Below, piece after piece: positions 1 to 62,804 of a stretch of 62,804 nt of DNA. Source of the DNA: Alphaproteobacteria bacterium (GTDB lineage Bacteria; Pseudomonadota; Alphaproteobacteria; SMXQ01); NCBI GenBank assembly GCA_029863585.1, contig JAOTVC010000002.1:1-62804 (forward strand). The letters run 5' to 3'. The translations under genes were made by a program, and so were the position numbers. Every line of letters starts with the position of its first letter. Positions within the stretch are counted from its first letter, which is position 1. The notes under the pieces were generated by a model. That model had not been told where the DNA came from, did not search any database, and saw only the letters and a list, made by a program, of their open reading frames with translations.

Positions 1-66
1 CAAGACCACGACGCGTAGCGACCCGCGTCGGGCAACCCCGTGATCCTACCAGAAAGGCCTGCGACC

Positions 67-261
67 CTAATAATAGTAATGGTCCAGAAACACGCCGACC
101 ATGAGAAATCCCAGGCCGATGATAGCAATCGGCTTGGACAGGCTGCCTCGACTGTCCAATCCATTGCTGAGGAACATGCCGATCAGGCCGACCCCCGCTG
201 CAATGCCGCCGGCGATCATCATCCACATGGCGATTTCTACCAACTCATACGAATCCAACAT
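67..261 (-). CDS. small hypothetical membrane protein (64 aa)
   Basis: Track ORF. Two hydrophobic stretches (VEIAMWMMIAGGIAAGVGLIGMFL; PIAIIGLGFLMVGVFL). No family recognised. Confidence 0.4.
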   Translation of the reverse strand: MLDSYELVEIAMWMMIAGGIAAGVGLIGMFLSNGLDSRGSLSKPIAIIGLGFLMVGVFLDHYYY

Positions 262-742
262 TGTTGTTCACCGACGCTTTCGCGTCTCCTTTTGAGGTGC
301 TCCCTTTTCTTCGTCCAAGGACGCACCCGACCGGGTGCGCTGTCCTGGGCGATGCACATTCCGGGATTGCCAGATCCCGGGCGGCCGCGTCTATCCCCGG
401 CCTGCCGTCCCCGGCACCGCCGAAACCGACCCCCCACGACCGGCCCCGCAGCCGATCGTGGTTAATTAATTTACATTGAATTTTATCAAAAATTGAGTCC
501 TTCAAACACTAAATAATTGGAACACTTACATTATATTGATACAATTTTATCAATAATTAACCCTGTTTATTTACGAATATTAAGATCGGGGAAGGACGGC
601 GTGCCGTCGCCGGTTGCGCCGTCCCCGTTTGCGGCGGGGACGCGACGGCGATGGTAAGCGGCGCCTCTTGCGCCCGTCCGGCCTAGGCGGGACAATGGCC
701 TCCGGGATCCGCGATCGGACCCGTGCCACAAGGGAGGCCGCC

Positions 743-1930
743 ATGATCCACACCCCGCCCACCCGGGACGATATTCTGGCTTCGGCCACCGCCCAGGCGA
801 TGCCGCCCCGGGACATGTTGCCCGGGGTCGCGCTGCGCAATCGCTTCCAGGCGATGGATAACATGGCGCGGGTGTTCGCGATCCGGCCCGGCGAACGGGT
901 GGTGCTGCTGACCGATCCCTTGCTCGACCGCCGGGTGGTGGACGCGGTGTCCGGCATAGCGGCGGCGCGCGGGGCCGGCGTGCGCGAGTTCATCGCGCCG
1001 ACGACGCAGCTGACCGACTGCCCACCGGAAGCGGCGGCGCTGGTGCGGGACGCGGATTTCGTGATGTCGTCCTGGTATGCCGCCGTCAACGCGCCCTTGT
1101 TTCTGAAGCTCCGTCGCGAAGAGGGCCAGCGCTGGGTCAAGATCACCTATTTCCGCAACCTCGACCTGCTGGACACGCCCCAAGGCCGGTTTCCGCCGGA
1201 GCTGGTGGGCGAGATCACCCGCGCCAACGCGGGCCTGTTCCCGCGCGGCCGGTCCTTCGACATGCGTTTTACCGACCCGCGCGGTTCCGACGTCACCATC
1301 AAGTTCACCGCCGAAATGGTGGACAACATGTTGGACACCAACCGGTGGCGGGGCTCCACCATCGCCGAGGAGCTCGGCTGCTACGTCCATTACCTGCCCG
1401 CACACGGCCCCAATATCTACGACCGCGAAGCCTTCAAGCGCGAACCGGGCCGTGTGGCCGAGATGGAAGGCATCCTGTACCCGCAATGGGGAATCGGCTT
1501 CGAGCAACCGTTTGCGGAAAAGATCGGGGTGGAGTGGAAGGATACCGAGGTTGTCGCCGTGCACGGAAGGTCGCGCGAGGCCGACATCCTGCGCGAGATG
1601 ATCGTCGGCGGCAAGGTGACCGAGCTGGGCTGCGGCCACAACCCGAAGGCGCCGCGCTTTACCGCCTATCCGGCGGGCCCCAATTCGGCGGGCGCGCTGC
1701 ACTGGGGCATCAACTACACGACGCCGTCCAACCACATGCGCCGCGTCGTGCCCAACTGGGAAGAGCCGCCCCTGCACCAGGATCTCGCGACCTTCGACAC
1801 CACCGTGAAGCTCGGCAACGTCACCCTGATCGACAATGGATTCCTGATGGCGCTGAGGTCCGATGCGGTAGTGCAGGCCGCGGCGCGGTACGGCGATCCG
1901 GTGGAACTCTTGGAAGCCTTCGTGGAATAG
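743..1930 (+). CDS. hypothetical protein, possibly aminopeptidase-T (M29)/NicX-like fold
   Basis: ATG 743 is in frame with track ORF 614..1930 and preceded by AGGGAGG about 5 nt upstream. Composition is protein-like. The family assignment is only an impression. Lies 38 nt upstream of the amidohydrolase gene (likely operon). Confidence 0.6.
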   Translation: MIHTPPTRDDILASATAQAMPPRDMLPGVALRNRFQAMDNMARVFAIRPGERVVLLTDPLLDRRVVDAVSGIAAARGAGVREFIAPTTQLTDCPPEAAALVRDADFVMSSWYAAVNAPLFLKLRREEGQRWVKITYFRNLDLLDTPQGRFPPELVGEITRANAGLFPRGRSFDMRFTDPRGSDVTIKFTAEMVDNMLDTNRWRGSTIAEELGCYVHYLPAHGPNIYDREAFKREPGRVAEMEGILYPQWGIGFEQPFAEKIGVEWKDTEVVAVHGRSREADILREMIVGGKVTELGCGHNPKAPRFTAYPAGPNSAGALHWGINYTTPSNHMRRVVPNWEEPPLHQDLATFDTTVKLGNVTLIDNGFLMALRSDAVVQAAARYGDPVELLEAFVE

Positions 1931-1968
1931 GGAACAATCGCCGCCTGCGGATAAAGGAGAAACGACCC

Positions 1969-3042
1969 ATGGCGATCAGAGCTGAGGATCTGTCGGCCCG
2001 GACCATCGACCAGGGTTCGCGTGAAAAAGCCGCGTCGATTCCGGAACTACTCGTTTCGGCGGACTCCCACGTCGACGAGCCGCCGGACCTCTGGAAATCG
2101 CTGCCTGCGGCGCTCCGGGACGACCTCCCCAAGATCACCGCATGGACGGAAGACAAGCGGCCGCAAGGCGGGCTGGATCCCGACCTCAGGATCCAGCATA
2201 TGGATCTCGATGGCGTCGCGGCGGAGGTCTTGTATCCGACGGCGACGCTGCGGGCTTTCAGGGCCCCTCAGAAGGCGCAAGAGGCCGCTTTCCGGATCTA
2301 CAACGACTGGGTGGCGGAGTTCTGCCGGACGGACCCCAAGCGGCTTTACGCCGTGCCTTGTCTCTGCGTCTACGACATCGATTGGGCCGTCGCGGAACTG
2401 CAACGTTGCGCAGGATTGGGCCTGAAGGGCGGCTTGGTCTGGCAGGTGCCCGATCCGCACCTGCCCTTTACCTCCAGCCATTACGACAAGCTGTGGGCGG
2501 CGGCGGCGGAAACGGGAATGCCGCTGAATTTCCACATCTTGAGCGGCCACAGCTACGATGTCACGAAACTGGTGGGCATCGATATCGTGCGCGGCTCGGT
2601 CAATACCAAGACCGCGGACGCCGTCACCACGATTTTCGATCTGGTCTGGTCCGGCGTCTTCGATCGCCATCCGACGCTCAAGGTCGAAATGGTGGAAAGC
2701 GAGATCGGCTGGATCCCCTTCGTGGTGCAGCAGTGGGACTACTATTTCAACCGCTTCAAGGATTCGCCCGAGGCCAGACGCAAGTTTCCCATCGACCGCT
2801 TGCCCAGCGAAATCTTCGAGGCGCACTGGTTCGTAACCTTCATGGACGACTTCGTGGGCTCCCAGGCATTGAAGTTCTGGGGCGAGCGAAACTGCATGTG
2901 GTCGAGCGACTACCCCCATGCCAACATGACCTGGCCCAACTCACGGGCGTTTCTCGCCAAGCAGATCGGTGAACTGGATCCCGACGTGCAGAAGCGTCTC
3001 GTCGCTCAGAACGTCATCGATCTCTATCGATTGGAGTTGTGA
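1969..3042 (+). CDS. amidohydrolase family protein (Amidohydro_2, ACMSD/LigW-type metal-dependent hydrolase/decarboxylase)
   Basis: ATG 1969 is in frame with track ORF 1345..3042 and preceded by AAAGGAGA. Motifs SADSHVDEP, HILSGH and WSSDYPH are typical of TIM-barrel amidohydrolase_2 proteins. Confidence 0.8.
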   Translation: MAIRAEDLSARTIDQGSREKAASIPELLVSADSHVDEPPDLWKSLPAALRDDLPKITAWTEDKRPQGGLDPDLRIQHMDLDGVAAEVLYPTATLRAFRAPQKAQEAAFRIYNDWVAEFCRTDPKRLYAVPCLCVYDIDWAVAELQRCAGLGLKGGLVWQVPDPHLPFTSSHYDKLWAAAAETGMPLNFHILSGHSYDVTKLVGIDIVRGSVNTKTADAVTTIFDLVWSGVFDRHPTLKVEMVESEIGWIPFVVQQWDYYFNRFKDSPEARRKFPIDRLPSEIFEAHWFVTFMDDFVGSQALKFWGERNCMWSSDYPHANMTWPNSRAFLAKQIGELDPDVQKRLVAQNVIDLYRLEL

Positions 3043-3377
3043 GGGCGCGGCATATCGGGTGCGCAGCCGCTATCCGGTCGCCGCGCCGAAGCGCGGACCA
3101 TCCCGCTATTTTTCAACATCGGCTAACGGTCGTAAGCCGATATTCATGATTTCCGCTTATTTCGCGTTGGCCGGCGCCGTGTCTTCGGCCGCACCCGGAA
3201 TCTGCGGCGGTTACGCCATCCGCGGCTGATCAGCCGGCCAGGTTTCGGCGGGAAGATGGCTCGCACGCTGTTGCTTTCACTTGGCGTAGTGGCTAATTTG
3301 ACGCAAAGGATGGCGACCCCGCCGGGGAATCCATTCTTGTAAATTGAAATCATTATCTTTTTGTCGATGAGCTAGCC

Positions 3378-4556
3378 ATGGATTTCAAGAATAAACTTAT
3401 TGCGAGCACCGCGATATGCGTTGTCGGGATGGTCAATGCCGGCACGGCGGACGCCGCCTCGAAACCGAAATTGAGTATCTCGGGCTATTACGAAGTATTT
3501 GCCGGATGGGCCGATGGCGACCGTATAGGGTCCACCGTCGACGGCACGCCGGTCTACCAGGGCGATGCCAGCCAGGTGGAGGGCAAGTTCAACATCGTCC
3601 ATTACGGCGAGATTCGCTTCAAGGCCGAAGGCAAGACCGACGGCGGCATGAAGTGGGGCATCTATTTCGAAGACGTCCAGGACGACTACGACGCCGACTG
3701 CGCGGGCGGCGGCTCGTGCGGCACCGGCGCCGAGAAACAGTCGACCGACGAAGCCAACATCTGGTTCTCCGGTTCCTGGGGCAAGGTCGAAATCGGCGGC
3801 CAGGACGGTCCCGCCGATAGGGTCTATCATGGCGCCGAAGGTCTGGCCCATATTCCACCGCAGCTGCTCGACGTCTTCGCCGACACCCAAACCGCTGAAG
3901 GCGGCCGCGGTTTCGCCCGTGAGAAGATGAACATCAACGACACCGCGGACGCGACCAAGATCACCTATTACACGCCGCGCATCAGCGGCTTCCAGGCCGG
4001 CTACAGCTGGATTCCCGAGCTCGATTCCAAGGGCTCCGTGGCGGGCTCGGACACCAGCGGAGAAGCCGATCCGGCCCACGAGTTCGCCGTGGATTGGACC
4101 GGCAAGGTCGGCCCCGGCAGCATCAAGGCCTCCTGGGGCGGCACCCTCATGCCGGGTCAGGTACAGGACGATACCGGCACCTTCGAAGACAACAACTTCG
4201 GCTGGCGCGCCGGCATCACCTACAGCCAGGGTCCGTGGACCGTGGCCGCCGGCTACAAGGATGCCGGCGAGTGGGCCCGCTTCGACGAGACCGGCGACCA
4301 CACCGGCTTCGACGTCGGCGTCGCCTATAACGGCGGGCGCTGGGAAGTGGCGCTGGTCCACATCAACACCAAGGCCGAGGACAACGAAGGCGACAACAAG
4401 TGGAAGCACACCATGTTGACGGGCGCCTACAACTTCGGCGGCGGGTTGACGGGCAACGTCGCCCTGCACCTGTTCGACCTGGATGAGCCGCTCGACGTTG
4501 CGGACGGCGGCAACAGCGGTAGCGCCATCATCCTCGGCCTCGGCGCCAAGTTCTAA
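3378..4556 (+). CDS. outer-membrane general porin
   Basis: Signal peptide (…VGMVNAGTADA). Gly/Asp/Tyr-rich alternating beta-strand pattern. C-terminal …LGLGAKF with terminal Phe. Followed by a strong intrinsic terminator. Confidence 0.85.
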   Translation: MDFKNKLIASTAICVVGMVNAGTADAASKPKLSISGYYEVFAGWADGDRIGSTVDGTPVYQGDASQVEGKFNIVHYGEIRFKAEGKTDGGMKWGIYFEDVQDDYDADCAGGGSCGTGAEKQSTDEANIWFSGSWGKVEIGGQDGPADRVYHGAEGLAHIPPQLLDVFADTQTAEGGRGFAREKMNINDTADATKITYYTPRISGFQAGYSWIPELDSKGSVAGSDTSGEADPAHEFAVDWTGKVGPGSIKASWGGTLMPGQVQDDTGTFEDNNFGWRAGITYSQGPWTVAAGYKDAGEWARFDETGDHTGFDVGVAYNGGRWEVALVHINTKAEDNEGDNKWKHTMLTGAYNFGGGLTGNVALHLFDLDEPLDVADGGNSGSAIILGLGAKF

Positions 4557-4581
4557 GAAATCAGCAATACGCCTAGCAAGG

Positions 4582-4611
4582 GGCGGGCCGGGCAACCGGC
4601 CCGCCTTTTTT
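4582..4611 (+). terminator. rho-independent terminator of the porin gene
   Basis: GGCGGGCCGG-gcaa-CCGGCCCGCC (10-bp perfect stem) followed by TTTTTT. Confidence 0.75.
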
Positions 4612-4859
4612 GCTACCTATTGCAATCGCAGCATTCAGGCGTCCGCGACCTGCATAACGCTGCCGCTGCGGGTGAAGAATTCATTGATTGCAACGCCAAG
4701 ACGCGCACCAACACCAGGGAAAATCAGGGACCCGAGATTGACTCAGCCCGGCGGCCAAAAAAAATCGATATTCGCAGACAAAATGGGCGACGGAAAATTG
4801 CCCCGTGTTTCGTTGCAATAACGACATTCAGATTATCTTAATCGACGGATTGGTCGGTC

Positions 4860-5315
4860 ATGCCGATTTCCTCCGTGCCAAGACTGCTTCTTCGTTCCAA
4901 AATCTGGCTATGCCTGTTGGCGGGGCTGGTGCTGATTCCCTCCGTCACGAACGGACGCGCTGTCGCAGACATCGGAGCCAGCCTGGATCGGAGCAAGGAA
5001 CTCGGTTCCGTTCACGCCGCAAAACATCGAGGGCGTCACCCGCTGTACAAGACGAATGCGCGTGGGATCGTCATATGGGAGTGTTGGGAGGCTCCCAGTG
5101 GCGGATGGACGAAGCCGCAAGCGATGTCTCTTGTCAAAGACCTGATCCCGCAGGCACTCAAGGCCCAAATACCGCGCAAAATGAAGTCGGAGCCGGGGGG
5201 CGAGAAACTGGTGTACCAGGATGGTACGACAGTTTGGCTGGAATTCAGCCCACCCAGGGCGTTATATCGATTGGTCGCGGTTTGGACAGGCGAATATCGC
5301 GGCCCGACATGTTAG
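4860..5315 (+). CDS. hypothetical secreted protein (151 aa)
   Basis: Track ORF. N-terminal signal-like segment (RLLLRSKIWLCLLAGLVLIPSVTNGRA). Lies in an AT-richer stretch. No family recognised. Confidence 0.45.
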   Translation: MPISSVPRLLLRSKIWLCLLAGLVLIPSVTNGRAVADIGASLDRSKELGSVHAAKHRGRHPLYKTNARGIVIWECWEAPSGGWTKPQAMSLVKDLIPQALKAQIPRKMKSEPGGEKLVYQDGTTVWLEFSPPRALYRLVAVWTGEYRGPTC

Positions 5316-5518
5316 GCGAGACGACGGGAATGCGTCGCGCGGTCGCCAACGGCGGCACCAAGGAAGGCCGCTTTGAATCCTGCCGGCCGAGCCGAAATCA
5401 GGATTGAGATTGTCCCGGAAATATTTGTCCCGTCCCTTGGGATAACCACAAACAGATTGAATATCCGCCCACACGAGCCATCTCGACGGGTCGCCATGCA
5501 CGCTTCTTTAATCGGGCA

Positions 5519-5872
5519 TTATTTCTCTTGCGCCGGTCCCCGCCAGGGCCAGCGGCCTTCGATTTCAAAATGCAGAGTGATGCTCAACGTCACTCGGATC
5601 AGCACGATGAGCGCTAGCACGGCCGCCCCTGTCAGGGTCTGATCGACTGTGACGGTGCGAATGATGTCGCCGGCAATCAGGAATTCAAGTCCCAGAATGA
5701 TTGATCGGGCAATATCCTGGCGAAACTGCTGATATACGTCGAGAGTTGGAAGTCGACTGAGACGTCGGACGGACCAAATGGAGGAAAGAATGATGCCTCC
5801 AACAATGATTGTCGCGCCGATCGCCTCAATGAGGTAACCGGCGGTGCCAAATACTTCCCGGAAAAGGACCAT
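5519..5872 (-). CDS. DUF1622 family membrane protein
   Basis: 117 aa with three hydrophobic helices. Segment SIILGLEFLIAGDIIRTV is as I remember for DUF1622. Confidence 0.7.
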   Translation of the reverse strand: MVLFREVFGTAGYLIEAIGATIIVGGIILSSIWSVRRLSRLPTLDVYQQFRQDIARSIILGLEFLIAGDIIRTVTVDQTLTGAAVLALIVLIRVTLSITLHFEIEGRWPWRGPAQEK

Positions 5873-6525
5873 GGGTGCCTCTCTATCAAATGGCGAACTG
5901 CCGTTCCTGTCCTATCGCGGTATCTCGTGATGAGACAACCTGCCTAGGCACCGGGGGTCGGCTTTCATGGGATGGCTTGCCGCTTTTTGGTGCCTGTTGC
6001 CTGCTTGTTCGCCGCTCAATCAGAGCGAACATGGGAACTCGGGTCCGGGCCGCGGCGCTAGCTTGGCGTGAATGCCAAAGACCGTGCGGACAAGGGCCGT
6101 CTTCGCCGCGCGATAACCGAAGGCGGACAAATCTCCCCTCAGGTCTTGGTCCCAGCCTTTTCCGCCGAGGCGCGCGATCGCAGATCGTTCTGCCGCGTCG
6201 GGCGTGTGGTGATTCGCGAGAAAGGCTTCGAGCTTGGCGGGGCGTTCCTGAGCAGGAATCTCGTCGTTTCAGCATGTCCGCTACCACGCCGCAAGTTGCA
6301 ACACCCGCGGCAAATTCAATTTTTTCGAAACCGCGGTATTTGCACATTTTTTATATGTGTTTAACATAACAGCCAAGTCGGACCCGGTCGAGTAAGCACG
6401 CCAGCCGTCGCTTGCTGGCCCGGAGAAATAAGAAATCCCAGATTGACCAATATTTCAGGACGATGCCCCGCGTGATGCAAGGCCGCCGGACAGGCCGGCA
6501 AATCTAATTTAGAAAAAGAGCCGTC

Positions 6526-7482
6526 ATGGATTTCTGTTGCCGCCTGATCTTGTCCGGATGCCTGGCGGCCACGCTGTCGTTCTTCGTCTTCGTCTTCTCT
6601 TTGGGCGCACAACAAACGCCTGCCGCCGGCCCGCCTGGCGGCGCGAGGGTGGTTTCCGCGGCGGACAAGGATTGCCTGCAATGCCATGGGCCGAAGAGTG
6701 ATCAGCCCGTCGGCGACATCGGCGTGACCAAGCATGGGACCGCGACCGACCGACGAACACCCGATTGCCGGAGCTGCCACGGGGACAGCGGGGCCCACAT
6801 CGCCGACCCCAAGGCGGCAAAGACGGACATTCAATATCACGCAAAGTCTTCCACCGAACCGGCGAAGCAGAATGGACAATGCCTGGCCTGCCATCGTGGC
6901 GGCCACATGATCCTGTGGCCCGGCAGTCCCCATCAGTCCCAAGAGGTGACCTGCGGCTCCTGCCACAAGATGCATACCCCCCGCGACCCGGTGATGACCA
7001 AGACGCAACAGACCCAGGTCTGCACCGCTTGTCACAAGCAGCAGCACGTGCAACTGAAAAAGCCGTCGCGCCATCCTATTGTCGAGGGCAAGGTGCGGTG
7101 CTCGGATTGTCACAATCCGCATGGGTCGGCGGGTCCCGCGCTGATGGCGCGCGACACAGTCAATGGCACCTGTTTCAAGTGCCATGCGGAAAAACGCGGC
7201 CCCTTCATCTGGAATCATCAGCCGGTTACCGAAAACTGCGCGCTTTGTCACGAACCGCACGGATCCACCGTGGCAAGCATGCTCAAATGGCGCCAACCGT
7301 TCCTGTGCCAACAATGTCATGAGATCACCAGCCATCGCGGCGCCATTCCGTCGCTGACCGCACCGGGGACGACGACCGGGATCGGCAGCACCCTGGCGCG
7401 CAGTTGTGTCAATTGCCACACCAATATTCATGGCTCGAACAATCCGACCAACAGTGCGGGGTCGCGATCGTTCCGGCGATGA
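6526..7482 (+). CDS. periplasmic decaheme c-type cytochrome, MtrA/DmsE/PioA/MtoA family
   Basis: Signal peptide plus exactly ten CXXCH motifs (CLQCH, CRSCH, CLACH, CGSCH, CTACH, CSDCH, CFKCH, CALCH, CQQCH, CVNCH) in 318 aa. Stop overlaps the start of the barrel gene (ATGA). Confidence 0.9.
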   Translation: MDFCCRLILSGCLAATLSFFVFVFSLGAQQTPAAGPPGGARVVSAADKDCLQCHGPKSDQPVGDIGVTKHGTATDRRTPDCRSCHGDSGAHIADPKAAKTDIQYHAKSSTEPAKQNGQCLACHRGGHMILWPGSPHQSQEVTCGSCHKMHTPRDPVMTKTQQTQVCTACHKQQHVQLKKPSRHPIVEGKVRCSDCHNPHGSAGPALMARDTVNGTCFKCHAEKRGPFIWNHQPVTENCALCHEPHGSTVASMLKWRQPFLCQQCHEITSHRGAIPSLTAPGTTTGIGSTLARSCVNCHTNIHGSNNPTNSAGSRSFRR

Positions 7483-9494
7483 TTCCTCCGGGGAGGGGAT
7501 CATTGAGACATCGGCAAACACATCGCCTTGTTTTGATCGCTCTTACCGTCGCCGCGGTGGGAGGGGCGACGAGGACTCTGGCGCAGGATCAACCTGCGGC
7601 GGAGACCGGCTTCAGAATCATGCCCCAAAGCACGGTCGAGGTCGGGGCGACGGGTGTCACGGGCGACACGCGCTATTTCGGCATGTTCAACGGGATGGCC
7701 GACGACGGCCTGTACGCGATCGCCGATGCCGACGTCGCCCTGCGCGAAGACGCGACGGGAACCTGGATGTGGTTTACGGCCCACAACCTTGGCCTCGACA
7801 GCAGAGAGCTCGGGTTCAGTCATGAGCGCCAAGGGGATTGGCGATACTTCATCGATCTCAGTCAGTTCACCTTTCGCAATCCGCTGGAGATCACGACCGG
7901 CTTGACGGGGATCGGCAAGCCCGATCAATCGGTATCCGGCACGGCGCTTCGCGAGGTCGACCTTGAAACCAAGCGCGAGCAGCTCAAGACGGGCTTCACG
8001 AAGCGGCTTGGCCGGAACCTCGACGTGAAGATGAAATTTCGCCATGAAGAAAAGCGGGGGGAACGGCAGTGGGGCGCGCAAGGGTTCAACTTCCTGACCG
8101 AGCCCGTCGATTTCGTCACGCGTGAGGTGACGGGCACGGCCGACTACACCGGACGGCGGCTGCAGCTGTCGGGCGGTTATATCGGCAGCTTCTTCACCAG
8201 CGCCCACGAAGTGCTGGACAATGATTCGAGCCAGCCCCGGATCGCCTTGCCGCCCGACAACTCGGCGCATCAGGTTCACCTGGCGGGCGCCTACGCCCTG
8301 ACGCCGACGACCCGGGCCACGTTCAAGGCATCCTACGGGATCGCCATCCAGGACGAGACCTTTTTCACGGCGCCGACCTTCGGCGGAAACACCCGCGGCG
8401 ATTTGGGTGGTCAGGTGAACACGACGCTCGTTCAGCTGGGGTTGACCGCGCGGCCGATGCGGAAACTGGCAGTCAATGCCAAGCTGCGCTACGACGACCG
8501 CGACGACCGCACCGACCGCGCGCAATACATTACCGCTTCCGCTTCGCGCAGCGGCTTCAATATCCCCTTCTCCCGCACCACCCTGACCGGCGACCTGGAA
8601 GCAATCTACAGCCTACCGCAAAGATTCCGCGTGATCGGCAGGCTCAAACAGGAAAATTGGAACCGCAGCAAACCGGTTCTACGCCAGGCCAGTTTTCGCG
8701 ACGACACCTACGAAACATCCTACGGGATCGAGCTCCGGCGCCCCCTCATGCACAACCTGGGAGGCTCCATTTCCTACACGCGGAGCGTCAAGAACGGTTC
8801 GCGGTGGCATGACGGCACTGATGGGGCGATCGACGCCATCAATCTGGCGGACCGGGAGCGCGACAAGGTTCGCCTGTCGCTGAGCTGGGTGCCTCAAGAA
8901 CGGCTGACGGCGCAGCTCAGCCTGGAATACTCGGACGACGTCTATGACAGCCGTCCTTTGGGGCCGCGCGACGGCAGCACGCTCTTGGCATCGCTCGATG
9001 TCGGTTATCAGCTGTCCCAAGACTGGAATGTGAACGCCTGGACGGCCCTGAGCGATTTCCGCCTCGACCAAGCTTCCAACGGCGACGGGACGGCTGTTGG
9101 CGGCGGCGCCATCACCGACGAGGACTGGGCGGCGGATCTCCAGCATCTTGGGATCGCGGCGGGGTTCGGGGTCCGTGGCCGCCTCACGGACAGCCTCACC
9201 ACGGGTGCCGAGGCGCAATATTCCACGGACCGGAGCAAGCACGAATTGACCGGCCTGGACGCTTCGGTCATCCCGAACCTGCCGGACATCCGCTACCGCC
9301 AGGCAAGTGTCGGCCTGTTCCTGGATTACAAGATCTCGGCCAGCAGGCGCATCCGGCTGAATTACGGATATTCACGGATCGTGGCGAAGGATTGGACATG
9401 GGAGTCCTGGACCTTTGCCGACGGCACGACGATAGAGATCCCCGGACGGGAAGAGACCCATTTCATCGGCATCGCGTATTCCCATCGATGGTAA
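7479..9494 (+). CDS. MtrB/PioB family decaheme-associated outer-membrane beta-barrel protein
   Basis: ATG 7479 is in frame with track ORF 7404..9494 and overlaps the mtrA-like stop. Signal-like N-terminus (LVLIALTVAAVGGATRTLAQ). About 670 aa, Y/G/D/T/R-rich strand pattern, C-terminal …IGIAYSHRW (aromatic terminus). Position directly after a decaheme cytochrome. Confidence 0.85.
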   Translation: MIPPGRGSLRHRQTHRLVLIALTVAAVGGATRTLAQDQPAAETGFRIMPQSTVEVGATGVTGDTRYFGMFNGMADDGLYAIADADVALREDATGTWMWFTAHNLGLDSRELGFSHERQGDWRYFIDLSQFTFRNPLEITTGLTGIGKPDQSVSGTALREVDLETKREQLKTGFTKRLGRNLDVKMKFRHEEKRGERQWGAQGFNFLTEPVDFVTREVTGTADYTGRRLQLSGGYIGSFFTSAHEVLDNDSSQPRIALPPDNSAHQVHLAGAYALTPTTRATFKASYGIAIQDETFFTAPTFGGNTRGDLGGQVNTTLVQLGLTARPMRKLAVNAKLRYDDRDDRTDRAQYITASASRSGFNIPFSRTTLTGDLEAIYSLPQRFRVIGRLKQENWNRSKPVLRQASFRDDTYETSYGIELRRPLMHNLGGSISYTRSVKNGSRWHDGTDGAIDAINLADRERDKVRLSLSWVPQERLTAQLSLEYSDDVYDSRPLGPRDGSTLLASLDVGYQLSQDWNVNAWTALSDFRLDQASNGDGTAVGGGAITDEDWAADLQHLGIAAGFGVRGRLTDSLTTGAEAQYSTDRSKHELTGLDASVIPNLPDIRYRQASVGLFLDYKISASRRIRLNYGYSRIVAKDWTWESWTFADGTTIEIPGREETHFIGIAYSHRW

Positions 9495-9960
9495 CCCTGT
9501 CCCGGTGGAATCAACGTGCCGCTTTAGTCGGGCAATGCACCCGCCAAATTCACCAGTCTCCTCCGCCTAACACCGCAGCTTCTGCATCGGGCGCTCGCCC
9601 ATCGATGAAAGAAAACCTGCTCCATCCGGGATTGTCAGGTCCGCTTCTTTAATCGGACATCGGGCAGCTTTATTTGCGTAAAGTCTCGAGGCGGCGGGCC
9701 GATGTGAGATCCGAGCAAGATTTTGGTTTTCCCGTCCGCAATTGGGTCGTTATCATTGCCCCGGCTGCGGCCGGCCCCAAACGACAGGGGAAGGGGGGCT
9801 GGTTCCGCGGCTTTGCAAAGGCGCGACGGCCTACATGGATCAATATGGGGCTCGCTTGCCATCGCATTTGGAACTTCGGCCTTGAAGGCCTTCCCTGACG
9901 GTTCCAACGCGGTGTCCCGGAACGTGCCGCCAAAACTTTATCCCAACGGGAGGCAACAAC

Positions 9961-11163
9961 ATGGGCGATATCAATGGAACGGGAACGGCGGCCTTGCCAT
10001 GCATTCTGGCCGGGGCGGCGGCGTTCGCACTTGCCGTCGGTGCTGTCGGCCAAGCATCGGCAGAAACGCCGGCATCGGGCCTAAAGCTTGCCAAGGAGTT
10101 CAAGGTTTCCGCCGAGGCGATGGCGAAATGGGAAGACGAACACAAGGTGCCGGCCGCTTGGATCGCGGGGGCCAAGAAAACCGGCCAACTCCGGGTCAGC
10201 GGGACCAATAGGCCCCGGGACTTCAACCGGCTTGTCGCCCCGTTCAGCGAGCGCTACCCGTTCCTAAAGATCGACTACACCCGGGGCAGCCGGAACACCC
10301 GGGTCATCAAGCCCATCATCGCCTACCGCGAAGGCAGGATCATCACCGACGTGGTGGACGGGCTCAACACGGGTCTCGCTCTCTTCCAGAAGGCCGGCGC
10401 CCTCACGAATCTTTCCGACCTCCCCAATCGCGCCAACATTCCCGCCAAGTTTGCGGTCGGCGACAAGCCCTGGATCCTGGCCCGCCTGCGCTATTACTGC
10501 CTGGCCTACAACACGAAGCTGGTGAAAAAGAGCGAGCTGCCGAAAACCTGGGACGATCTCAAGAACTCTACGGCCCTGCAAGACCGCAAGACGGCGCTTT
10601 GGTCGGGCGTCGGCGCGTGGTTGCTGCCGTTGTGGGGCGAAAAGGGCCCCGAATGGACCAGCCAGTTCATCCGGGACGTCTACGGCAAGCTCAAGCCCGA
10701 GCGTCGCAAGGAGGGCATGACCGCGCTCACCGCCCTGACGGGCGCCGGCGAGTTCAAGGCCACCCTCGCGGTTGCCGCCTACATGGTCACGAGAGTGAGC
10801 GAGAAGGGCGCGCCGGTCGCGTTCCATTGCCCGGATACGGTGATGGTGAACCCTTCGGTCATGGGCCTCATCAAGGGCAGCCCGAACACCGATGCCGGCA
10901 AGCTGTTCCTCAACTGGCTGTTGAGCCTGGAAGGGCAGTTGTCCCAGTATCGTCACAACGGGGCACGGCCCATTCACAAGGCCCTGCAAACCAAACAGTT
11001 CGTCCCCTTCCCCGAGGAAGTCCTGGGCAAGCCCCTCGCGTTTCACGACCCTGGGCTGCAGGCCGCCGATCTGCCCAAGCTGATGAAGGTCTGGGACCCT
11101 TTCTGGAAAGCCGCCGGCGGGCCGAAGGGTGAGCGGAAGAAGCGCAAGCGTAAGAGCAATTAG
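9961..11163 (+). CDS. periplasmic solute-binding protein (ABC-type family-1, Fe(III)/polyamine-like fold), no transporter partners nearby
   Basis: Signal peptide (AALPCILAGAAAFALAVGAVGQASA). About 400 aa with type-2 PBP-like sequence. Unusual basic tail GPKGERKKRKRKSN. SD GGGAGG lies upstream of the ATG. Confidence 0.75.
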   Translation: MGDINGTGTAALPCILAGAAAFALAVGAVGQASAETPASGLKLAKEFKVSAEAMAKWEDEHKVPAAWIAGAKKTGQLRVSGTNRPRDFNRLVAPFSERYPFLKIDYTRGSRNTRVIKPIIAYREGRIITDVVDGLNTGLALFQKAGALTNLSDLPNRANIPAKFAVGDKPWILARLRYYCLAYNTKLVKKSELPKTWDDLKNSTALQDRKTALWSGVGAWLLPLWGEKGPEWTSQFIRDVYGKLKPERRKEGMTALTALTGAGEFKATLAVAAYMVTRVSEKGAPVAFHCPDTVMVNPSVMGLIKGSPNTDAGKLFLNWLLSLEGQLSQYRHNGARPIHKALQTKQFVPFPEEVLGKPLAFHDPGLQAADLPKLMKVWDPFWKAAGGPKGERKKRKRKSN

Positions 11164-11243
11164 CCCAGCCCCGGTTTCGCCCTTTAGGCGCTCGCTGGCG
11201 ACGGCGGGACCAGCGATCGGTCCCGCCGGCCCCGGCTCACGAC

Positions 11244-12509
11244 TTATGCCGCCGGTTGCTTTTGGGCGAGGGCGCGGCGGCAATAGCTCGGCCCGTCCTC
11301 GTCGTCCTCGATGTAATCCGCGGCACAGATGAAATCGGCGAAGATGCCCTGTGAGGGGTCGCGGATCTGGCCCGGTGCGGCCTTGCCGTCCCCAATATCC
11401 TTGATCGCACCCAGGAGGGTGCGGCGCACCGCCGTGATGACGACGTCGCTCGAACCGAGCATCTCCTTGGTGCGGTCCTGGATGGCGCCTTGGGTCTCGA
11501 TCGCGAATGCGTCCTGCGACGGGAAATGGGTCCCCATGCCGCTCCAGCTATCGTCACGCTTCATTTCCTCGCGGTTCTGCAAATAGCGATTCTCGGCGCG
11601 CCTGACGTGCCGAAGATCGGGCGCCACATTCTTCTCCCGGTTTTTCCTCAGCCTCTCCTTATCCATGGGCTTGTCGCGGCTGTAGAAGAACTCGAACCGG
11701 TAATGGCTCAAATCGTCGATGGGTACATAAATGCGCCCCTGATAGGAAACATCGTCCCCCGATTGGGATGCCGTCGTGCCGCTGGGGTAGACGTAATTGT
11801 TGACCCGCAGATACTTGCGGCCATTGGGGGAGTTGTGGATGGCGTAGATCCGCGTGCCGAAGCTCGTATCCTCCGTACCGATCGCGGGCGGATGGGTGCC
11901 CCTCACGGCGCTGACATCGGTCCCGGAACGCTTGCTCCGTATGCCGGGGGGCCGGCGGTGCAGGAAGGTCGTGTGCGCGGGATCGATGGAACTCTCCAGG
12001 CCCTGCAGCCAGCTGGACAATTGCTTCACCCGGAAGGCGAGCCGGTTGGGTTCCGGCGCCGTCAGGAACTGGAAGTCGGGGATCAAGGGCGGCGTGCCCT
12101 CGCCGAGATAGGCCCAGATGGCGCCGCCCTTCTCCTCGACCGGATAGGCGGTATGGTGGATCCTGTCGCAGAATTTCCGCCCCTCGGGTTCCGCCGGCTG
12201 ATCGAGGCAGTTGCCCTCGATATCGAACAGCCAGCCGTGATAGAGGCAGCGCAGACCGCCATCCTCCACCCGTCCGTATGAGAGGTCGGTGCCGCGATGG
12301 GGGCAATGCTGCCCGATCAGCCCGAGGCGGCCCTGATCGTCGCGGAACAGCACCAGATCCTCGCTCATGATACGGATCGGCATGGGATCGCCGCCCGGCG
12401 GCATTTCCTCGGCCGTCGCGACCGGCTGCCAGTAGCTCCGCAACAGGCGGCCGCAGGGCGTGCCCGGCCCCGTCTCCGTGATCAGTTCGTTCTGCTCTTT
12501 CGAAAGCAT
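11244..12509 (-). CDS. Rieske [2Fe-2S] non-heme-iron oxygenase, alpha/oxygenase subunit
   Basis: Rieske motif CPHRGTDL…CLYHGW. Mononuclear iron motif DPAHTTFLH (D-x2-H-x4-H). 421 aa. Confidence 0.9.
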   Translation of the reverse strand: MLSKEQNELITETGPGTPCGRLLRSYWQPVATAEEMPPGGDPMPIRIMSEDLVLFRDDQGRLGLIGQHCPHRGTDLSYGRVEDGGLRCLYHGWLFDIEGNCLDQPAEPEGRKFCDRIHHTAYPVEEKGGAIWAYLGEGTPPLIPDFQFLTAPEPNRLAFRVKQLSSWLQGLESSIDPAHTTFLHRRPPGIRSKRSGTDVSAVRGTHPPAIGTEDTSFGTRIYAIHNSPNGRKYLRVNNYVYPSGTTASQSGDDVSYQGRIYVPIDDLSHYRFEFFYSRDKPMDKERLRKNREKNVAPDLRHVRRAENRYLQNREEMKRDDSWSGMGTHFPSQDAFAIETQGAIQDRTKEMLGSSDVVITAVRRTLLGAIKDIGDGKAAPGQIRDPSQGIFADFICAADYIEDDEDGPSYCRRALAQKQPAA

Positions 12510-12888
12510 GGTGGGTCTTCCTCTTCAATGGCCGCCCCAGCCAACCTGGTCCGAAATGTGCGCGTACGCGGCCTGGTCCGGCCCGCGGCGCGATCGGGAA
12601 CGCGGCAAGCCTGCGAGAGATGCGGGGCAAGGCTGCGGTCTCGCGGCAAACTTGCGAACATTTGCTTCGGTGAAATACTAAAAGAGGTGCCTGACCCAGT
12701 CTATCGAGTGAGTTGCGTCCGCTGTCAATGAGGTGGGCAACTCCCATTCCTCGCGACCGGTGAACTCCGCGACCATGTCTCGATCGATGCCGGCGGGTCA
12801 GAGCCGTCCCTCCGATCATGAGCGGCCATCGGGTTCGCGGGCCTAAATGAAGGCTCCCGACATCACATCGTGGCTGGACGGCCCGATA

Positions 12889-13398
12889 TCATTTCACGGT
12901 GACGCAGGGACATTTGGCCAAATGGATGACCTTGTGCGACACGCTACCCATCACTAATCCCTCAAGATCGCTTAGGCCGCGTGAGCCGATGACGATCAGG
13001 TCGGCTTTTGCGGTTTCAGCTGCCGCGACGATTTCTTCCGCGGCATCTCCTTGGGCGAGTACGCGGGAAATCTCTTTTATCCCGCACTCGCGAACTGTGT
13101 CATTTGCGCGATCCAGAACGGCGTTACCAAGAAATTCGATGGCCGATTGTGGTGCCGGCAAAGGGGCAACAATACTCATGTCAAATCCGCTGATTGCATC
13201 ACGCACACGCTTTATTTCGTCTTTCGCCGGTTGGGGAAGGTCCGACGCCTGCTCGGCCTCCTCCAAAGCCAAGTATGTCGGGGCAACGTGGACTACGGTA
13301 AGACGCCCGTTACAGGCGGCGGCAAGTTTGGCTCCAACTTCCAAAGCACGCTTCGAGTTCTCAGAGCCATCCGTAGCAACGACGATATTTTCAAACAT
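12889..13398 (-). CDS. universal stress protein (UspA family)
   Basis: Start taken at internal ATG (MFENIVVATDGSENSKRAL…) preceded by GGGGAG. C-terminal ATP-binding-type motif LIVIGSRGLSDLEGLVMGSVSHKV. Visibly AT-richer than its surroundings. Confidence 0.8.
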   Translation of the reverse strand: MFENIVVATDGSENSKRALEVGAKLAAACNGRLTVVHVAPTYLALEEAEQASDLPQPAKDEIKRVRDAISGFDMSIVAPLPAPQSAIEFLGNAVLDRANDTVRECGIKEISRVLAQGDAAEEIVAAAETAKADLIVIGSRGLSDLEGLVMGSVSHKVIHLAKCPCVTVK

Positions 13399-13672
13399 TT
13401 TCTGCTCCCCTGCTTGCTTCGTTATTTTCCGAAAATCTAAGCGGCTCGAAGCGATCAACCAACAGGGAGCGTCATGCTTTGTCAATGCCGGCGTATGTCC
13501 GCTTCGGGCCGAAAGCCATCATCAGGTCAACGGCGCAGGAGGGGCGTTTTCCATTGACAGGGTGCGTCTGCCCGCCGATCTTGCTTTCGTTTCATGGCGT
13601 TGCGTGGCTGAGGCTGGGAGACTTTTTCCCAATAAAAACCGACCGAGATCCGGCGATCGACTGGGGGACAGA

Positions 13673-14587
13673 ATGGCGACGAACAAAACACCGGTGAAAT
13701 TGGCAGTGATGAATGCGGTGCATGACCTGCCGGTATTGGTGGCCCGCGACGAGGGGTTTTTCAAGGACGAAGGGCTGGATATCGAATTTGTGACGACCCC
13801 GGGCATGGCGCAGGTCACGACGTCCCACAAGGTCCAGTTCGACTCCGTGTTCGAGCGCCCGCTCGATTCCGTCTATAACGAAGGCGGCATCGATCAATAT
13901 CGTATGTGCGAATGGGGTATCGTCAAGCGCGCCGTCGAGGCCGAGGCGAGCGGTTTGCGTCCGCGCAAGATCGTTTCCCTGGGCGCGTCCATGTCGATGT
14001 TTGCGATCGTCGTCAGCCCGGACTCGAATTTCTATGAGCCGGAAATGCTCAAGGGCAAGCCGATTGCGGTCACCCCCAATAATGGATCGCATTTCGTGAC
14101 CTTGAAAATGATCGAAGGGTTCTTGAAGAAAGAACACGTCAAGGTGACCAACGCCGGAACGATGCCGCAACGGATCGAAGCGCTCAAAAAGGGCGACGTC
14201 GCCGCGGTCAGTCTGATGGAACCGTGGATCAGCGTGGCCGAAAAAGAAGGCCTTCGTGTGTTGATGGAAGCGCATTCGACCCGCGCCGAGGCGGCGACCG
14301 ATGATCTCGACGGGCCGACGCTCGCGGCGATGTTCCGCGCCCAAGCCCGTGCCTGCGAAGTGCTGGCCAAGGATCCGACGCCGTATGTGCATTACTTCGT
14401 CAATGAGGCCGGCGGGCGGCTGGAAGCCAAAGACTTCCGTCATCAGCGGCTATTGCATGCCCCGCCGCAGCCCTATACGCGCGAGCGCTGGGACGATACC
14501 TATAACTGGACCGTCGGCTGGGATATGACCATGCCGGGGTCCAGCTACGAAAAGATCGTCGATAACCGTGCCTTCGAACAGGGCTGA
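13673..14587 (+). CDS. NMT1/THI5-like (SsuA/TauA-type binding-protein fold) protein without signal peptide
   Basis: ATG 13673 is in frame with track ORF 12899..14587 and preceded by GGGGGA. N-terminus KLAVMNAVHDLPVLVARDEGFFKDEGLDIEFV is typical of the NMT1/ABC nitrate-sulfonate binding family. No hydrophobic leader. Confidence 0.7.
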   Translation: MATNKTPVKLAVMNAVHDLPVLVARDEGFFKDEGLDIEFVTTPGMAQVTTSHKVQFDSVFERPLDSVYNEGGIDQYRMCEWGIVKRAVEAEASGLRPRKIVSLGASMSMFAIVVSPDSNFYEPEMLKGKPIAVTPNNGSHFVTLKMIEGFLKKEHVKVTNAGTMPQRIEALKKGDVAAVSLMEPWISVAEKEGLRVLMEAHSTRAEAATDDLDGPTLAAMFRAQARACEVLAKDPTPYVHYFVNEAGGRLEAKDFRHQRLLHAPPQPYTRERWDDTYNWTVGWDMTMPGSSYEKIVDNRAFEQG

Positions 14588-14680
14588 TCGAAGCGGTTGT
14601 CTTTGGCCCCCGGGTCGCCACCCCTGGCGCCGGGCTCCCGCGGCCTTGCTCCGACAAAGTCCGGCAAAGGATGGGCCGAA

Positions 14681-16471
14681 TTAGTACCAGGTGCTGGAGA
14701 GGCCGAGAAAGAAGGCGCGGGCGCCCTGGCGCAGATTGACCACCGAGTAGCCGCCTTCCTGGACGACCAGGATCGGGTGGCCGAGCCGCCCGAGCGCGGT
14801 GCCGATACTGCGCATTCCCCGAACCGTCACGTTGAACGATCCCGTGGGATCGCCCTTCATGATGTCGAAACCGAGGGAGACAACGAGAAATTCCGGACCG
14901 AACCGCTTGATTTGCCGCAACGCCTCGTCCAGCACCTTGAGATAGCGGCCGTCGTCGACACCCCTTCGCAGCGGATAGTTCCTGTTGAATCCCTTGCCCT
15001 CTCCTTCGCCGCGCTCGTCCTCGAACCCGGCAAAATGCGGGTAGGACAGGCTTGGCGTTCCATGGATCGACAGGGTGTAGACGTCCGCGCGCCGGTAAAA
15101 GATCTCCTGGGACCCGTTGCCGTGGTGATAGTCGATGTCCAAGAGGGCAACCCGGCCGCTCTTGGAGAGATGGTGGGCCGCGACCGCGGCATTGTTGAGA
15201 TAGCAGAACCCACCGTAGACCGATCGTTCGGCGTGATGGCCGGGAGGACGGCAGAGCGCGTAGGCGATCCGCTCGCCGTTCAGAATCAGCTCCGCGCCGG
15301 TCAGGGCCGCATCCACGGCATCACGTGCCGCCGGCCAGGCGTTGTGGGTCAGCGGGGTGAAGGTGTCGACGCAAAAATATCCCGCGCGCGAGGCCAGCTC
15401 GCGCGGCCGGCGCTCCGGACGCCTGATCGGAAACACTTCGGGGTATACCAACTCATCGGGCTTCAGCCGCTCGCACACCGCTTCCAGATAATGAACGAGA
15501 TGGGGATCATGCACCTCGCGGACCGGTGCAAGGCCGAACCTTCGCCTGGGCAAGGTCTCAATCGGTAATTCACGCAGCCCGCGGAGCACGGCGTCGACCC
15601 GGACCGGCCGCTCGACATAGCCGCGTTCCTTCAGATGGTGAATGCTGTGGCGCTCGCTGACGACCACCTTGATCGGCCGTAACCAGCGGTTTGGTTCGGT
15701 AGGCAATGGGGTTGAGGATTCGGTATAGACGGGCGGGCGGATTTGAACGGGATCGTCCCTGAAAGACCTCGTGATTTGCCGCGCATAGGGATGATTGCTG
15801 GCGAGGCCGTACTGGGCATGAAACATGCGCCGCACGAACCGCCTGGCCTCGCGTGCAGACAACGGCCCCTTTCGATCCAGCGGGTCGAACAACAGAAACG
15901 TCTGATAGCCCTCGTTGGCCGGATTCGGCACCGCGTCGTACAAGGTGCCGACGATCGGCCGGGCACCGTAACGTTCGTAAAACTTCAGCCGGCTGCGGTT
16001 GATGCGCAACAGCTCCGGATGCCGCAGCTTCGCCTTCTCGTCCGGCCCCGCGTCGAAGAACATTCCGCGCGCGCCCTTGGCCACGAGCAGCTCACGGGTC
16101 GCCTCGTACAGCGCCCCGCCGATGCCGCGGGCGCGCCGTTCGGGGTGGCTTGCAATGTAGTAAAGGTAGCCGAAGCGAAGATCGGGGAAATAAAGGTTGA
16201 AGGAAAAGCCGAGAACCTGGCCCCGTCCGTCCTCCGCCAACAACAATATCCAGCCGAAGTCTTCGGGAACCCGACTTTCAGCCAGGCCGACCATGCGGTC
16301 CAGTATGGCGACCTCCTCGGGGAAGGTGAGCTTGAACATATCGACGACTTCGTCGAACTGGCGGCGGTCGGCGGTCGAGGCGAGATCGAAAAGGCGGCGG
16401 AAACGAATCACGGAGAAGCCTGCTGAGGGTGTTCGCCCGCTCCAGGTCATCCTGGCGGGACAGCGCTTCAA
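14681..16471 (-). CDS. fusion protein: N-terminal GNAT N-acetyltransferase domain + C-terminal histone-deacetylase/acetylpolyamine-amidohydrolase (Zn-dependent) domain
   Basis: GNAT motif A HPERRARGIGGALY in the first ~200 aa. HDAC signatures PPGHHA, DIDYHHGNG, SLGFDIMKGDP and QEGGY in the last ~320 aa. Start codon uncertain (alternatives within the first 45 codons). Confidence 0.85.
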   Translation of the reverse strand: MKRCPARMTWSGRTPSAGFSVIRFRRLFDLASTADRRQFDEVVDMFKLTFPEEVAILDRMVGLAESRVPEDFGWILLLAEDGRGQVLGFSFNLYFPDLRFGYLYYIASHPERRARGIGGALYEATRELLVAKGARGMFFDAGPDEKAKLRHPELLRINRSRLKFYERYGARPIVGTLYDAVPNPANEGYQTFLLFDPLDRKGPLSAREARRFVRRMFHAQYGLASNHPYARQITRSFRDDPVQIRPPVYTESSTPLPTEPNRWLRPIKVVVSERHSIHHLKERGYVERPVRVDAVLRGLRELPIETLPRRRFGLAPVREVHDPHLVHYLEAVCERLKPDELVYPEVFPIRRPERRPRELASRAGYFCVDTFTPLTHNAWPAARDAVDAALTGAELILNGERIAYALCRPPGHHAERSVYGGFCYLNNAAVAAHHLSKSGRVALLDIDYHHGNGSQEIFYRRADVYTLSIHGTPSLSYPHFAGFEDERGEGEGKGFNRNYPLRRGVDDGRYLKVLDEALRQIKRFGPEFLVVSLGFDIMKGDPTGSFNVTVRGMRSIGTALGRLGHPILVVQEGGYSVVNLRQGARAFFLGLSSTWY

Positions 16472-16558
16472 ATAAAGAGACCACCGACCGGCGTCAATAG
16501 ATCACGGCCAACAATCCTTCCGCGCTCATCGGCCGGAAAGACATCGTCGGAAACAGGG

Positions 16559-17248
16559 TTGGATATGGCGAATCCCAAAGGGCATCGTGAGGTTGAATGC
16601 CCTGGTTCCGCCGTCACTCGACAAACCCTGGATCCTTGTCCGGCCGGCTTGGAAGCCTGTGCGGCCTCCCATCATTGGGCGCGGCAACTCAGGACCCTGG
16701 GCCACGGGGCGCGGATAAGGTGTCCGGAACCGGCCGCGAGCTGGCCGCCTGGATCGGCCTGGTGTCCAAGCAGAACTCAGCCGGCGGCAAGGCCCGCATG
16801 GGACGCATCTCCAAGCAACGGGATTCTTGTCACAGATTGCTCCTGGTGGCCGGCGCCATGGCGGTGGTCCGCCACGGGCGCAGGACCGGCTTCAAGGACA
16901 ACCCGTGGCTCGCCGATCTCACGACCCACAAGCCGGCGAAGGTCGCCGCCGTGGCGCTGGCCAACAAGAACGCCCGCACCGCTTGGGCGCTGGCGGTCAG
17001 CGGCGAGACATGCCGAAGGCGGGCTGGCCGCGCCTGAAGCGGCGGAGACATCGAAATTGGCGGGGTGGAGGCGAGGCAACGCAAGGCCGGTCGGGCACCG
17101 GCAGCCGGGAAAACCCGTTTCGGCCAAGGCGCGTCGAGCCCGGGCTCTTAGTTGTGACCCGACCCGCGGGTCGCATGAGGGTCAGCGGTCAGAAACCGCA
17201 TCATCAGGCCGGGCACCTAGCCCACCCGACCAGCTTGTCGCACCGTGA
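16559..17248 (+). mobile_element. decayed IS110-family transposase (internally deleted, frameshifted remnant)
   Basis: Frame a carries LEACAASHHWARQLRTLGH (IS110 N-terminal region). Frame b carries GRELAAWIGLVSKQNSAGGKARMGRISKQ…LLLVAGAMAVVRH…KPAKVAAVALANKNARTAWAL (Transposase_20 C-terminal domain). Tail …DPTRGSHEGQRS returns to frame a. The catalytic middle part is missing. Confidence 0.75.
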
Positions 17249-17308
17249 CAAGATTCCCAGCCAGTCAGGGGCCGTCCCTCCATAGCCATTGGCGGACGAA
17301 ACCCGGTA

Positions 17309-19183
17309 TCAGCTGCAGTCGAGCTGCGTCTTCCCTTCGACTTCATGCACTGAACGGACAAACATCCGGTGTTCCGGCCGACGGTTAAACAGCTCCCGGG
17401 ACAAGGGATTGATGAAATGACTCTCAATCCTGTTTCCGATACCGCGGCCACCTTCGAACCAATCGCTTACACAGAGTCTGCGCAGGTCCCGCAGAGCGTC
17501 TGGCGTGATCTCGATATCGACCCCATGCTCCGCGCGAACCGCCTCCAAGACACGCCCCATAATCGCCGAGAATATTTCCCAGGCGGTTTCTCCCCGCATG
17601 AAATCGAAAGTGACGATGTTTTGCCCGATCCGGTTCATGAGTTCGGGTCGTCCCAGTTCGTATCGGAAATAGCCATGCACTGCATCGACGATTTTACGGT
17701 CAATCTCATCGTAATGATCAGAGGGCAGGATATTCATGCCCATGTTTTGCGAATGATCTTTGCCGATCATGCCGATATTTGAAGTGAAGATTATGAGCGC
17801 CTCGGAGAAATACGCTGTCGAGCCACGCGAATCTGTCAGGCGGCCGTCGTCGAGGATTTGAAGAAACGTGTCGAGGATGCGGGGGTGGGCTTTCTCCACC
17901 TCGTCAAACAGAAGTACGCTGAAGGGTCTCTTGTGCATGGCGTTGACTAGTTCACCACCGCGCTCATGACCTGGATGGCCCGGAGGCGCGCCGATCAGTC
18001 GGTTGATCGAGTTTTCCTCCATGAACTCGGACATATCGAACCTCTGGCACGCAGTATCATCGCCGAATAGGAGTTCGGTGACCGCTTTAGCCAGTTCGGT
18101 CTTGCCAACGCCGGTTGGTCCTGCAAAGAAAAGCACGCCGCGCGGCCGACTGTACCGAGAACTGGTTTGCGATCCAGACAGCCCAACGATCGATCTCACC
18201 AGAATCTCAAGTGTCTTTTCGATTGCCTTGCCCTGACCCTTGATCCGATTGGTCAGAATCTCTTCGGCCCTCAGTATCCGGGATCGCATCACCGGGGATG
18301 TCCACGGGTTTCGCCGCGTTCCGAGGCGGTACGTACGAATTGCCTCGGAGATCTCGCTACATGCCAGACCTTCGTTTTCGGCGAGCCGGGCAACCGACTT
18401 CATGCCAACAAGCGTCATGCCGTCGGATTCGAGAGCGAATTGCTCCAAGAAAGTGGCCTTCTTGGCATCTTCGAGCTGCGCGCCATCCGCGAAATCTGCG
18501 ATCAGGATTTTGGCAAAGGCATAACGGTCTTCCAGATTCGGAAGCTCTACCGACACTTCTCGCAGCGCGTCATTGCCGACAACAAACCACTCGGGAAGAT
18601 CGCCCGGCTTGTCGACGAGCCACAGCGTTGGGCTTAAGAGCATTGAAGCTTCGCCTTGCCTGCCGGCGGCGATCATCATTTGTCGAGCCGCTCTGTCGGC
18701 CTCGACCAACACTTCGGAAAAACCATGAGGCAGTGTTTCAAAAAGATGCGATGCATAGTCAATCACGAATACGATCGGGAAGGCGTTGAGAGTAGTGATG
18801 GATCTGTGAAGCTCGGCAAATTCCGCAGGTGTTGCAGCTTTCTGTCCGAGTTCTAGTCCGCGGTCTGCTACGGCGGACACGGCGTGGTCGTCACATTCGT
18901 TGTGTAGTCTCAGTCCGCCATCGGGATCGTAGAAGAACAGGGCGCCGTACTTCTGTTCCCGCGCAATGCGCCAGAGGATTTGCTCAAAAGAAAGAAACGC
19001 CACCTCGGTTCCGTCATCCAGTGGGTAGAGGTCGCGCAGGTTCCCGGAGATTGCGAAATGCGGTCGGGTGGATAAACCCGAATTGAGTTCATCAAACCAC
19101 ACCGGGACCGCCCATTCCCCTGCCCTCGATAGCCGGGTTTCGGCCGGTTCCCTGACGCCGATGACTGCTAACTCGCGCTCCAT
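17309..19183 (-). CDS. orphan Clp/Hsp100-like AAA+ ATPase: degenerate D1-like N-half + intact ClpA/B-type D2 and D2-small
   Basis: ATG 19183 (MERELAV…) with GAGGA ~9 nt upstream, inside track ORF 17309..19333. D2 motifs: GPTGVGKTELAKA, DMSEFMEENSINRLIGAPPG, LLFDEVEKAHP, LQILDDGRLTD, IFTSNIG. The N-half lacks GK[ST]. Confidence 0.85.
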   Translation of the reverse strand: MERELAVIGVREPAETRLSRAGEWAVPVWFDELNSGLSTRPHFAISGNLRDLYPLDDGTEVAFLSFEQILWRIAREQKYGALFFYDPDGGLRLHNECDDHAVSAVADRGLELGQKAATPAEFAELHRSITTLNAFPIVFVIDYASHLFETLPHGFSEVLVEADRAARQMMIAAGRQGEASMLLSPTLWLVDKPGDLPEWFVVGNDALREVSVELPNLEDRYAFAKILIADFADGAQLEDAKKATFLEQFALESDGMTLVGMKSVARLAENEGLACSEISEAIRTYRLGTRRNPWTSPVMRSRILRAEEILTNRIKGQGKAIEKTLEILVRSIVGLSGSQTSSRYSRPRGVLFFAGPTGVGKTELAKAVTELLFGDDTACQRFDMSEFMEENSINRLIGAPPGHPGHERGGELVNAMHKRPFSVLLFDEVEKAHPRILDTFLQILDDGRLTDSRGSTAYFSEALIIFTSNIGMIGKDHSQNMGMNILPSDHYDEIDRKIVDAVHGYFRYELGRPELMNRIGQNIVTFDFMRGETAWEIFSAIMGRVLEAVRAEHGVDIEITPDALRDLRRLCVSDWFEGGRGIGNRIESHFINPLSRELFNRRPEHRMFVRSVHEVEGKTQLDCS

Positions 19184-19661
19184 TAATGCTGGTCCTCGAA
19201 GTCGATGCTCTTCGCGATTGTGATTTCCAGAATTTCGACCACGGGCTGTCTTCCTGCCCGGCCGATTCCAATACCTGTTCCACGCAACAGGCCTGACCGC
19301 AAACCAGGCTTGCGCGTCACGGCAAGTCTTCAACGCTTGTAACGGTATGTTGGTTAACGATTTTCTAATGCCGCCCCAAAAGCTAGGGCAGGCGGGGCCC
19401 CGCCGCCCGGTATCTGAGGCGCCTCACGGATTGCAGGGATCGATCCGCTCATCCCGATGCCCAGGACGGGGGTCCCGGTCCCGCGGCCCGTGAGAAGATC
19501 GGGAAAGCGCGAGAAACGTGGAATTTCCCTATAGAATCCCCGGACCGGATAGACGGCATGGACTCCGCCCGGAGAGCCGATATCCTTTTCAAAGGCAACC
19601 CGGTCGACCGGCGCGAAGTCATGGGCGCGGTCAAATCCGGAGAATAGAAGGGCTCGGAATC

Positions 19662-20150
19662 ATGAGGGCGTACCTAACCTATCATGCGGAAGCGGTTGCC
19701 AGAGAGCGGAACGAATCGCCGCGCCTCTTGACGGACAAGGGTCGGGAGGATGCGCGGCGCCTGGGTCTCTTCCTGAAGAAGGACGGGATCGGCAAAGCCC
19801 GCGTTCTGCATAACGGGACAACCTGGATCCAGGAAAATGCGGAAATCCTGGCAAGGGCATTGGAAGACGGAAACACCGACATCGTATCCACGCCCCTCTA
19901 TCCCCTCAATGCCAAGGCGGATATCGAACCCTTGATCGACGCCCTAAACTCGGCTTCGGACGATGTCGTCGCCGTCCTTCCCAGTGATGTGACCTTTCGG
20001 ACCGCGACCCAATTGATTGCCGGCCGTCAAACGCCTCACGCGGTGTCCATGACCAACGGCGGCGCGGTCTGCCTGGAACGCGGCGGCGAGGGGGTGTGGA
20101 GCATCGTTTGGCTCGTGACGACAAAGCAGCTTGCGGCCTTGCGGGATTGA
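19662..20150 (+). CDS. SixA/histidine-phosphatase-like protein (divergent active site)
   Basis: ATG 19662 is in frame with track ORF 19518..20150. 162 aa. Overall SixA-like layout (…LTDKGREDARRLGLFLKK…RVLHNGTTWIQENAEIL…), but YHA replaces the RHG motif. Confidence 0.45.
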   Translation: MRAYLTYHAEAVARERNESPRLLTDKGREDARRLGLFLKKDGIGKARVLHNGTTWIQENAEILARALEDGNTDIVSTPLYPLNAKADIEPLIDALNSASDDVVAVLPSDVTFRTATQLIAGRQTPHAVSMTNGGAVCLERGGEGVWSIVWLVTTKQLAALRD

Positions 20151-20248
20151 TTCGCGCCAAGCGGCGCCATTGTGACGCCGATTTCCGCCGGACGGTTGTT
20201 CCGATGCGATGCCGGCTTGAATCGTCAGGCCCGTTGGGTGGCGCCGGC

Positions 20249-20770
20249 TCAGGCAACCGTCCCCGGCCGGCCGCCGGGTCCGAGGTCGTCCACCACCTGT
20301 TCGGAACCGATCAGGCGTTTGAGGATCCTGAGCCCCCAGTCGTGATAATCCGGCCCCGCGTGGGAGGCGCAGGCGGCGGCCAGGACCACCGGGCGGTATC
20401 CCGCCTCGAACAGGTCGACGGCGCATTTCAGGACGCAGTTGTCGGTGGCGATGCCGCAGAGATGCACTTCGGTGGCGTTCATCATCTCGATCCGCGCGCG
20501 AAAGCCGGCATCGATGCAGCCATAGGAAAATTTCTCGATCAAGGCGGTGCCCGGCGGCGGGACGAAGGCCAGTTGGGTATCCTCGCTCCCCGGCGCGAAC
20601 CGGTCCCAGTGGATCAGGCGGCGGTAGGCGGAGCCGTGAGGGTTGATGAACCGGGTGGCGATCACTCTTTCGTAGTGCGCCGCCAGGGCCACCACGATCC
20701 CCGGAATGCCCGCGGTGTGCGCGTTGATGAAGCCTTTCTGGACGTCGATGATGAGAAGCGGAACGGTCAT
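20249..20770 (-). CDS. isochorismatase-family cysteine hydrolase (nicotinamidase-like)
   Basis: MTVPLLIIDVQKGF… and HLCGIATDNCVLKCAVD (catalytic Cys context). Start taken at ATG 20770; the track's upstream TTG at 20788 is possible. Confidence 0.8.
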   Translation of the reverse strand: MTVPLLIIDVQKGFINAHTAGIPGIVVALAAHYERVIATRFINPHGSAYRRLIHWDRFAPGSEDTQLAFVPPPGTALIEKFSYGCIDAGFRARIEMMNATEVHLCGIATDNCVLKCAVDLFEAGYRPVVLAAACASHAGPDYHDWGLRILKRLIGSEQVVDDLGPGGRPGTVA

Positions 20771-20909
20771 GGGGGCCCCGGATTGCAAGGTTCTTGCCGG
20801 TTATTGGGCGCTTTAACCTAAGGTTCGGCGCCGTCTTTTACTTTGTGGCATACTTCGCGCCCCTATATAAGGCGAAAGGCGGCGCACCGATGCCCGCCGC
20901 CGGATCGAT

Positions 20910-23756
20910 GTGATGCTGGAAACCCTGTCGCCTGAATCCACTCTCCCTGCCGTCCCCGCCTCGGGCGTCGCGGGCCTGGCGGCGCGTCTGCAGGTGCTGG
21001 CCGCAAGCGATGTCCCGCGGGACGCGCTGCGTCCCGATGTGCTGGCGGCGGCGGCGGAAGCGCTGGCGTCAAGCCGGGAAGAGATCCGGGCGCGGTTTTT
21101 TTCGGGCGAACTCACCGGCACGGGACTGGTCGCCGCCAACACGGCGATGACCGATGCGCTGATCTTAGCCTTGTTCTCGTTCACGACCCAAACGGTCTAC
21201 CCCCGCGCCAACCCGACCCAGGGCGAACGCATGGCGCTGGTGGCGGTGGGCGGTTACGGGCGGGGCGAGCTGGCGCCCCATTCGGATATCGATCTCCTGT
21301 TCCTGCTGCCCTACAAGAAGAACGCCTATACCGAACAGGTCATCGAATACATCCTCTACCTGCTGTGGGACCTCGGCTTCAAGGTGGGGCAGGCAATCCG
21401 GTCCGTCGACGATTGCATGCGGCTCGGCAAGGACGACATCACGATTCGCACGGCGATGCTGGAAACCCGTCTGGTGGCGGGGGAGAATCCCCTGTTCGAG
21501 TCCCTGCGCCAGCGCTTCCGGACCGAGATCGCCGAAGGCACCGGGCCCGATTTCGTGGAGGCCAAGCTGGCCGAGCGGGACGAGCGCCACGCCCGCACCG
21601 GGGACTCGCGCTATGTCCTGGAACCCAACGTCAAGGAAGGCAAAGGGGGCCTGCGCGATCTCCATACGCTGTTCTGGATCGCCAAGTACATCTACGGCGT
21701 CGAGGAGATCTCCGCGATGGTGGATCTCGGCGTCATCTCGGCCCGCGAGGCGCGGCGCTTCGCCAAGGCGCAGAACTATCTCTGGACCGTGCGCGCCTAT
21801 CTCCACTATCTGACGGGACGGGAGGAGGACCGGCTGACCTTCGACCGCCAGGAACAGGTGGCCGAGCTGATGGGCTATGCGGACCGCGCCGGCGCGCGCG
21901 GTGTCGAACGCTTCATGAAGCATTACTTCCTTTATGCCAAGGAGGTGGGGGACCTGACCCGTATCTTCTGCGCGGCGCTGGAGGCTCAGCACAAGCGCCG
22001 CCCGCGCCTGCGCTTTCCCACCTTCGGCCTGGGCCAGCGCGAGGTCGACGGCTTCCTCATCGAGCAGGGTCGGCTGCGGGTGTCCAGTGACAGCCTGTTC
22101 CGGGACGATCCCGTCGCCCTGTTGCGGCTGTTCGCGGTGGCCCATCGCGAACAGGTGGATATCCATCCGGCGACCCTCAGGCTGGTGACCCGGTCCCTCC
22201 CCCTGATCGATGACGACCTGCGTCAGGATGAGAGCGCCAACCGGCTGTTCATCGATCTTCTGACCCACGAGCGCAACCCGGAGGTCATGCTGCGCCGCAT
22301 GAACGAAGCCGGCGTGTTCGGTCGTTTCGTGCCGGATTTCGGGCGCGTGGTGGGCCAGATGCAGCACGACATGTATCACGTCTACACGGTCGACGAGCAC
22401 ACCATCCGGGCGCTCGGCATCCTCCACAGCATCGAGGACGGCCAGATGACGGACGTGATGCCGGTCGCCAGCGAGGTCGTCCACAAGCTGGGCTCCCGCC
22501 GGGCGCTCTATGTCGCGGTTCTGCTTCACGATATCGCCAAGGGGCGCGGCGGCGATCATTCCGAGATCGGCGCCGATATCGCCCTGCAGGCCGGGCCGCG
22601 GCTCGGCCTCACCGAGGAAGAGACCGAAACCGTCTCCTGGCTGGTGCGCCAGCACCTGTTCATGAGCTATACCGCGCTGCACCGCGATGTCGGCGATCCC
22701 AAGACGATGGCCGATTTCGTCGAGGTGGTGCAGTCGCTGGAGCGTCTGCGCCTGCTGCTGTGCCTGACCGTCGCCGATATCCGCGCGGTGGGCCCCAATG
22801 TGTGGAACGGTTGGAAGGCGGCGCTCCTGCGTGAGCTCTATTACGGGGCCGAGGACGCGATGTCGGGGCAGTTGTCGGTGCGGGGACGCTCCGAACGTGC
22901 CGAAGCGGCAAAAGAGGAGCTTCAGGCCCGGTTGCCGGACTGGAGCGCCGAGGCGTTCGCGCAATTCGCCTCCCGGGTTCCGGCACCGTATTGGCTGGCC
23001 TTCGATACCGATACCCAGCTCCGTCATGCCGCGATCGTCCGCGAAGCCAAGGCCGAAGACGCGCCGCTCAAGATCGATACCCGGGTGGACACTTTCCGCG
23101 CCATCACCGAGGTGACCGTCCACACCATCGACGATTGGGGTCTGTTCTCGCGCATCGCCGGGGCCATGGCGCTGTCGGGCGCCAATATCGTCGATGCCAA
23201 GGTCTTCACCTTGACCGACGGCATGGCGCTGGATTCGTTCTGGATCCAGAACGTCAACGGCGAAGCCTTCGACGGATCCCGCGAACTCCGCCGGCTGAAG
23301 GACAACCTGGCGCAGATCATCTCCAAGCAACGCCGCTTGCCGGGGCGCCTGAACCTCAAGGAGAACCGGCCGGACCGGACCCAGGTGTTCCGCGAACAGC
23401 CCCGGGTGATCATCGACAATTCGGCGTCCAGCGCCAACACGGTGATCGAGGTCAACGGCCGCGACCGGCCCGGCTTCCTCTACGACGTGACCACGGCCCT
23501 GACCGAATTGAACCTGCAGATTTCCACCGCCAAGATCGCCACCTTCGGGACCCGGGCGGTGGACGTGTTCTACGTGAAGGACCTGTTCGGCCTGAAGGTG
23601 ACCCACGAGAAACGCCTGGAGGCGATCCGCGAGCGGCTGCTGGAGGCCATCGGCGCCCCCGACGGCAAGCCCGGTCCCAAGATTGAGGCGAAACCGAAGG
23701 CTACCGCGCCAACCGGCGATACGGCGGCCAAGCGGAAAAAATTCAGGAAAGACTAA
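20910..23756 (+). CDS. glnD: [protein-PII] uridylyltransferase/uridylyl-removing enzyme
   Basis: About 948 aa. Nucleotidyltransferase region (GGYGRGELAPHSDIDLLFL), HD domain (LLHDIAKG), and two C-terminal ACT-like repeats. Confidence 0.95.
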   Translation: MMLETLSPESTLPAVPASGVAGLAARLQVLAASDVPRDALRPDVLAAAAEALASSREEIRARFFSGELTGTGLVAANTAMTDALILALFSFTTQTVYPRANPTQGERMALVAVGGYGRGELAPHSDIDLLFLLPYKKNAYTEQVIEYILYLLWDLGFKVGQAIRSVDDCMRLGKDDITIRTAMLETRLVAGENPLFESLRQRFRTEIAEGTGPDFVEAKLAERDERHARTGDSRYVLEPNVKEGKGGLRDLHTLFWIAKYIYGVEEISAMVDLGVISAREARRFAKAQNYLWTVRAYLHYLTGREEDRLTFDRQEQVAELMGYADRAGARGVERFMKHYFLYAKEVGDLTRIFCAALEAQHKRRPRLRFPTFGLGQREVDGFLIEQGRLRVSSDSLFRDDPVALLRLFAVAHREQVDIHPATLRLVTRSLPLIDDDLRQDESANRLFIDLLTHERNPEVMLRRMNEAGVFGRFVPDFGRVVGQMQHDMYHVYTVDEHTIRALGILHSIEDGQMTDVMPVASEVVHKLGSRRALYVAVLLHDIAKGRGGDHSEIGADIALQAGPRLGLTEEETETVSWLVRQHLFMSYTALHRDVGDPKTMADFVEVVQSLERLRLLLCLTVADIRAVGPNVWNGWKAALLRELYYGAEDAMSGQLSVRGRSERAEAAKEELQARLPDWSAEAFAQFASRVPAPYWLAFDTDTQLRHAAIVREAKAEDAPLKIDTRVDTFRAITEVTVHTIDDWGLFSRIAGAMALSGANIVDAKVFTLTDGMALDSFWIQNVNGEAFDGSRELRRLKDNLAQIISKQRRLPGRLNLKENRPDRTQVFREQPRVIIDNSASSANTVIEVNGRDRPGFLYDVTTALTELNLQISTAKIATFGTRAVDVFYVKDLFGLKVTHEKRLEAIRERLLEAIGAPDGKPGPKIEAKPKATAPTGDTAAKRKKFRKD

Positions 23757-23785
23757 GTGGCATCCCCGCGACCCGGGCCCGCGCA

Positions 23786-25369
23786 ATGGCGCTGATTCGC
23801 TCCATAACCACCGTCGGCGGCATCACGCTGTTGAGCCGGCTGGCGGGGTTCCTGCGCGACGTGCTGTTGGCCGCCGTCCTGGGCGCCGGCCCGGCGGCCG
23901 ACGCGTTCTTCGTCGCCTTCAAGTTTCCCAACCTGTTTCGCCGGTTGTTCGCGGAAGGCGCCTTCGCCGCCGCCTTCGTGCCGACCTATTCCGGCCTGCT
24001 GGTCACCGCCGGGCGCGATGCCGCGCGCCGTTTCGCCGAAGACTCCCTCGCCGTCCTGCTGGTCGTGTTGTTTGCCCTGGTCGCCGCCGTCGAGGTTCTG
24101 ATGCCCTACGCCATGATGGGCCTGGCCCCGGGTTTCCTGAGCGACCCGGAAAAATTCGCCTTCGCGGTGGAGCTTGCCCGCATCACCTTTCCCTACCTCC
24201 TGTTCATATCCCTTGTCGCCCTGATGGGGGCGGTGCTCAACGCCCATGACCGGTTCGCCGTCCCCGCGGCGGCGCCGATCATCCTCAATCTGGTGCTGAT
24301 CGCGGCGATCCTCGGCTGGGGGCGGTTCGCCGGCTCGCCCGCCGAAGGGCTTGCCTGGGGCGTGGCGGCGGCGGGTGTCCTTCAGTTCTTCTGGGTCGGC
24401 CTGGCGCTGGCGCGCGGCGGCCACGGGCTGGCCTTGCGTTGGCCCCGTCTCAGCCCCGACGTCCGCAAGCTTCTGCGCCTGATGCTTCCGGTGGCTCTGG
24501 GGGCCGGCGTCTACCAGATCAACGTCCTGGTCGACGTGGTGATCGGCTCGCTGCTGACGTCGGGGGCCATCTCCTACCTATATTACGCCGACCGCGTGAG
24601 CCAGTTGCCGCTCGGTGTCATCGGCATCGCCGTTGCCACCGCCCTGCTGCCGCTGCTATCTCGCCAGATCAGGTCGGGCGACGAGGCGGCGGCGCTCGAC
24701 AGCCAGAATCGGGCGCTGGAATTCGCCCTGTTGCTGACGGTGCCCGCGGCCTTCGCGCTTGTTGCTGCCGCCCAGCCGGTGATCACCGTGCTGTTCGGCC
24801 GCGGCGCCTTCGGGCCGGAATCCCAGGAGGCCACGGGTCAGGTGCTCGCCGCCTATGCCCTGGGCCTGCCGGCCCATGTCCTGGTCAAGGTGCTGGCGAC
24901 GGGGTATTTCGCCCGGCAAGACACCAAGACGCCGGTCAAGGTGGCGGTGGTCGCGCTGACGGTGAACGTTGTCCTCAACCTCGCCCTGATGGGGCCGTTC
25001 GCCTATGTCGGCATCGCGCTGGCGACCTCGGCCTCGGCCTGGGTCAATTGCGGACTGCTGGCCCTCGGCCTGCGCCGGCGCGGACGCCTCAGTCCGGACC
25101 GGCAGTTCCGGCGCAAGCTGCCGCGGATGGTGTTGTCCTCTCTGGTGATGGCGGGGGCGGTCTATGCCGCTGTCGACCAGATCGGGCCTGTGTTCGATGC
25201 CGCCGAACCGGTGCGCCTCGCCGCCCTTGCCGGGCTGGTCGCGGCGGGTGTCGCGGTCTACGCATTTCTGGCCCAGATCTCGGGCGCCATGACCTTGGCC
25301 GAATTGAAGGCCGGCATGGGCCGCGGTGCGCTCGGCGCGGGTCCCGAGGGGGGCGCGCCGGCGTCCTGA
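23786..25369 (+). CDS. murJ: lipid II flippase MurJ (MviN)
   Basis: N-terminus LLSRLAGFLRDVLLAAVLGAGPAADAFFVAFKFPNLFRRLFAEGAF is the classical MurJ signature. Polytopic membrane protein of 527 aa. Confidence 0.95.
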   Translation: MALIRSITTVGGITLLSRLAGFLRDVLLAAVLGAGPAADAFFVAFKFPNLFRRLFAEGAFAAAFVPTYSGLLVTAGRDAARRFAEDSLAVLLVVLFALVAAVEVLMPYAMMGLAPGFLSDPEKFAFAVELARITFPYLLFISLVALMGAVLNAHDRFAVPAAAPIILNLVLIAAILGWGRFAGSPAEGLAWGVAAAGVLQFFWVGLALARGGHGLALRWPRLSPDVRKLLRLMLPVALGAGVYQINVLVDVVIGSLLTSGAISYLYYADRVSQLPLGVIGIAVATALLPLLSRQIRSGDEAAALDSQNRALEFALLLTVPAAFALVAAAQPVITVLFGRGAFGPESQEATGQVLAAYALGLPAHVLVKVLATGYFARQDTKTPVKVAVVALTVNVVLNLALMGPFAYVGIALATSASAWVNCGLLALGLRRRGRLSPDRQFRRKLPRMVLSSLVMAGAVYAAVDQIGPVFDAAEPVRLAALAGLVAAGVAVYAFLAQISGAMTLAELKAGMGRGALGAGPEGGAPAS

Positions 25370-25480
25370 CCCGGGTCGTCCCCTTTGATCGGGGGGCAAT
25401 GGCCGGAAACCATTGACCGGATCGCCGCCTTGGGGCCATAAACAGCGCCCGTGAACCGGCAAGCTTCGGCGGATAGAAAG

Positions 25481-26479
25481 ATGAACCGCATTTTCTCGGG
25501 CGTTCAACCCACCGGCAATCTGCATCTCGGCAACTACCTGGGAGCGATCCGCAATTGGGTGGAACTGCAGGACGATTACGATTGCATTTTTTGCATCGTC
25601 GATCTCCATGCCTTGACCCTGCCCCAGGACCCGGAAGGGCTCCGCGGCCACACCAGGGAGGTGACGGCGGCCTACTTGGCCGCGGGCATCGATCCGGAGA
25701 AATGCATCATCTTCAACCAGTCCTCGGTCCCGGGCCATTCGGAGCTGGCCTGGCTGTTCGCCTGCATTACGCCGCTCGGCTGGCTCAACCGCATGACCCA
25801 GTTCAAGGAGAAGGCGGGCAAACACCGGGAAAACGCGGGCCTTGGGCTCTATGCCTATCCCGTGCTGATGGCCGCCGACATCCTGCTCTACAAGGCGACC
25901 CACGTGCCGGTGGGAGAGGATCAGAAGCAGCATCTGGAGCTTTCGCGCGATATCGCCGGCGCCTTCAACCGGCAATACGAGACCGATTATTTCCCGCTGC
26001 CCGAACCCCAGATCCTAGGCGAGGCGACCCGGGTGATGAGCCTGCGCGACGGCTCCAACAAGATGAGCAAGTCGGATCCGTCGGACTATTCGCGCATCAA
26101 CATGACCGACGATGCCGACACCATCGCGCTCAAGGTCCGGCGCGCCCGCACCGATCCCGAACCCCTGCCGGATACGGTCGACGGACTGGAGGGCCGGCCC
26201 GAGGCCGCCAACCTGATCGGCATCTACGCCGCGCTGACCCGGACCACCCGCGCCGACGTCGTCGCCGCGTTCGGGGGCAAGATGTTCTCCGAATTCAAGG
26301 ACGCCCTGGCCACGGTGGCGGTGGACACGCTGGGGCCGATCGGGGCCGAGATGCAGCGCCTGCTGGCCGAGCCCGGCCTGGTCGACGGGGTGCTTCACCG
26401 GGGCGCGGAACGGGCCGGGGAAATTGCCCGCCATCACCTCTCCGAGATTCACCGGATCGTCGGTCTGCTGCGTCCCTGA
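25481..26479 (+). CDS. trpS: tryptophan--tRNA ligase
   Basis: [18 protein letters not shown] (HIGH-type) and KMSKS motifs. Start taken at the ATG giving MNRIFSG… (the track ORF starts 30 nt earlier at a GTG). Confidence 0.95.
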
Positions 26480-26598
26480 TCGGCCCCAAGGGCGCCGCGG
26501 ATTTTATTTCCTTGCGCTTTTGCCTGACCGGGCGCACAAACGGTGGGTCCATGAACATCTAGGCCGGACGGGCGTGTATCTCGGCGCTCTTTCCTTCC

Positions 26599-27519
26599 AT
26601 GCAGATTTATCTGCCGATCGCTGAAATTTCCCTCGACGTGTTGCTGCTTCTGGCAATGGGCGGGGGCATCGGGTTCCTATCCGGCTTGTTCGGCGTGGGC
26701 GGCGGATTCCTCATGACGCCGCTGTTGATCTTCATCGGCGTGAGTCCCGCGGTGGCGGTCGCGTCGGAAGCCAATCAAGTGGTCGCCGCCTCGGTTTCCG
26801 GCGTTTTCGCCCACATGCGCAGGGGCAATGTCGATTTCAAGATGGGGGCGGTGCTGTTGGCCGGCGGTCTGACGGGGTCGAGCTTCGGCGTCTGGATCTA
26901 TTCGCTGTTGCGCGCCATCGGCCAGCTGGACCTGGTGATTTCGCTGTCCTATGTCGCCTTCCTCGGCATCATCGGCAGCCTGATGCTGGCGGAATCGATG
27001 CGCTCGGTGCTGCGTCGCCGGAGACCTGGGGCGCCGCGCCGGAAGCTGCACCAGCACACCTGGATGCACGGGCTGCCGCTGAAAATGCGGTTCCGCAAGT
27101 CCAAGCTCTACATCAGCGCCCTGCTGCCCCTTTCCATCGGTTTTTCCGTCGGCATCCTGTCCGCCATCATGGGCGTCGGCGGCGGCTTCATCATCGTGCC
27201 GGCGATGATCTATGTCCTGGGCATGCCGACCATCACCGTGGTCGGCACCTCGCTGTTCCAGATCACCTTCGTGACCGCGAACGTGACCTTCCTGCAGGCG
27301 GTCAACAATCAGACGGTGGATGTGGTCCTGGCCCTGATCCTTCTGATCGGGGGCGTGGTCGGGGCGCAGTTCGGCGGCTTGTTCGCGGGCCGTTTGCCGG
27401 GGGACTACCTGCGGCTTCTGCTGGGCGCCTTCGTCTTGTTCGTGGGCGGCGTCATCATGTTCAGCCTCGTTCTTACCCCCGACGACATCTATTCCATCGG
27501 CCGGGTGACCGGGCGATGA
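26599..27519 (+). CDS. TauE/SafE (DUF81) family anion exporter-like membrane protein
   Basis: Duplicated G-rich helices GFLSGLFGVGGGFLMTP and LSAIMGVGGGFIIVP. 306 aa. Confidence 0.85.
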   Translation: MQIYLPIAEISLDVLLLLAMGGGIGFLSGLFGVGGGFLMTPLLIFIGVSPAVAVASEANQVVAASVSGVFAHMRRGNVDFKMGAVLLAGGLTGSSFGVWIYSLLRAIGQLDLVISLSYVAFLGIIGSLMLAESMRSVLRRRRPGAPRRKLHQHTWMHGLPLKMRFRKSKLYISALLPLSIGFSVGILSAIMGVGGGFIIVPAMIYVLGMPTITVVGTSLFQITFVTANVTFLQAVNNQTVDVVLALILLIGGVVGAQFGGLFAGRLPGDYLRLLLGAFVLFVGGVIMFSLVLTPDDIYSIGRVTGR

Positions 27520-28265
27520 GACGGGCCGCGCTCCTCCTGATGCTGGCCGTGGCGCTGGCGGCGGCGCCGGGCCGGGGCGGCGCCGGGGCGCAGGAACTGG
27601 TGGCGGATTCCTCGCGCCATCTGGTCGCCATCACCACCGGCTTCGTCGGGACCGAGGTGCTGCTGTTCGGCGCCACCGAGGGACGCGGCGACGTGATCAT
27701 CGTGGTCCGCGGTCCCGCCCGCAATGAAGTCACCCGCCGCAAGGGCCGTCACGGGGGAATCTGGATCAACGAGGCCGAGGTCACTTTCACCAACGTGCCG
27801 TCCTACTATTGGCTGGCCTCAAGCAAGCCGATCGACAACCTGCTGCGGCCCGAAGCTCTTGAACGCCATGGGATCGGGGTCAATCACCTCGCCTTGGTGA
27901 CGCCCAAGAAGGTCGGCGAGAAGGAGTTGGCGGGGTTCCGCGCCGGTCTCTTGCGGAACAAGATCAAGGACGGCCTGTTCACCACCAAGCCCCGGGACAT
28001 CGCGTTCCTAGGGGATCGCCTGTTTCGCACGGCCATCTATTTCCCAGCCAATGTCCCCACCGGGCCCTATACGGTCCAGGTTTTCCTGGTCCGCGAGGGA
28101 CGCGTGGCCGGGGCCCAGACCGTGCCGCTCAACATCGCCAAGGTCGGGATCGGCGCCGATGTCTATCATTTCGCCCACGCTTCATCCGCGCTATACGGCA
28201 TCTTCGCCATCGTCATTGCCCTGGCGGCGGGGCTTTTGGCGGGCGTGATCTTCAGAAAGGCTTGA
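27516..28265 (+). CDS. Alph_Pro_TM / TIGR02186-type conserved alphaproteobacterial membrane protein
   Basis: Signal peptide, soluble domain and one C-terminal TM helix. ATGA overlap with the TauE-family gene, the usual partner as far as I recall. Confidence 0.65.
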   Translation: MRRAALLLMLAVALAAAPGRGGAGAQELVADSSRHLVAITTGFVGTEVLLFGATEGRGDVIIVVRGPARNEVTRRKGRHGGIWINEAEVTFTNVPSYYWLASSKPIDNLLRPEALERHGIGVNHLALVTPKKVGEKELAGFRAGLLRNKIKDGLFTTKPRDIAFLGDRLFRTAIYFPANVPTGPYTVQVFLVREGRVAGAQTVPLNIAKVGIGADVYHFAHASSALYGIFAIVIALAAGLLAGVIFRKA

Positions 28266-28268
28266 TCC

Positions 28269-28796
28269 ATGTCGCAGGACAACGACGGCAACGACGCGAG
28301 CCCCGGCGCCAAGACCAAGAATGGGCGGGGCGGTGACGAGCGCATTTTCCTGGTCGTCATCGACGCGACGGAGGAGCATCGCAAGGCGCTCCGGTTCGCG
28401 AGCCTGAGGGCCAAGAATACCGGCGGGCGGGTGGCCCTGCTTTATGTGCTCGAACCGGCGGAATTCAAGCATTGGATGGCGGTCGAGGACATCATGCGCC
28501 AGGAACGCCGGGAAGAGGCGGAAGCGCTGCTTCACGAGGTTTCCGCCGACGTCCAGGAACTGTCCGGCAAGACACCCGTTTATTTCCTGCGGGAGGGCAA
28601 CCTGGCGGAAGAGCTGATGAAAGTCATCCGCGAGGAAAAGAGCATTTCCATCTTGGTGTTGGCCGCGGCGCCCGGCAAAACCGGCCCGGGCCCCCTGGTT
28701 TCGGCTCTGGCCGGCAAGGCCTCAGGCAGCCTGCCGGTACCCCTCACCCTGGTGCCGGGCGACCTGACCGACGAGGAAATCGACGCGTTAACCTGA
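28269..28796 (+). CDS. universal stress protein-like (Usp fold)
   Basis: IFLVVIDATEEHRKALRFA…GRVALLYVLEP… and ILVLAAA…G pattern. 175 aa. Starts 3 nt after the previous gene. Confidence 0.65.
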   Translation: MSQDNDGNDASPGAKTKNGRGGDERIFLVVIDATEEHRKALRFASLRAKNTGGRVALLYVLEPAEFKHWMAVEDIMRQERREEAEALLHEVSADVQELSGKTPVYFLREGNLAEELMKVIREEKSISILVLAAAPGKTGPGPLVSALAGKASGSLPVPLTLVPGDLTDEEIDALT

Positions 28797-29069
28797 GGGC
28801 ACGGCGGAAGGGTTGGGATAGTTGCTCAGAGTCGTGCCCCCGCGACACAACGTTTCATTTTTGTAATTAATGTATGGCATTTACCATAAATTTGACTAAA
28901 TTACTGATATATATTGAGAAAATTCCCTTGATTTTGGACAAACCTTTACCCAATTTATGGACCGGCGCGTCGGTGGGACCGCCGGCGCGAGACTGTCGCC
29001 CCCATGGCGGCACAGGCGTGAGGGCCAGCGAATGGTTGGTCTAGCAATCGGGGTTACAGAAACGGGATC

Positions 29070-29627
29070 ATGTTTATCCAGACCGAGCAGACGCCCAACC
29101 CGGCGACCCTGAAGTTCCTGCCCGGATGCCAGGTGATGGAGCGCGGCACGCTGGACATGTCCAGCCCGGAGGATGCCGGCGCTTCGCCACTGGCCCGCAA
29201 CTTGTTCGCCGTGGACGGGGTCTGCGGCGTGTTCCTGGGATCGGATTTCATTTCAGTGACCAAGGACGGGGCCAAGGACTGGGCGACCATGAAGCCTATG
29301 GTGCTCAGCGCCATCATGGAGCATTTCACCTCCGGCGCGCCGGTCGTGGAGGGCGCGGCCATCGATGAGGCCGAGCAAGAGAGCGACGGCGAAGACGCCG
29401 AGATCGTCGTCCAGATCAAGGACCTGTTGGATACAAGGGTGCGCCCGGCCGTCGCTCAGGATGGCGGGGATATCGTCTTCCGCGCTTACGAAGACGGGAT
29501 CGTTTTCTTACACATGCAAGGAGCCTGTTCCGGTTGCCCCAGTTCCACGGCGACTCTCAAGATGGGCATTGAAAATCTTCTCAAGCATTTCATACCCGAG
29601 GTCAGAGAGGTGCGTCCGGTCGAGTAG
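29070..29627 (+). CDS. NifU-family Fe-S cluster assembly/delivery protein (Nfu_N + NifU C-terminal domain)
   Basis: MFIQTEQTPNPATLKFLPG (Nfu_N) and GACSGCPSS (CXXC of the NifU C-terminal domain). Confidence 0.9.
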   Translation: MFIQTEQTPNPATLKFLPGCQVMERGTLDMSSPEDAGASPLARNLFAVDGVCGVFLGSDFISVTKDGAKDWATMKPMVLSAIMEHFTSGAPVVEGAAIDEAEQESDGEDAEIVVQIKDLLDTRVRPAVAQDGGDIVFRAYEDGIVFLHMQGACSGCPSSTATLKMGIENLLKHFIPEVREVRPVE

Positions 29628-29711
29628 ACGAGAGCGGCTCGGACGATATTTTAAGAGATGGACCGATTGGGGACGGCCGTCTTTCACAATCTGAAAGGAT
29701 TGGAGAGAGGC

Positions 29712-30893
29712 ATGTTGATTGGTTTTTTAAAGCGTTTGAAGTCCATTCCATTTCCCCGTTCCCCGTTCGGCGCCATCGCCGGCCAGTTTGCCGGGGACGG
29801 CAAACCGGCGGCTCCCGCCGTCGTCCTGACGGCCCTGGCCGCTTGTCTGGTCTGGACGGCCCCGGATCCCCACTCGGCCGGTTCTTTCGCGACCGGCGCC
29901 AAGGGCTCGGCTGTGCCGATGCGGGGCCCGATGGGTTTCGGCTCTCTTCCTGATTCTTCGGTCTTTGCTGGGCAGACGGCGATCGTCGCCAAGGCCCCGG
30001 TCATCCGAAAGACGAAGCGGGCCGCAGCGCCGGCCGTCTCGACTGCCGCGGCACCGTCGAAGACGGCGGGGGTCGTCATGGGTTCGGCCAGTGCCCTGAA
30101 GCTGTTCTCCGATTTCCGGCGCATCGGCTATCGGCTGGAGGATCTGCGCAAAGGCGCGAGCGACGTGCCGCGAGTCTTCGTCAAGGCGATGCCCAAGGAC
30201 ATCGGCCTGGTGCGCTCGATTCCCCGGCGCAAGGCTGTTTTCATCAAGACCATGCTGCCCTTGATCCTGAGCATCAATGAGGAACTGCGCGCCACCCGTG
30301 CCCGGGTGCAGGACCTGGCCGCGTCCGCCGCCAAGGGCGCGCGCTTGGGCGCCGATGACCGCGCCTGGCTCGCCGCACAGTACGACCGGTTCGATGTCGA
30401 GCCGGGCGCGTTGGATGTGCTGGCCCGCCGCATCGACGTCGTCCCGCCGTCCCTGGCCATGGCCCAGGGCGCCGAGGAAAGCGGTTGGGGCTCTTCGCGC
30501 TTCGCGCTGGAGGGCCGGGCGTTGTTCGGCCAGCGCACTTTCAAGAATGGCCCCGGGATCGTGCCGCACCAGCGCGGCGAGGGAGACAGCTTCAAGGTGC
30601 GGAGCTTCGACCATCTGCTCGACGGGGTGCGGTCCTATGTCCACAATCTGAACACGCATCCCGCCTATGCCGAATTCAGGGCGCTGCGGGCCAAGCTTCG
30701 GGCCGCGGCGGGCGGTGCCCACGGGATCGATTCCCTGCGCCTTGTGGAGGCGCTCAAGAGTTATTCAGAGCGCGGCGAGAATTACATCAAGACCATCAAA
30801 TCGATCATCCGTTTCAATAAGCTTCGGGCGCTGGACGATGACCGGCTGAAGCAGGCCCGGAGCGCCGTCGACGCCACCCCGGGACCGGTATAG
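29712..30893 (+). CDS. glucosaminidase-domain protein (Bax/FlgJ-like muramidase family)
   Basis: ATG 29712 preceded by GGAGAGAGG. Motif LAMAQGAEESGWGSSRFALEGRALFG is typical of mannosyl-glycoprotein endo-beta-N-acetylglucosaminidase domains. Confidence 0.75.
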   Translation: MLIGFLKRLKSIPFPRSPFGAIAGQFAGDGKPAAPAVVLTALAACLVWTAPDPHSAGSFATGAKGSAVPMRGPMGFGSLPDSSVFAGQTAIVAKAPVIRKTKRAAAPAVSTAAAPSKTAGVVMGSASALKLFSDFRRIGYRLEDLRKGASDVPRVFVKAMPKDIGLVRSIPRRKAVFIKTMLPLILSINEELRATRARVQDLAASAAKGARLGADDRAWLAAQYDRFDVEPGALDVLARRIDVVPPSLAMAQGAEESGWGSSRFALEGRALFGQRTFKNGPGIVPHQRGEGDSFKVRSFDHLLDGVRSYVHNLNTHPAYAEFRALRAKLRAAAGGAHGIDSLRLVEALKSYSERGENYIKTIKSIIRFNKLRALDDDRLKQARSAVDATPGPV

Positions 30894-30919
30894 CCACTGC
30901 CGGCCGCTGCCGGCGGGCG

Positions 30920-32029
30920 TTATTTTCCCGGAATGAAGAACTGATAGCCGAACCAGCGCCAGCGCCCGCCGCCGGCGGGCAGGGTGCAGTTGATCCGCGC
31001 CCGGCCCGCCGCGAAGGGACCGGGCGGGCGGGCCTCGATGCGCCGTGGGCCCACTCGCTCGATCTTGAGCTTCCCGTGTGCCGATGAGTAGCACGCCAAC
31101 GCCTCGAGGCCCCGGATAGCGGCCCCCACCGTGAAGCCGAAGGGCGGCGGGTTGGGCCCCAAGGTGGCATCGCCGGGCGTGATTTCGGTGGCATAGAGCG
31201 GCAATGCGTTGGCGGCGCGGCGGAACCGCTCGAGTGATCCGTAGCGTTCGCTGAGGGCGAAGCGGGGCAGGTAATAGAAATCGGCCTGCCCGTGCAGGGT
31301 GCCGGAATGCTGGCCGAATGCCGCCCCGTAGCCCGCCGCCCCGGCCGCGTCCTTTACCGCCTGGCTGGCCTCGCCGTAAGGGTAGGCGAAGAGGCGCGGA
31401 CGGAAGCCGATCTCCTTTTCGAACCGTGCGTTGGATTTCGCAAGTTCCTGGGCCGCGGCCTCGGGGGCGAGCGCGGCAAGATGGGCGTGACGCGCCGAGT
31501 GCGCCGCGATGGTGACCCCCGCCTTGGCCAGCTCCCGGACCTCGTCCCAGGTCATGAAGGCCCGGCCCCCGCCGTCCACGGCATCGGTGGCGACAAACAG
31601 GGTGAAGGGCAGGCCGGCGCGCCGGAGCCGTGGCCAGGCTTCCCGGTAGACCGAGCGAAAGGCATCGTCGATGGTGAGTGCGATCGTACGGTCCTTTAGT
31701 GGCCGGCCCGCCTTGAGCGCGGCGACGATCTCCGGCAACGGCCTGACGTCGTACTTGCCGGTCGAGAGCTCCTTGAGGTGGGCTTCGAACTGCGCGATGC
31801 GGATGTTGGTGTCCGGCAGGCCGGATTCCCCGAACCGATGATACATCATCACCACGGCGGACGATTCCACCGGTTTCTGGTTTGCCTGGGGGGGGCGGCC
31901 GTCGGCGGCGACGCCCGGCCGGGGTGCCAGGGACAGGGCCGCCAGGGACAGGGCCGCGGCGGCCGGAATGAAGCGCCGGACGGAGGCCGGGAGAGGCCGG
32001 TGAGCGCCGCCGGACGCGCCGTCCCCCAT
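30920..32029 (-). CDS. polysaccharide deacetylase family protein (NodB homology) with extra C-terminal domain
   Basis: VMMYHRFGE…, ALTIDDAFRSVY, TLFVATD, HSARHAHL. Start taken at the ATG giving MGDGASGG… so that it does not overlap the upstream dipeptidase gene (5-nt gap). Confidence 0.8.
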   Translation of the reverse strand: MGDGASGGAHRPLPASVRRFIPAAAALSLAALSLAPRPGVAADGRPPQANQKPVESSAVVMMYHRFGESGLPDTNIRIAQFEAHLKELSTGKYDVRPLPEIVAALKAGRPLKDRTIALTIDDAFRSVYREAWPRLRRAGLPFTLFVATDAVDGGGRAFMTWDEVRELAKAGVTIAAHSARHAHLAALAPEAAAQELAKSNARFEKEIGFRPRLFAYPYGEASQAVKDAAGAAGYGAAFGQHSGTLHGQADFYYLPRFALSERYGSLERFRRAANALPLYATEITPGDATLGPNPPPFGFTVGAAIRGLEALACYSSAHGKLKIERVGPRRIEARPPGPFAAGRARINCTLPAGGGRWRWFGYQFFIPGK

Positions 32030-32034
32030 CGGCG

Positions 32035-32622
32035 TCAGGCGGGCGGCATCATCGGCGCGGCCAGCGCGGTGTCGCTGATCAGGGGATAGCGCCGTGAATC
32101 GAACATCTGGTAATGCCACCATTCGTTCCGGTAAAAGTCCCAGCCCGCCGATGTCATCAACCCCAACAGCATGTGCCGGTTGGCTTGGGCGATGGCGGGG
32201 ATGTCCCGGTTGCCGTGATGGGCACGGGGCGAAAAATCGTCGAAACCGGTGCCCATTTCGAGCCGCCTGCCGTCGGGTCCGACCAGGGTCAGGTCCACCG
32301 CAACGCCCCGGGAATGGGGCGAGCCGCGCCTGGGATCGGCCAAGAAGTCGGGATCCGGCGTGTGGTTCCACAATACCCATTGCGCTTCGCTGGGGCGGAA
32401 GGCATCGAACACGAGGAATCGGAGGCCGACGGCGGCGGCCAGTTCCACGGCGCGGGCCAGCAAAGCGGCTGCGTCCCTGTGGAGATAGCAGGCGGCCCGG
32501 CCATAGACCGGGGTGCCGGTAAAGTTATCGGGGCCGGCATAGGCGATGTCGAAGTCCACGTCATAATCGGGGGCGGTGATCTCGACCAGTCCGTTGGCGT
32601 GTTCAGGCGTGGGTTGGGCCAT
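32035..32622 (-). CDS. ddpX: D-alanyl-D-alanine dipeptidase (VanX/DdpX, peptidase M15D)
   Basis: FDAFRP…, SPHSRGVAVDLTL, WWHY motifs. 195 aa. Confidence 0.85.
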   Translation of the reverse strand: MAQPTPEHANGLVEITAPDYDVDFDIAYAGPDNFTGTPVYGRAACYLHRDAAALLARAVELAAAVGLRFLVFDAFRPSEAQWVLWNHTPDPDFLADPRRGSPHSRGVAVDLTLVGPDGRRLEMGTGFDDFSPRAHHGNRDIPAIAQANRHMLLGLMTSAGWDFYRNEWWHYQMFDSRRYPLISDTALAAPMMPPA

Positions 32623-32672
32623 AGCAAAACGCAGTTTAACATGAGACGCGCTATACTTCGACGTTAACCGGA

Positions 32673-33407
32673 ATGGCTCCGATGATCGTGCTGGGACTCG
32701 ATACCGCGACCACCGCCTGCTCCGTCGCCCTTTGGGCCGACGGAACCGTCGTCGCGAATCGGTTCGAGCTGATGGAGCGCGGCCAAGCCGAGCGCCTCAA
32801 CCCCATGATCGGCGAGGTGATGGACGACGCCGCGTTGGCATTCCGGGATCTCGACGCCATCGCCGTGACCACCGGTCCGGGCGCGTTCACGGGATTGCGA
32901 ATCGGTCTTGCCGCGGCCCGGGCCATAGCATTGGCGGTGGCGGTACCGGTGATCGGGGTCACCACGTTCGACGCCCTGGCCCTGGCCGTGCCCGAAGCGG
33001 AGCGTGCGGGGCGCAGCCTGGTGGTGGCGGTCAACGGCAAGCGCCGCGACGTGTTCTATCAGTTGTTCGGAGCCGACGGGCAGTCCTGCGGCCCCGGCGC
33101 CGCGTTGGATCCCGGCGCCGCGGTCGATGTCCTGCCGCCAGGCCCGCTGTTGATTGCCGGGGACGGGGCGCCGCAGCTGCGGGCCGGGCTCGCAGGGAAC
33201 GAGGAGGCCGGCGACGGCCCCGAGGCACGGATCCGGTTTTCCATCGCCGTGGCGCCGCCCGATGCCGTTTACGTGGCCCGGATCGGCGCGGAAAGGCGGC
33301 CCGCAGAGGGGACAGCCCCGTCGGCTCCGCCCCGTCCGCTCTATATCCGGCCGCCCGACGCGCGTCTGCCCCGGCCCGGCACCGGGCGTGGACTTGGCGT
33401 GCCATGA
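32673..33407 (+). CDS. tsaB: tRNA t6A37 biosynthesis protein TsaB
   Basis: VLGLDTATTACSVAL… and TTGPGAFTGLRIGLAAARAIAL. ATGA overlap with rimI. Confidence 0.85.
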   Translation: MAPMIVLGLDTATTACSVALWADGTVVANRFELMERGQAERLNPMIGEVMDDAALAFRDLDAIAVTTGPGAFTGLRIGLAAARAIALAVAVPVIGVTTFDALALAVPEAERAGRSLVVAVNGKRRDVFYQLFGADGQSCGPGAALDPGAAVDVLPPGPLLIAGDGAPQLRAGLAGNEEAGDGPEARIRFSIAVAPPDAVYVARIGAERRPAEGTAPSAPPRPLYIRPPDARLPRPGTGRGLGVP

Positions 33408-33898
33408 AGGCGCTGCGTGCATTCGACGGGGCCGGGCTGATCGCGGCGACGGCATCCCACGCCACCGTCATTGCCGAGCTTCACCGGCGCTGTTTCGACG
33501 AACCGTGGAGCGTTTTCACGGTGCGCCAAGTGCTCGCCATGCCCGGCGCCTTCGGATTTCTTGCGGTCGAAGAGAATTCCGGCATGGCCGACCCGGGTTT
33601 GCTCGGCTTCGCGCTGGGCCGCTCCGCCGCCGGGGAATGCGAGCTGCTGTCTCTCGCCGTCGCCGCGCGCCAGCGCCGACGCGGCATCGGCAATGCCTTG
33701 CTGGCCGCAGCCCTGGACCGCGCCCGCCGCGATGGGGTCGGACGCATGTTTCTCGAGGTGGCGGAAGATAACGCCGTCGCCCAGCGTCTCTATCGCGCTT
33801 ACGGGTTCCGCCAGGTCGGCCGCCGACCGCGGTATTACCGCCGCCCCCGGGGCGAAGCGATGGCGGCGCTGACCTACGCGGTCTCGCTGCAAGATTAA
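33404..33898 (+). CDS. rimI: ribosomal-protein-alanine N-acetyltransferase (GNAT)
   Basis: ATG 33404 is in frame with track ORF 32732..33898. Motifs ELLSLAVAARQRRRGIGNALL and MFLEVAEDNAVAQRLYRAYGF. Classical tsaB-rimI pairing. Confidence 0.8.
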   Translation: MKALRAFDGAGLIAATASHATVIAELHRRCFDEPWSVFTVRQVLAMPGAFGFLAVEENSGMADPGLLGFALGRSAAGECELLSLAVAARQRRRGIGNALLAAALDRARRDGVGRMFLEVAEDNAVAQRLYRAYGFRQVGRRPRYYRRPRGEAMAALTYAVSLQD

Positions 33899-34149
33899 TC
33901 GCCGGTTTTTCTCAAGCTCAGGATGTGGATATCCTCTGGCCCGGCGGCTTTCGGGTCGGCCGGTTCGAGGCCGAGGACCTCGTGACCGTGTTCGCGGACC
34001 GAACGGGGTACATTTCCGAGCGGTTCAGCGCCCCGCAGGCGAACCTCCGCCACATCGCCGGTTGCCATTTTCTCAATCAATATCTTCGTCTTGACGAAGG
34101 TAAGTGGACAGGTGTCCTGAGTTATATCGAGATAGTGCTTTGTCGTCAT
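33895..34149 (-). CDS. TusA/SirA-family sulfurtransferase-like protein
   Basis: 84 aa. N-terminal LDITQDTCPLTFVKTK (conserved Cys-Pro context of the TusA family). Confidence 0.65.
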   Translation of the reverse strand: MTTKHYLDITQDTCPLTFVKTKILIEKMATGDVAEVRLRGAEPLGNVPRSVREHGHEVLGLEPADPKAAGPEDIHILSLRKTGD

Positions 34150-34166
34150 CTTTACGAAATAAAAAG

Positions 34167-34195
34167 TTGAACTACCTTTTCACTGAAACTATATT
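34167..34195 (+). promoter_or_regulatory. candidate sigma70-type promoter of mucR
   Basis: TTGAAC-17 nt-TATATT, about 35 nt upstream of the mucR ATG, in an AT-rich spacer. Confidence 0.35.
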
Positions 34196-34229
34196 CTAGC
34201 CGCTATTCCCCCAAGGAGAATAAATACAA

Positions 34230-34643
34230 ATGACGGACACACAAGAAACAAACGACCTTTTGGAACTGACGACCGAAATCGTCTCGTCCCATGTGGCCAA
34301 CAATTCCGTTGCCGTCCAGGATCTGCCCGACCTCATTCGTCAGGTTTACGGCACCCTGTCGACGATCGAACAAGCCCCCGCCACCCATGCCGACCGCCCG
34401 CAGCCGGCGGTTCCGATCAAAAGGTCGGTCACGCCGGACTATATCGTCTGTCTGGAGGACGGCCGGAAGCTCAAGATGCTGAAGCGCCATCTCAAGACGG
34501 CTTACAACATGACGCCGGAAGAGTATCGCGAGCGTTGGGGCCTGCAGGCGGACTATCCGATGGTCGCACCCAATTATGCGCGCCAGCGTTCCAACCTGGC
34601 GAAAAAGATCGGCCTGGGGACCAAGCCGCGCCGCCGATCCTAA
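34230..34643 (+). CDS. mucR: MucR/Ros family zinc-finger transcriptional regulator
   Basis: LTTEIVSSHVANNSV…, IVCLEDGRKLKMLKRHLKTAYNMTPEEYRERWGL…DYPMVAPNYA: the canonical Ros/MucR sequence. SD AAGGAGA. Confidence 0.9.
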   Translation: MTDTQETNDLLELTTEIVSSHVANNSVAVQDLPDLIRQVYGTLSTIEQAPATHADRPQPAVPIKRSVTPDYIVCLEDGRKLKMLKRHLKTAYNMTPEEYRERWGLQADYPMVAPNYARQRSNLAKKIGLGTKPRRRS

Positions 34644-34752
34644 GGCTTCGCTTGCTCCGGTCATATGGCCCGGCCCGCCATCCCTCACGAATGTAGGAAG
34701 TCCGGAGGCTTCCACGAAGGAGGGAACCGTGGCAAGGGGCATGATCACGAAT

Positions 34753-34795
34753 CGGCCGGTCCCCCAGCGGGGACCGGCCGTTGCCGTCTTTCTGG
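34753..34795 (+). terminator. rho-independent terminator downstream of mucR
   Basis: CGGCCGGTCCCC-cagc-GGGGACCGGCCG (12-bp perfect stem) followed by the T-rich TTGCCGTCTTTCTGGTT. Confidence 0.7.
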
Positions 34796-34902
34796 TTGGG
34801 GAGAGTCATCCACTGTTCCCGTCGTCCCCCCGGTTGGGTATGATTGCGGCGAAGCCACGCTGAACCTAGACCGGGGATAGCCAGCGAGTGGGTGGAAACG
34901 GC

Positions 34903-35313
34903 ATGTCACCCTTGGAACAGGCCTGTATTGAAAAAGGCATGAAGATGACCGAGCAGCGCCGGGTCATCGCCCGCGTGCTGTCCGACGCCGCCGATCACCC
35001 CGATGTTGAGGCGGTCCACCGGCGCGCCGCGGCGATCGATCCGGGAATCAGCATCGCCACGGTCTACCGCACGGTGCGTCTGTTCGAGGAAGCCAACATC
35101 ATCACGCGTCACGATTTCGGCGACGGGCGGTCCCGGTATGAGCAGCGGTCCGACAGCCATCACGACCACATCATCAATGTCCGCACCGGGGAAGTCCTGG
35201 AATTTCACGATGCGGAAATCGAATCCCTGCAGCGCAAGCTTGCGGATAAAATGAATCTCGATCTGGTCGGCCACAGGATGGAATTGTTCTGTGTGCCGAA
35301 GAAGAACGAATAG
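34903..35313 (+). CDS. fur: ferric uptake regulator family protein (Fur/Mur type, Cys-less)
   Basis: MTEQRRVIARVL…ISIATVYRTVRLFEEANII…HHDHIINVRTGEVLEFHDAEIE. ATG 34903 is preferred over the track's GTG 34888. Confidence 0.85.
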   Translation: MSPLEQACIEKGMKMTEQRRVIARVLSDAADHPDVEAVHRRAAAIDPGISIATVYRTVRLFEEANIITRHDFGDGRSRYEQRSDSHHDHIINVRTGEVLEFHDAEIESLQRKLADKMNLDLVGHRMELFCVPKKNE

Positions 35314-35322
35314 CCGTGCCTC

Positions 35323-36198
35323 TTGGCGGCCCGCGGCATATCGGATAGGGGAATCTTGGCTACGGACTCGATCAGTCGGCCCCAGGCATTGATAGACGGG
35401 CTTCGGGCAGGCAACCTGGAGGTTCGCTTGGCGTGTTCCGAGGCTGAGATCGTCGCCTCTCAGGAGCTGCGCTACCGCGTCTTCTATGAAGAGATGACGG
35501 CCCATCCGACCGAGCAGATGGCACGGGAAAAGCGCGACTTCGACGGCTTCGATCCCCATTGCGACCATCTTCTGGTGTTCGACCATTCCCGGGGTTACGA
35601 CCCGCGCGACGCGGTGGTCGGAACCTATCGTCTGATCCGGCGAATCGCCGCGGCCCGGCAGGGCGGGTTTTATACCGCCGATGAATACGACATTTCCAAG
35701 ATCGTCGCCCTGGAAGGGGAAATCCTCGAGCTCGGCCGTTCCTGCGTTGGGCGCGACCATCGCAACAGGCCGACCATGCAGATCATGTGGCGCGGCATCT
35801 CGGCCTATGTCCATCACTACGACATTCAGATCATGTTCGGCTGTGCCAGCCTGCCGGGCACCGACGTGCCGTCCCATGCGGAGCCCCTGTCCTACCTGCA
35901 TCATTTCCACATGGCGCCGGAAAAGTATCGGCCCCGGGCTTTGCCGGAACGCTACGTTTCCATGAACCTGAAACCGGCCGACGCGATCGATCGGCGCAAG
36001 ACGCTGTCCGACCTGCCGCCCCTGATCAAGGGCTATTTGCGGTTGGGCGGTTTCATCGGCGATGGCGCGGTGGTCGATGAGCAATTCAACACCACCGATG
36101 TCTGCGTGCTGGTCAAGACCGACCTCGTGACCCAGAAATACCTGCGGCATTTCGAACGGACCAATCACGATACGGGCCACGATACGGGGGGCCGGTGA
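35323..36198 (+). CDS. olsB: ornithine-lipid N-acyltransferase OlsB (GNAT-like, hemolysin-like family)
   Basis: LEVRLACSEAEIVASQELRYRVFYEEM… and the GTGA-coupled acyltransferase downstream (olsBA arrangement). Start uncertain (TTG 35323 or TTG 35356). Confidence 0.75.
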   Translation: MAARGISDRGILATDSISRPQALIDGLRAGNLEVRLACSEAEIVASQELRYRVFYEEMTAHPTEQMAREKRDFDGFDPHCDHLLVFDHSRGYDPRDAVVGTYRLIRRIAAARQGGFYTADEYDISKIVALEGEILELGRSCVGRDHRNRPTMQIMWRGISAYVHHYDIQIMFGCASLPGTDVPSHAEPLSYLHHFHMAPEKYRPRALPERYVSMNLKPADAIDRRKTLSDLPPLIKGYLRLGGFIGDGAVVDEQFNTTDVCVLVKTDLVTQKYLRHFERTNHDTGHDTGGR

Positions 36199-37001
36199 TA
36201 CCCAAGGGGTCGATCCTCCGGGGCGCCTGGCGCCTGGCCGCGGTTTTCCTGCTCATCCTTTTTCTGACACCGGTGCAGGTGGCGGCGGTCGGCCTGCGAC
36301 ACAAACTGGCCGGGCGGTTGCCGGGCGTTTTTCACCGCTTGTGCGCCCGGTTGTTCGGATTCCACATCGTTGTCCGCGGCCGGCCGGTGGACGTGTCGCC
36401 GGTCCTGTTCGTCGGCAACCACACCAGTTATCTCGACATCATGGTCTTGGGCACGCTCATCGACGGGTCGTTCATCGCCAAGTCGGAGGTCGCGACCTGG
36501 CCCCTGTTCGGCATGCTTGCCCGGCTGCAACGCACCGTGTTCATTGAGCGGCGCGCCCGTCACACTGCTAATCAGCGGGACGAAATCAGTGCCCGGCTCG
36601 ATGCCGGCGACCGGCTGATCTTGTTTCCGGAAGGGACGTCGAACGACGGCACCCGGGTCCTGCCTTTCAAGAGCGCGCTGTTCGCGGTGGCCGAGCGCGA
36701 GGTCGACGACGTCCCGCTTACGGTGCAGCCCTTCTCCCTCAGTTACACCGCGCTGGGCGGTCTGCCGCTGGGCAGGGAATGGCGGCCCCTGTTGTCCTGG
36801 TATGGCGAAATGTCGCTGCCGTTGCATGTCTGGCGGGTTCTGACCTTCGCCTCGGTGCGCGCCGAGGTCAGGTTTCACGACCCGGTCACCATCGGGCAAT
36901 ATGGATCGCGCAAGGCGCTGGCCGAGCATTGCTTCGAGGTGGTCCGTCAAGGCGTCGCCAATTTCAATGCCGGGCGTAACGGCACTGCGACGGCGGCCTG
37001 A
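36195..37001 (+). CDS. olsA: lyso-ornithine lipid O-acyltransferase OlsA (PlsC/LPLAT family)
   Basis: NHTSYLDI (HX4D motif) and FPEGTS motif. GTGA overlap with olsB. Confidence 0.75.
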   Translation: MIPKGSILRGAWRLAAVFLLILFLTPVQVAAVGLRHKLAGRLPGVFHRLCARLFGFHIVVRGRPVDVSPVLFVGNHTSYLDIMVLGTLIDGSFIAKSEVATWPLFGMLARLQRTVFIERRARHTANQRDEISARLDAGDRLILFPEGTSNDGTRVLPFKSALFAVAEREVDDVPLTVQPFSLSYTALGGLPLGREWRPLLSWYGEMSLPLHVWRVLTFASVRAEVRFHDPVTIGQYGSRKALAEHCFEVVRQGVANFNAGRNGTATAA

Positions 37002-37140
37002 GGGGGTGGGTGGCCGTCTTGACTCTGCTGTCCGGGGTGATACTTAAGGCGGTTTGGCGCCGGGGATGGGCCTTGCGCGGAGGGTTGAAAGGCCCTCAAA
37101 GTACGGGTTGGCGGCGTTTTGGCCCGCCGGTGAGAGTTCG

Positions 37141-38520
37141 GTGAAGAAGCTTTATATCAAGACCTACGGTTGCCAGATGAACGTCTACGATTCCGCCCGC
37201 ATGGCGGATGTCCTGGCGCCGGCGGGTTATGCCCTGGCCGCGGAGCCCGAGGGCGCCGACCTGGTGGTCCTCAACACCTGTCACATTCGCGAGAAGGCGG
37301 CTGAGAAGGTCTATTCGGAACTGGGCCGTCTCAAGGCCCAGAAGCAGGCGGCCGCGGCCGATGGCCGCACCATGCTGATTGCCGTCGGCGGCTGCGTCGC
37401 GCAGGCCGAGGGCGCGGAAATGCGTCGCCGCGCGCCCTTCGTCGATGTCGTCTTCGGTCCCCAGAACTACCACGATCTCGGAGACATGGTGACCCGCGCC
37501 GAGCGCCAGGGTCCGGTATTGGAAACCGAGTTTCCGGCCCAGGTGAAATTCGATCACCTGCCCCGTCCCCGTGCCCGGGGCGAGAGCACGGCCTTCGTGT
37601 CCGTCCAGGAAGGGTGCGACAAGTTCTGCACCTTTTGTGTCGTGCCCTACACCCGGGGGGCCGAATACTCCCGGCCGGTTGCCGATATCGTGGCCGAGGT
37701 CGAGGTGCTCGCGGGCGACGGCGTCAAGGAGGTGACGCTGCTCGGCCAGAATGTCAACGCCTACCATGGCGCGGCGCCGCGCGGCAAAGCGGGGAAAGCC
37801 GATGAATGGGGTCTCGGGCGACTGATCCGCGCCCTTGCCGAGGTCGCCGGCCTCGCCCGCATCCGCTACACCACCTCCCATCCCATCGACATGGATGACG
37901 ATCTGATCGCCGCCCATGGCGAGGTCGAGGCCCTGATGCCCTATCTGCACCTGCCGGTGCAGTCGGGTTCCGACGCGGTCCTGGCGGGCATGAACCGGCG
38001 CTACCGGGTCGAGGAATACCTCGCGGTGGTCGACCGCCTGCGCGCGGCCCGGCCCGATATCGCCCTGTCTTCCGATTTCATCGTCGGTTTCCCGGGCGAA
38101 ACGGAAGACGATTTCGCCGCCACCCTGGATCTCGTCCGCGACGTCGGTTACGCCCAGGCCTATTCCTTCAAGTACAGCGCCCGGCCCGGGACGCCCGCCG
38201 CCGACCGGTCCGACCAGGTGGCGGAAGACGTCAAGGCGGAGCGCCTGGCCCGCCTGCAGGCCGCGCTCGCCAATCTTGCCCGGTCCTTCAATGAGGATTG
38301 CGTCGGCCGCGTCATGGAAGTTCTGTTCGACCGGCCGGGGCGTTACCGAGGCCAGGTTGCGGGCCGCAGTCCCTATCTTCAGGCCGTGCATGTGACCCCG
38401 GACCCGGGCGGCATCGAGGCCCTCCAGGGCCGCATCCTGCCGGTCCGCATCACCGAGGGCCACGCCAACAGCCTGGCCGGCCGCTTGACCGGAGCCGCCG
38501 TGCGGGAGGCACGACCGTGA
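37141..38520 (+). CDS. miaB: tRNA-2-methylthio-N6-dimethylallyladenosine synthase
   Basis: [18 protein letters not shown]… and radical-SAM [14 protein letters not shown] 37141 is preferred over the upstream track start. Confidence 0.9.
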
Positions 38521-39662
38521 CCCGGGCCCCCAGGCGGCCCGCTGCGGGATCCCGCGCCAAGGGGGCCACGGTGCCCAAAGCGCCCAAGGCGGACGCGGGC
38601 GACAAGCCCCTGGTCCTTCATTTCGAGGACAATTCCGCGTTGGCCCTGCTGTTCGGGGAACATGACCGCAACCTTGTGCGAATCGAGCACGATCTTGGGG
38701 CAGATATCCACGCGCGGGGCAACAAGGTGACGATCACCGGCCCGCAATCGGCCGCCGCCGCCGCCCGGGATGCCCTGATGACGCTGTATGAGCGGGTCAA
38801 GGGAGGGGCCCCCCCGGACCAGGGCGAAGTCGATGCCATCGTCCGCCTGGCCGCCGCCGGCCAATTGGCGCCGGGCACCGCGGGAGGCGACATGGAGCGC
38901 GATGGACGGACGATCCAGACCCGGCGGCGGCGCATCATGCCGCGGACGCCGACCCAGGCCGACTATATCGATGCCATGAACAACTACGAACTGGTGTTCG
39001 GCCTGGGCCCGGCGGGGACCGGCAAGACCTATCTAGCCGTGGCCACCGCGGTGGTCGCCCTCCAGGCCGGCGAGGTCGACCGCATCATCCTGTCGCGTCC
39101 CGCGGTGGAGGCGGGGGAAAGACTGGGATTCCTGCCGGGCGATATCCGCGAGAAGGTCGATCCCTATCTGCGCCCCCTCTACGACGCCCTCTACGACATG
39201 CTGCCCGGCGACCAGGTGGTCAAGCGGCTCGCCAGCGGCGATATAGAAGTGGCGCCGCTGGCCTTCATGCGGGGGCGGACCCTGGCCCATTCCTTCATCA
39301 TCCTGGACGAGGCCCAGAATACCACCAGCGTCCAGATGAAGATGTGCCTGACACGGCTTGGCGAGGGGTCGCAAATGGTGGTGACGGGCGACCTCAGCCA
39401 GGTCGACCTGCCGAGCGGCACGCGTTCGGGCTTGGATGATGCGGTGGAGGCGCTGGAGGGCGTCGACGGGGTGTCCATGGTGCGCTTCACCAACCAGGAC
39501 ATGGTGCGCCACCCGCTTGTGACCCGCGTGGTTCGCGCCTATGAGGAGGTTGAACGAAAGCGGGCCGGCAAGGGTGCCGCGCGCCGCGGCCCGTCCAAGC
39601 CCGGCCCGGCGACGCGAAGGCGCCCGGCGACCAGGAGTGGCGATGACGGCAATGACCGGTGA
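38517..39662 (+). CDS. phoH: PhoH-like ATPase (YbeZ)
   Basis: [15 protein letters not shown] Walker A. GTG 38517 overlaps the miaB stop (GTGA), with GGGAGG upstream. Confidence 0.9.
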
Positions 39663-40233
39663 TCCGGGAATGGTCCTGGCGGCCGACGCGGCCCGCGTGG
39701 AGGTGCCGATTAGGGTGGCCGATCCGGCCTGGAAGGCGGCGGGAGGGATCTGCGCCACCATCCGCCGGGCGGCGCGGGCCGTGATCCGCGAACTGGCGGC
39801 AACCGGGCCGGAAGAATCGGGGCGAGTGAAATCCGGACCGGTTGAAATCAGCGTCCTGCTGACCGGAGACGCCGAAGTGCGGGGACTCAATCGCGATTAC
39901 CGCAAGGTCGATGCCGCCACCAATGTGCTGGCTTTCGCCAGCGGTGATCCGCGCCCGGCGCCGGGCGCCCCCCGGCTGCTGGGCGATGTCGTGCTGGCCT
40001 ACGGCACGGTTCGCCGCGAGGCGGAGGAAAGGAAACTCGATTTCTCTCATCACCTGGCGCATCTCGTGGTGCATGGTGTGCTGCACCTTTTGGGGTATGA
40101 TCACCTGGCGGCCGCCGAAGCTGAAGCCATGGAACGGGCCGAAGTCCAGATTCTCGCAAACCTTGGGATTGGCGATCCTTACCGGCGCAGCCGGATCGGA
40201 ACCCTCTCGGGAACCCCGACAAAAGAGCGATGA
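39643..40233 (+). CDS. ybeY: rRNA maturation endoribonuclease YbeY
   Basis: HLVVHGVLHLLGYDH zinc motif. ATG 39643 with AGGAG 5 nt upstream (overlaps the phoH end by 20 nt). Confidence 0.85.
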   Translation: MTAMTGDPGMVLAADAARVEVPIRVADPAWKAAGGICATIRRAARAVIRELAATGPEESGRVKSGPVEISVLLTGDAEVRGLNRDYRKVDAATNVLAFASGDPRPAPGAPRLLGDVVLAYGTVRREAEERKLDFSHHLAHLVVHGVLHLLGYDHLAAAEAEAMERAEVQILANLGIGDPYRRSRIGTLSGTPTKER

Positions 40234-41162
40234 CCGAAAACGCCCCAACACCCTCGCCCCAGACTGCTGGGGCCGATCTACAGAAACCGTCGGTATTCCA
40301 GCAGGCCCTGGACTGGTTCGCACGCCGCAACCGGCGCCGCAACGGCGACGGCTCGATCCGCGAAACCCTCGAGGAGCTGATCGAAGAGCGTCCGGACGGT
40401 CAGGAAACCATCAGCACCGACGAACGGCTGCTGATCGCCAACGTGTTGAGTTTGCGCGACCTCAACGCCGCCGACGTCATGTTGCCGCGGGCGGAGATCG
40501 TCGCCTTCGAGGCCGATGCGCCGCTCGACGAACTGATCGCCCTGATGACCCGCGAGGCCCATTCCAGGGTGCCGGTCTATCGCGAAACCCTCGATGAAGT
40601 CCTGGGCATTGTCCATATCAAGGACGTCCTGGCGCGGGCCGGGGACAGGGAGTCCTTCGATCTCAACCAGATCATCCGCAAGGTCCTGTTCGTGTCCCCC
40701 ACCATGCGGGTGCTCGACCTTCTGCTCCAAATGCGTCTGGCTCGGGTGCATATGGCGCTGGTGGTCGACGAATACGGGGGCGTCGACGGGCTGGTGACCA
40801 TCGAAGACCTGGTCGAGGAAATCGTCGGCGATATCCAGGATGAGCATGACGCCGAGGAAGTCGGCATGATCGCCCGCCCCGACGGCACCATCATCGCCGA
40901 TGCCAGGACCGAGCTGGCGGCCTTCGAGGCCGAGGTCGGGCCGGTGTTGACGGAAGACGAACGGGCTGAGGACATCGACACGCTGGGGGGCCTGATCTTC
41001 GCCCTGGTGAACCGGGTGCCGGGCCGGGGGGAAATCATCCGTCACGGATCCGGCGTAGAGTTCGAGATCATCGATGCCGACCCCAGGCGCGTCAAGCGCG
41101 TGCGCCTGCGCAACCTGCCCGCCCCGCCGCAAGATTCGGACCGGGCTTCGGGCGCTCTGTGA
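40230..41162 (+). CDS. corC: CBS-domain HlyC/CorC family protein
   Basis: Tandem CBS region plus CorC_HlyC C-terminal domain (…GGLIFALVNRVPGRGEII…). ATGA overlap with ybeY. Confidence 0.85.
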   Translation: MTENAPTPSPQTAGADLQKPSVFQQALDWFARRNRRRNGDGSIRETLEELIEERPDGQETISTDERLLIANVLSLRDLNAADVMLPRAEIVAFEADAPLDELIALMTREAHSRVPVYRETLDEVLGIVHIKDVLARAGDRESFDLNQIIRKVLFVSPTMRVLDLLLQMRLARVHMALVVDEYGGVDGLVTIEDLVEEIVGDIQDEHDAEEVGMIARPDGTIIADARTELAAFEAEVGPVLTEDERAEDIDTLGGLIFALVNRVPGRGEIIRHGSGVEFEIIDADPRRVKRVRLRNLPAPPQDSDRASGAL

Positions 41163-42721
41163 CGAGGCTGGCCCGGAGATTGGGGGCGCTCGCCGGCTGG
41201 CGCCGGTTGGTTGCGGCATTGGCCCTGGGCGCGCTGGCGGTCTTGGCGCTGCCGCCCTTTTTCGGGTTGCCGATCCTCTTCGTTTCCTTCACCGGCTTGG
41301 TTTGGCTGATCGATGGCGCCGCCAAGGGGCCGGGCGCCTGGCGCCGGGTCCTGGCGGCCGGCTGGTGTTTCGGCTTCGCCCATTTTTCGATCGGTCTCTA
41401 TTGGATCACGAATGCGCTCCTGGTCGACGCCGCCACCCACGGCTGGCTCGCGCCGTTCGCGGTGGCGGGCCTGTCGCTCTATTTCGCGATCTATCCCGCA
41501 TTGGCCTGCCTTGCGGCGTCCTGGGCACCCCCGGGCGCCTGGCGGATTGCCGCGTTGGCGGCCGCGTGGGCGGTGGCGGAGTGGGCCCGCGGCGTGGCGC
41601 TGACCGGATTTTCCTGGAACCTGGTCTCCACGGCACTTGCTTTCGATGCCGCCGCCCTGCAGGGGGCGGCAGTGGTCGGCGGCTACGGCCTCAGCCTTGC
41701 GGTGGTGGTCCTCGCCGCGGCCCCGGCCCTGGCGTCGCGTGCCGCCACGGGGCGCATCGCCCCCTGGCCCCTGGCGGCCGCCGCGCTGCTCGCCCTGGTC
41801 CTGGCCGGCGGCGGCCTGATGAGGACGGCGCTGGCGCCGGATCCCGATGACGCGGCGACGCAAGTCACGCTGCGCGTCGTCCAGGGCAATATCCCCCAGC
41901 GCCTCAAGTGGCGGCGGGACCTCGCCAACCGGCATTTCCAGACCTATCTGAACCTGTCTCGGGCCTCCGGCGCAGGGGTGCCCGATGTGGTGATCTGGCC
42001 TGAAACGGCCCTGCCCTTCAGCCTCAATGGCGATCCGGCGCGCCTCCGGCTGTTGCACCGTGCGGTGCCCCGGGACGGTGTGCTGATCACCGGCGCCGTG
42101 CGCACCACCCCGCCGGTGCCCGGCCCCGGCCGCATCTGGAATGCCGTGGTGGCCGTCACCGGTTCGGGCCTGGCGGCGACCTACGACAAGCACCACCTGG
42201 TTCCGTTCGGCGAATACGTGCCCGGCCGCGGCCTCCTGCCGATTGACAAGATCACCCCCGGGCGGCTCGATTTCACTGCCGGGCCCGGTCCCGCGACGGT
42301 CTCGGTTCCCGGGCTCCCGCCGTTTTCCCCGCTGGTATGCTACGAAGCGATCTTTCCCGGCGCCGTCACCGGACGCGGCCCCCGGCCTGCCTGGCTCTTG
42401 AATCTCACCAACGATGGTTGGTTCGGCCGTTCGACCGGTCCTTACCAGCACCTGGCCGCCGCCCGCATGCGTGCCGTGGAGGAAGGCCTGCCCCTGGTGC
42501 GCGCGGCCAATACCGGAATCTCGGCGGTCATCGACCCTTGGGGTCGGGTCTTGGCGCGCCTGCCGCTGGGCCGCCGCGGGGTGATCGAGCGCCGCCTGCC
42601 CGCGGCGTCGGCCCCGACGGTCTATTCCCGCCTGGGCAACGGGGTTCTCGCCGTGATTGCAGTTTTGATCGCCCTCGGGGCCGGCCTGGCGCGGCGCCGA
42701 AGCGGCGGCGGGGCGTCCTGA
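41159..42721 (+). CDS. lnt: apolipoprotein N-acyltransferase
   Basis: Polytopic N-half plus CN-hydrolase C-half (…VIWPETALP…, PLVCYEAIFP…, LLNLTNDGWFG). GTGA overlap with corC. Confidence 0.9.
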   Translation: MTRLARRLGALAGWRRLVAALALGALAVLALPPFFGLPILFVSFTGLVWLIDGAAKGPGAWRRVLAAGWCFGFAHFSIGLYWITNALLVDAATHGWLAPFAVAGLSLYFAIYPALACLAASWAPPGAWRIAALAAAWAVAEWARGVALTGFSWNLVSTALAFDAAALQGAAVVGGYGLSLAVVVLAAAPALASRAATGRIAPWPLAAAALLALVLAGGGLMRTALAPDPDDAATQVTLRVVQGNIPQRLKWRRDLANRHFQTYLNLSRASGAGVPDVVIWPETALPFSLNGDPARLRLLHRAVPRDGVLITGAVRTTPPVPGPGRIWNAVVAVTGSGLAATYDKHHLVPFGEYVPGRGLLPIDKITPGRLDFTAGPGPATVSVPGLPPFSPLVCYEAIFPGAVTGRGPRPAWLLNLTNDGWFGRSTGPYQHLAAARMRAVEEGLPLVRAANTGISAVIDPWGRVLARLPLGRRGVIERRLPAASAPTVYSRLGNGVLAVIAVLIALGAGLARRRSGGGAS

Positions 42722-42757
42722 TATATCGGATCCTTATCGCAATCTTGTGTCTTGGGG

Positions 42758-42771
42758 CATATCTAGATATG
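42758..42771. promoter_or_regulatory. perfect 14-bp palindrome CATATCTAGATATG (candidate operator)
   Basis: Read directly. Lies 12 nt upstream of a TTGATA-16 nt-TATAAA promoter-like pair (42783..42810) preceding the XRE-family gene. Confidence 0.4.
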
Positions 42772-42847
42772 ATTAGAATGGTTTGATAAGCATTGGATAT
42801 CGCGTATAAAACGGCGGTTATCTCCGCCTATAAAAAAGGAAATAGTA

Positions 42848-43300
42848 ATGGCAAGGGCGACAACGAAAACGACCCGAAAACCGCCTCGGGCCACCAAGGG
42901 ACGATCCAACCCGATCGATGCACATGTTGGCAGCCGAGTGCGGCAACGGAGGATGCTTCTGGGAATGAGTCAAGAGATGCTCGGCAAGGCCGTCGGGCTG
43001 ACGTTTCAACAGATTCAGAAATACGAGCGCGGCATCAATCGAATCGGCGCAAGCCGCCTATTCACCCTCAGTAAAGTCCTGAACGTGCCCGTATCGTTTT
43101 TCTTCGACGATATGCCGCGTGCCCTGGCTACCGCCGGTGCCAAGGCCCGGGGATTCGCCGATGGCACCACCACCTATGAAGCCGATCCCATGGCCAACCG
43201 GGAAACGGCTGAATTGGTGCGGGCCTACTATCGGATCGAGGATCCCAGGCAGAGACGCAAATTCCTCGAACTCTTGCGGTCCATGGCCGACGGCTCCTGA
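42848..43300 (+). CDS. XRE-family helix-turn-helix transcriptional regulator
   Basis: VGSRVRQRRMLLGMSQEMLGKAVGLTFQQIQKYERGINRIGASRLFTLSKVLNV (Cro/C1 HTH). 150 aa. Confidence 0.8.
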   Translation: MARATTKTTRKPPRATKGRSNPIDAHVGSRVRQRRMLLGMSQEMLGKAVGLTFQQIQKYERGINRIGASRLFTLSKVLNVPVSFFFDDMPRALATAGAKARGFADGTTTYEADPMANRETAELVRAYYRIEDPRQRRKFLELLRSMADGS

Positions 43301-43450
43301 GGTCTCCCGGCCGGGAAACCGCTTGACGGGATCGTTAAAGGTTGCAACAAGACCGGCCCAGGGCCCCTGGCGATTCCAGGCTCGGTCCCGATAGGCTTGC
43401 GTTGCATCGACCCCGGCCCATTCGCCAATTCGTCCCTCAAGGAGGTTCCC

Positions 43451-44620
43451 GTGTCACAAGGCGACTACCTGTTCACCAGCGAGTCGGTTTCCGAAGGTCA
43501 TCCGGACAAGGTTGCCGACCGGATTTCCGATGCGGTGGTCGACGCCTACATGACGCTGGACCCGCAGTCTCGGGTTGGCGCGGAAACGCTTGTGACGACC
43601 AATTGCATCGTCATGGCGGGCGAGGTGCGCGGGCCGGAAACGCTGGATGCCTCGCGTCTGGAGGAGATTGCCCGGAGCTGCGTGCGCGACATCGGCTATG
43701 AGCAGGACGGGTTCCACTGGAAGAACGCGCGGGTCGAGGTGTTGATCCACTCGCAATCCGCCGACATCGCCAGGGGCGTGGACGCGGCCGGCAACAAGTC
43801 GGAGGGCGCGGGCGACCAGGGCATCATGTTCGGTTATGCCTGCCGCGAAACCGACGTGCTGATGCCGGCGCCGATCCATTATTCCCACGCCATATTGCGC
43901 TCCCTGGCGGAGGCGCGCCATTCCGGGGCCGAGCCCGGCCTCGGCCCCGATTCCAAGAGCCAGGTCACGCTGCGCTACGAGAACGGCAAGCCGGTGCGGG
44001 CGACCTCGGTGGTGGTCTCCACACAGCATGCCGAGGATCTCAGCCAGGACGATGTCCGGGACATCGTCCGGCCCCATGTGGAAAATGTCCTGCCCGAGGG
44101 GTGGATGTGCCCGGAAGAGGAGTTCTACGTCAACCCCACGGGCCGGTTCGTCATCGGCGGCCCGGACAGCGATTGCGGCCTGACCGGGCGCAAAATCATC
44201 GTCGACACCTATGGCGGGTCTTCTCCCCATGGTGGCGGCGCGTTCTCGGGCAAGGATCCGTCCAAGGTCGACCGCTCGGCGGCCTATGCGGCCCGCTATC
44301 TCGCGCGCAACGTGGTGGCGGCGGAGCTCGCTGAAAAATGCGTGATCCAGATCGCCTATGCCATCGGCGTCGCCAAGCCGCTCTCGGTCTATGTCCACAC
44401 CTACGGCACCGGCAAGGTCGACGAAGGCAAGCTGGCCGGCGCCCTGACCGAGGTGATGGACCTCAGCCCCCGGGGCATCCGCGACCATCTGCGCCTCGAC
44501 AAGCCGATCTATGCGCGCACCGCCGCCTATGGCCATTTCGGCCGGGCGCCGGACGGCGATGGCGGCTTCTCGTGGGAGCGCGAGGACCTCGTCGAGGACG
44601 TCAAGGCGGCCCTCACCTGA
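43451..44620 (+). CDS. metK: S-adenosylmethionine synthase
   Basis: [24 protein letters not shown]… and [19 protein letters not shown] 43451 with GGAGG 5 nt upstream. Confidence 0.95.
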
Positions 44621-44654
44621 CGCCCCCATCCCCAGCCGGACGCCCCGGCGACCC

Positions 44655-45425
44655 ATGACCGGACGCGAGACCCCCAGCCCCGATCCGCCTCCCCGCCGCC
44701 GCATCCTCTACGGTCGGCGCAAGGGACGCCCCCTCCGCCCCGCCCGGCAAGCGCTTGTCGACGGCCTGCTCCGGCGCATCCGGGTGCCCCTTCCGGGGCG
44801 CAACCAGGGTGGTGCGGTGGGCAAAGCCGGGCTCCTGGACCCGCGCGAACTGTTCGCGGGCCCCCAGCCCTTCGACGCCGGGCCGGCCGGCCCCTTCCGC
44901 GAAGTGTGGCTGGAGGTCGGCTTCGGCGCCGGCGAACATCTCGCGGCCCAGGCCGAGGCGAATCCGGAAATCGCCTTCATCGGGTGCGAACCGTTCCTCA
45001 ACGGGGTTGCCGCGGCGCTGGCGCGGATCGATCGGGGAAAGCTGAACAATGTGCGAATCTATGACGACGATGCCAGGGTCCTGCTCGATCACCTGGCCCC
45101 CGGCAGTCTCGGCCGGGTCTTCATCCTGTTCCCCGACCCCTGGCCCAAGACCCGCCACGCGCGGCGCCGGTTCCTCTCGGCCGAGACACTCGACACGTTC
45201 GCCCGGGTGATGGCCCGGGATGCCGAGTTGCGCTTCGCCACCGACGATCCGGTCTGCCTGCGCTGGGCGCTTTCGGTCCTGATCCGCCATCCCGAGTTCG
45301 CCTGGCGGGCGCGCTCGCCCGCCGACTGGCGCCACCGTCCGGCCGATCAGCCGCCCAGCCGCTACGAGGAAAAGGCCCGGGCCAAGGGCGCCACGCCCGT
45401 CTTCCTGGTGTTTGCGAGGGTTTAG
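44655..45425 (+). CDS. trmB: tRNA (guanine46-N7)-methyltransferase
   Basis: EVGFGAGEHL… and FPDPWPKTRHARRR motifs. ATG 44655 within track ORF 44511..45425. Confidence 0.85.
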   Translation: MTGRETPSPDPPPRRRILYGRRKGRPLRPARQALVDGLLRRIRVPLPGRNQGGAVGKAGLLDPRELFAGPQPFDAGPAGPFREVWLEVGFGAGEHLAAQAEANPEIAFIGCEPFLNGVAAALARIDRGKLNNVRIYDDDARVLLDHLAPGSLGRVFILFPDPWPKTRHARRRFLSAETLDTFARVMARDAELRFATDDPVCLRWALSVLIRHPEFAWRARSPADWRHRPADQPPSRYEEKARAKGATPVFLVFARV

Positions 45426-45536
45426 CGCAGCGCTCCGGAGAGGGGCCAAGATGCCCAAAACACTTGAAGGACGCGCGGAAATGACTATATTTCCAACGAT
45501 CTCAAGACGGTCCGAATATTCGGGTGAATGTGCGGG

Positions 45537-45560
45537 GTGGGCCACCGGCCCGCTTTTTTT
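45537..45560 (+). terminator. rho-independent terminator downstream of trmB
   Basis: GTGGGCC-acc-GGCCCGC stem followed by TTTTTTT. Confidence 0.6.
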
Positions 45561-45641
45561 GTTTCCGGTTCGCTTTTGGGCCGGCCCCACCGGTGCTGCC
45601 GTAGCCGGCGGGAGTGATGCAGCGGGATACCGCCAACGACG

Positions 45642-46136
45642 ATGCTACAGGTCAAGGACAGGGTTGCGGCCCTGATCACGGGCCCCCTCGACGGGCTGGG
45701 ATATGAACTGGTGCGGGTGCAGCTTTCGGGCGGCGACCGGCCGGTGCTTCAGGTCATGGCCGAACGGTCCGACGGCGCGGCGATGACGGTGGAGGACTGC
45801 GCCGATATCTCGCGCAGCGTGTCCGCGCTGCTCGATGCCGAAGACCCGATCGCCGGGGCCTACACCCTGGAAGTGAGTTCCCCGGGGATCGACCGGCCGC
45901 TGACCCGGCCGCGGGATTTCGAGCGGTTCGCCGGGTTCGAGGCCCGGATCGAGACCCACGAGTCGATTTCAGGGCGGCGCCGGTTCAAGGGCCGGTTGCT
46001 GGGTCTTGAGGACGGCGTGGTCTCGTTGGCGGTCGATGCCGATACCGTGCGCCTGCCGATCGAAGCCATTGCCAAGGCCCGGCTGGTGCTGACCGATGAA
46101 TTGATTGCCGCGGCGCAAGAGGCGTCCGGCGCCTGA
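45642..46136 (+). CDS. rimP: ribosome maturation factor RimP
   Basis: …GLGYELVRVQL…, LEVSSPGIDRPL motif. Position upstream of nusA. Confidence 0.85.
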   Translation: MLQVKDRVAALITGPLDGLGYELVRVQLSGGDRPVLQVMAERSDGAAMTVEDCADISRSVSALLDAEDPIAGAYTLEVSSPGIDRPLTRPRDFERFAGFEARIETHESISGRRRFKGRLLGLEDGVVSLAVDADTVRLPIEAIAKARLVLTDELIAAAQEASGA

Positions 46137-46265
46137 CCGGTGCGCGGGCGGCGCTTTGCTGGTGCCGGTTGCTCCCCTCGATCGGGGGTCGCGTGTCCGA
46201 GACTTGCCAATGTGTATTTGCCGATCTAGTGGCCGATGCAGCGAATGTGATTGGGACGGAATAGA

Positions 46266-47948
46266 ATGAGCGAACAAACCACGGAAACCATGCCTCTCGC
46301 GGAAGAGACCACGGGTCTCGCCCGCCCCGAACTGATCCAGGTGGCCGATGCGGTGGCCCGGGAGAAGGCCATCGACCGGGAAGAGGTCCTGACCGCCATG
46401 GAGCAGGCGATCCAGAAGGCCGGCCGCTCGCGTTACGGTCAGGAGCACGATATCCGCGCCACCATCGACCGGTCGACCGGGGAGATCACCCTGGCGCGCT
46501 ACACCGAAGCGGTGGAGGAGGTCGAGGACGAGTTCACCCAGATTGCGATCGCCGAGGCCCGCAAGATCGATCCCGACATCCAGCCCGGCGGGTTCCTGAT
46601 CGACCGCTTGCCGCCCATCGATTTCGGCCGCATCGCGGCCCAGACGGCAAAACAGGTCATCGTGCAGAAGGTCCGCGAAGCCGAGCGCCAACGCCAGTAC
46701 GAGGAGTACAAGGATCGCGTCGGCGAGGTCGTCAACGGGCTCGTCAAACGGGTGGAGTTCGGCAACGTCACCGTGGATCTCGGCCGCGCCGAGGCGGTGC
46801 TGCGCCGGGACGAGGCCCTGCCGCGGGAAAACCTCAGGACGTCCGAGCGGGTGCGCGCCTATATTTATGACGTGCGCGAGGAAATGCGCGGGCCGCAAAT
46901 CTTCCTGTCCCGCACGCGGCCGGAATTCATGGCCAAGCTGTTCGCCCAGGAAGTGCCGGAAATCTACGACGGAATCATCGAGATCAAGGCCGTGGCCCGG
47001 GACCCGGGCAGCCGCGCCAAGATCGCGGTGCTGTCCAACGACTCCTCCATCGATCCCGTCGGCGCCTGCGTCGGCATGCGGGGCAGCCGCGTCCAGGCGG
47101 TGGTGGCCGAGTTGCAGGGCGAAAAGATCGACATCATCCAGTGGTCGCCGGACCCCGCCACCTTCGTGGTCAATGCCCTGGCGCCGGCGGAGGTGTCCAA
47201 GGTCGTGCTGGACGAGGACCAGAAACGAATCGAGGTGGTCGTCCCCGACGAGCAGCTTTCGCTCGCCATCGGCCGGCGCGGGCAGAACGTCCGGCTGGCC
47301 AGCCAGTTGTCGGGCTGGGACATCCGCATCTTTACCGAGGCCCAGGAATCCGAACGGCGCCAGGAATTCTTCCGCAACCGCTCTCAGATGTTCATCGATT
47401 CCCTGGATGTCGACGAGGTCATCGCCCATCTCCTGGTCACCGAAGGGTTCTCCTCCATCGAGGAGGTTGCCTATGTGCCGATCGAGGAGCTGACCAACAT
47501 CGAAGGGTTCGACGAGGACATCGCCCAGGAGCTTGCCAACCGCGCCGAAACCTACCTGCGGGAACAGGCCGAGAAGTTCGTCGAAACCCGCCGCGAATTG
47601 GGGATTGCCGACGACCTGGCCGAACTGCGTTCGTTGACCCCGGAGATGGTGGTGGCGCTGGCCAAGGCGGGGATCAAGACCCGCGACCAGTTGGCCGAGC
47701 TGGCAGGCTACGAGCTGTCCGGTTCGGAAGAAGAGGGCGAAACCGGCATGCTTCAGGAATTCGGCATCAGCGAAAGCGACGGCAACGCCATCATCATGGA
47801 GGCCCGGGCGCACTGGTACGAGGGCGAGGAAGAGGCCGCCGAGGGCGGCGAAGGCGAAGGCGGCGAAGAGGGTGCGGCCGAAGCCGGCACCGAGGCCGAG
47901 GCGCCCGCTGCCGACGCCGATAAAGACAAACCGGCGACGGAGGGCTGA
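46266..47948 (+). CDS. nusA: transcription termination/antitermination factor NusA
   Basis: S1/KH region (…VGACVGMRGSRVQAVVAELQGEKIDII…, LAIGRRGQNVRLASQL). Acidic C-terminal tail. ATG 46266 (an alternative ATG lies 24 nt downstream). Confidence 0.95.
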   Translation: MSEQTTETMPLAEETTGLARPELIQVADAVAREKAIDREEVLTAMEQAIQKAGRSRYGQEHDIRATIDRSTGEITLARYTEAVEEVEDEFTQIAIAEARKIDPDIQPGGFLIDRLPPIDFGRIAAQTAKQVIVQKVREAERQRQYEEYKDRVGEVVNGLVKRVEFGNVTVDLGRAEAVLRRDEALPRENLRTSERVRAYIYDVREEMRGPQIFLSRTRPEFMAKLFAQEVPEIYDGIIEIKAVARDPGSRAKIAVLSNDSSIDPVGACVGMRGSRVQAVVAELQGEKIDIIQWSPDPATFVVNALAPAEVSKVVLDEDQKRIEVVVPDEQLSLAIGRRGQNVRLASQLSGWDIRIFTEAQESERRQEFFRNRSQMFIDSLDVDEVIAHLLVTEGFSSIEEVAYVPIEELTNIEGFDEDIAQELANRAETYLREQAEKFVETRRELGIADDLAELRSLTPEMVVALAKAGIKTRDQLAELAGYELSGSEEEGETGMLQEFGISESDGNAIIMEARAHWYEGEEEAAEGGEGEGGEEGAAEAGTEAEAPAADADKDKPATEG

Positions 47949-47957
47949 GGCGTCGCG

Positions 47958-48614
47958 ATGACCGCACGGGCCAAGATCAAGGGCACCGCCCCCGCGGGCG
48001 CGGCTGGCGCCGGCGGCGATCGGACCTGCATCGTGACCGGCGCGCTGTTGCCCCGCGCCCGCATGATCCGTTTCGTGAAGGGGCCCGACGGCGCCATCGT
48101 ACCGGATTTGGATCATCGCCTTCCCGGGCGCGGCCTGTGGGTCGCCGCCAGCCCGGAGGCCTTGGATCAGGCCGCGATGGGCCGCCATTTCGCCCGCGCC
48201 CAGCGCGGTCCGGTCGCGGTGCCCGCCGATCTCCGCCGCCGGGTCGAAGCCGGGCTTGCGGCCCGGGCCCAGAGCCTGATCGGCCTCGCCCGCCGGGCCG
48301 GTGCTGCGGTGGCCGGGTTCGAAAAGACCCGCGCCGCGCTCAAGGGGGGCAGTGTGCGCCTCTTGATCACGGCGCGTGACGGTGCCGCCGACGGCCGCGC
48401 CAAATTGGCCGCCTTGGCGCCGGATTGTGTCCGGGCCGGAGGGCTGTCCGCCGCCGAACTGGGAACCGTCTTCGGCCGCGACCACGCGGTCCATGTGGCG
48501 GTGACCGATCCCGGGCTGGCAGAGCGGATCGGCGAGACCCTTGCGCGGCTCGACGGCGTGCGCGGCCCGGCCGGGGATCACGACGCGATTCCCGGGACGC
48601 CCAAGGTGGGCTAA
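47958..48614 (+). CDS. YlxR (DUF448)-type RNA-binding protein with L7Ae-like C-terminal part
   Basis: RTCIVTGALLPRARMIRFV…LPGRGLWV motif. Location between nusA and infB. Confidence 0.8.
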   Translation: MTARAKIKGTAPAGAAGAGGDRTCIVTGALLPRARMIRFVKGPDGAIVPDLDHRLPGRGLWVAASPEALDQAAMGRHFARAQRGPVAVPADLRRRVEAGLAARAQSLIGLARRAGAAVAGFEKTRAALKGGSVRLLITARDGAADGRAKLAALAPDCVRAGGLSAAELGTVFGRDHAVHVAVTDPGLAERIGETLARLDGVRGPAGDHDAIPGTPKVG

Positions 48615-48645
48615 AGTTAGATATGGAAGTGGATCAGGTTAAGGT

Positions 48646-51213
48646 ATGAGCGAAACGACCAAAGATACCGACGCGAAGAAGAAGCCCCTGTCGCTCTCTC
48701 GGCCCGGCAAGCTCGAGCTGAAGAAGACGGTGGAGCAGGGACAGATTCGCCAGAGCTTCTCCCACGGGCGCAGCAAGGCGGTCACCGTAGAGGTGCGCAA
48801 GAAGCGGACCTATGCACCCACCGAAAGCGGCGGCATGGCGGAGGTCAAGCCGGGCAGCGAGGCCCCGATCGGGGCCGAAGAGTCCGCCAAGGCCGAAAAG
48901 TTGACCAGCGGCGAGCTGGCGGTCCGCGCCCGGGTGCTGGAAGACGCCAAGAGGGACGAGGAGCGCCGCCGTCTCGAGGATGCGGAACGGGCCAAGCTCG
49001 AAGCCGAGGAAGCCAAGAAGCGCGCCGAGGAAGAGGCCGAGCAGGCCAGGCGCGAAGCCGAGGAAGCCAAGAAGCGCGCCGAGGAAGAGGCCGACGCGGG
49101 GACCAGCGCGCCGCCGTTGGTGCCGGTGCCCGAGGGTGAGCCCGAGGCCCCGGTCAAGACGGCCCGAAGCGCCAAGGGCAAGCCCGCCCCCGCCGAGCCC
49201 GAGGCCCTGGAAGGCGAGGACGAGGACGCCAAGAAGCGTGGTCCCGGCCGCCGTGGCGCGAAGGCGGAAAAGGGCCGCCCGTCCCTGACCCTGCGCAAGG
49301 AAGGCCCGGCCCGGCGCCGCGGCAAGCTGACCATCTCGAAGGCGCTGGACGACGAGGGCGGAGAGCGGGTGCGCTCGCTCGCCTCGGTGCGCCGCGCGCG
49401 CGAACGCGAACGCCGGGCCCAGGCGGCAATGCAGGGCATGGGCGAGACCTCCAAGGTCTACCGGGAGGTGGTGGTGCCGGAAACCATCACCGTCCAGGAA
49501 CTCGCCAACCGCATGGCCGAACGGGCGCCGGACGTGGTCAAGTCACTGATGAACATGGGTGTCATGGCGACCATCAATCAGACCCTGGACGCCGATACCG
49601 CCGAGCTGATCGTGTCCGAATTCGGCCATACGATCCGACGGGTCAGCGAATCCGACGTCGAGGTCGGGCTCAGCGGTGGCGATGACGCGCCGGAAAGCCT
49701 CAAGGCGCGCCCGCCGGTGGTGACCGTCATGGGCCATGTCGACCACGGCAAGACCTCGCTGCTCGACGCGCTCCGGGAAACCGACGTGGTGGCCAAGGAA
49801 TCCGGCGGCATCACCCAACATATCGGTGCTTATCAGGTGACCATGGAATCGGGCGAGAAGATCACCTTCCTCGACACCCCGGGCCATGAGGCGTTTACCC
49901 AGATGCGCGCTCGCGGCGCCAAGGTCACCGATATCGTGGTCCTTGTGGTGGCCGCCGATGACGGCATCATGCCCCAGACCATCGAGGCGATCCATCATGC
50001 CAAGGCGGCGGAAGTCCCGCTGATCGTGGCCATCAATAAGATCGATCTCCCCGGTGCCGAGCCCGAGCGCATCAAGACCGACCTTCTCCAGCACGACGTG
50101 GCGCTGGAAGGTTATGGCGGCGATGTGCTGTGGGTCGAGGTGTCGGCCAAGAACAAAACCAATCTCGATAAGCTCGAGGAAGCCATCCTGCTGCAGGCCG
50201 AAATTCTGGAGGTCAAGGCCAATCCCGACCGCCCGGCGCAGGGCGTGGTGGTCGAGGCCAAGGTCGAGCAGGGCCGCGGTTCCGTCGCCACGGTGCTGAT
50301 CGCCCGCGGGACGCTCCGGGTCGGCGACATCTTCGTGGCCGGCGCCGAATGGGGCCGGGTGCGGGCGCTGGTCGATGACCATGGCCAGAATATCGAAGAG
50401 GCCGGTCCCTCCATGCCGGTGGAGGTGCTGGGCCTCAACGGCACGCCGATCGCCGGCGACGAGTTCGCGGTCGTGGAAAGCGAAAACCGGGCCCGTCAGG
50501 TCACCGAATACCGCCAGCGCCAAAGCCGCAACGCGTCCCATGCCGCAGGCGCGCGGGGCACCGTGGAACAGATGTTGGCATCGATCGCCGCCGGCGAAAG
50601 CGCGGAATTCCCGCTGGTCATCAAGGCCGATGTCCAGGGTTCGGTGGAGGCCATCACCGGCGCCATCGAGAAGATCGGCACCGACGAGGTACAGGCGCGG
50701 ATCCTCCATGCGGCGGTCGGCGGCATCAACGAATCCGATGTCACCCTGGCCCGGGCGTCCGAGGCCCTGATTATTGGCTTCAACGTGCGCGCCAATCCCC
50801 AGGCCCGTGAAATGGCCCGGCGCGACAATGTCGAAATCCGCTACTATTCGATCATCTACGACGTCACCAACGACGTGAAGCAGGCGCTCTCGGGCATGCT
50901 CGAGCCCGCCATCAAGGAGACCCAGCTCGGCACCGCGGAGGTGCGAGAGGTCTTCAACATCTCCAAGGTCGGGCGCATCGCTGGCTGTCTGGTGACCGAC
51001 GGCGCGATCCGGCGGGAGTCCAAGGTGCGGCTGTTGCGCGACGACGTCGTGGTGTTCGAAGGCAACCTCCAGACACTCAAGCATTTCAAGGAAGACGCCC
51101 GCGAGGTGCGGGCCGGGTCCGAATGCGGCATCGCCATCGAGAACTACCAGGACATCCAGGTGGGCGACGTGATCGAGTGCTTCCAGGTCGAGGAAGTCGC
51201 CCGGACGCTGTAA
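48646..51213 (+). CDS. infB: translation initiation factor IF-2
   Basis: GTPase motifs [26 protein letters not shown]. 855 aa. Confidence 0.95.
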
Positions 51214-51266
51214 GCGGGCGGCACGTCCTCCCCATCGAGCAATGGCCGGCAACAGGATCTATCGAA

Positions 51267-51692
51267 ATGCGGTCGCGCGCCCCTAGCCAGCGCCAACTCC
51301 GGATTGGCGAAGAGCTGCGCCACGAGGTGGCGCGCATCCTGGAGCACGCCCATTTCCGCGATCCCGATCTGGCGTCGGTGTCGATCACCGTCACCGAGGT
51401 CCGGGTGAGCCCGGATCTCAAGAACGCCACCGCCTTCGTCACGCCGCTCGGCGGCGGCGAAATGGGGCGCGTGGTGGCGGCGTTGAACCGGGCCCAAGGC
51501 TATTTCCGGGGCCAGCTGGGGCGCGGGCTGACGCTCAGATTCGTGCCGCGCATCACCTTCGCCGCCGACACCTCGTTCGAATATTCCTCGCGCATCGAAG
51601 AGGTGCTGCACCGGCCCGAGGTGGAGCGCGACCTGGAGGCCGAAGGCGGCCACGGAAATGACGGCGAGGGCGGTCCCGGCCATGGGGCGTAG
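51267..51692 (+). CDS. rbfA: ribosome-binding factor A
   Basis: SQRQLRIGEELRHEVARIL… and synteny after infB. ATG 51267 within track ORF 51123..51692. Confidence 0.85.
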   Translation: MRSRAPSQRQLRIGEELRHEVARILEHAHFRDPDLASVSITVTEVRVSPDLKNATAFVTPLGGGEMGRVVAALNRAQGYFRGQLGRGLTLRFVPRITFAADTSFEYSSRIEEVLHRPEVERDLEAEGGHGNDGEGGPGHGA

Positions 51693-52644
51693 GCGCAAGC
51701 CGCCCCCGGGCGCCCGGGCCATCGACGGCTGGCTCAACCTGGACAAGCCGCTGGGGCTTAGTTCGGCCGCCTGTGTCGCGCGTTTGCGCGGGGCGCTGCG
51801 GCCTCTCAGGATTGGGCACGGCGGCACCCTCGATCCGCTGGCGACCGGAGTTCTGCCGGTGGCGCTGGGCGAGGCCACGAAGACCGTTTCCTACCTGATG
51901 GGCGCGCGCAAGAGCTATCGTTTCACCGTCCGTTTCGGCGAACGCCGCGACACCGATGACGGCGAAGGCGAAATCGTCGAAACCAGCGCCGCGCGGCCCG
52001 CCGACACCGTTCTTGAGGGCCTTCTCGGGCGCTTTGTCGGCACCGTCGATCAGGTCCCGCCCGCCTATTCCGCCCTCAAGCAGGGAGGACGGCGCGCCTA
52101 TGAATGCGCCCGGGCGGGCGAGGCCGTGGAATTGAAGCCGCGCGCCGTTCGGGTCTATGGATTGCGGCTGGCCGCCAGGCCCGATGCGGATCACGCGGTG
52201 TTCGAGGTCGAGTGCGGCAAGGGGTTCTATGTCCGGGCGCTGGCCCGCGACCTGGCGGCGGCGGCGGGGACCGTCGGGCATGTCTCCGAACTGCGCCGCA
52301 CCCGGGTCGGCCCCTTCACCGAGACGGCGGCAAAACCGCTGGAAAATCTAGCCGCCTTGGGGCATAGTGCGCCCGTTTTAAAGGACCTTTATCCGGTTGA
52401 GACCGTGCTGGACGACATCCCGGCCCTGGCCGTGACCGGAGATCAGGCCGCCGCCATAAGGCAAGGGCGGTCCGTAAAGGTGCAATGCACTGGTGGCCCC
52501 GGGCCCCGGGAGGCCGGCGCGATTGCCGTATCCCTCAAACTGTCCGACGGAACCGTCGTGTGTGCGATGGAGGACGGCGCTCTGGTTGCGCTTGCCCGGT
52601 ATTACGGCGGAGAAATCCGGCCGGTGCGCGTACTGAACATTTGA
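51682..52644 (+). CDS. truB: tRNA pseudouridine(55) synthase
   Basis: GWLNLDKPLGLSS…GHGGTLDPLATGVLPVALGEATK (catalytic Asp context). ATG 51682 overlaps the rbfA end. Confidence 0.9.
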   Translation: MGRRRKPPPGARAIDGWLNLDKPLGLSSAACVARLRGALRPLRIGHGGTLDPLATGVLPVALGEATKTVSYLMGARKSYRFTVRFGERRDTDDGEGEIVETSAARPADTVLEGLLGRFVGTVDQVPPAYSALKQGGRRAYECARAGEAVELKPRAVRVYGLRLAARPDADHAVFEVECGKGFYVRALARDLAAAAGTVGHVSELRRTRVGPFTETAAKPLENLAALGHSAPVLKDLYPVETVLDDIPALAVTGDQAAAIRQGRSVKVQCTGGPGPREAGAIAVSLKLSDGTVVCAMEDGALVALARYYGGEIRPVRVLNI

Positions 52645-52659
52645 TCGAAGGAGTAGACG

Positions 52660-52929
52660 ATGTCGATTACGCCTGAAAAGAAACAGGAACTGGTGACGGA
52701 ATACGCCACCGGGTCCAATGACACCGGGTCGCCTGAGGTGCAGGTGGCTATCCTGTCCGAACGGATCGGAAACCTGACCGAGCATCTCAAGACCCATAGC
52801 CACGATTTCCACTCCCGGCGCGGCCTCATCATGATGGTGAGCAAGCGGCGCCGGTTGCTGGATTACCTGAAACGCAAGAACGAAGACCGATACCAGAAGC
52901 TGATCCAGCGCCTCGGATTGCGGCGCTGA
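52660..52929 (+). CDS. rpsO: 30S ribosomal protein S15
   Basis: 89 aa. …[35 protein letters not shown]…. Confidence 0.95.
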
Positions 52930-53016
52930 TGATGTCCGGTCCGCATGGGGCGGGCCGAAACCCCGTTGGCGGCAGGGCCGCGCGGGGAGGTAGGTTGGAA
53001 GGAAGGAAGAGAACGC

Positions 53017-55152
53017 ATGTTTGATATCACTAGGAAGGAAATCGACTGGGGCGGACGCCGACTGATCTTGGAAAGCGGGCGCATGGCGCGCCAGGCCGAC
53101 GGGGCGGTGCTTGCCACCTATGGCGAAACCACGGTGCTGTGTACCGCGGTGGCGCAAAAGGAGCCCAAGCCGGGCATCGATTTCTTTCCGCTGACCGTGA
53201 ATTACCAGGAAAAGAGCTTCGCCGCCGGCAAGATCCCCGGCGGCTTCTTCAAGCGCGAAGGCCGCCCCAGTGAGAAGGAAACGCTGACCTCGCGCCTCAT
53301 CGACCGGCCCATCCGGCCGCTGTTTCATCCCAATTTCCGCAACGAAACCCAGGTCATCTGCACGGTCCTGTGCCACGACCTGGAAAACGATCCCGACATC
53401 GTCGCCCTGGTCGGTGCGTCGGCGGCACTGACGCTCTCGGGGGTGCCGTTCCTCGGCCCGATCGGCGCCGCCCGGGTCGGCTATGTCGATGGCGAATACC
53501 TGCTCAACCCCCAGGTCGACGAAATGACCACCTCCCAGCTCGACCTGGTCGTTGCCGGCACCCAGGAAGGGGTGCTGATGGTGGAATCCGAAGCCCATGA
53601 GCTGTCGGAAGAGGTCATGCTGGGCGCCGTGATGTTCGGCCATCGGGAATTCCAGCCGGTGATCGATGCCATCATCGAGATGGCCGAGACCGCGGCGAAG
53701 GAGCCCTGGTCGGTGGCCGAGCCGCCGCCCGAACACGCCGTCGTCGCCGCCCGGGTCAAGGACCTGGCGGAGGGCGGCCTGCGCGACGCCTATGCGAATC
53801 CCGACAAGACGGTACGCCATGGCGCCATCGAGGCCGTCAAGTCGGAGACCGTGAGCGCCCTGGTAGAAGACGAGGACGCGACCGGCGACGTCATCGGCGC
53901 GGCCTTCAAGAAGTTGGAAAAGAATATCGTGCGGACCGCCATCCTGGATCAAAAGCCGCGCATCGATGGCCGCGACACCAAGACGGTGCGGCCGATCTCC
54001 TGCGAGGTCGGCGTCCTGCCTCGGGCCCACGGTTCTGCGCTGTTCACCCGGGGCGAGACCCAGGTTCTGGCCGTCGCCACCCTGGGCACCGGCCAGGACG
54101 AGCAGATCATCGATGCGCTCGACGGCGATTACCGGGAGCATTTCCTGCTGCATTACAACTTCCCGCCCTATTCGGTGGGCGAGGCGAGCTTCCTGCGTTC
54201 GCCGGGACGCCGGGAAATCGGTCACGGCAAGCTTGCCTGGCGGGCCGTCCATCCCCTGCTGCCCAGCAAGGACGATTTTCCCTATACCATCCGCGTCGTG
54301 TCGGAGGTGACGGAATCCAACGGCTCGTCGTCGATGGCGACGGTCTGCGGCTCGTCTCTCTCGCTGATGGACGCCGGCGTTCCCCTGTCCAAGCCGGTGG
54401 CGGGAATCGCCATGGGGCTGATCAAGGAGGACGACCGGTTCGCGGTCCTGTCCGATATCCTCGGCGACGAAGATCATCTCGGCGACATGGACTTCAAGGT
54501 CGCCGGCACCGCCGAGGGCGTCACCAGCCTGCAGATGGATATCAAGATCACCTCGATCACCGAGGAGATCATGGAGATCGCCCTGGGCCAGGCCCGGGAC
54601 GGACGCCTGCATATCCTGGGCGAGATGGAGAAGGCCCTTTCCGGCGCGCGGGAGGAGGTTTCCGACAACGCCCCGCGGATCACCGCCTTCTCGGTTCCCA
54701 AGGACAAGATCCGCGATGTCATCGGGACCGGCGGCAAGGTCATCCGCGAGATTTGCGAGACCACCGGCGCCAAGATCGATATCGAGGACGACGGCACCAT
54801 CAAGGTGGCGGCGGTCGACGGCGAAGCCGCCCAGCGTGCCATCGATTGGATCAAGTCCATCGTCGCCGAGCCGGAGGTCGGGGTCATCTACACCGGCAAG
54901 GTGGTCAAGGTGGTGGATTTCGGGGCCTTCGTGAACTTCCTCGGCAACCGGGACGGCCTGGTGCATATCAGCGAGCTGGCCGAAGGCCGGACCGCCAAGG
55001 TCACCGATGTCGTCAACGAAGGCGATGAAGTGAAGGTCAAGGTCCTCGGGATCGACGACCGCGGCAAGGTCAGGTTATCCATGCGCGTGGTCAATCAGGA
55101 GACCGGCGAAGACCAGTCGAAGGAAGCGGCCGATTCGCCGGCCGCGGAATAG
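53017..55152 (+). CDS. pnp: polyribonucleotide nucleotidyltransferase (PNPase)
   Basis: [14 protein letters not shown]…, two RNase PH domains, KH (…GGKVIREI…) and S1 (…[13 protein letters not shown]…) domains. SD-rich GGAAGGAAGGAAGAG upstream. Confidence 0.95.
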
Positions 55153-55160
55153 TCCGAGGC

Positions 55161-55189
55161 GGCCCCGGCCGCCGTCGCGGGCCGGGGCC
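55161..55189 (+). terminator. GC-rich stem-loop just after pnp (no U-tract; terminator or RNA-stability element)
   Basis: GGCCCCGGCC-9 nt-GGCCGGGGCC, a perfect 10-bp stem. The downstream sequence is AAGGGGAGG, not T-rich. Confidence 0.3.
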
Positions 55190-55204
55190 AAGGGGAGGCG
55201 ATAG

Positions 55205-56602
55205 ATGAAGCCGCTCAAGTCCCTTGTCATTTCAGGCCGAGAGGTGCTGCCCCTTGTCGAAGGCGGCAAGGGCATCGCCATCTCCAACGGGGAAAGCTCG
55301 GGTGCCTGGGCGGCCACCGGCGGGGTCGGCACGTTCTCCGGCGTCAACGCCGATTCGTTCGACGAGAACGGCGATCTGATCCCCGTCGTATACAGCGGGC
55401 GGACCCGGCGCGAGCGCCATGAGGAGCTCGTCGCTTACGCCATTCAGGGTGGCATCACCCAGGCCCAGGTGGCCCATGAACTGAGCGGCGGACAGGGCCG
55501 CATCCACATGAACATCCTGTGGGAAATGGGTGGCTCCGAACGCGTCCTCAAGGGTGTTCTCGAAGGGGCCAGGGGCCTGATCCACGGCGTCACCTGCGGC
55601 GCCGGCATGCCCTACCGCATGGCCGAGATCTGTACCAAGTTCGGCGTCTATTATTATCCCATCGTGTCCTCGGCCCGGGCCTTCCGGGCGCTCTGGAAGC
55701 GGGCCTATCACAAGTTTGCCGATTGGCTCGGCGGCGTCGTCTACGAAGACCCGTGGCGGGCCGGCGGCCATAACGGGCTGTCCAATGTCGAAGACCCCCA
55801 TTGTCCCGAAGCGCCCATGCTCCGGGTTGCCGAGTTGCGCAAGATGATGACCGAGTACGGCCTCGATGAGACGCCGATCTTCATGGCGGGAGGTGTCTGG
55901 TACCTGCGCGAATGGGACGACTGGATCGATAATCCCGAACTCGGTCCCATCGCCTTCCAGTTCGGGACCCGGCCGCTGCTCACCAAGGAAAGCCCCATTT
56001 CCGATGAGTGGAAGGCAAAGCTGCTGGACCTGAAGGAGGGCGATGTCTACCTCAACAAGTTCAGCCCCACCGGGTTCTATTCCTCCGCCGTCGACAACCC
56101 CTTCCTGGAAGAGTTGAGGCAGCGGTCCGAGCATCAGGTGGCCTATTCCACCCAGCCGGTGGGCGAGCATGGCACGCCGTTCCCGGTCGGCGCCCGGGGG
56201 CGCAAGGTCTATCTCACGGCGACGGACAAGGTACGCGCCGAATCCTGGCTCGCGGAGGGATTCACCGAATCGCTGCGGACCCCGGACTCGACCCTGATCT
56301 TCGTTACCCCGGAACGGGCGCAGCAGATCCGCCGCGACCAGATCGAATGCATGGGCTGCCTGTCGGCCTGCCATTTCTCCAATTGGGCCCAGAACGAGGC
56401 CGGGACCACCGGCCGCAAGGCCGATCCCCGTTCCTTCTGTATCCAGAAAACGCTGCAGGCCATCAGCCATGGCGGTTCGGTGGACCAGCAGCTGATGTTT
56501 GCCGGCCACAACGCTTACCGGTTCAAAGACGATCCCTTCTACGCCAATCGTTTCATCCCGTCGGTCCGCGAATTGATCGACCGGCTCAAGACCGGCGACT
56601 GA
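55205..56602 (+). CDS. nitronate monooxygenase/FabK-like (NMO family) flavoprotein with long C-terminal extension
   Basis: …LPLVEGGKGIAIS…, VTCGAGMP…, PIVSSARA…, MAGGVW… resemble the PF03060-type FMN TIM barrel. 465 aa. Confidence 0.65.
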   Translation: MKPLKSLVISGREVLPLVEGGKGIAISNGESSGAWAATGGVGTFSGVNADSFDENGDLIPVVYSGRTRRERHEELVAYAIQGGITQAQVAHELSGGQGRIHMNILWEMGGSERVLKGVLEGARGLIHGVTCGAGMPYRMAEICTKFGVYYYPIVSSARAFRALWKRAYHKFADWLGGVVYEDPWRAGGHNGLSNVEDPHCPEAPMLRVAELRKMMTEYGLDETPIFMAGGVWYLREWDDWIDNPELGPIAFQFGTRPLLTKESPISDEWKAKLLDLKEGDVYLNKFSPTGFYSSAVDNPFLEELRQRSEHQVAYSTQPVGEHGTPFPVGARGRKVYLTATDKVRAESWLAEGFTESLRTPDSTLIFVTPERAQQIRRDQIECMGCLSACHFSNWAQNEAGTTGRKADPRSFCIQKTLQAISHGGSVDQQLMFAGHNAYRFKDDPFYANRFIPSVRELIDRLKTGD

Positions 56603-56743
56603 AACACCCTGAAACCGGGCCGCGGCGCCAGTTTGTATTTTTTCCAAAAAGTCCTATATAGTATTAATCGAGTTGATTTAACTTGCCGGATATCTGCCCG
56701 TTTCTGAGGGCGCGGACGACGGTCGGTTAGGGCGGTTTGAGGA

Positions 56744-57157
56744 ATGGTTGAGCGACCTTACAAGGAAGTTGTGGATACCCTGAAGCGCTGCGGGCTGCGT
56801 CCGACGCGTCAGCGCATGGCGCTTGCCAAGCTGCTGCGCGATGCCGGTGATTGTCATCTGACCGCCGAGGAGCTGCACGCCCGCGCCGCCGCAGCCGGCC
56901 ACCGGATATCGCTTGCCACCGTATACAACGCGCTGCACCAGTTCACCGAAGCGGGGCTGGTGCGCGAGATCGTCGTCGATTCGGGATGCTCCTATTTCGA
57001 TACCAACGTGTCCGACCACCACCATTTCTTCTTTGAAGACCGGCGTGAGTTGAAGGATATCGATCACGGCGATGTCGTGATTTCGTCCGTTCCGGAGCCC
57101 CCCGAGGGCGCCTGCGTGGAACGCGTGGACGTCGTCATCCGGGTGCGATCGCTCTAA
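56744..57157 (+). CDS. irr: iron response regulator Irr (Fur family)
   Basis: GLRPTRQRMALAKLL…HLTAEEL…ISLATVYNALHQFTEAGLVREI…YFDTNVSDHHHFFFE…VPEPPEG…RVDVVIRVR matches the Bradyrhizobium/Rhizobium Irr pattern, including the HHH motif. Confidence 0.85.
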   Translation: MVERPYKEVVDTLKRCGLRPTRQRMALAKLLRDAGDCHLTAEELHARAAAAGHRISLATVYNALHQFTEAGLVREIVVDSGCSYFDTNVSDHHHFFFEDRRELKDIDHGDVVISSVPEPPEGACVERVDVVIRVRSL

Positions 57158-57191
57158 TAATCATTATCAGTATCAGAGTTGTAAAAAGTGG

Positions 57192-57208
57192 TTTAGAACC
57201 ATTCTAAA
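57192..57208. promoter_or_regulatory. Iron Control Element (ICE), predicted Irr operator
   Basis: TTTAGAA-cca-TTCTAAA, a perfect match to the ICE consensus TTTAGAA-N3-TTCTAAA, 3 nt upstream of a TTGACA -35 box. Confidence 0.75.
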
Positions 57209-57211
57209 CTA

Positions 57212-57239
57212 TTGACAGCGGCATTCCCGCGCTTATATT
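57212..57239 (+). promoter_or_regulatory. candidate sigma70-type promoter of the rubrerythrin gene
   Basis: TTGACA-16 nt-TATATT, about 70 nt upstream of the ATG at 57308. Confidence 0.5.
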
Positions 57240-57307
57240 CAAGGGTGTCGCAATCACCGCAGGGACCCGCAAGGGCGCCTTAATCATCACATGGAGGAGA
57301 GAAAAAC

Positions 57308-57727
57308 ATGCCTGCACTGAAAGGGACCAAGACCGAACAGAACCTCAAGGACGCGTTTGCCGGTGAATCCCAGGCCAACCGCCGCTACCTGTATTTCGCG
57401 CAAAAGGCGGACGTCGAGGGCTACAACGACGTCTCTACCGTCTTCCGCTCCACCGCCGAAGGCGAAACCGGTCACGCCCACGGCCATCTCGAGTATCTCG
57501 AAGAGGTCGGCGACCCCGCCACCGGTGAGCCGATCGGCGACACCACCAAGAATCTGAAGGCTTCGGTGGCCGGTGAGACCCACGAATACACGGACATGTA
57601 TCCGTCCATGGCCAAGGCGGCCCGCGACGAAGGCTTCGACGAGATCGCCGACTGGTTCGAAACCCTCGCGAAGGCGGAAAAATCCCACGCCGGTCGCTTC
57701 CAGAAGGCGCTCGACAACCTCGACTAA
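57308..57727 (+). CDS. rubrerythrin-family diiron protein (erythrin type, no rubredoxin domain)
   Basis: [27 protein letters not shown]…[10 protein letters not shown]…[10 protein letters not shown]…AEKSHAGRF (four-helix diiron E/ExxH pattern). SD GGAGGAGAG. Confidence 0.9.
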
Positions 57728-57744
57728 CCGGCGTCGCATTCGGG

Positions 57745-57784
57745 AAGGCGCCGGCGCCCCGACCGGCCCGGCGCCTTTTCCTTT
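57745..57784 (+). terminator. possible terminator/attenuator after the rubrerythrin gene
   Basis: AAGGCGCCGG-13 nt-CCGGCGCCTT followed by TTCCTTT. Confidence 0.45.
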
Positions 57785-57837
57785 ATCCGGAACCCGGATT
57801 CCCCAAGCCAGCAAGATCCAAGAAACGTGAGCAAGCC

Positions 57838-59202
57838 ATGAGCGAAGGCGGACTTGAAGCCCCCACCCGGCATCCCATCGATTGGAACGACCCCGACTTC
57901 TACGACGAGGAAAAGCTGGATGCGGAATTGCGCCGGGTGTTCGACATCTGCCACGGCTGCCGCCGGTGCTTCGCGCTCTGCGATTCCTTCCCGCGGCTGT
58001 TCGACCTGATCGACGAGTCCAAGACCGGGGAGCTCGATTCGGTCGAGAGCGCCGATTTCAAGCCGGTGGTCGATGCCTGCACGCTGTGCGACATGTGCTT
58101 CATGACGAAGTGCCCCTACGTGCCGCCCCATGAATTCAATCTCGATTTCCCCCACCTGATGCTGCGCTACCGTGCGGTCGAAAACAAGAAGGGCGCGGTC
58201 GGCCTCATGGACCGCCAGCTGACCGAGACCGACCGAAACGGGCGCCTGGCCAGCACCATGCCGGGGCTCGCCAACTGGGCTTCAAAGACCGGCAACGGCC
58301 TGACCCGCGGCGTCCTCCAATCGGTGGCGGGTGTCCATGCCGAGGCCGAGCTGCCCAAGTTCTACGGCAAGACCTTCACGGCCCGTGCCGCCGGCGGGGC
58401 GCCGGAGGTGAACACCGAGGCGCCGGCCCATGGGCGCAAGGCGATCCTCTATGCCACCTGTTTCGTCAATTACAACAACCCCGGCATCGGCGAGGCGGCG
58501 CGCAAGGTGCTGGCGCTGAACGGGGTGGAAACCGAGGTCGGCTATCCCGGCTGCTGCGGCATGCCGCAGCTAGAGCACGGGGACATCGCCCGGGTGGCGG
58601 CGAATGCCAAGCGCACCGCCGCCTATTTCGCGCCCTGGATCGAAAGCGGTCATGACGTGATCGCCCTGACGCCGTCCTGCGCGCTGATGCTGAAATTCGA
58701 ATGGCCCCTGATCGTGCCCGAAGACGATCCCGCCTATCAGGACGTGACGCGATTGTCCCAGGCGACGCGCGACATCAGCGAATACATCGTCGGTATCGCC
58801 GGCAAGGAGGGCCTGGCCCCCGGCCTGAAGCCGCTCCCGGGCGGCGTGACGCTGCACCTCGCCTGCCATGCCCGGGCCCAGAACCTAGGCCCCAAGGCGG
58901 CGGAGATGCTGCGCCTGATCCCGGATTCGGAAATCGACGTGATCGAACGTTGCTCCGGTCACGGCGGAAGCTGGGGCATCAAGAACGAGAACTATCCGGT
59001 CGCGCTCAAGGTCGGCCAGCCGGTGGCGCGCCGGGCGCTCGAGCAGTCCCGCGCGTTCGTGGCTTCCGAATGCCCGCTCGCGGGCAAGCATGTGGTCCAG
59101 GGGATGCGGACGCTCGATGCGGAGCACACCGTGGTCGCGCGGTCGGTGCACCCGGTGGAAATCTTCGCGCGCGCCTACGGCTTCGAGACGGAGGAGGATT
59201 GA
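57838..59202 (+). CDS. heterodisulfide-reductase-related (HdrD/GlpC-like) iron-sulfur protein with CCG domains
   Basis: Two ferredoxin-type motifs (CHGCRRCFALC; CTLCDMCFMTKCP) and cysteine-rich CCG-type repeats (YPGCCGMP; IERCSGHGG). Confidence 0.85.
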   Translation: MSEGGLEAPTRHPIDWNDPDFYDEEKLDAELRRVFDICHGCRRCFALCDSFPRLFDLIDESKTGELDSVESADFKPVVDACTLCDMCFMTKCPYVPPHEFNLDFPHLMLRYRAVENKKGAVGLMDRQLTETDRNGRLASTMPGLANWASKTGNGLTRGVLQSVAGVHAEAELPKFYGKTFTARAAGGAPEVNTEAPAHGRKAILYATCFVNYNNPGIGEAARKVLALNGVETEVGYPGCCGMPQLEHGDIARVAANAKRTAAYFAPWIESGHDVIALTPSCALMLKFEWPLIVPEDDPAYQDVTRLSQATRDISEYIVGIAGKEGLAPGLKPLPGGVTLHLACHARAQNLGPKAAEMLRLIPDSEIDVIERCSGHGGSWGIKNENYPVALKVGQPVARRALEQSRAFVASECPLAGKHVVQGMRTLDAEHTVVARSVHPVEIFARAYGFETEED

Positions 59203-59204
59203 TC

Positions 59205-59804
59205 ATGTCCGGCCGCCGACAGATTTCCCGTGACGACCTGATGCTGGACCTCGATGCCTACAAGGCGGTGCGCGCTCAACGGCGCAAGGAAATCTGGGCG
59301 GAAAAGGAAAAGCGGCGCGTGGCGGTCGGCCCCTTCGCGACCTTCATGTTCGAGAGCTTCGAGACCATGCGCCATCAGATCCAGGAGATGCTCTATATCG
59401 AACGCGGCGGGGAACAGCAGCTCGCCGGCGAGCTCGACGCCTACAATCCGCTGATCCCCGATGGTTCGGAGCTGGTGGCGACCGTGATGTTCGAGATCGA
59501 GGACCCGGTGCGCCGGGCCCGGGAACTCGAGCGTCTGACCCATGTGGAGGAGACCATCGCCATCGAGGTCGATGGGGAAACCATCGCCGCCCAGCCGGAG
59601 AAGGATCTGGAACGGACCAAGGCGGACGGCAAGACGTCATCCATCCATTTCCTGCATTTCCCCTTCACCAAGGAACAGATCGCCAAGTTCAAGGCGCCGG
59701 ATGCGCGGGTCGTCCTCGCCATCAATCACCAGAACTATTCCCACATGGCGGTTCTGCCCGACGCCGCGCGCGCGGCGCTGGCCAAGGACTTCGATCCCGC
59801 CTGA
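59205..59804 (+). CDS. DUF3501 family protein
   Basis: ATG 59205 is in frame with track ORF 58701..59804, 2 nt after the FeS gene stop, with GAGGAGGA upstream. The sequence and its pairing with an Hdr-like FeS protein fit DUF3501 as I recall it. Confidence 0.7.
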   Translation: MSGRRQISRDDLMLDLDAYKAVRAQRRKEIWAEKEKRRVAVGPFATFMFESFETMRHQIQEMLYIERGGEQQLAGELDAYNPLIPDGSELVATVMFEIEDPVRRARELERLTHVEETIAIEVDGETIAAQPEKDLERTKADGKTSSIHFLHFPFTKEQIAKFKAPDARVVLAINHQNYSHMAVLPDAARAALAKDFDPA

Positions 59805-59823
59805 GGCCGCGCGGCGAATGCCG

Positions 59824-60438
59824 CTACTTGATTTTTTCCCCCTTCAGGGTGCCCCAGAGGTGGGCGCGGCGGGCCCAGCCGCGGATGCCGCCGGCCTCGA
59901 TGCGGCACCAGGTTTTCTCGCAAGCCAGCACCCGGGCGATCACCCCGGACGCCGCCCGGGCCACCGCCGGGGCATCGTCGGCGGGCTTGCGCCGCAGCAC
60001 GACCTCCCGTGCGGTGACGATGACGGCGCGCTTTCCGGTCAGCATGGAGCGGTGGATCCAGCCCACCGTCCCTCGCCAATCGCGGATCTTGCGCCAGGCA
60101 TCGAACTCGGCGGTGATCATTACCGGCAGGCCGCGGCGCTGGTAGACCCATTCCACGGGATAGCGCACGCCGGGCCCGGCCCGCAGATTGACCTCGCCCG
60201 CCCGCAGGCTGGCGAAGCGGGGCAGCGGCAGCCCCGTGCGTTTCACGCCCTGTGGCTTGCCGGGCTTGTTTCCCGCGACGGGCCGCAGGAAAGGCGTTTC
60301 TTCGGCGGCGCCGATGGCGGGGCCGGTCGCTTCGGCAATCGGTGCGCAAAGGACGGCGGCGATCAGGGCGGCCCCGAACCAGGGGGCCCCGCGATGGGCC
60401 GGTAGGATCGCCGTCCTATTGGCCGTCATCTTGTCCAT
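59824..60438 (-). CDS. SH3b-domain protein (COG3807-like), secreted
   Basis: Signal peptide, then LPRFASLRAGEVNLRAGPGVRYPVEWVYQRRGLPV… and a second SH3-like repeat. The start overlaps the moeB stop by ~23 nt, so the start is uncertain. Confidence 0.7.
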   Translation of the reverse strand: MDKMTANRTAILPAHRGAPWFGAALIAAVLCAPIAEATGPAIGAAEETPFLRPVAGNKPGKPQGVKRTGLPLPRFASLRAGEVNLRAGPGVRYPVEWVYQRRGLPVMITAEFDAWRKIRDWRGTVGWIHRSMLTGKRAVIVTAREVVLRRKPADDAPAVARAASGVIARVLACEKTWCRIEAGGIRGWARRAHLWGTLKGEKIK

Positions 60439-61225
60439 GGGCGTGGATGGAAAGGTCGGTGATGGTGGCGTTCGGCCCGCACAAGGGACAGGCCGGGTCG
60501 GGGCGGACCTTGATTTTGCGGAAGTTCATGTTCAGCGCATCGAGGATCAGCAGATGCCCGGCCAGGCTTTCGCCGATGCCGGCCAGTTCCTTGATCACCT
60601 CGGTCGCCTGCAGGCAACCGACCATTCCGGCCACGGCGCCAAGCACGCCGCCCTCGGCGCAGGTCGGGATCAGGCCGTCCGGCGGCGGCTCGGGAAAGAT
60701 GCAGCGGTAGCAAGGGTAATCGCCTTCATGGGCCTTGAAGGTCGAGACCTGGCCTTCGAACCGCAGCAGGGCGGCGGAGACGAGGGTCACGCCGGAAAGG
60801 TAGCAGGCATCGTTCAGCAGGAACCGGGTGGCGAAATTGTCGGTGCCGTCGGCGACCATATCGTAGGCGCCGATCAGCTCCGAAACGTTCGACGCATCGA
60901 GCCGCAGGGCGTGGGTTTCCACAACGACGTCGGGGTTGATCCCGGCGAGCACCTCGCGGGCGCTTTCCACCTTGGGCGTGCCGATGCGCCCGGTGGCGTG
61001 GATCACCTGGCGCTGCAGGTTGGAAAGATCGACGGCGTCGTCGTCGACGATGCCGATGCGCCCGACCCCGGCGGCGGCAAGATAGAGCAGCAGCGGCGAA
61101 CCGAGGCCGCCGGCGCCCACCACCAGGACGCTGGAATCCAGGAGCTTCTGCTGCCCCTTGCCGCCCAGCTCCGGCAGGATGATATGCCGGGCATAGCGTT
61201 CCAGCTGTTGGTCGGAAAACTCCAT
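60416..61225 (-). CDS. moeB: MoeB/ThiF-family adenylyltransferase (E1-like)
   Basis: RYARHIILPELGGKGQQKLL…VLVVGAGGLGSP…DDDAVDLSNLQRQ. CxxC pairs (PCYRC…CPLC). Confidence 0.85.
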   Translation of the reverse strand: MEFSDQQLERYARHIILPELGGKGQQKLLDSSVLVVGAGGLGSPLLLYLAAAGVGRIGIVDDDAVDLSNLQRQVIHATGRIGTPKVESAREVLAGINPDVVVETHALRLDASNVSELIGAYDMVADGTDNFATRFLLNDACYLSGVTLVSAALLRFEGQVSTFKAHEGDYPCYRCIFPEPPPDGLIPTCAEGGVLGAVAGMVGCLQATEVIKELAGIGESLAGHLLILDALNMNFRKIKVRPDPACPLCGPNATITDLSIHAHGQDDGQ

Positions 61226-61255
61226 GGTCGCCCGCGCGCCTCTTTTTCCTAGGAA

Positions 61256-62266
61256 TTACAGGTTATCGAACAACGCCGTCGAAAGGTAGCGTTCGGCGAA
61301 GGACGGAATGATAACCACGATGGTCTTGTCCCGGAAGTCCTCCCGCGCGCCGATCTCCAGCGCCGCGGCCAGCGCCGCGCCGGAGGAAATGCCGACCGGC
61401 ACGCCCTCCAGGCGCGCCGCCAGGCGGGAGGTGGCGAAGGCGGTTTCGTTGCCGATGCGCACCACTTCGTCGATCAGGCTGGTGTCGAGGATCTCGGGAA
61501 CGAATCCCGCGCCGATCCCCTGGATCTTATGGGGGCCGGCCAGCCCGCCCGACAGCACGGCGCTGTCCTCGGGCTCCACCGCGATCATCCTGAAGCCGGG
61601 GTTGCGTGCCTTCAGCACCGGCGCCACGCCGGCCAGGGTTCCCCCGGTGCCGACCCCGGAGACTACGGCGTCCACCGCGCCGTGGGTATCGCGCCAGATT
61701 TCCTCCGCCGTGGTGCGGGCATGGATATCGGGATTGGCGGGGTTCTCGAACTGCTGCAGCATGATCGAATCGTCGATCTTGGCGGTCAGTTCCCGGGCCC
61801 GGGCGACGGCGCCGGACATGCCTCGATTGGCCGGGGTCAGTTCGATCTCCGCCCCCAGGATCATCAGCATCTTGCGCCGCTCCATGGACATGCTTTCAGG
61901 CATGCAGAGGATTAGGCGGTAACCCTTGGCGGCACAGACGAAGGCCAGCGCGATGCCGGTATTGCCCGAGGTCGGCTCGACCACCACGGTGTCGGGACCC
62001 ATGCGGCCGGCGCGCTCGGCGGCTTCGATCATCGCGAGCCCGATGCGGTCCTTGACCGAGCCGAGCGGGTTGAAGAATTCGAGCTTGCCGAGCAGGCGCG
62101 CGCCGCAGCCCTGCTCTTTGGACAGCTTGGGTAGGTCCACCAGCGGCGTGTTGCCGATGGTCTCGAGAATGCTGCCGTAGATTCGCCCGCGCTGACCGGC
62201 GCGATCGTCGGCGCCGCCGTCGATGGGCGGCAGGGGGGCCTGGGCGGGGTCGGGCCTTGTCGCCAT
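61256..62266 (-). CDS. cysK: cysteine synthase (O-acetylserine sulfhydrylase, PLP-dependent)
   Basis: GNTPLV…[16 protein letters not shown] (PLP lysine)…[11 protein letters not shown]…GVGTGGT. N-terminal ~25-aa extension. Confidence 0.9.
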
Positions 62267-62295
62267 GGGTCACTGCCTTCCCGGGCCGGTGCCCA

Positions 62296-62748
62296 TCAAA
62301 TCACGAAATCCAGCCGCTCCGCGGCCTTGCTTTCGATCCCGGCCTGCTTGGCCTGGAGACAAAGCTCCTCGATGGTCACCTTATCAAGCCGCTTGATCAG
62401 CCCGTTTTCGAGGTCGTCCCACACCGGACCGACGATCCGGAGCCCGAGGTCCGATTGCGGACCGCTGCGGGTATCCTCGCCGCGCTCGGGCGTGGCGACC
62501 ACCCGGGTGATGTCGCCAAGCGTAATCCGCCGCCGTTCCCGCGCCAGAAGATAGCCTCCCCGCGGGCCCCGGACGCCCGACAGGATGCCGGCGCGCACCA
62601 TCTTCTGCAGCACCTGCTCCAAATAGCGCCGCGGGATGCCTTGGCGCGCGGTAATGTCTTTGCTTTGCACCGGTTGGGCGCCTGCGTTGTAGGCGATGTC
62701 GAGCACCGCCTCGATCGCGAACAGCAGCTTCTTGGGCAGGCGGATCAC
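62296..62748 (-). CDS. Rrf2-family transcriptional regulator
   Basis: LLFAIEAVLDIAYNAG…PVQSKDITARQGIPRRYLEQVLQKMVRAGILSGVRGPRGGYLLA. No obvious three-Cys cluster-ligand set. Confidence 0.85.
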   Translation of the reverse strand: MIRLPKKLLFAIEAVLDIAYNAGAQPVQSKDITARQGIPRRYLEQVLQKMVRAGILSGVRGPRGGYLLARERRRITLGDITRVVATPERGEDTRSGPQSDLGLRIVGPVWDDLENGLIKRLDKVTIEELCLQAKQAGIESKAAERLDFVI

Positions 62749-62804
62749 GGCCGCCCTCCCTGTGCATGGCCGGCGTCCGAGGCGTCCTTTCCGGTGGAGC
62801 CGAA

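What the first reader, a model, noticed from the sequence alone, without database searches (positions are those of the whole stretch)
17309..19183. Stand-alone Clp/Hsp100-like AAA+ protein with a pseudo-ATPase D1 tier, in an AT-richer islet beside an IS remnant
The C-terminal half of this 624-aa ORF is a clear ClpA/B-type D2 module. It carries Walker A GPTGVGKT, DMSEFMEENSINRLIGAPPG, Walker B LLFDEVEKAH, LQILDDGRLTD, IFTSNIG and a D2-small-like tail. The N-terminal half has the layout of a D1 tier but looks catalytically dead: the P-loop position reads AISGNLRD (no GK[ST]) and the Walker-B position reads FVIDYASH (no DE). A D1 lid-like motif is retained (REVSVELPNLEDRYAFAKIL, compare RFQxVxVxEPxxE…IL). 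I see no Clp N-domain and no ClpB M-domain coiled coil. There is no ClpP, adaptor or T6SS gene nearby. The gene is visibly more AT-rich than its neighbours and abuts a decayed IS110 transposase. About 60 nt separate its stop from the IS remnant, and ~480 bp lie upstream of its start, with no convincing ORF in either spacer. I do not recognise this architecture (half-dead double-ring Clp ATPase as a single horizontally acquired gene) as a characterised family. It could be a single-gene stress, disaggregase or conflict (defence) module.
Basis: partly seen in the sequence, partly recalled or inferred. Interest (0 to 1): 0.7.

Follow-up and report, generated by a model that had tools for sequence, protein, structure and literature searches.

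The report
Mobile Clp-like ATPase with dead ring
This recently imported gene encodes a two-layer Clp-type protein-remodelling motor in which only the lower layer can burn ATP; it belongs to an undescribed family that elsewhere sits in a conserved kinase/radical-SAM operon, but this marine branch has gone solo, and what it acts on is still unknown.

Summary
Window 17309..19183 (minus strand) encodes a 624-aa protein. Its C-terminal half is a fully competent ClpB/ClpC-type D2 ATPase. Its N-terminal half folds as an AAA+ module with a rebuilt nucleotide site: [ST]GNxRD plus a beta-hairpin replaces the P-loop, and D-Y replaces the Walker-B D-E.

These replacement motifs are conserved in 213 relatives, and both tiers are under purifying selection (dN/dS 0.1-0.26). 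The N tier is therefore a selected pseudo-ATPase, not decay.

The N-domain has no Pfam, NCBIfam, PHROG or PDB sequence match. It defines a family of at least 768 clusters. In Actinomycetota, Bacillota, Rhizobium plasmids and many metagenomes the gene sits in a conserved operon: unknown 400-aa protein, AAA, NrdG-like radical-SAM, Ser/Thr kinase, often PP2C and FHA.

The window gene belongs to a monophyletic alphaproteobacterial branch with no partners, a relaxed D2 pore-loop tyrosine (GHPGH here) and a new N-M-G-M-N-I-L-P loop. It is the lowest-GC stretch of the window. Its 81-88 % relatives lie in unrelated, IS-rich contexts.

Defence-island placement is not supported. Function is inferred, not shown.

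The parts
17309..19183 (-). Complete coding sequence (624 aa plus stop) of the two-tier Clp-like AAA+ protein.
   Evidence: ORF list. Identical protein P0001 found on 4 contigs. The conserved DNA block in four relatives runs from 17284/17305 to 19207/19212. dN/dS is 0.12-0.21.
19184..19212 (-). Short conserved 5' leader with a GAGGA Shine-Dalgarno 9 nt before the ATG. This is the upstream limit of the unit shared with relatives.
   Evidence: blastn boundaries; sequence read.
18296..19117 (-). Pseudo-ATPase tier (residues 23-296): an AAA+ large subdomain plus a helical lid, in the D1 position.
   Evidence: AlphaFold models, pLDDT 83-85. Foldseek matches to Rpt, Vps4, p97, FtsH, Rix7 and Pex1/6 AAA modules, E about 1e-6, TM 0.45-0.53. 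The full model aligns over about 630 columns with ClpC/ClpB D1+D2 chains. No Pfam, NCBIfam, PDB sequence or PHROG match.
19031..19048 (-). SGNLRD (residues 46-51), the motif that replaces the Walker-A P-loop directly after strand beta-1.
   Evidence: Family statistics in 213 sequences: G47 207, N48 196, R50 146, D51 210; no GK[ST]. Position taken from the model.
18989..19030 (-). Beta-hairpin insertion (residues 52-65) between beta-1 and helix alpha-1, occupying the place of the phosphate-binding loop.
   Evidence: DSSP of both models: E52-56 and E61-65, then H66-76.
18749..18763 (-). IDYAS (residues 141-145), the Walker-B position. The Asp is kept (157/213) and the catalytic Glu is replaced by Tyr (159/213).
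   Evidence: Strand beta-3 spans residues 137-141 in the models.
18524..18562 (-). R208 at the arginine-finger position, followed by strand beta-5 and the LPNLEDR motif (P215 and R220 each 212/213).
   Evidence: Assignment of the position is an inference from AAA+ topology in the models.
18302..18316 (-). RRNPW, the invariant inter-tier linker (residues 290-294).
   Evidence: Invariant columns in A1 and A2.
17312..18295 (-). Catalytic D2 tier (residues 297-624): AAA_2 large domain, D2-small domain and a C-terminal beta-hairpin.
   Evidence: Pfam and NCBIfam. phmmer to ClpB1 and ClpC, E 1e-52 to 1e-54. PHROG 4871.
18098..18121 (-). D2 Walker A, GPTGVGKT.
   Evidence: K361 is present in 212/213 sequences and the glycines in 213/213.
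17966..17980 (-). D2 pore-1 loop, GHPGH (ClpB/ClpC have GYVG[YH]). The gripping tyrosine is replaced by His.
   Evidence: Alignment to ClpB1 and ClpC. Solo clade: H17, A9, Y5 of 34. Other clades: Y68, F2 of 70.
17900..17914 (-). D2 Walker B, LLFDE.
   Evidence: D427 in 210 and E428 in 209 of 213 sequences.
17723..17746 (-). Clade-specific loop NMGMNILP (residues 480-487). It aligns without gaps onto the ClpP-docking VGF tip of B. subtilis ClpC.
   Evidence: alignment: M481-G482-M483 against V671-G672-F673. The docking motif is described in PMC12521514 and PMC8745299. The loop is found only in the solo clade. pLDDT is below 50 at residues 475-480.
17441..17452 (-). GGRG, the D2 sensor-2 arginine (R580), equivalent to the GAR motif of ClpB/ClpC.
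   Evidence: R580 in 208/213 sequences; alignment.
16597..17037 (+). IS110-family transposase fragment (C-terminal Transposase_20 domain only), convergent with the AAA gene.
   Evidence: PF02371 E 1.5e-9 and no DEDD_Tnp_IS110 domain. The same gene call appears on the source contig.
19213..19661 (.). Non-conserved upstream spacer (GC 0.59). It is not part of the unit shared with relatives. No Rfam match and no sigma-70-like promoter hit.

Best explanation
The gene encodes a functional, stand-alone Clp/Hsp100-type ring ATPase in which only the lower (D2) tier hydrolyses ATP. The upper tier is a conserved pseudo-ATPase AAA+ module. Its nucleotide pocket has been rebuilt: [ST]GNxRD plus a beta-hairpin replaces the P-loop, and Tyr replaces the catalytic Glu.

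Inferred: the retained arginine-finger residue R208 contacts the acidic pseudo-site (D51/D142) of the neighbouring subunit. The upper tier would then act as a nucleotide-independent assembly and recognition platform, as the inactive D1 ring does in Pex1/Pex6. D2 would supply the mechanical work.

The protein belongs to an undescribed family. Other branches of that family work inside a conserved operon: an unknown 400-aa protein, the AAA, an NrdG-like radical-SAM protein, a Ser/Thr kinase, and often PP2C and FHA. The window gene is a member of one monophyletic alphaproteobacterial branch. That branch lost all partners, relaxed the D2 pore-loop tyrosine (His here) and fixed a new N-[ML]-G-[MLQ]-N-[IV]-L-P loop.

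In this genome the gene is a recent single-gene import from a ~55 % GC donor, next to an IS remnant.

Shown: the architecture, motif conservation, purifying selection, mobility, and the operon context of relatives. Inferred: ring assembly, the scaffold role of the upper tier, and remodelling of an unlinked target. The biological target is unknown.
For: Architecture and fold:
- Confident models with two AAA+ tiers.
- The full model aligns over about 630 columns with ClpC/ClpB D1+D2.
- The N tier alone matches classical-clade AAA+ modules.

Live D2: Walker A and B, sensor-1, Arg-finger region and sensor-2 are present in at least 208 of 213 sequences. Alignment to ClpB1 and ClpC gives E about 1e-53.

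Selected pseudo-site: G47, N48, D51, Y143, R208, P215 and R220 are conserved. dN/dS of the N tier is 0.11-0.26.

Family size and stable architecture: 768 clusters at E <= 1e-3, and most of the 150 listed members are 600-700 aa, i.e. the same architecture.

Operon in relatives:
- Individual loci.
- 52, 50 and 50 of 87 loci carry the rSAM, kinase and UP400 genes on the same strand.
- 36 of 59 loci with enough flank have the rSAM gene adjacent, mostly with a 4-bp overlap.
- Fusions AAA+Fer4_12 and AAA+FHA exist.

Solo branch: monophyletic, with an altered pore loop and a new loop. No recurrent neighbour. Operon partners are absent from the window.

Mobility: 81-88 % relatives lie in unrelated contexts, one bracketed by IS3 copies. 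The shared DNA is the ORF plus about 25 bp on each side. The ORF is the lowest-GC stretch of the window, while the gene matches its flanks in lower-GC hosts.
Against: - No oligomer was modelled or measured. The hexamer, the R208-to-pseudo-site contact and the scaffold role are inferences from AAA+ topology.
- The pore-loop tyrosine that Clp motors use to grip substrate is His here and Ala in 9 of 34 clade members. Processive threading is therefore doubtful and the mode of work is unclear.
- No substrate, partner or phenotype is known for any member of the family.
- Sequence-level homology of the N tier to Clp D1 is undetectable. 'D1' is a positional and structural label only.
Confidence: 0.6

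Rival explanations
1. Single-gene anti-phage or anti-plasmid defence module. The ATPase senses or remodels an invader protein and aborts infection on its own.
For: - Relatives sit in operons typical of conflict or threat-sensing systems (kinase, PP2C, FHA, with CHAT and RES genes nearby) and on plasmids.
- Distribution is patchy and the gene moves with IS elements.
- The window copy has foreign composition.
- There are partial PADLOC hits to PDC-M37B and DolB.
Against: - The PADLOC hits cover only the generic P-loop core, residues 351-471.
- 132 neighbours of 36 solo loci show no defence enrichment, only singletons (TIR, BrxH/DpdF, E1-E2) and generic ABC-ATPase matches.
- There is no effector domain.
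- There are no phage homologues.
- The locus is syntenic within several genera.
Confidence: 0.18
2. ClpP-coupled unfoldase. The clade-specific N-M-G-M-N loop docks into the hydrophobic pockets of the housekeeping ClpP, making an alternative Clp protease without an adaptor-binding N-domain.
For: - M481-G482-M483 aligns without gaps onto the VGF ClpP-docking tip of B. subtilis ClpC. This corresponds to AGF 671-673 of S. aureus ClpC.
- The loop is long, flexible (low pLDDT) and fixed only in the solo clade.
- A hydrophobic-Gly-hydrophobic tripeptide occurs in about 22 of 34 clade members.
Against: - The canonical motif is (L/I/V)-G-(F/L). Met in the third position is untested.
- 10 of 34 clade members have Gln there (MGQ, SGQ, AGQ).
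- Rice ClpB1, which is not a ClpP partner, shows AGM in the same gapped region.
- A protease-feeding motor would be expected to keep the pore-loop tyrosine, which this clade lost.
Confidence: 0.12
3. Mobile stress-tolerance disaggregase, analogous to the horizontally transferred ClpG/ClpK heat-resistance ATPases.
For: - It is a mobile Clp-type ATPase in marine bacteria.
- Two Usp genes lie within about 10 kb on the source contig.
- The D2 is most similar to ClpB.
Against: - There is no aggregate-binding N-domain and no M-domain.
- D1 is inactive and the D2 pore tyrosine is lost.
- The ClpG and ClpK models match D2 only, at about 170 bits against cut-offs of 1900.
- The Usp neighbours are not conserved in other loci.
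Confidence: 0.07
4. Decaying remnant. A broken copy of the operonic ATPase, stranded by IS activity and no longer functional.
For: - It is adjacent to a degraded IS110.
- It has lost its operon partners.
- Both D1 and the pore loop are non-canonical.
Against: - The frame is intact and the identical protein occurs on 4 contigs.
- dN/dS is 0.09-0.26 in both tiers across five genomes.
- The clade spans at least 34 species with conserved clade-specific motifs.
Confidence: 0.03

Closest known systems
ClpB / ClpC / ClpA (class-I Clp/Hsp100 unfoldases)
   Same: - The D2 tier is a bona fide AAA_2 module with all catalytic motifs and a D2-small domain.
- The overall two-tier layout superposes on ClpC and ClpB chains over about 630 columns.
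   Different: - The upper tier has no P-loop and no catalytic Glu, and has no detectable sequence similarity to D1.
- There is no Clp_N domain and no M-domain.
- The pore-loop Tyr is replaced by His.
- Whole-protein scores are 4- to 10-fold below the family cut-offs.
Pex1/Pex6 (and similar type-II AAA+ machines with one inactive ring)
   Same: A double-ring design in which the D1 tier is catalytically inactive and serves as a scaffold while D2 does the work (preprint 10.1101/2022.11.19.517173, listed). Pex1/Pex6 is among the fold matches of the N tier.
   Different: Pex1/Pex6 is eukaryotic, forms a hetero-hexamer, belongs to the classical clade in both tiers and carries N-terminal domains. Here D2 is Clp-type, and the pseudo-site carries its own conserved motif set.
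Skd3 / human CLPB
   Same: A single catalytic ClpB-D2-like nucleotide-binding domain preceded by a non-catalytic N-terminal region. D2 matches residues 350-471 at E about 1e-31.
   Different: The N-terminal region of Skd3 is made of ankyrin repeats, not an AAA+ fold. Skd3 keeps the pore-loop tyrosine (from my own knowledge, not tested here).
DolB (Dodola) and PDC-M37B in PADLOC
   Same: ClpB-D2-like ATPase cores used in known or candidate defence systems. Hits are E 3e-20 and 2e-28.
   Different: - The hits cover only the P-loop core (residues 299-472 and 351-471), not the whole profile.
- No DolA-like partner is present.
- The N tier is unmatched.
ClpG / ClpK (mobile heat-resistance disaggregases)
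   Same: Horizontally transferred Clp-family ATPases carried as accessory genes. The D2-level match is about 170 bits.
   Different: ClpG and ClpK are about 930-950 aa, with two active tiers and aggregate-binding N-terminal domains (profile lengths 932 and 949; their properties are from my own knowledge). The cut-off of 1900 bits is not approached.
Kinase/PP2C/FHA threat-sensing modules (Esr pathway; T6SS PpkA-PppA-Fha1 with ClpV)
   Same: The operonic relatives combine an AAA+ ATPase with a Ser/Thr kinase, a PP2C phosphatase and an FHA protein. Conceptually this resembles the systems in PMC13622651.
   Different: - Esr uses MoxR and vWA proteins, not a Clp-like ATPase.
- There are no T6SS genes here.
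- The radical-SAM and UP400 partners have no counterpart in those systems.
- The window gene has none of these partners.

Membership tests
Class-I Clp/Hsp100 (ClpA/ClpB/ClpC) | D2 AAA_2 module with Walker A and B, sensor-1, arginine finger, sensor-2 and a D2-small domain | tested here: met
   PF07724 at 1e-45 and a weak PF10431 match. Alignment to ClpB1 and ClpC. Motifs present in at least 208 of 213 sequences.
Class-I Clp/Hsp100 (ClpA/ClpB/ClpC) | Catalytically competent D1 with GxxxxGK[ST] and hhhhDE | tested here: not met
   SGNLRD and IDYAS occupy these positions. No GK[ST] or DE is the common residue at these positions in the 213 relatives; the listed column counts show none.
Class-I Clp/Hsp100 (ClpA/ClpB/ClpC) | Clp N-terminal domain (Clp_N) | tested here: not met
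   No Pfam hit before residue 339 at E <= 1. Residues 1-22 are disordered.
Class-I Clp/Hsp100 (ClpB/ClpC) | M-domain coiled coil inserted in D1 | tested here: not met
   The model shows no long coiled-coil insertion. The N tier is only about 275 residues.
Class-I Clp/Hsp100 (ClpA/ClpB/ClpC/ClpV equivalogs) | Whole-protein score above the NCBIfam curated cut-off | tested here: not met
   ClpB 229 bits against a cut-off of 1232; ClpA 188 against 993; ClpV 178 against 885.
Clp/Hsp100 threading motors | Aromatic pore-1 loop residue in D2 (GYVG) | tested here: not met
   GHPGH in the window protein. Solo clade H17, A9, Y5 of 34, against Y68, F2 of 70 elsewhere.
ClpP-partner ATPases (ClpA/ClpC/ClpE/ClpX) | Flexible loop with a (L/I/V)-G-(F/L) tip that docks on ClpP | tested here: inconclusive
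   MGM aligns onto the ClpC VGF tip. The third residue is Met or Gln, not Phe or Leu. Binding cannot be tested with these tools.
Undescribed pseudo-D1 Clp-like family (N-domain profile A2) | N-domain with [ST]GNxRD, D-Y-A-S, DLPxWF, R208, LPxLxxR and RRNPW, followed by a Clp D2 | tested here: met
   The profile finds 768 clusters, and most of the listed members are 600-700 aa, i.e. the same architecture.
UP400-AAA-radical SAM-Ser/Thr kinase operon (relatives) | Adjacent same-strand NrdG-like radical-SAM gene, ~400-aa upstream gene and large kinase | tested here: not met
   No partner homologue anywhere in the 62.8-kb window. None near 37 solo-clade loci. Partners are present in 50-52 of 87 distant loci.
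Dodola (DolA/DolB) and PDC-M37 | Full-length match to DolB or M37B plus the cognate partner gene next door | tested here: not met
   The matches cover only part of the protein (DolB residues 299-472; M37B 351-471). The window neighbours are a GNAT-HDAC fusion, an IS110 fragment, a SixA-like gene and an isochorismatase.
IS110 insertion sequence (neighbouring remnant) | Intact transposase with DEDD_Tnp_IS110 and Transposase_20 domains | tested here: not met
   Only PF02371 is present, at residues 45-95 of a 146-aa ORF. It is a fragment.

The most novel reading that the evidence does not exclude
The family is the ATPase core of an undescribed, widespread conflict or threat-response system regulated by phosphorylation: UP400, a pseudo-D1 Clp-like AAA+, an NrdG-like radical-SAM enzyme, a Ser/Thr kinase, PP2C and FHA. 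The window gene represents a lineage that became self-sufficient as a single mobile gene. It would work by a non-canonical mechanism, with a His-lined rather than Tyr-lined pore, and with a new N-M-G-M-N loop that plugs it into a host machine such as ClpP.
Probability: 0.3. Interest if true: 0.8.

Novelty: new variant of a known kind. Interest (0 to 1): 0.62.

Why it matters
Clp/Hsp100 motors are textbook two-ring machines in which both rings bind ATP. Here the upper ring has been converted into a conserved pseudo-ATPase with its own motif set. This defines a sizeable family (at least 768 clusters at 50 % identity) that no domain database describes.

The family would give AAA+ researchers a natural experiment on what a non-hydrolysing tier contributes. 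It also exposes a conserved operon, apparently unstudied, that links a Clp-like unfoldase to a small radical-SAM enzyme and Ser/Thr phospho-signalling across three phyla and on plasmids. That operon is a candidate new conflict or stress system.

The window copy shows what happens when such a motor is stripped of its partners and travels as a single gene under purifying selection. This makes it a compact, directly testable construct: one ORF, with a D2 Walker-A control.

Tried and rejected
- Sequence homology of the N tier to known families. Pfam, NCBIfam, PADLOC, PHROGs and a PDB profile search gave nothing. The 'retained D1 lid motif' is therefore not accepted as evidence.
- Conserved partner of the solo clade. 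A Ubie-type methyltransferase lies downstream in L004 and L008 but in no other locus. An SBP_bac_5 neighbour cluster is a generic transporter.
- Defence-island hypothesis. PADLOC and Pfam scans of 132 neighbours were negative.
- Phage origin. No tblastn hit in 50,697 phage records.
- Regulatory RNA or promoter in the 478-bp spacer. No Rfam hit in the whole window and no sigma-70-like site. The spacer is not conserved with the gene.
- Known description of the operon. It is not in Kaur et al. 2020 or in the Esr preprint, and four other literature queries were empty or irrelevant. PADLOC does not recognise the partners apart from generic kinase hits.
- A metagenome scan with a 14-sequence alignment failed for lack of a conserved stretch. 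It succeeded with 4 sequences.
- The longer TTG start (674 aa) is rejected, because homology ends 25 bp upstream of the ATG.
Full report
OBSERVATION. The ORF exists as described, on the minus strand at 17309..19183, and gives 624 aa from an ATG. A longer frame from a TTG at 19333 is not used. DNA similarity to four relatives begins only about 25 bp upstream of the ATG, and a GAGGA lies 9 nt before it. Pfam finds AAA_2 at residues 347-519 (1e-45) and a weak ClpB_D2-small match. NCBIfam models for ClpB, ClpA, ClpV, ClpG and ClpK match residues 300-608 only, at 170-229 bits against cut-offs of 885-1900. Nothing in Pfam, NCBIfam, PADLOC, PHROGs or a PDB profile search matches residues 1-300. The ORF is the lowest-GC stretch of the 62.8-kb window: GC 0.557, GC3 0.63, rank 3 of 610 windows, with neighbour GC3 of 0.73-0.875. 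The neighbouring 146-aa ORF at 16597..17037 carries only the C-terminal Transposase_20 domain of an IS110 transposase. It ends 271 nt from the stop codon, not 60. The upstream spacer is 478 bp.

ANATOMY. AlphaFold models of the whole protein (pLDDT 83, pTM 0.74) and of residues 1-296 alone (pLDDT 85.5, pTM 0.81) agree. The whole model aligns over about 630 columns with two-tier ClpC and ClpB chains. The N-terminal model alone matches AAA+ modules of the classical clade (Rpt subunits, Vps4, p97, FtsH, Rix7, Pex1/6) at E about 1e-6 and TM 0.45-0.53. The N half is therefore an AAA+ large-plus-lid module in the D1 position.

Its nucleotide site is rebuilt. Strand beta-1 (residues 42-47) runs into SGNLRD, followed by a beta-hairpin (52-65) where the P-loop should be. 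Strand beta-3 (137-141) is followed by D-Y-A-S. Across 213 full-length relatives these replacements are conserved: G47 207, N48 196, D51 210, D142 157, Y143 159. So are R208 at the arginine-finger position (194), P215 and R220 (212 each), and the RRNPW linker.

The D2 tier keeps every catalytic residue in at least 208 of 213 sequences. No sequence-level link between the N tier and Clp D1 could be shown.

THE FAMILY AND ITS USUAL CONTEXT. A profile of the N-domain alone finds 768 representative clusters (446 at E <= 1e-10), and most of the 150 listed are 600-700 aa, the same architecture. Named members come from Alphaproteobacteria, Actinomycetota, Eremiobacterota and Clostridia, and all are labelled only 'AAA family ATPase'.

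In Amycolatopsis, Actinoallomurus, a Beijerinckiaceae MAG, Rhizobium megaplasmids and a 44-kb Aristaeella plasmid, the gene lies in an operon. The operon has an unknown ~400-aa protein upstream, a ~217-aa radical-SAM protein downstream (NrdG/PflA-activase-like, below cut-offs), large Ser/Thr kinases, and often PP2C and FHA proteins. CHAT and RES genes lie nearby in one locus. Two 'long' family members are fusions of the ATPase with Fer4_12 or FHA.

In an unbiased clustering of ORFs from 87 such loci, the radical-SAM, kinase and UP400 genes recur on the same strand in 52, 50 and 50 loci, and PP2C in 17. Among 59 loci with at least 700 bp on both sides, 36 have the radical-SAM gene immediately adjacent, usually overlapping by 4 bp. 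The commonest order is UP400-AAA-rSAM-STK(-PP2C-STK). PADLOC does not recognise this operon, and I found no description of it in the searchable literature.

THE WINDOW'S BRANCH. None of these partners is present in the window or near 37 loci of the closest relatives. In a midpoint-rooted neighbour-joining tree, the partner-less alphaproteobacterial sequences (Rhodobacterales, Erythrobacteraceae, MAGs) form one clade of 34 leaves. It lies next to four partner-less metagenomic sequences and then operonic lineages.

The clade has two derived characters.
- The D2 pore-1 loop, GY[VI]G in 68 of 70 other sequences, reads G-[H17/A9/Y5]-x-G. In the window protein it is GHPGH.
- A loop after sensor-1 has become N-[ML]-G-[MLQ]-N-[IV]-L-P. 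In the phmmer alignment, M481-G482-M483 falls without gaps on V671-G672-F673 of B. subtilis ClpC. That is the ClpP-docking tip, reported as AGF 671-673 in S. aureus ClpC, with the canonical motif (L/I/V)-G-(F/L).

This is a lead, not a result. Met in the third position is untested, 10 of 34 members have Gln there, and plant ClpB1 shows AGM in the same gapped region.

MOBILITY AND SELECTION. Proteins 81-88 % identical to the window's lie in unrelated neighbourhoods. One sits between cupins and a glutamate synthase. One is bracketed by two IS3-family copies with an IS110 nearby. One is 3 kb from a DDE transposase. The only DNA they share with the window is the ORF plus about 25 bp on each side. 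In hosts of 54-57 % GC the gene matches its flanks, whereas in the 64 % GC window it stands out. This indicates a recent import. Pairwise dN/dS is 0.12-0.21 overall, 0.11-0.26 for the pseudo-tier and 0.09-0.17 for D2, so the gene is functional.

Across the wider solo clade, 132 immediate neighbours of 36 loci are mostly transport and metabolic genes. PADLOC matches are generic ABC-ATPase hits plus singletons, and transposases appear in one locus only. Within Marimonas, Croceicoccus and Limibaculum the locus is syntenic. The gene is thus an accessory chromosomal gene that is stable over short times and relocates over longer ones. It is not a defence-island resident. It occurs on nine plasmids (distant branch) and in no phage record.

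MECHANISM. Shown:
- a live Clp-type D2;
- a selected pseudo-ATPase tier of AAA+ fold;
- loss of the operon partners;
- an altered pore loop;
- single-gene mobility.

Inferred:
- The protein forms a stacked hexamer.
- The upper tier provides nucleotide-independent assembly and target recognition, as in Pex1/Pex6, perhaps through R208 contacting the acidic pseudo-site of the neighbouring subunit.
- D2 hydrolysis remodels an unlinked target.

Because the gripping tyrosine is gone, processive unfolding is doubtful. I rate the general explanation at 0.6. The more specific rivals are single-gene defence (0.18), ClpP coupling (0.12), stress disaggregase (0.07) and relic (0.03). Defence and ClpP coupling are refinements of the main explanation rather than exclusions of it.

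COMPARISON AND NOVELTY. It works like a Clp/Hsp100 motor in D2 and like a Pex1/Pex6-type machine in having an inactive scaffold tier. It fails the membership tests for ClpA, ClpB, ClpC, ClpV, ClpG and ClpK: inactive D1, no N- or M-domain, sub-threshold scores and no pore tyrosine. It also fails the tests for Dodola and PDC-M37, where it gives only a partial match and has no partner. It is a member of an undescribed family, so I class it as a new variant of a known kind. Interest is moderate to high (0.62). The architecture claim is solid and the operon discovery adds value, but no function is established for the window gene.

Noticed in passing
L042 5829-12743; L043 3310-13058; L044 5754-15077; L046 8992-17733; L047 4615-16029; 80 metagenome loci L049-L128: A conserved operon that appears undescribed: a ~400-aa coiled-coil-rich protein without Pfam match, the pseudo-D1 Clp-like AAA+, an NrdG-like radical-SAM protein (CxxxCxxC, ~217 aa), and giant Ser/Thr kinase(s), often with PP2C and FHA. 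It occurs in Actinomycetota, Bacillota and Pseudomonadota and on plasmids. Gene overlaps of 4 bp suggest translational coupling.
   Followed up: partly
P0181 (870 aa) and P0259 (868 aa, Streptomyces clavuligerus): Natural fusions of the family ATPase with its operon partners. P0181 carries a C-terminal Fer4_12 radical-SAM-like domain and P0259 a C-terminal FHA domain. This is independent support for the functional link.
   Followed up: partly
L130 6420-7816 and 10258-11354 (flanking the AAA gene at 8001-9875): An 81 %-identical copy of the gene is bracketed by two IS3-family elements (HTH_Tnp_1 plus rve) in opposite orientation, like a composite transposon. An IS110 DEDD-domain gene lies 7 kb away.
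   Followed up: no
window 19662-20150 (+): The 162-aa divergent neighbour is a sub-threshold SixA-like phosphohistidine phosphatase (TIGR00249, 49 bits against a cut-off of 74.5). Its N-terminal catalytic motif reads T-Y-H-A. From my own memory, E. coli SixA has R-H-G at this position, so it may be a pseudo-phosphatase. It is not conserved next to the AAA gene elsewhere.
   Followed up: partly
window 14681-16471 (-): A 596-aa fusion of an N-terminal GNAT acetyltransferase domain with a C-terminal histone-deacetylase-family (PF00850) domain, so an acetylating and a deacetylating module sit in one protein.
   Followed up: no
window ~6361-9494 (+): An MtrB/PioB-type outer-membrane porin gene sits next to a multihaem cytochrome gene (Pfam calls on the source contig, L001 19690-21875). 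This suggests an extracellular electron-transfer module in this alphaproteobacterium.
   Followed up: no
L004 1679-3388 (Altererythrobacter): A TIR_2-TPR protein lies about 4.6 kb upstream of the solo AAA gene. It is the only clear immune-type domain seen near a solo-clade member (one TIR hit among 132 neighbours).
   Followed up: no
P0052, P0053, P0061, P0113, P0115 (alignment A1, columns 640-685): Several Rhodobacterales homologues carry a 40-60-residue Pro/Arg-rich C-terminal tail ending in a shared ...D.WRAR.E.. motif. The window protein lacks it.
   Followed up: no
L004 10015-10881 and L008 10079-10906: A Ubie/Methyltransf_11-type methyltransferase lies immediately downstream of the AAA gene in two distant solo-clade genomes, but in none of the other 35 loci.
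   Followed up: yes
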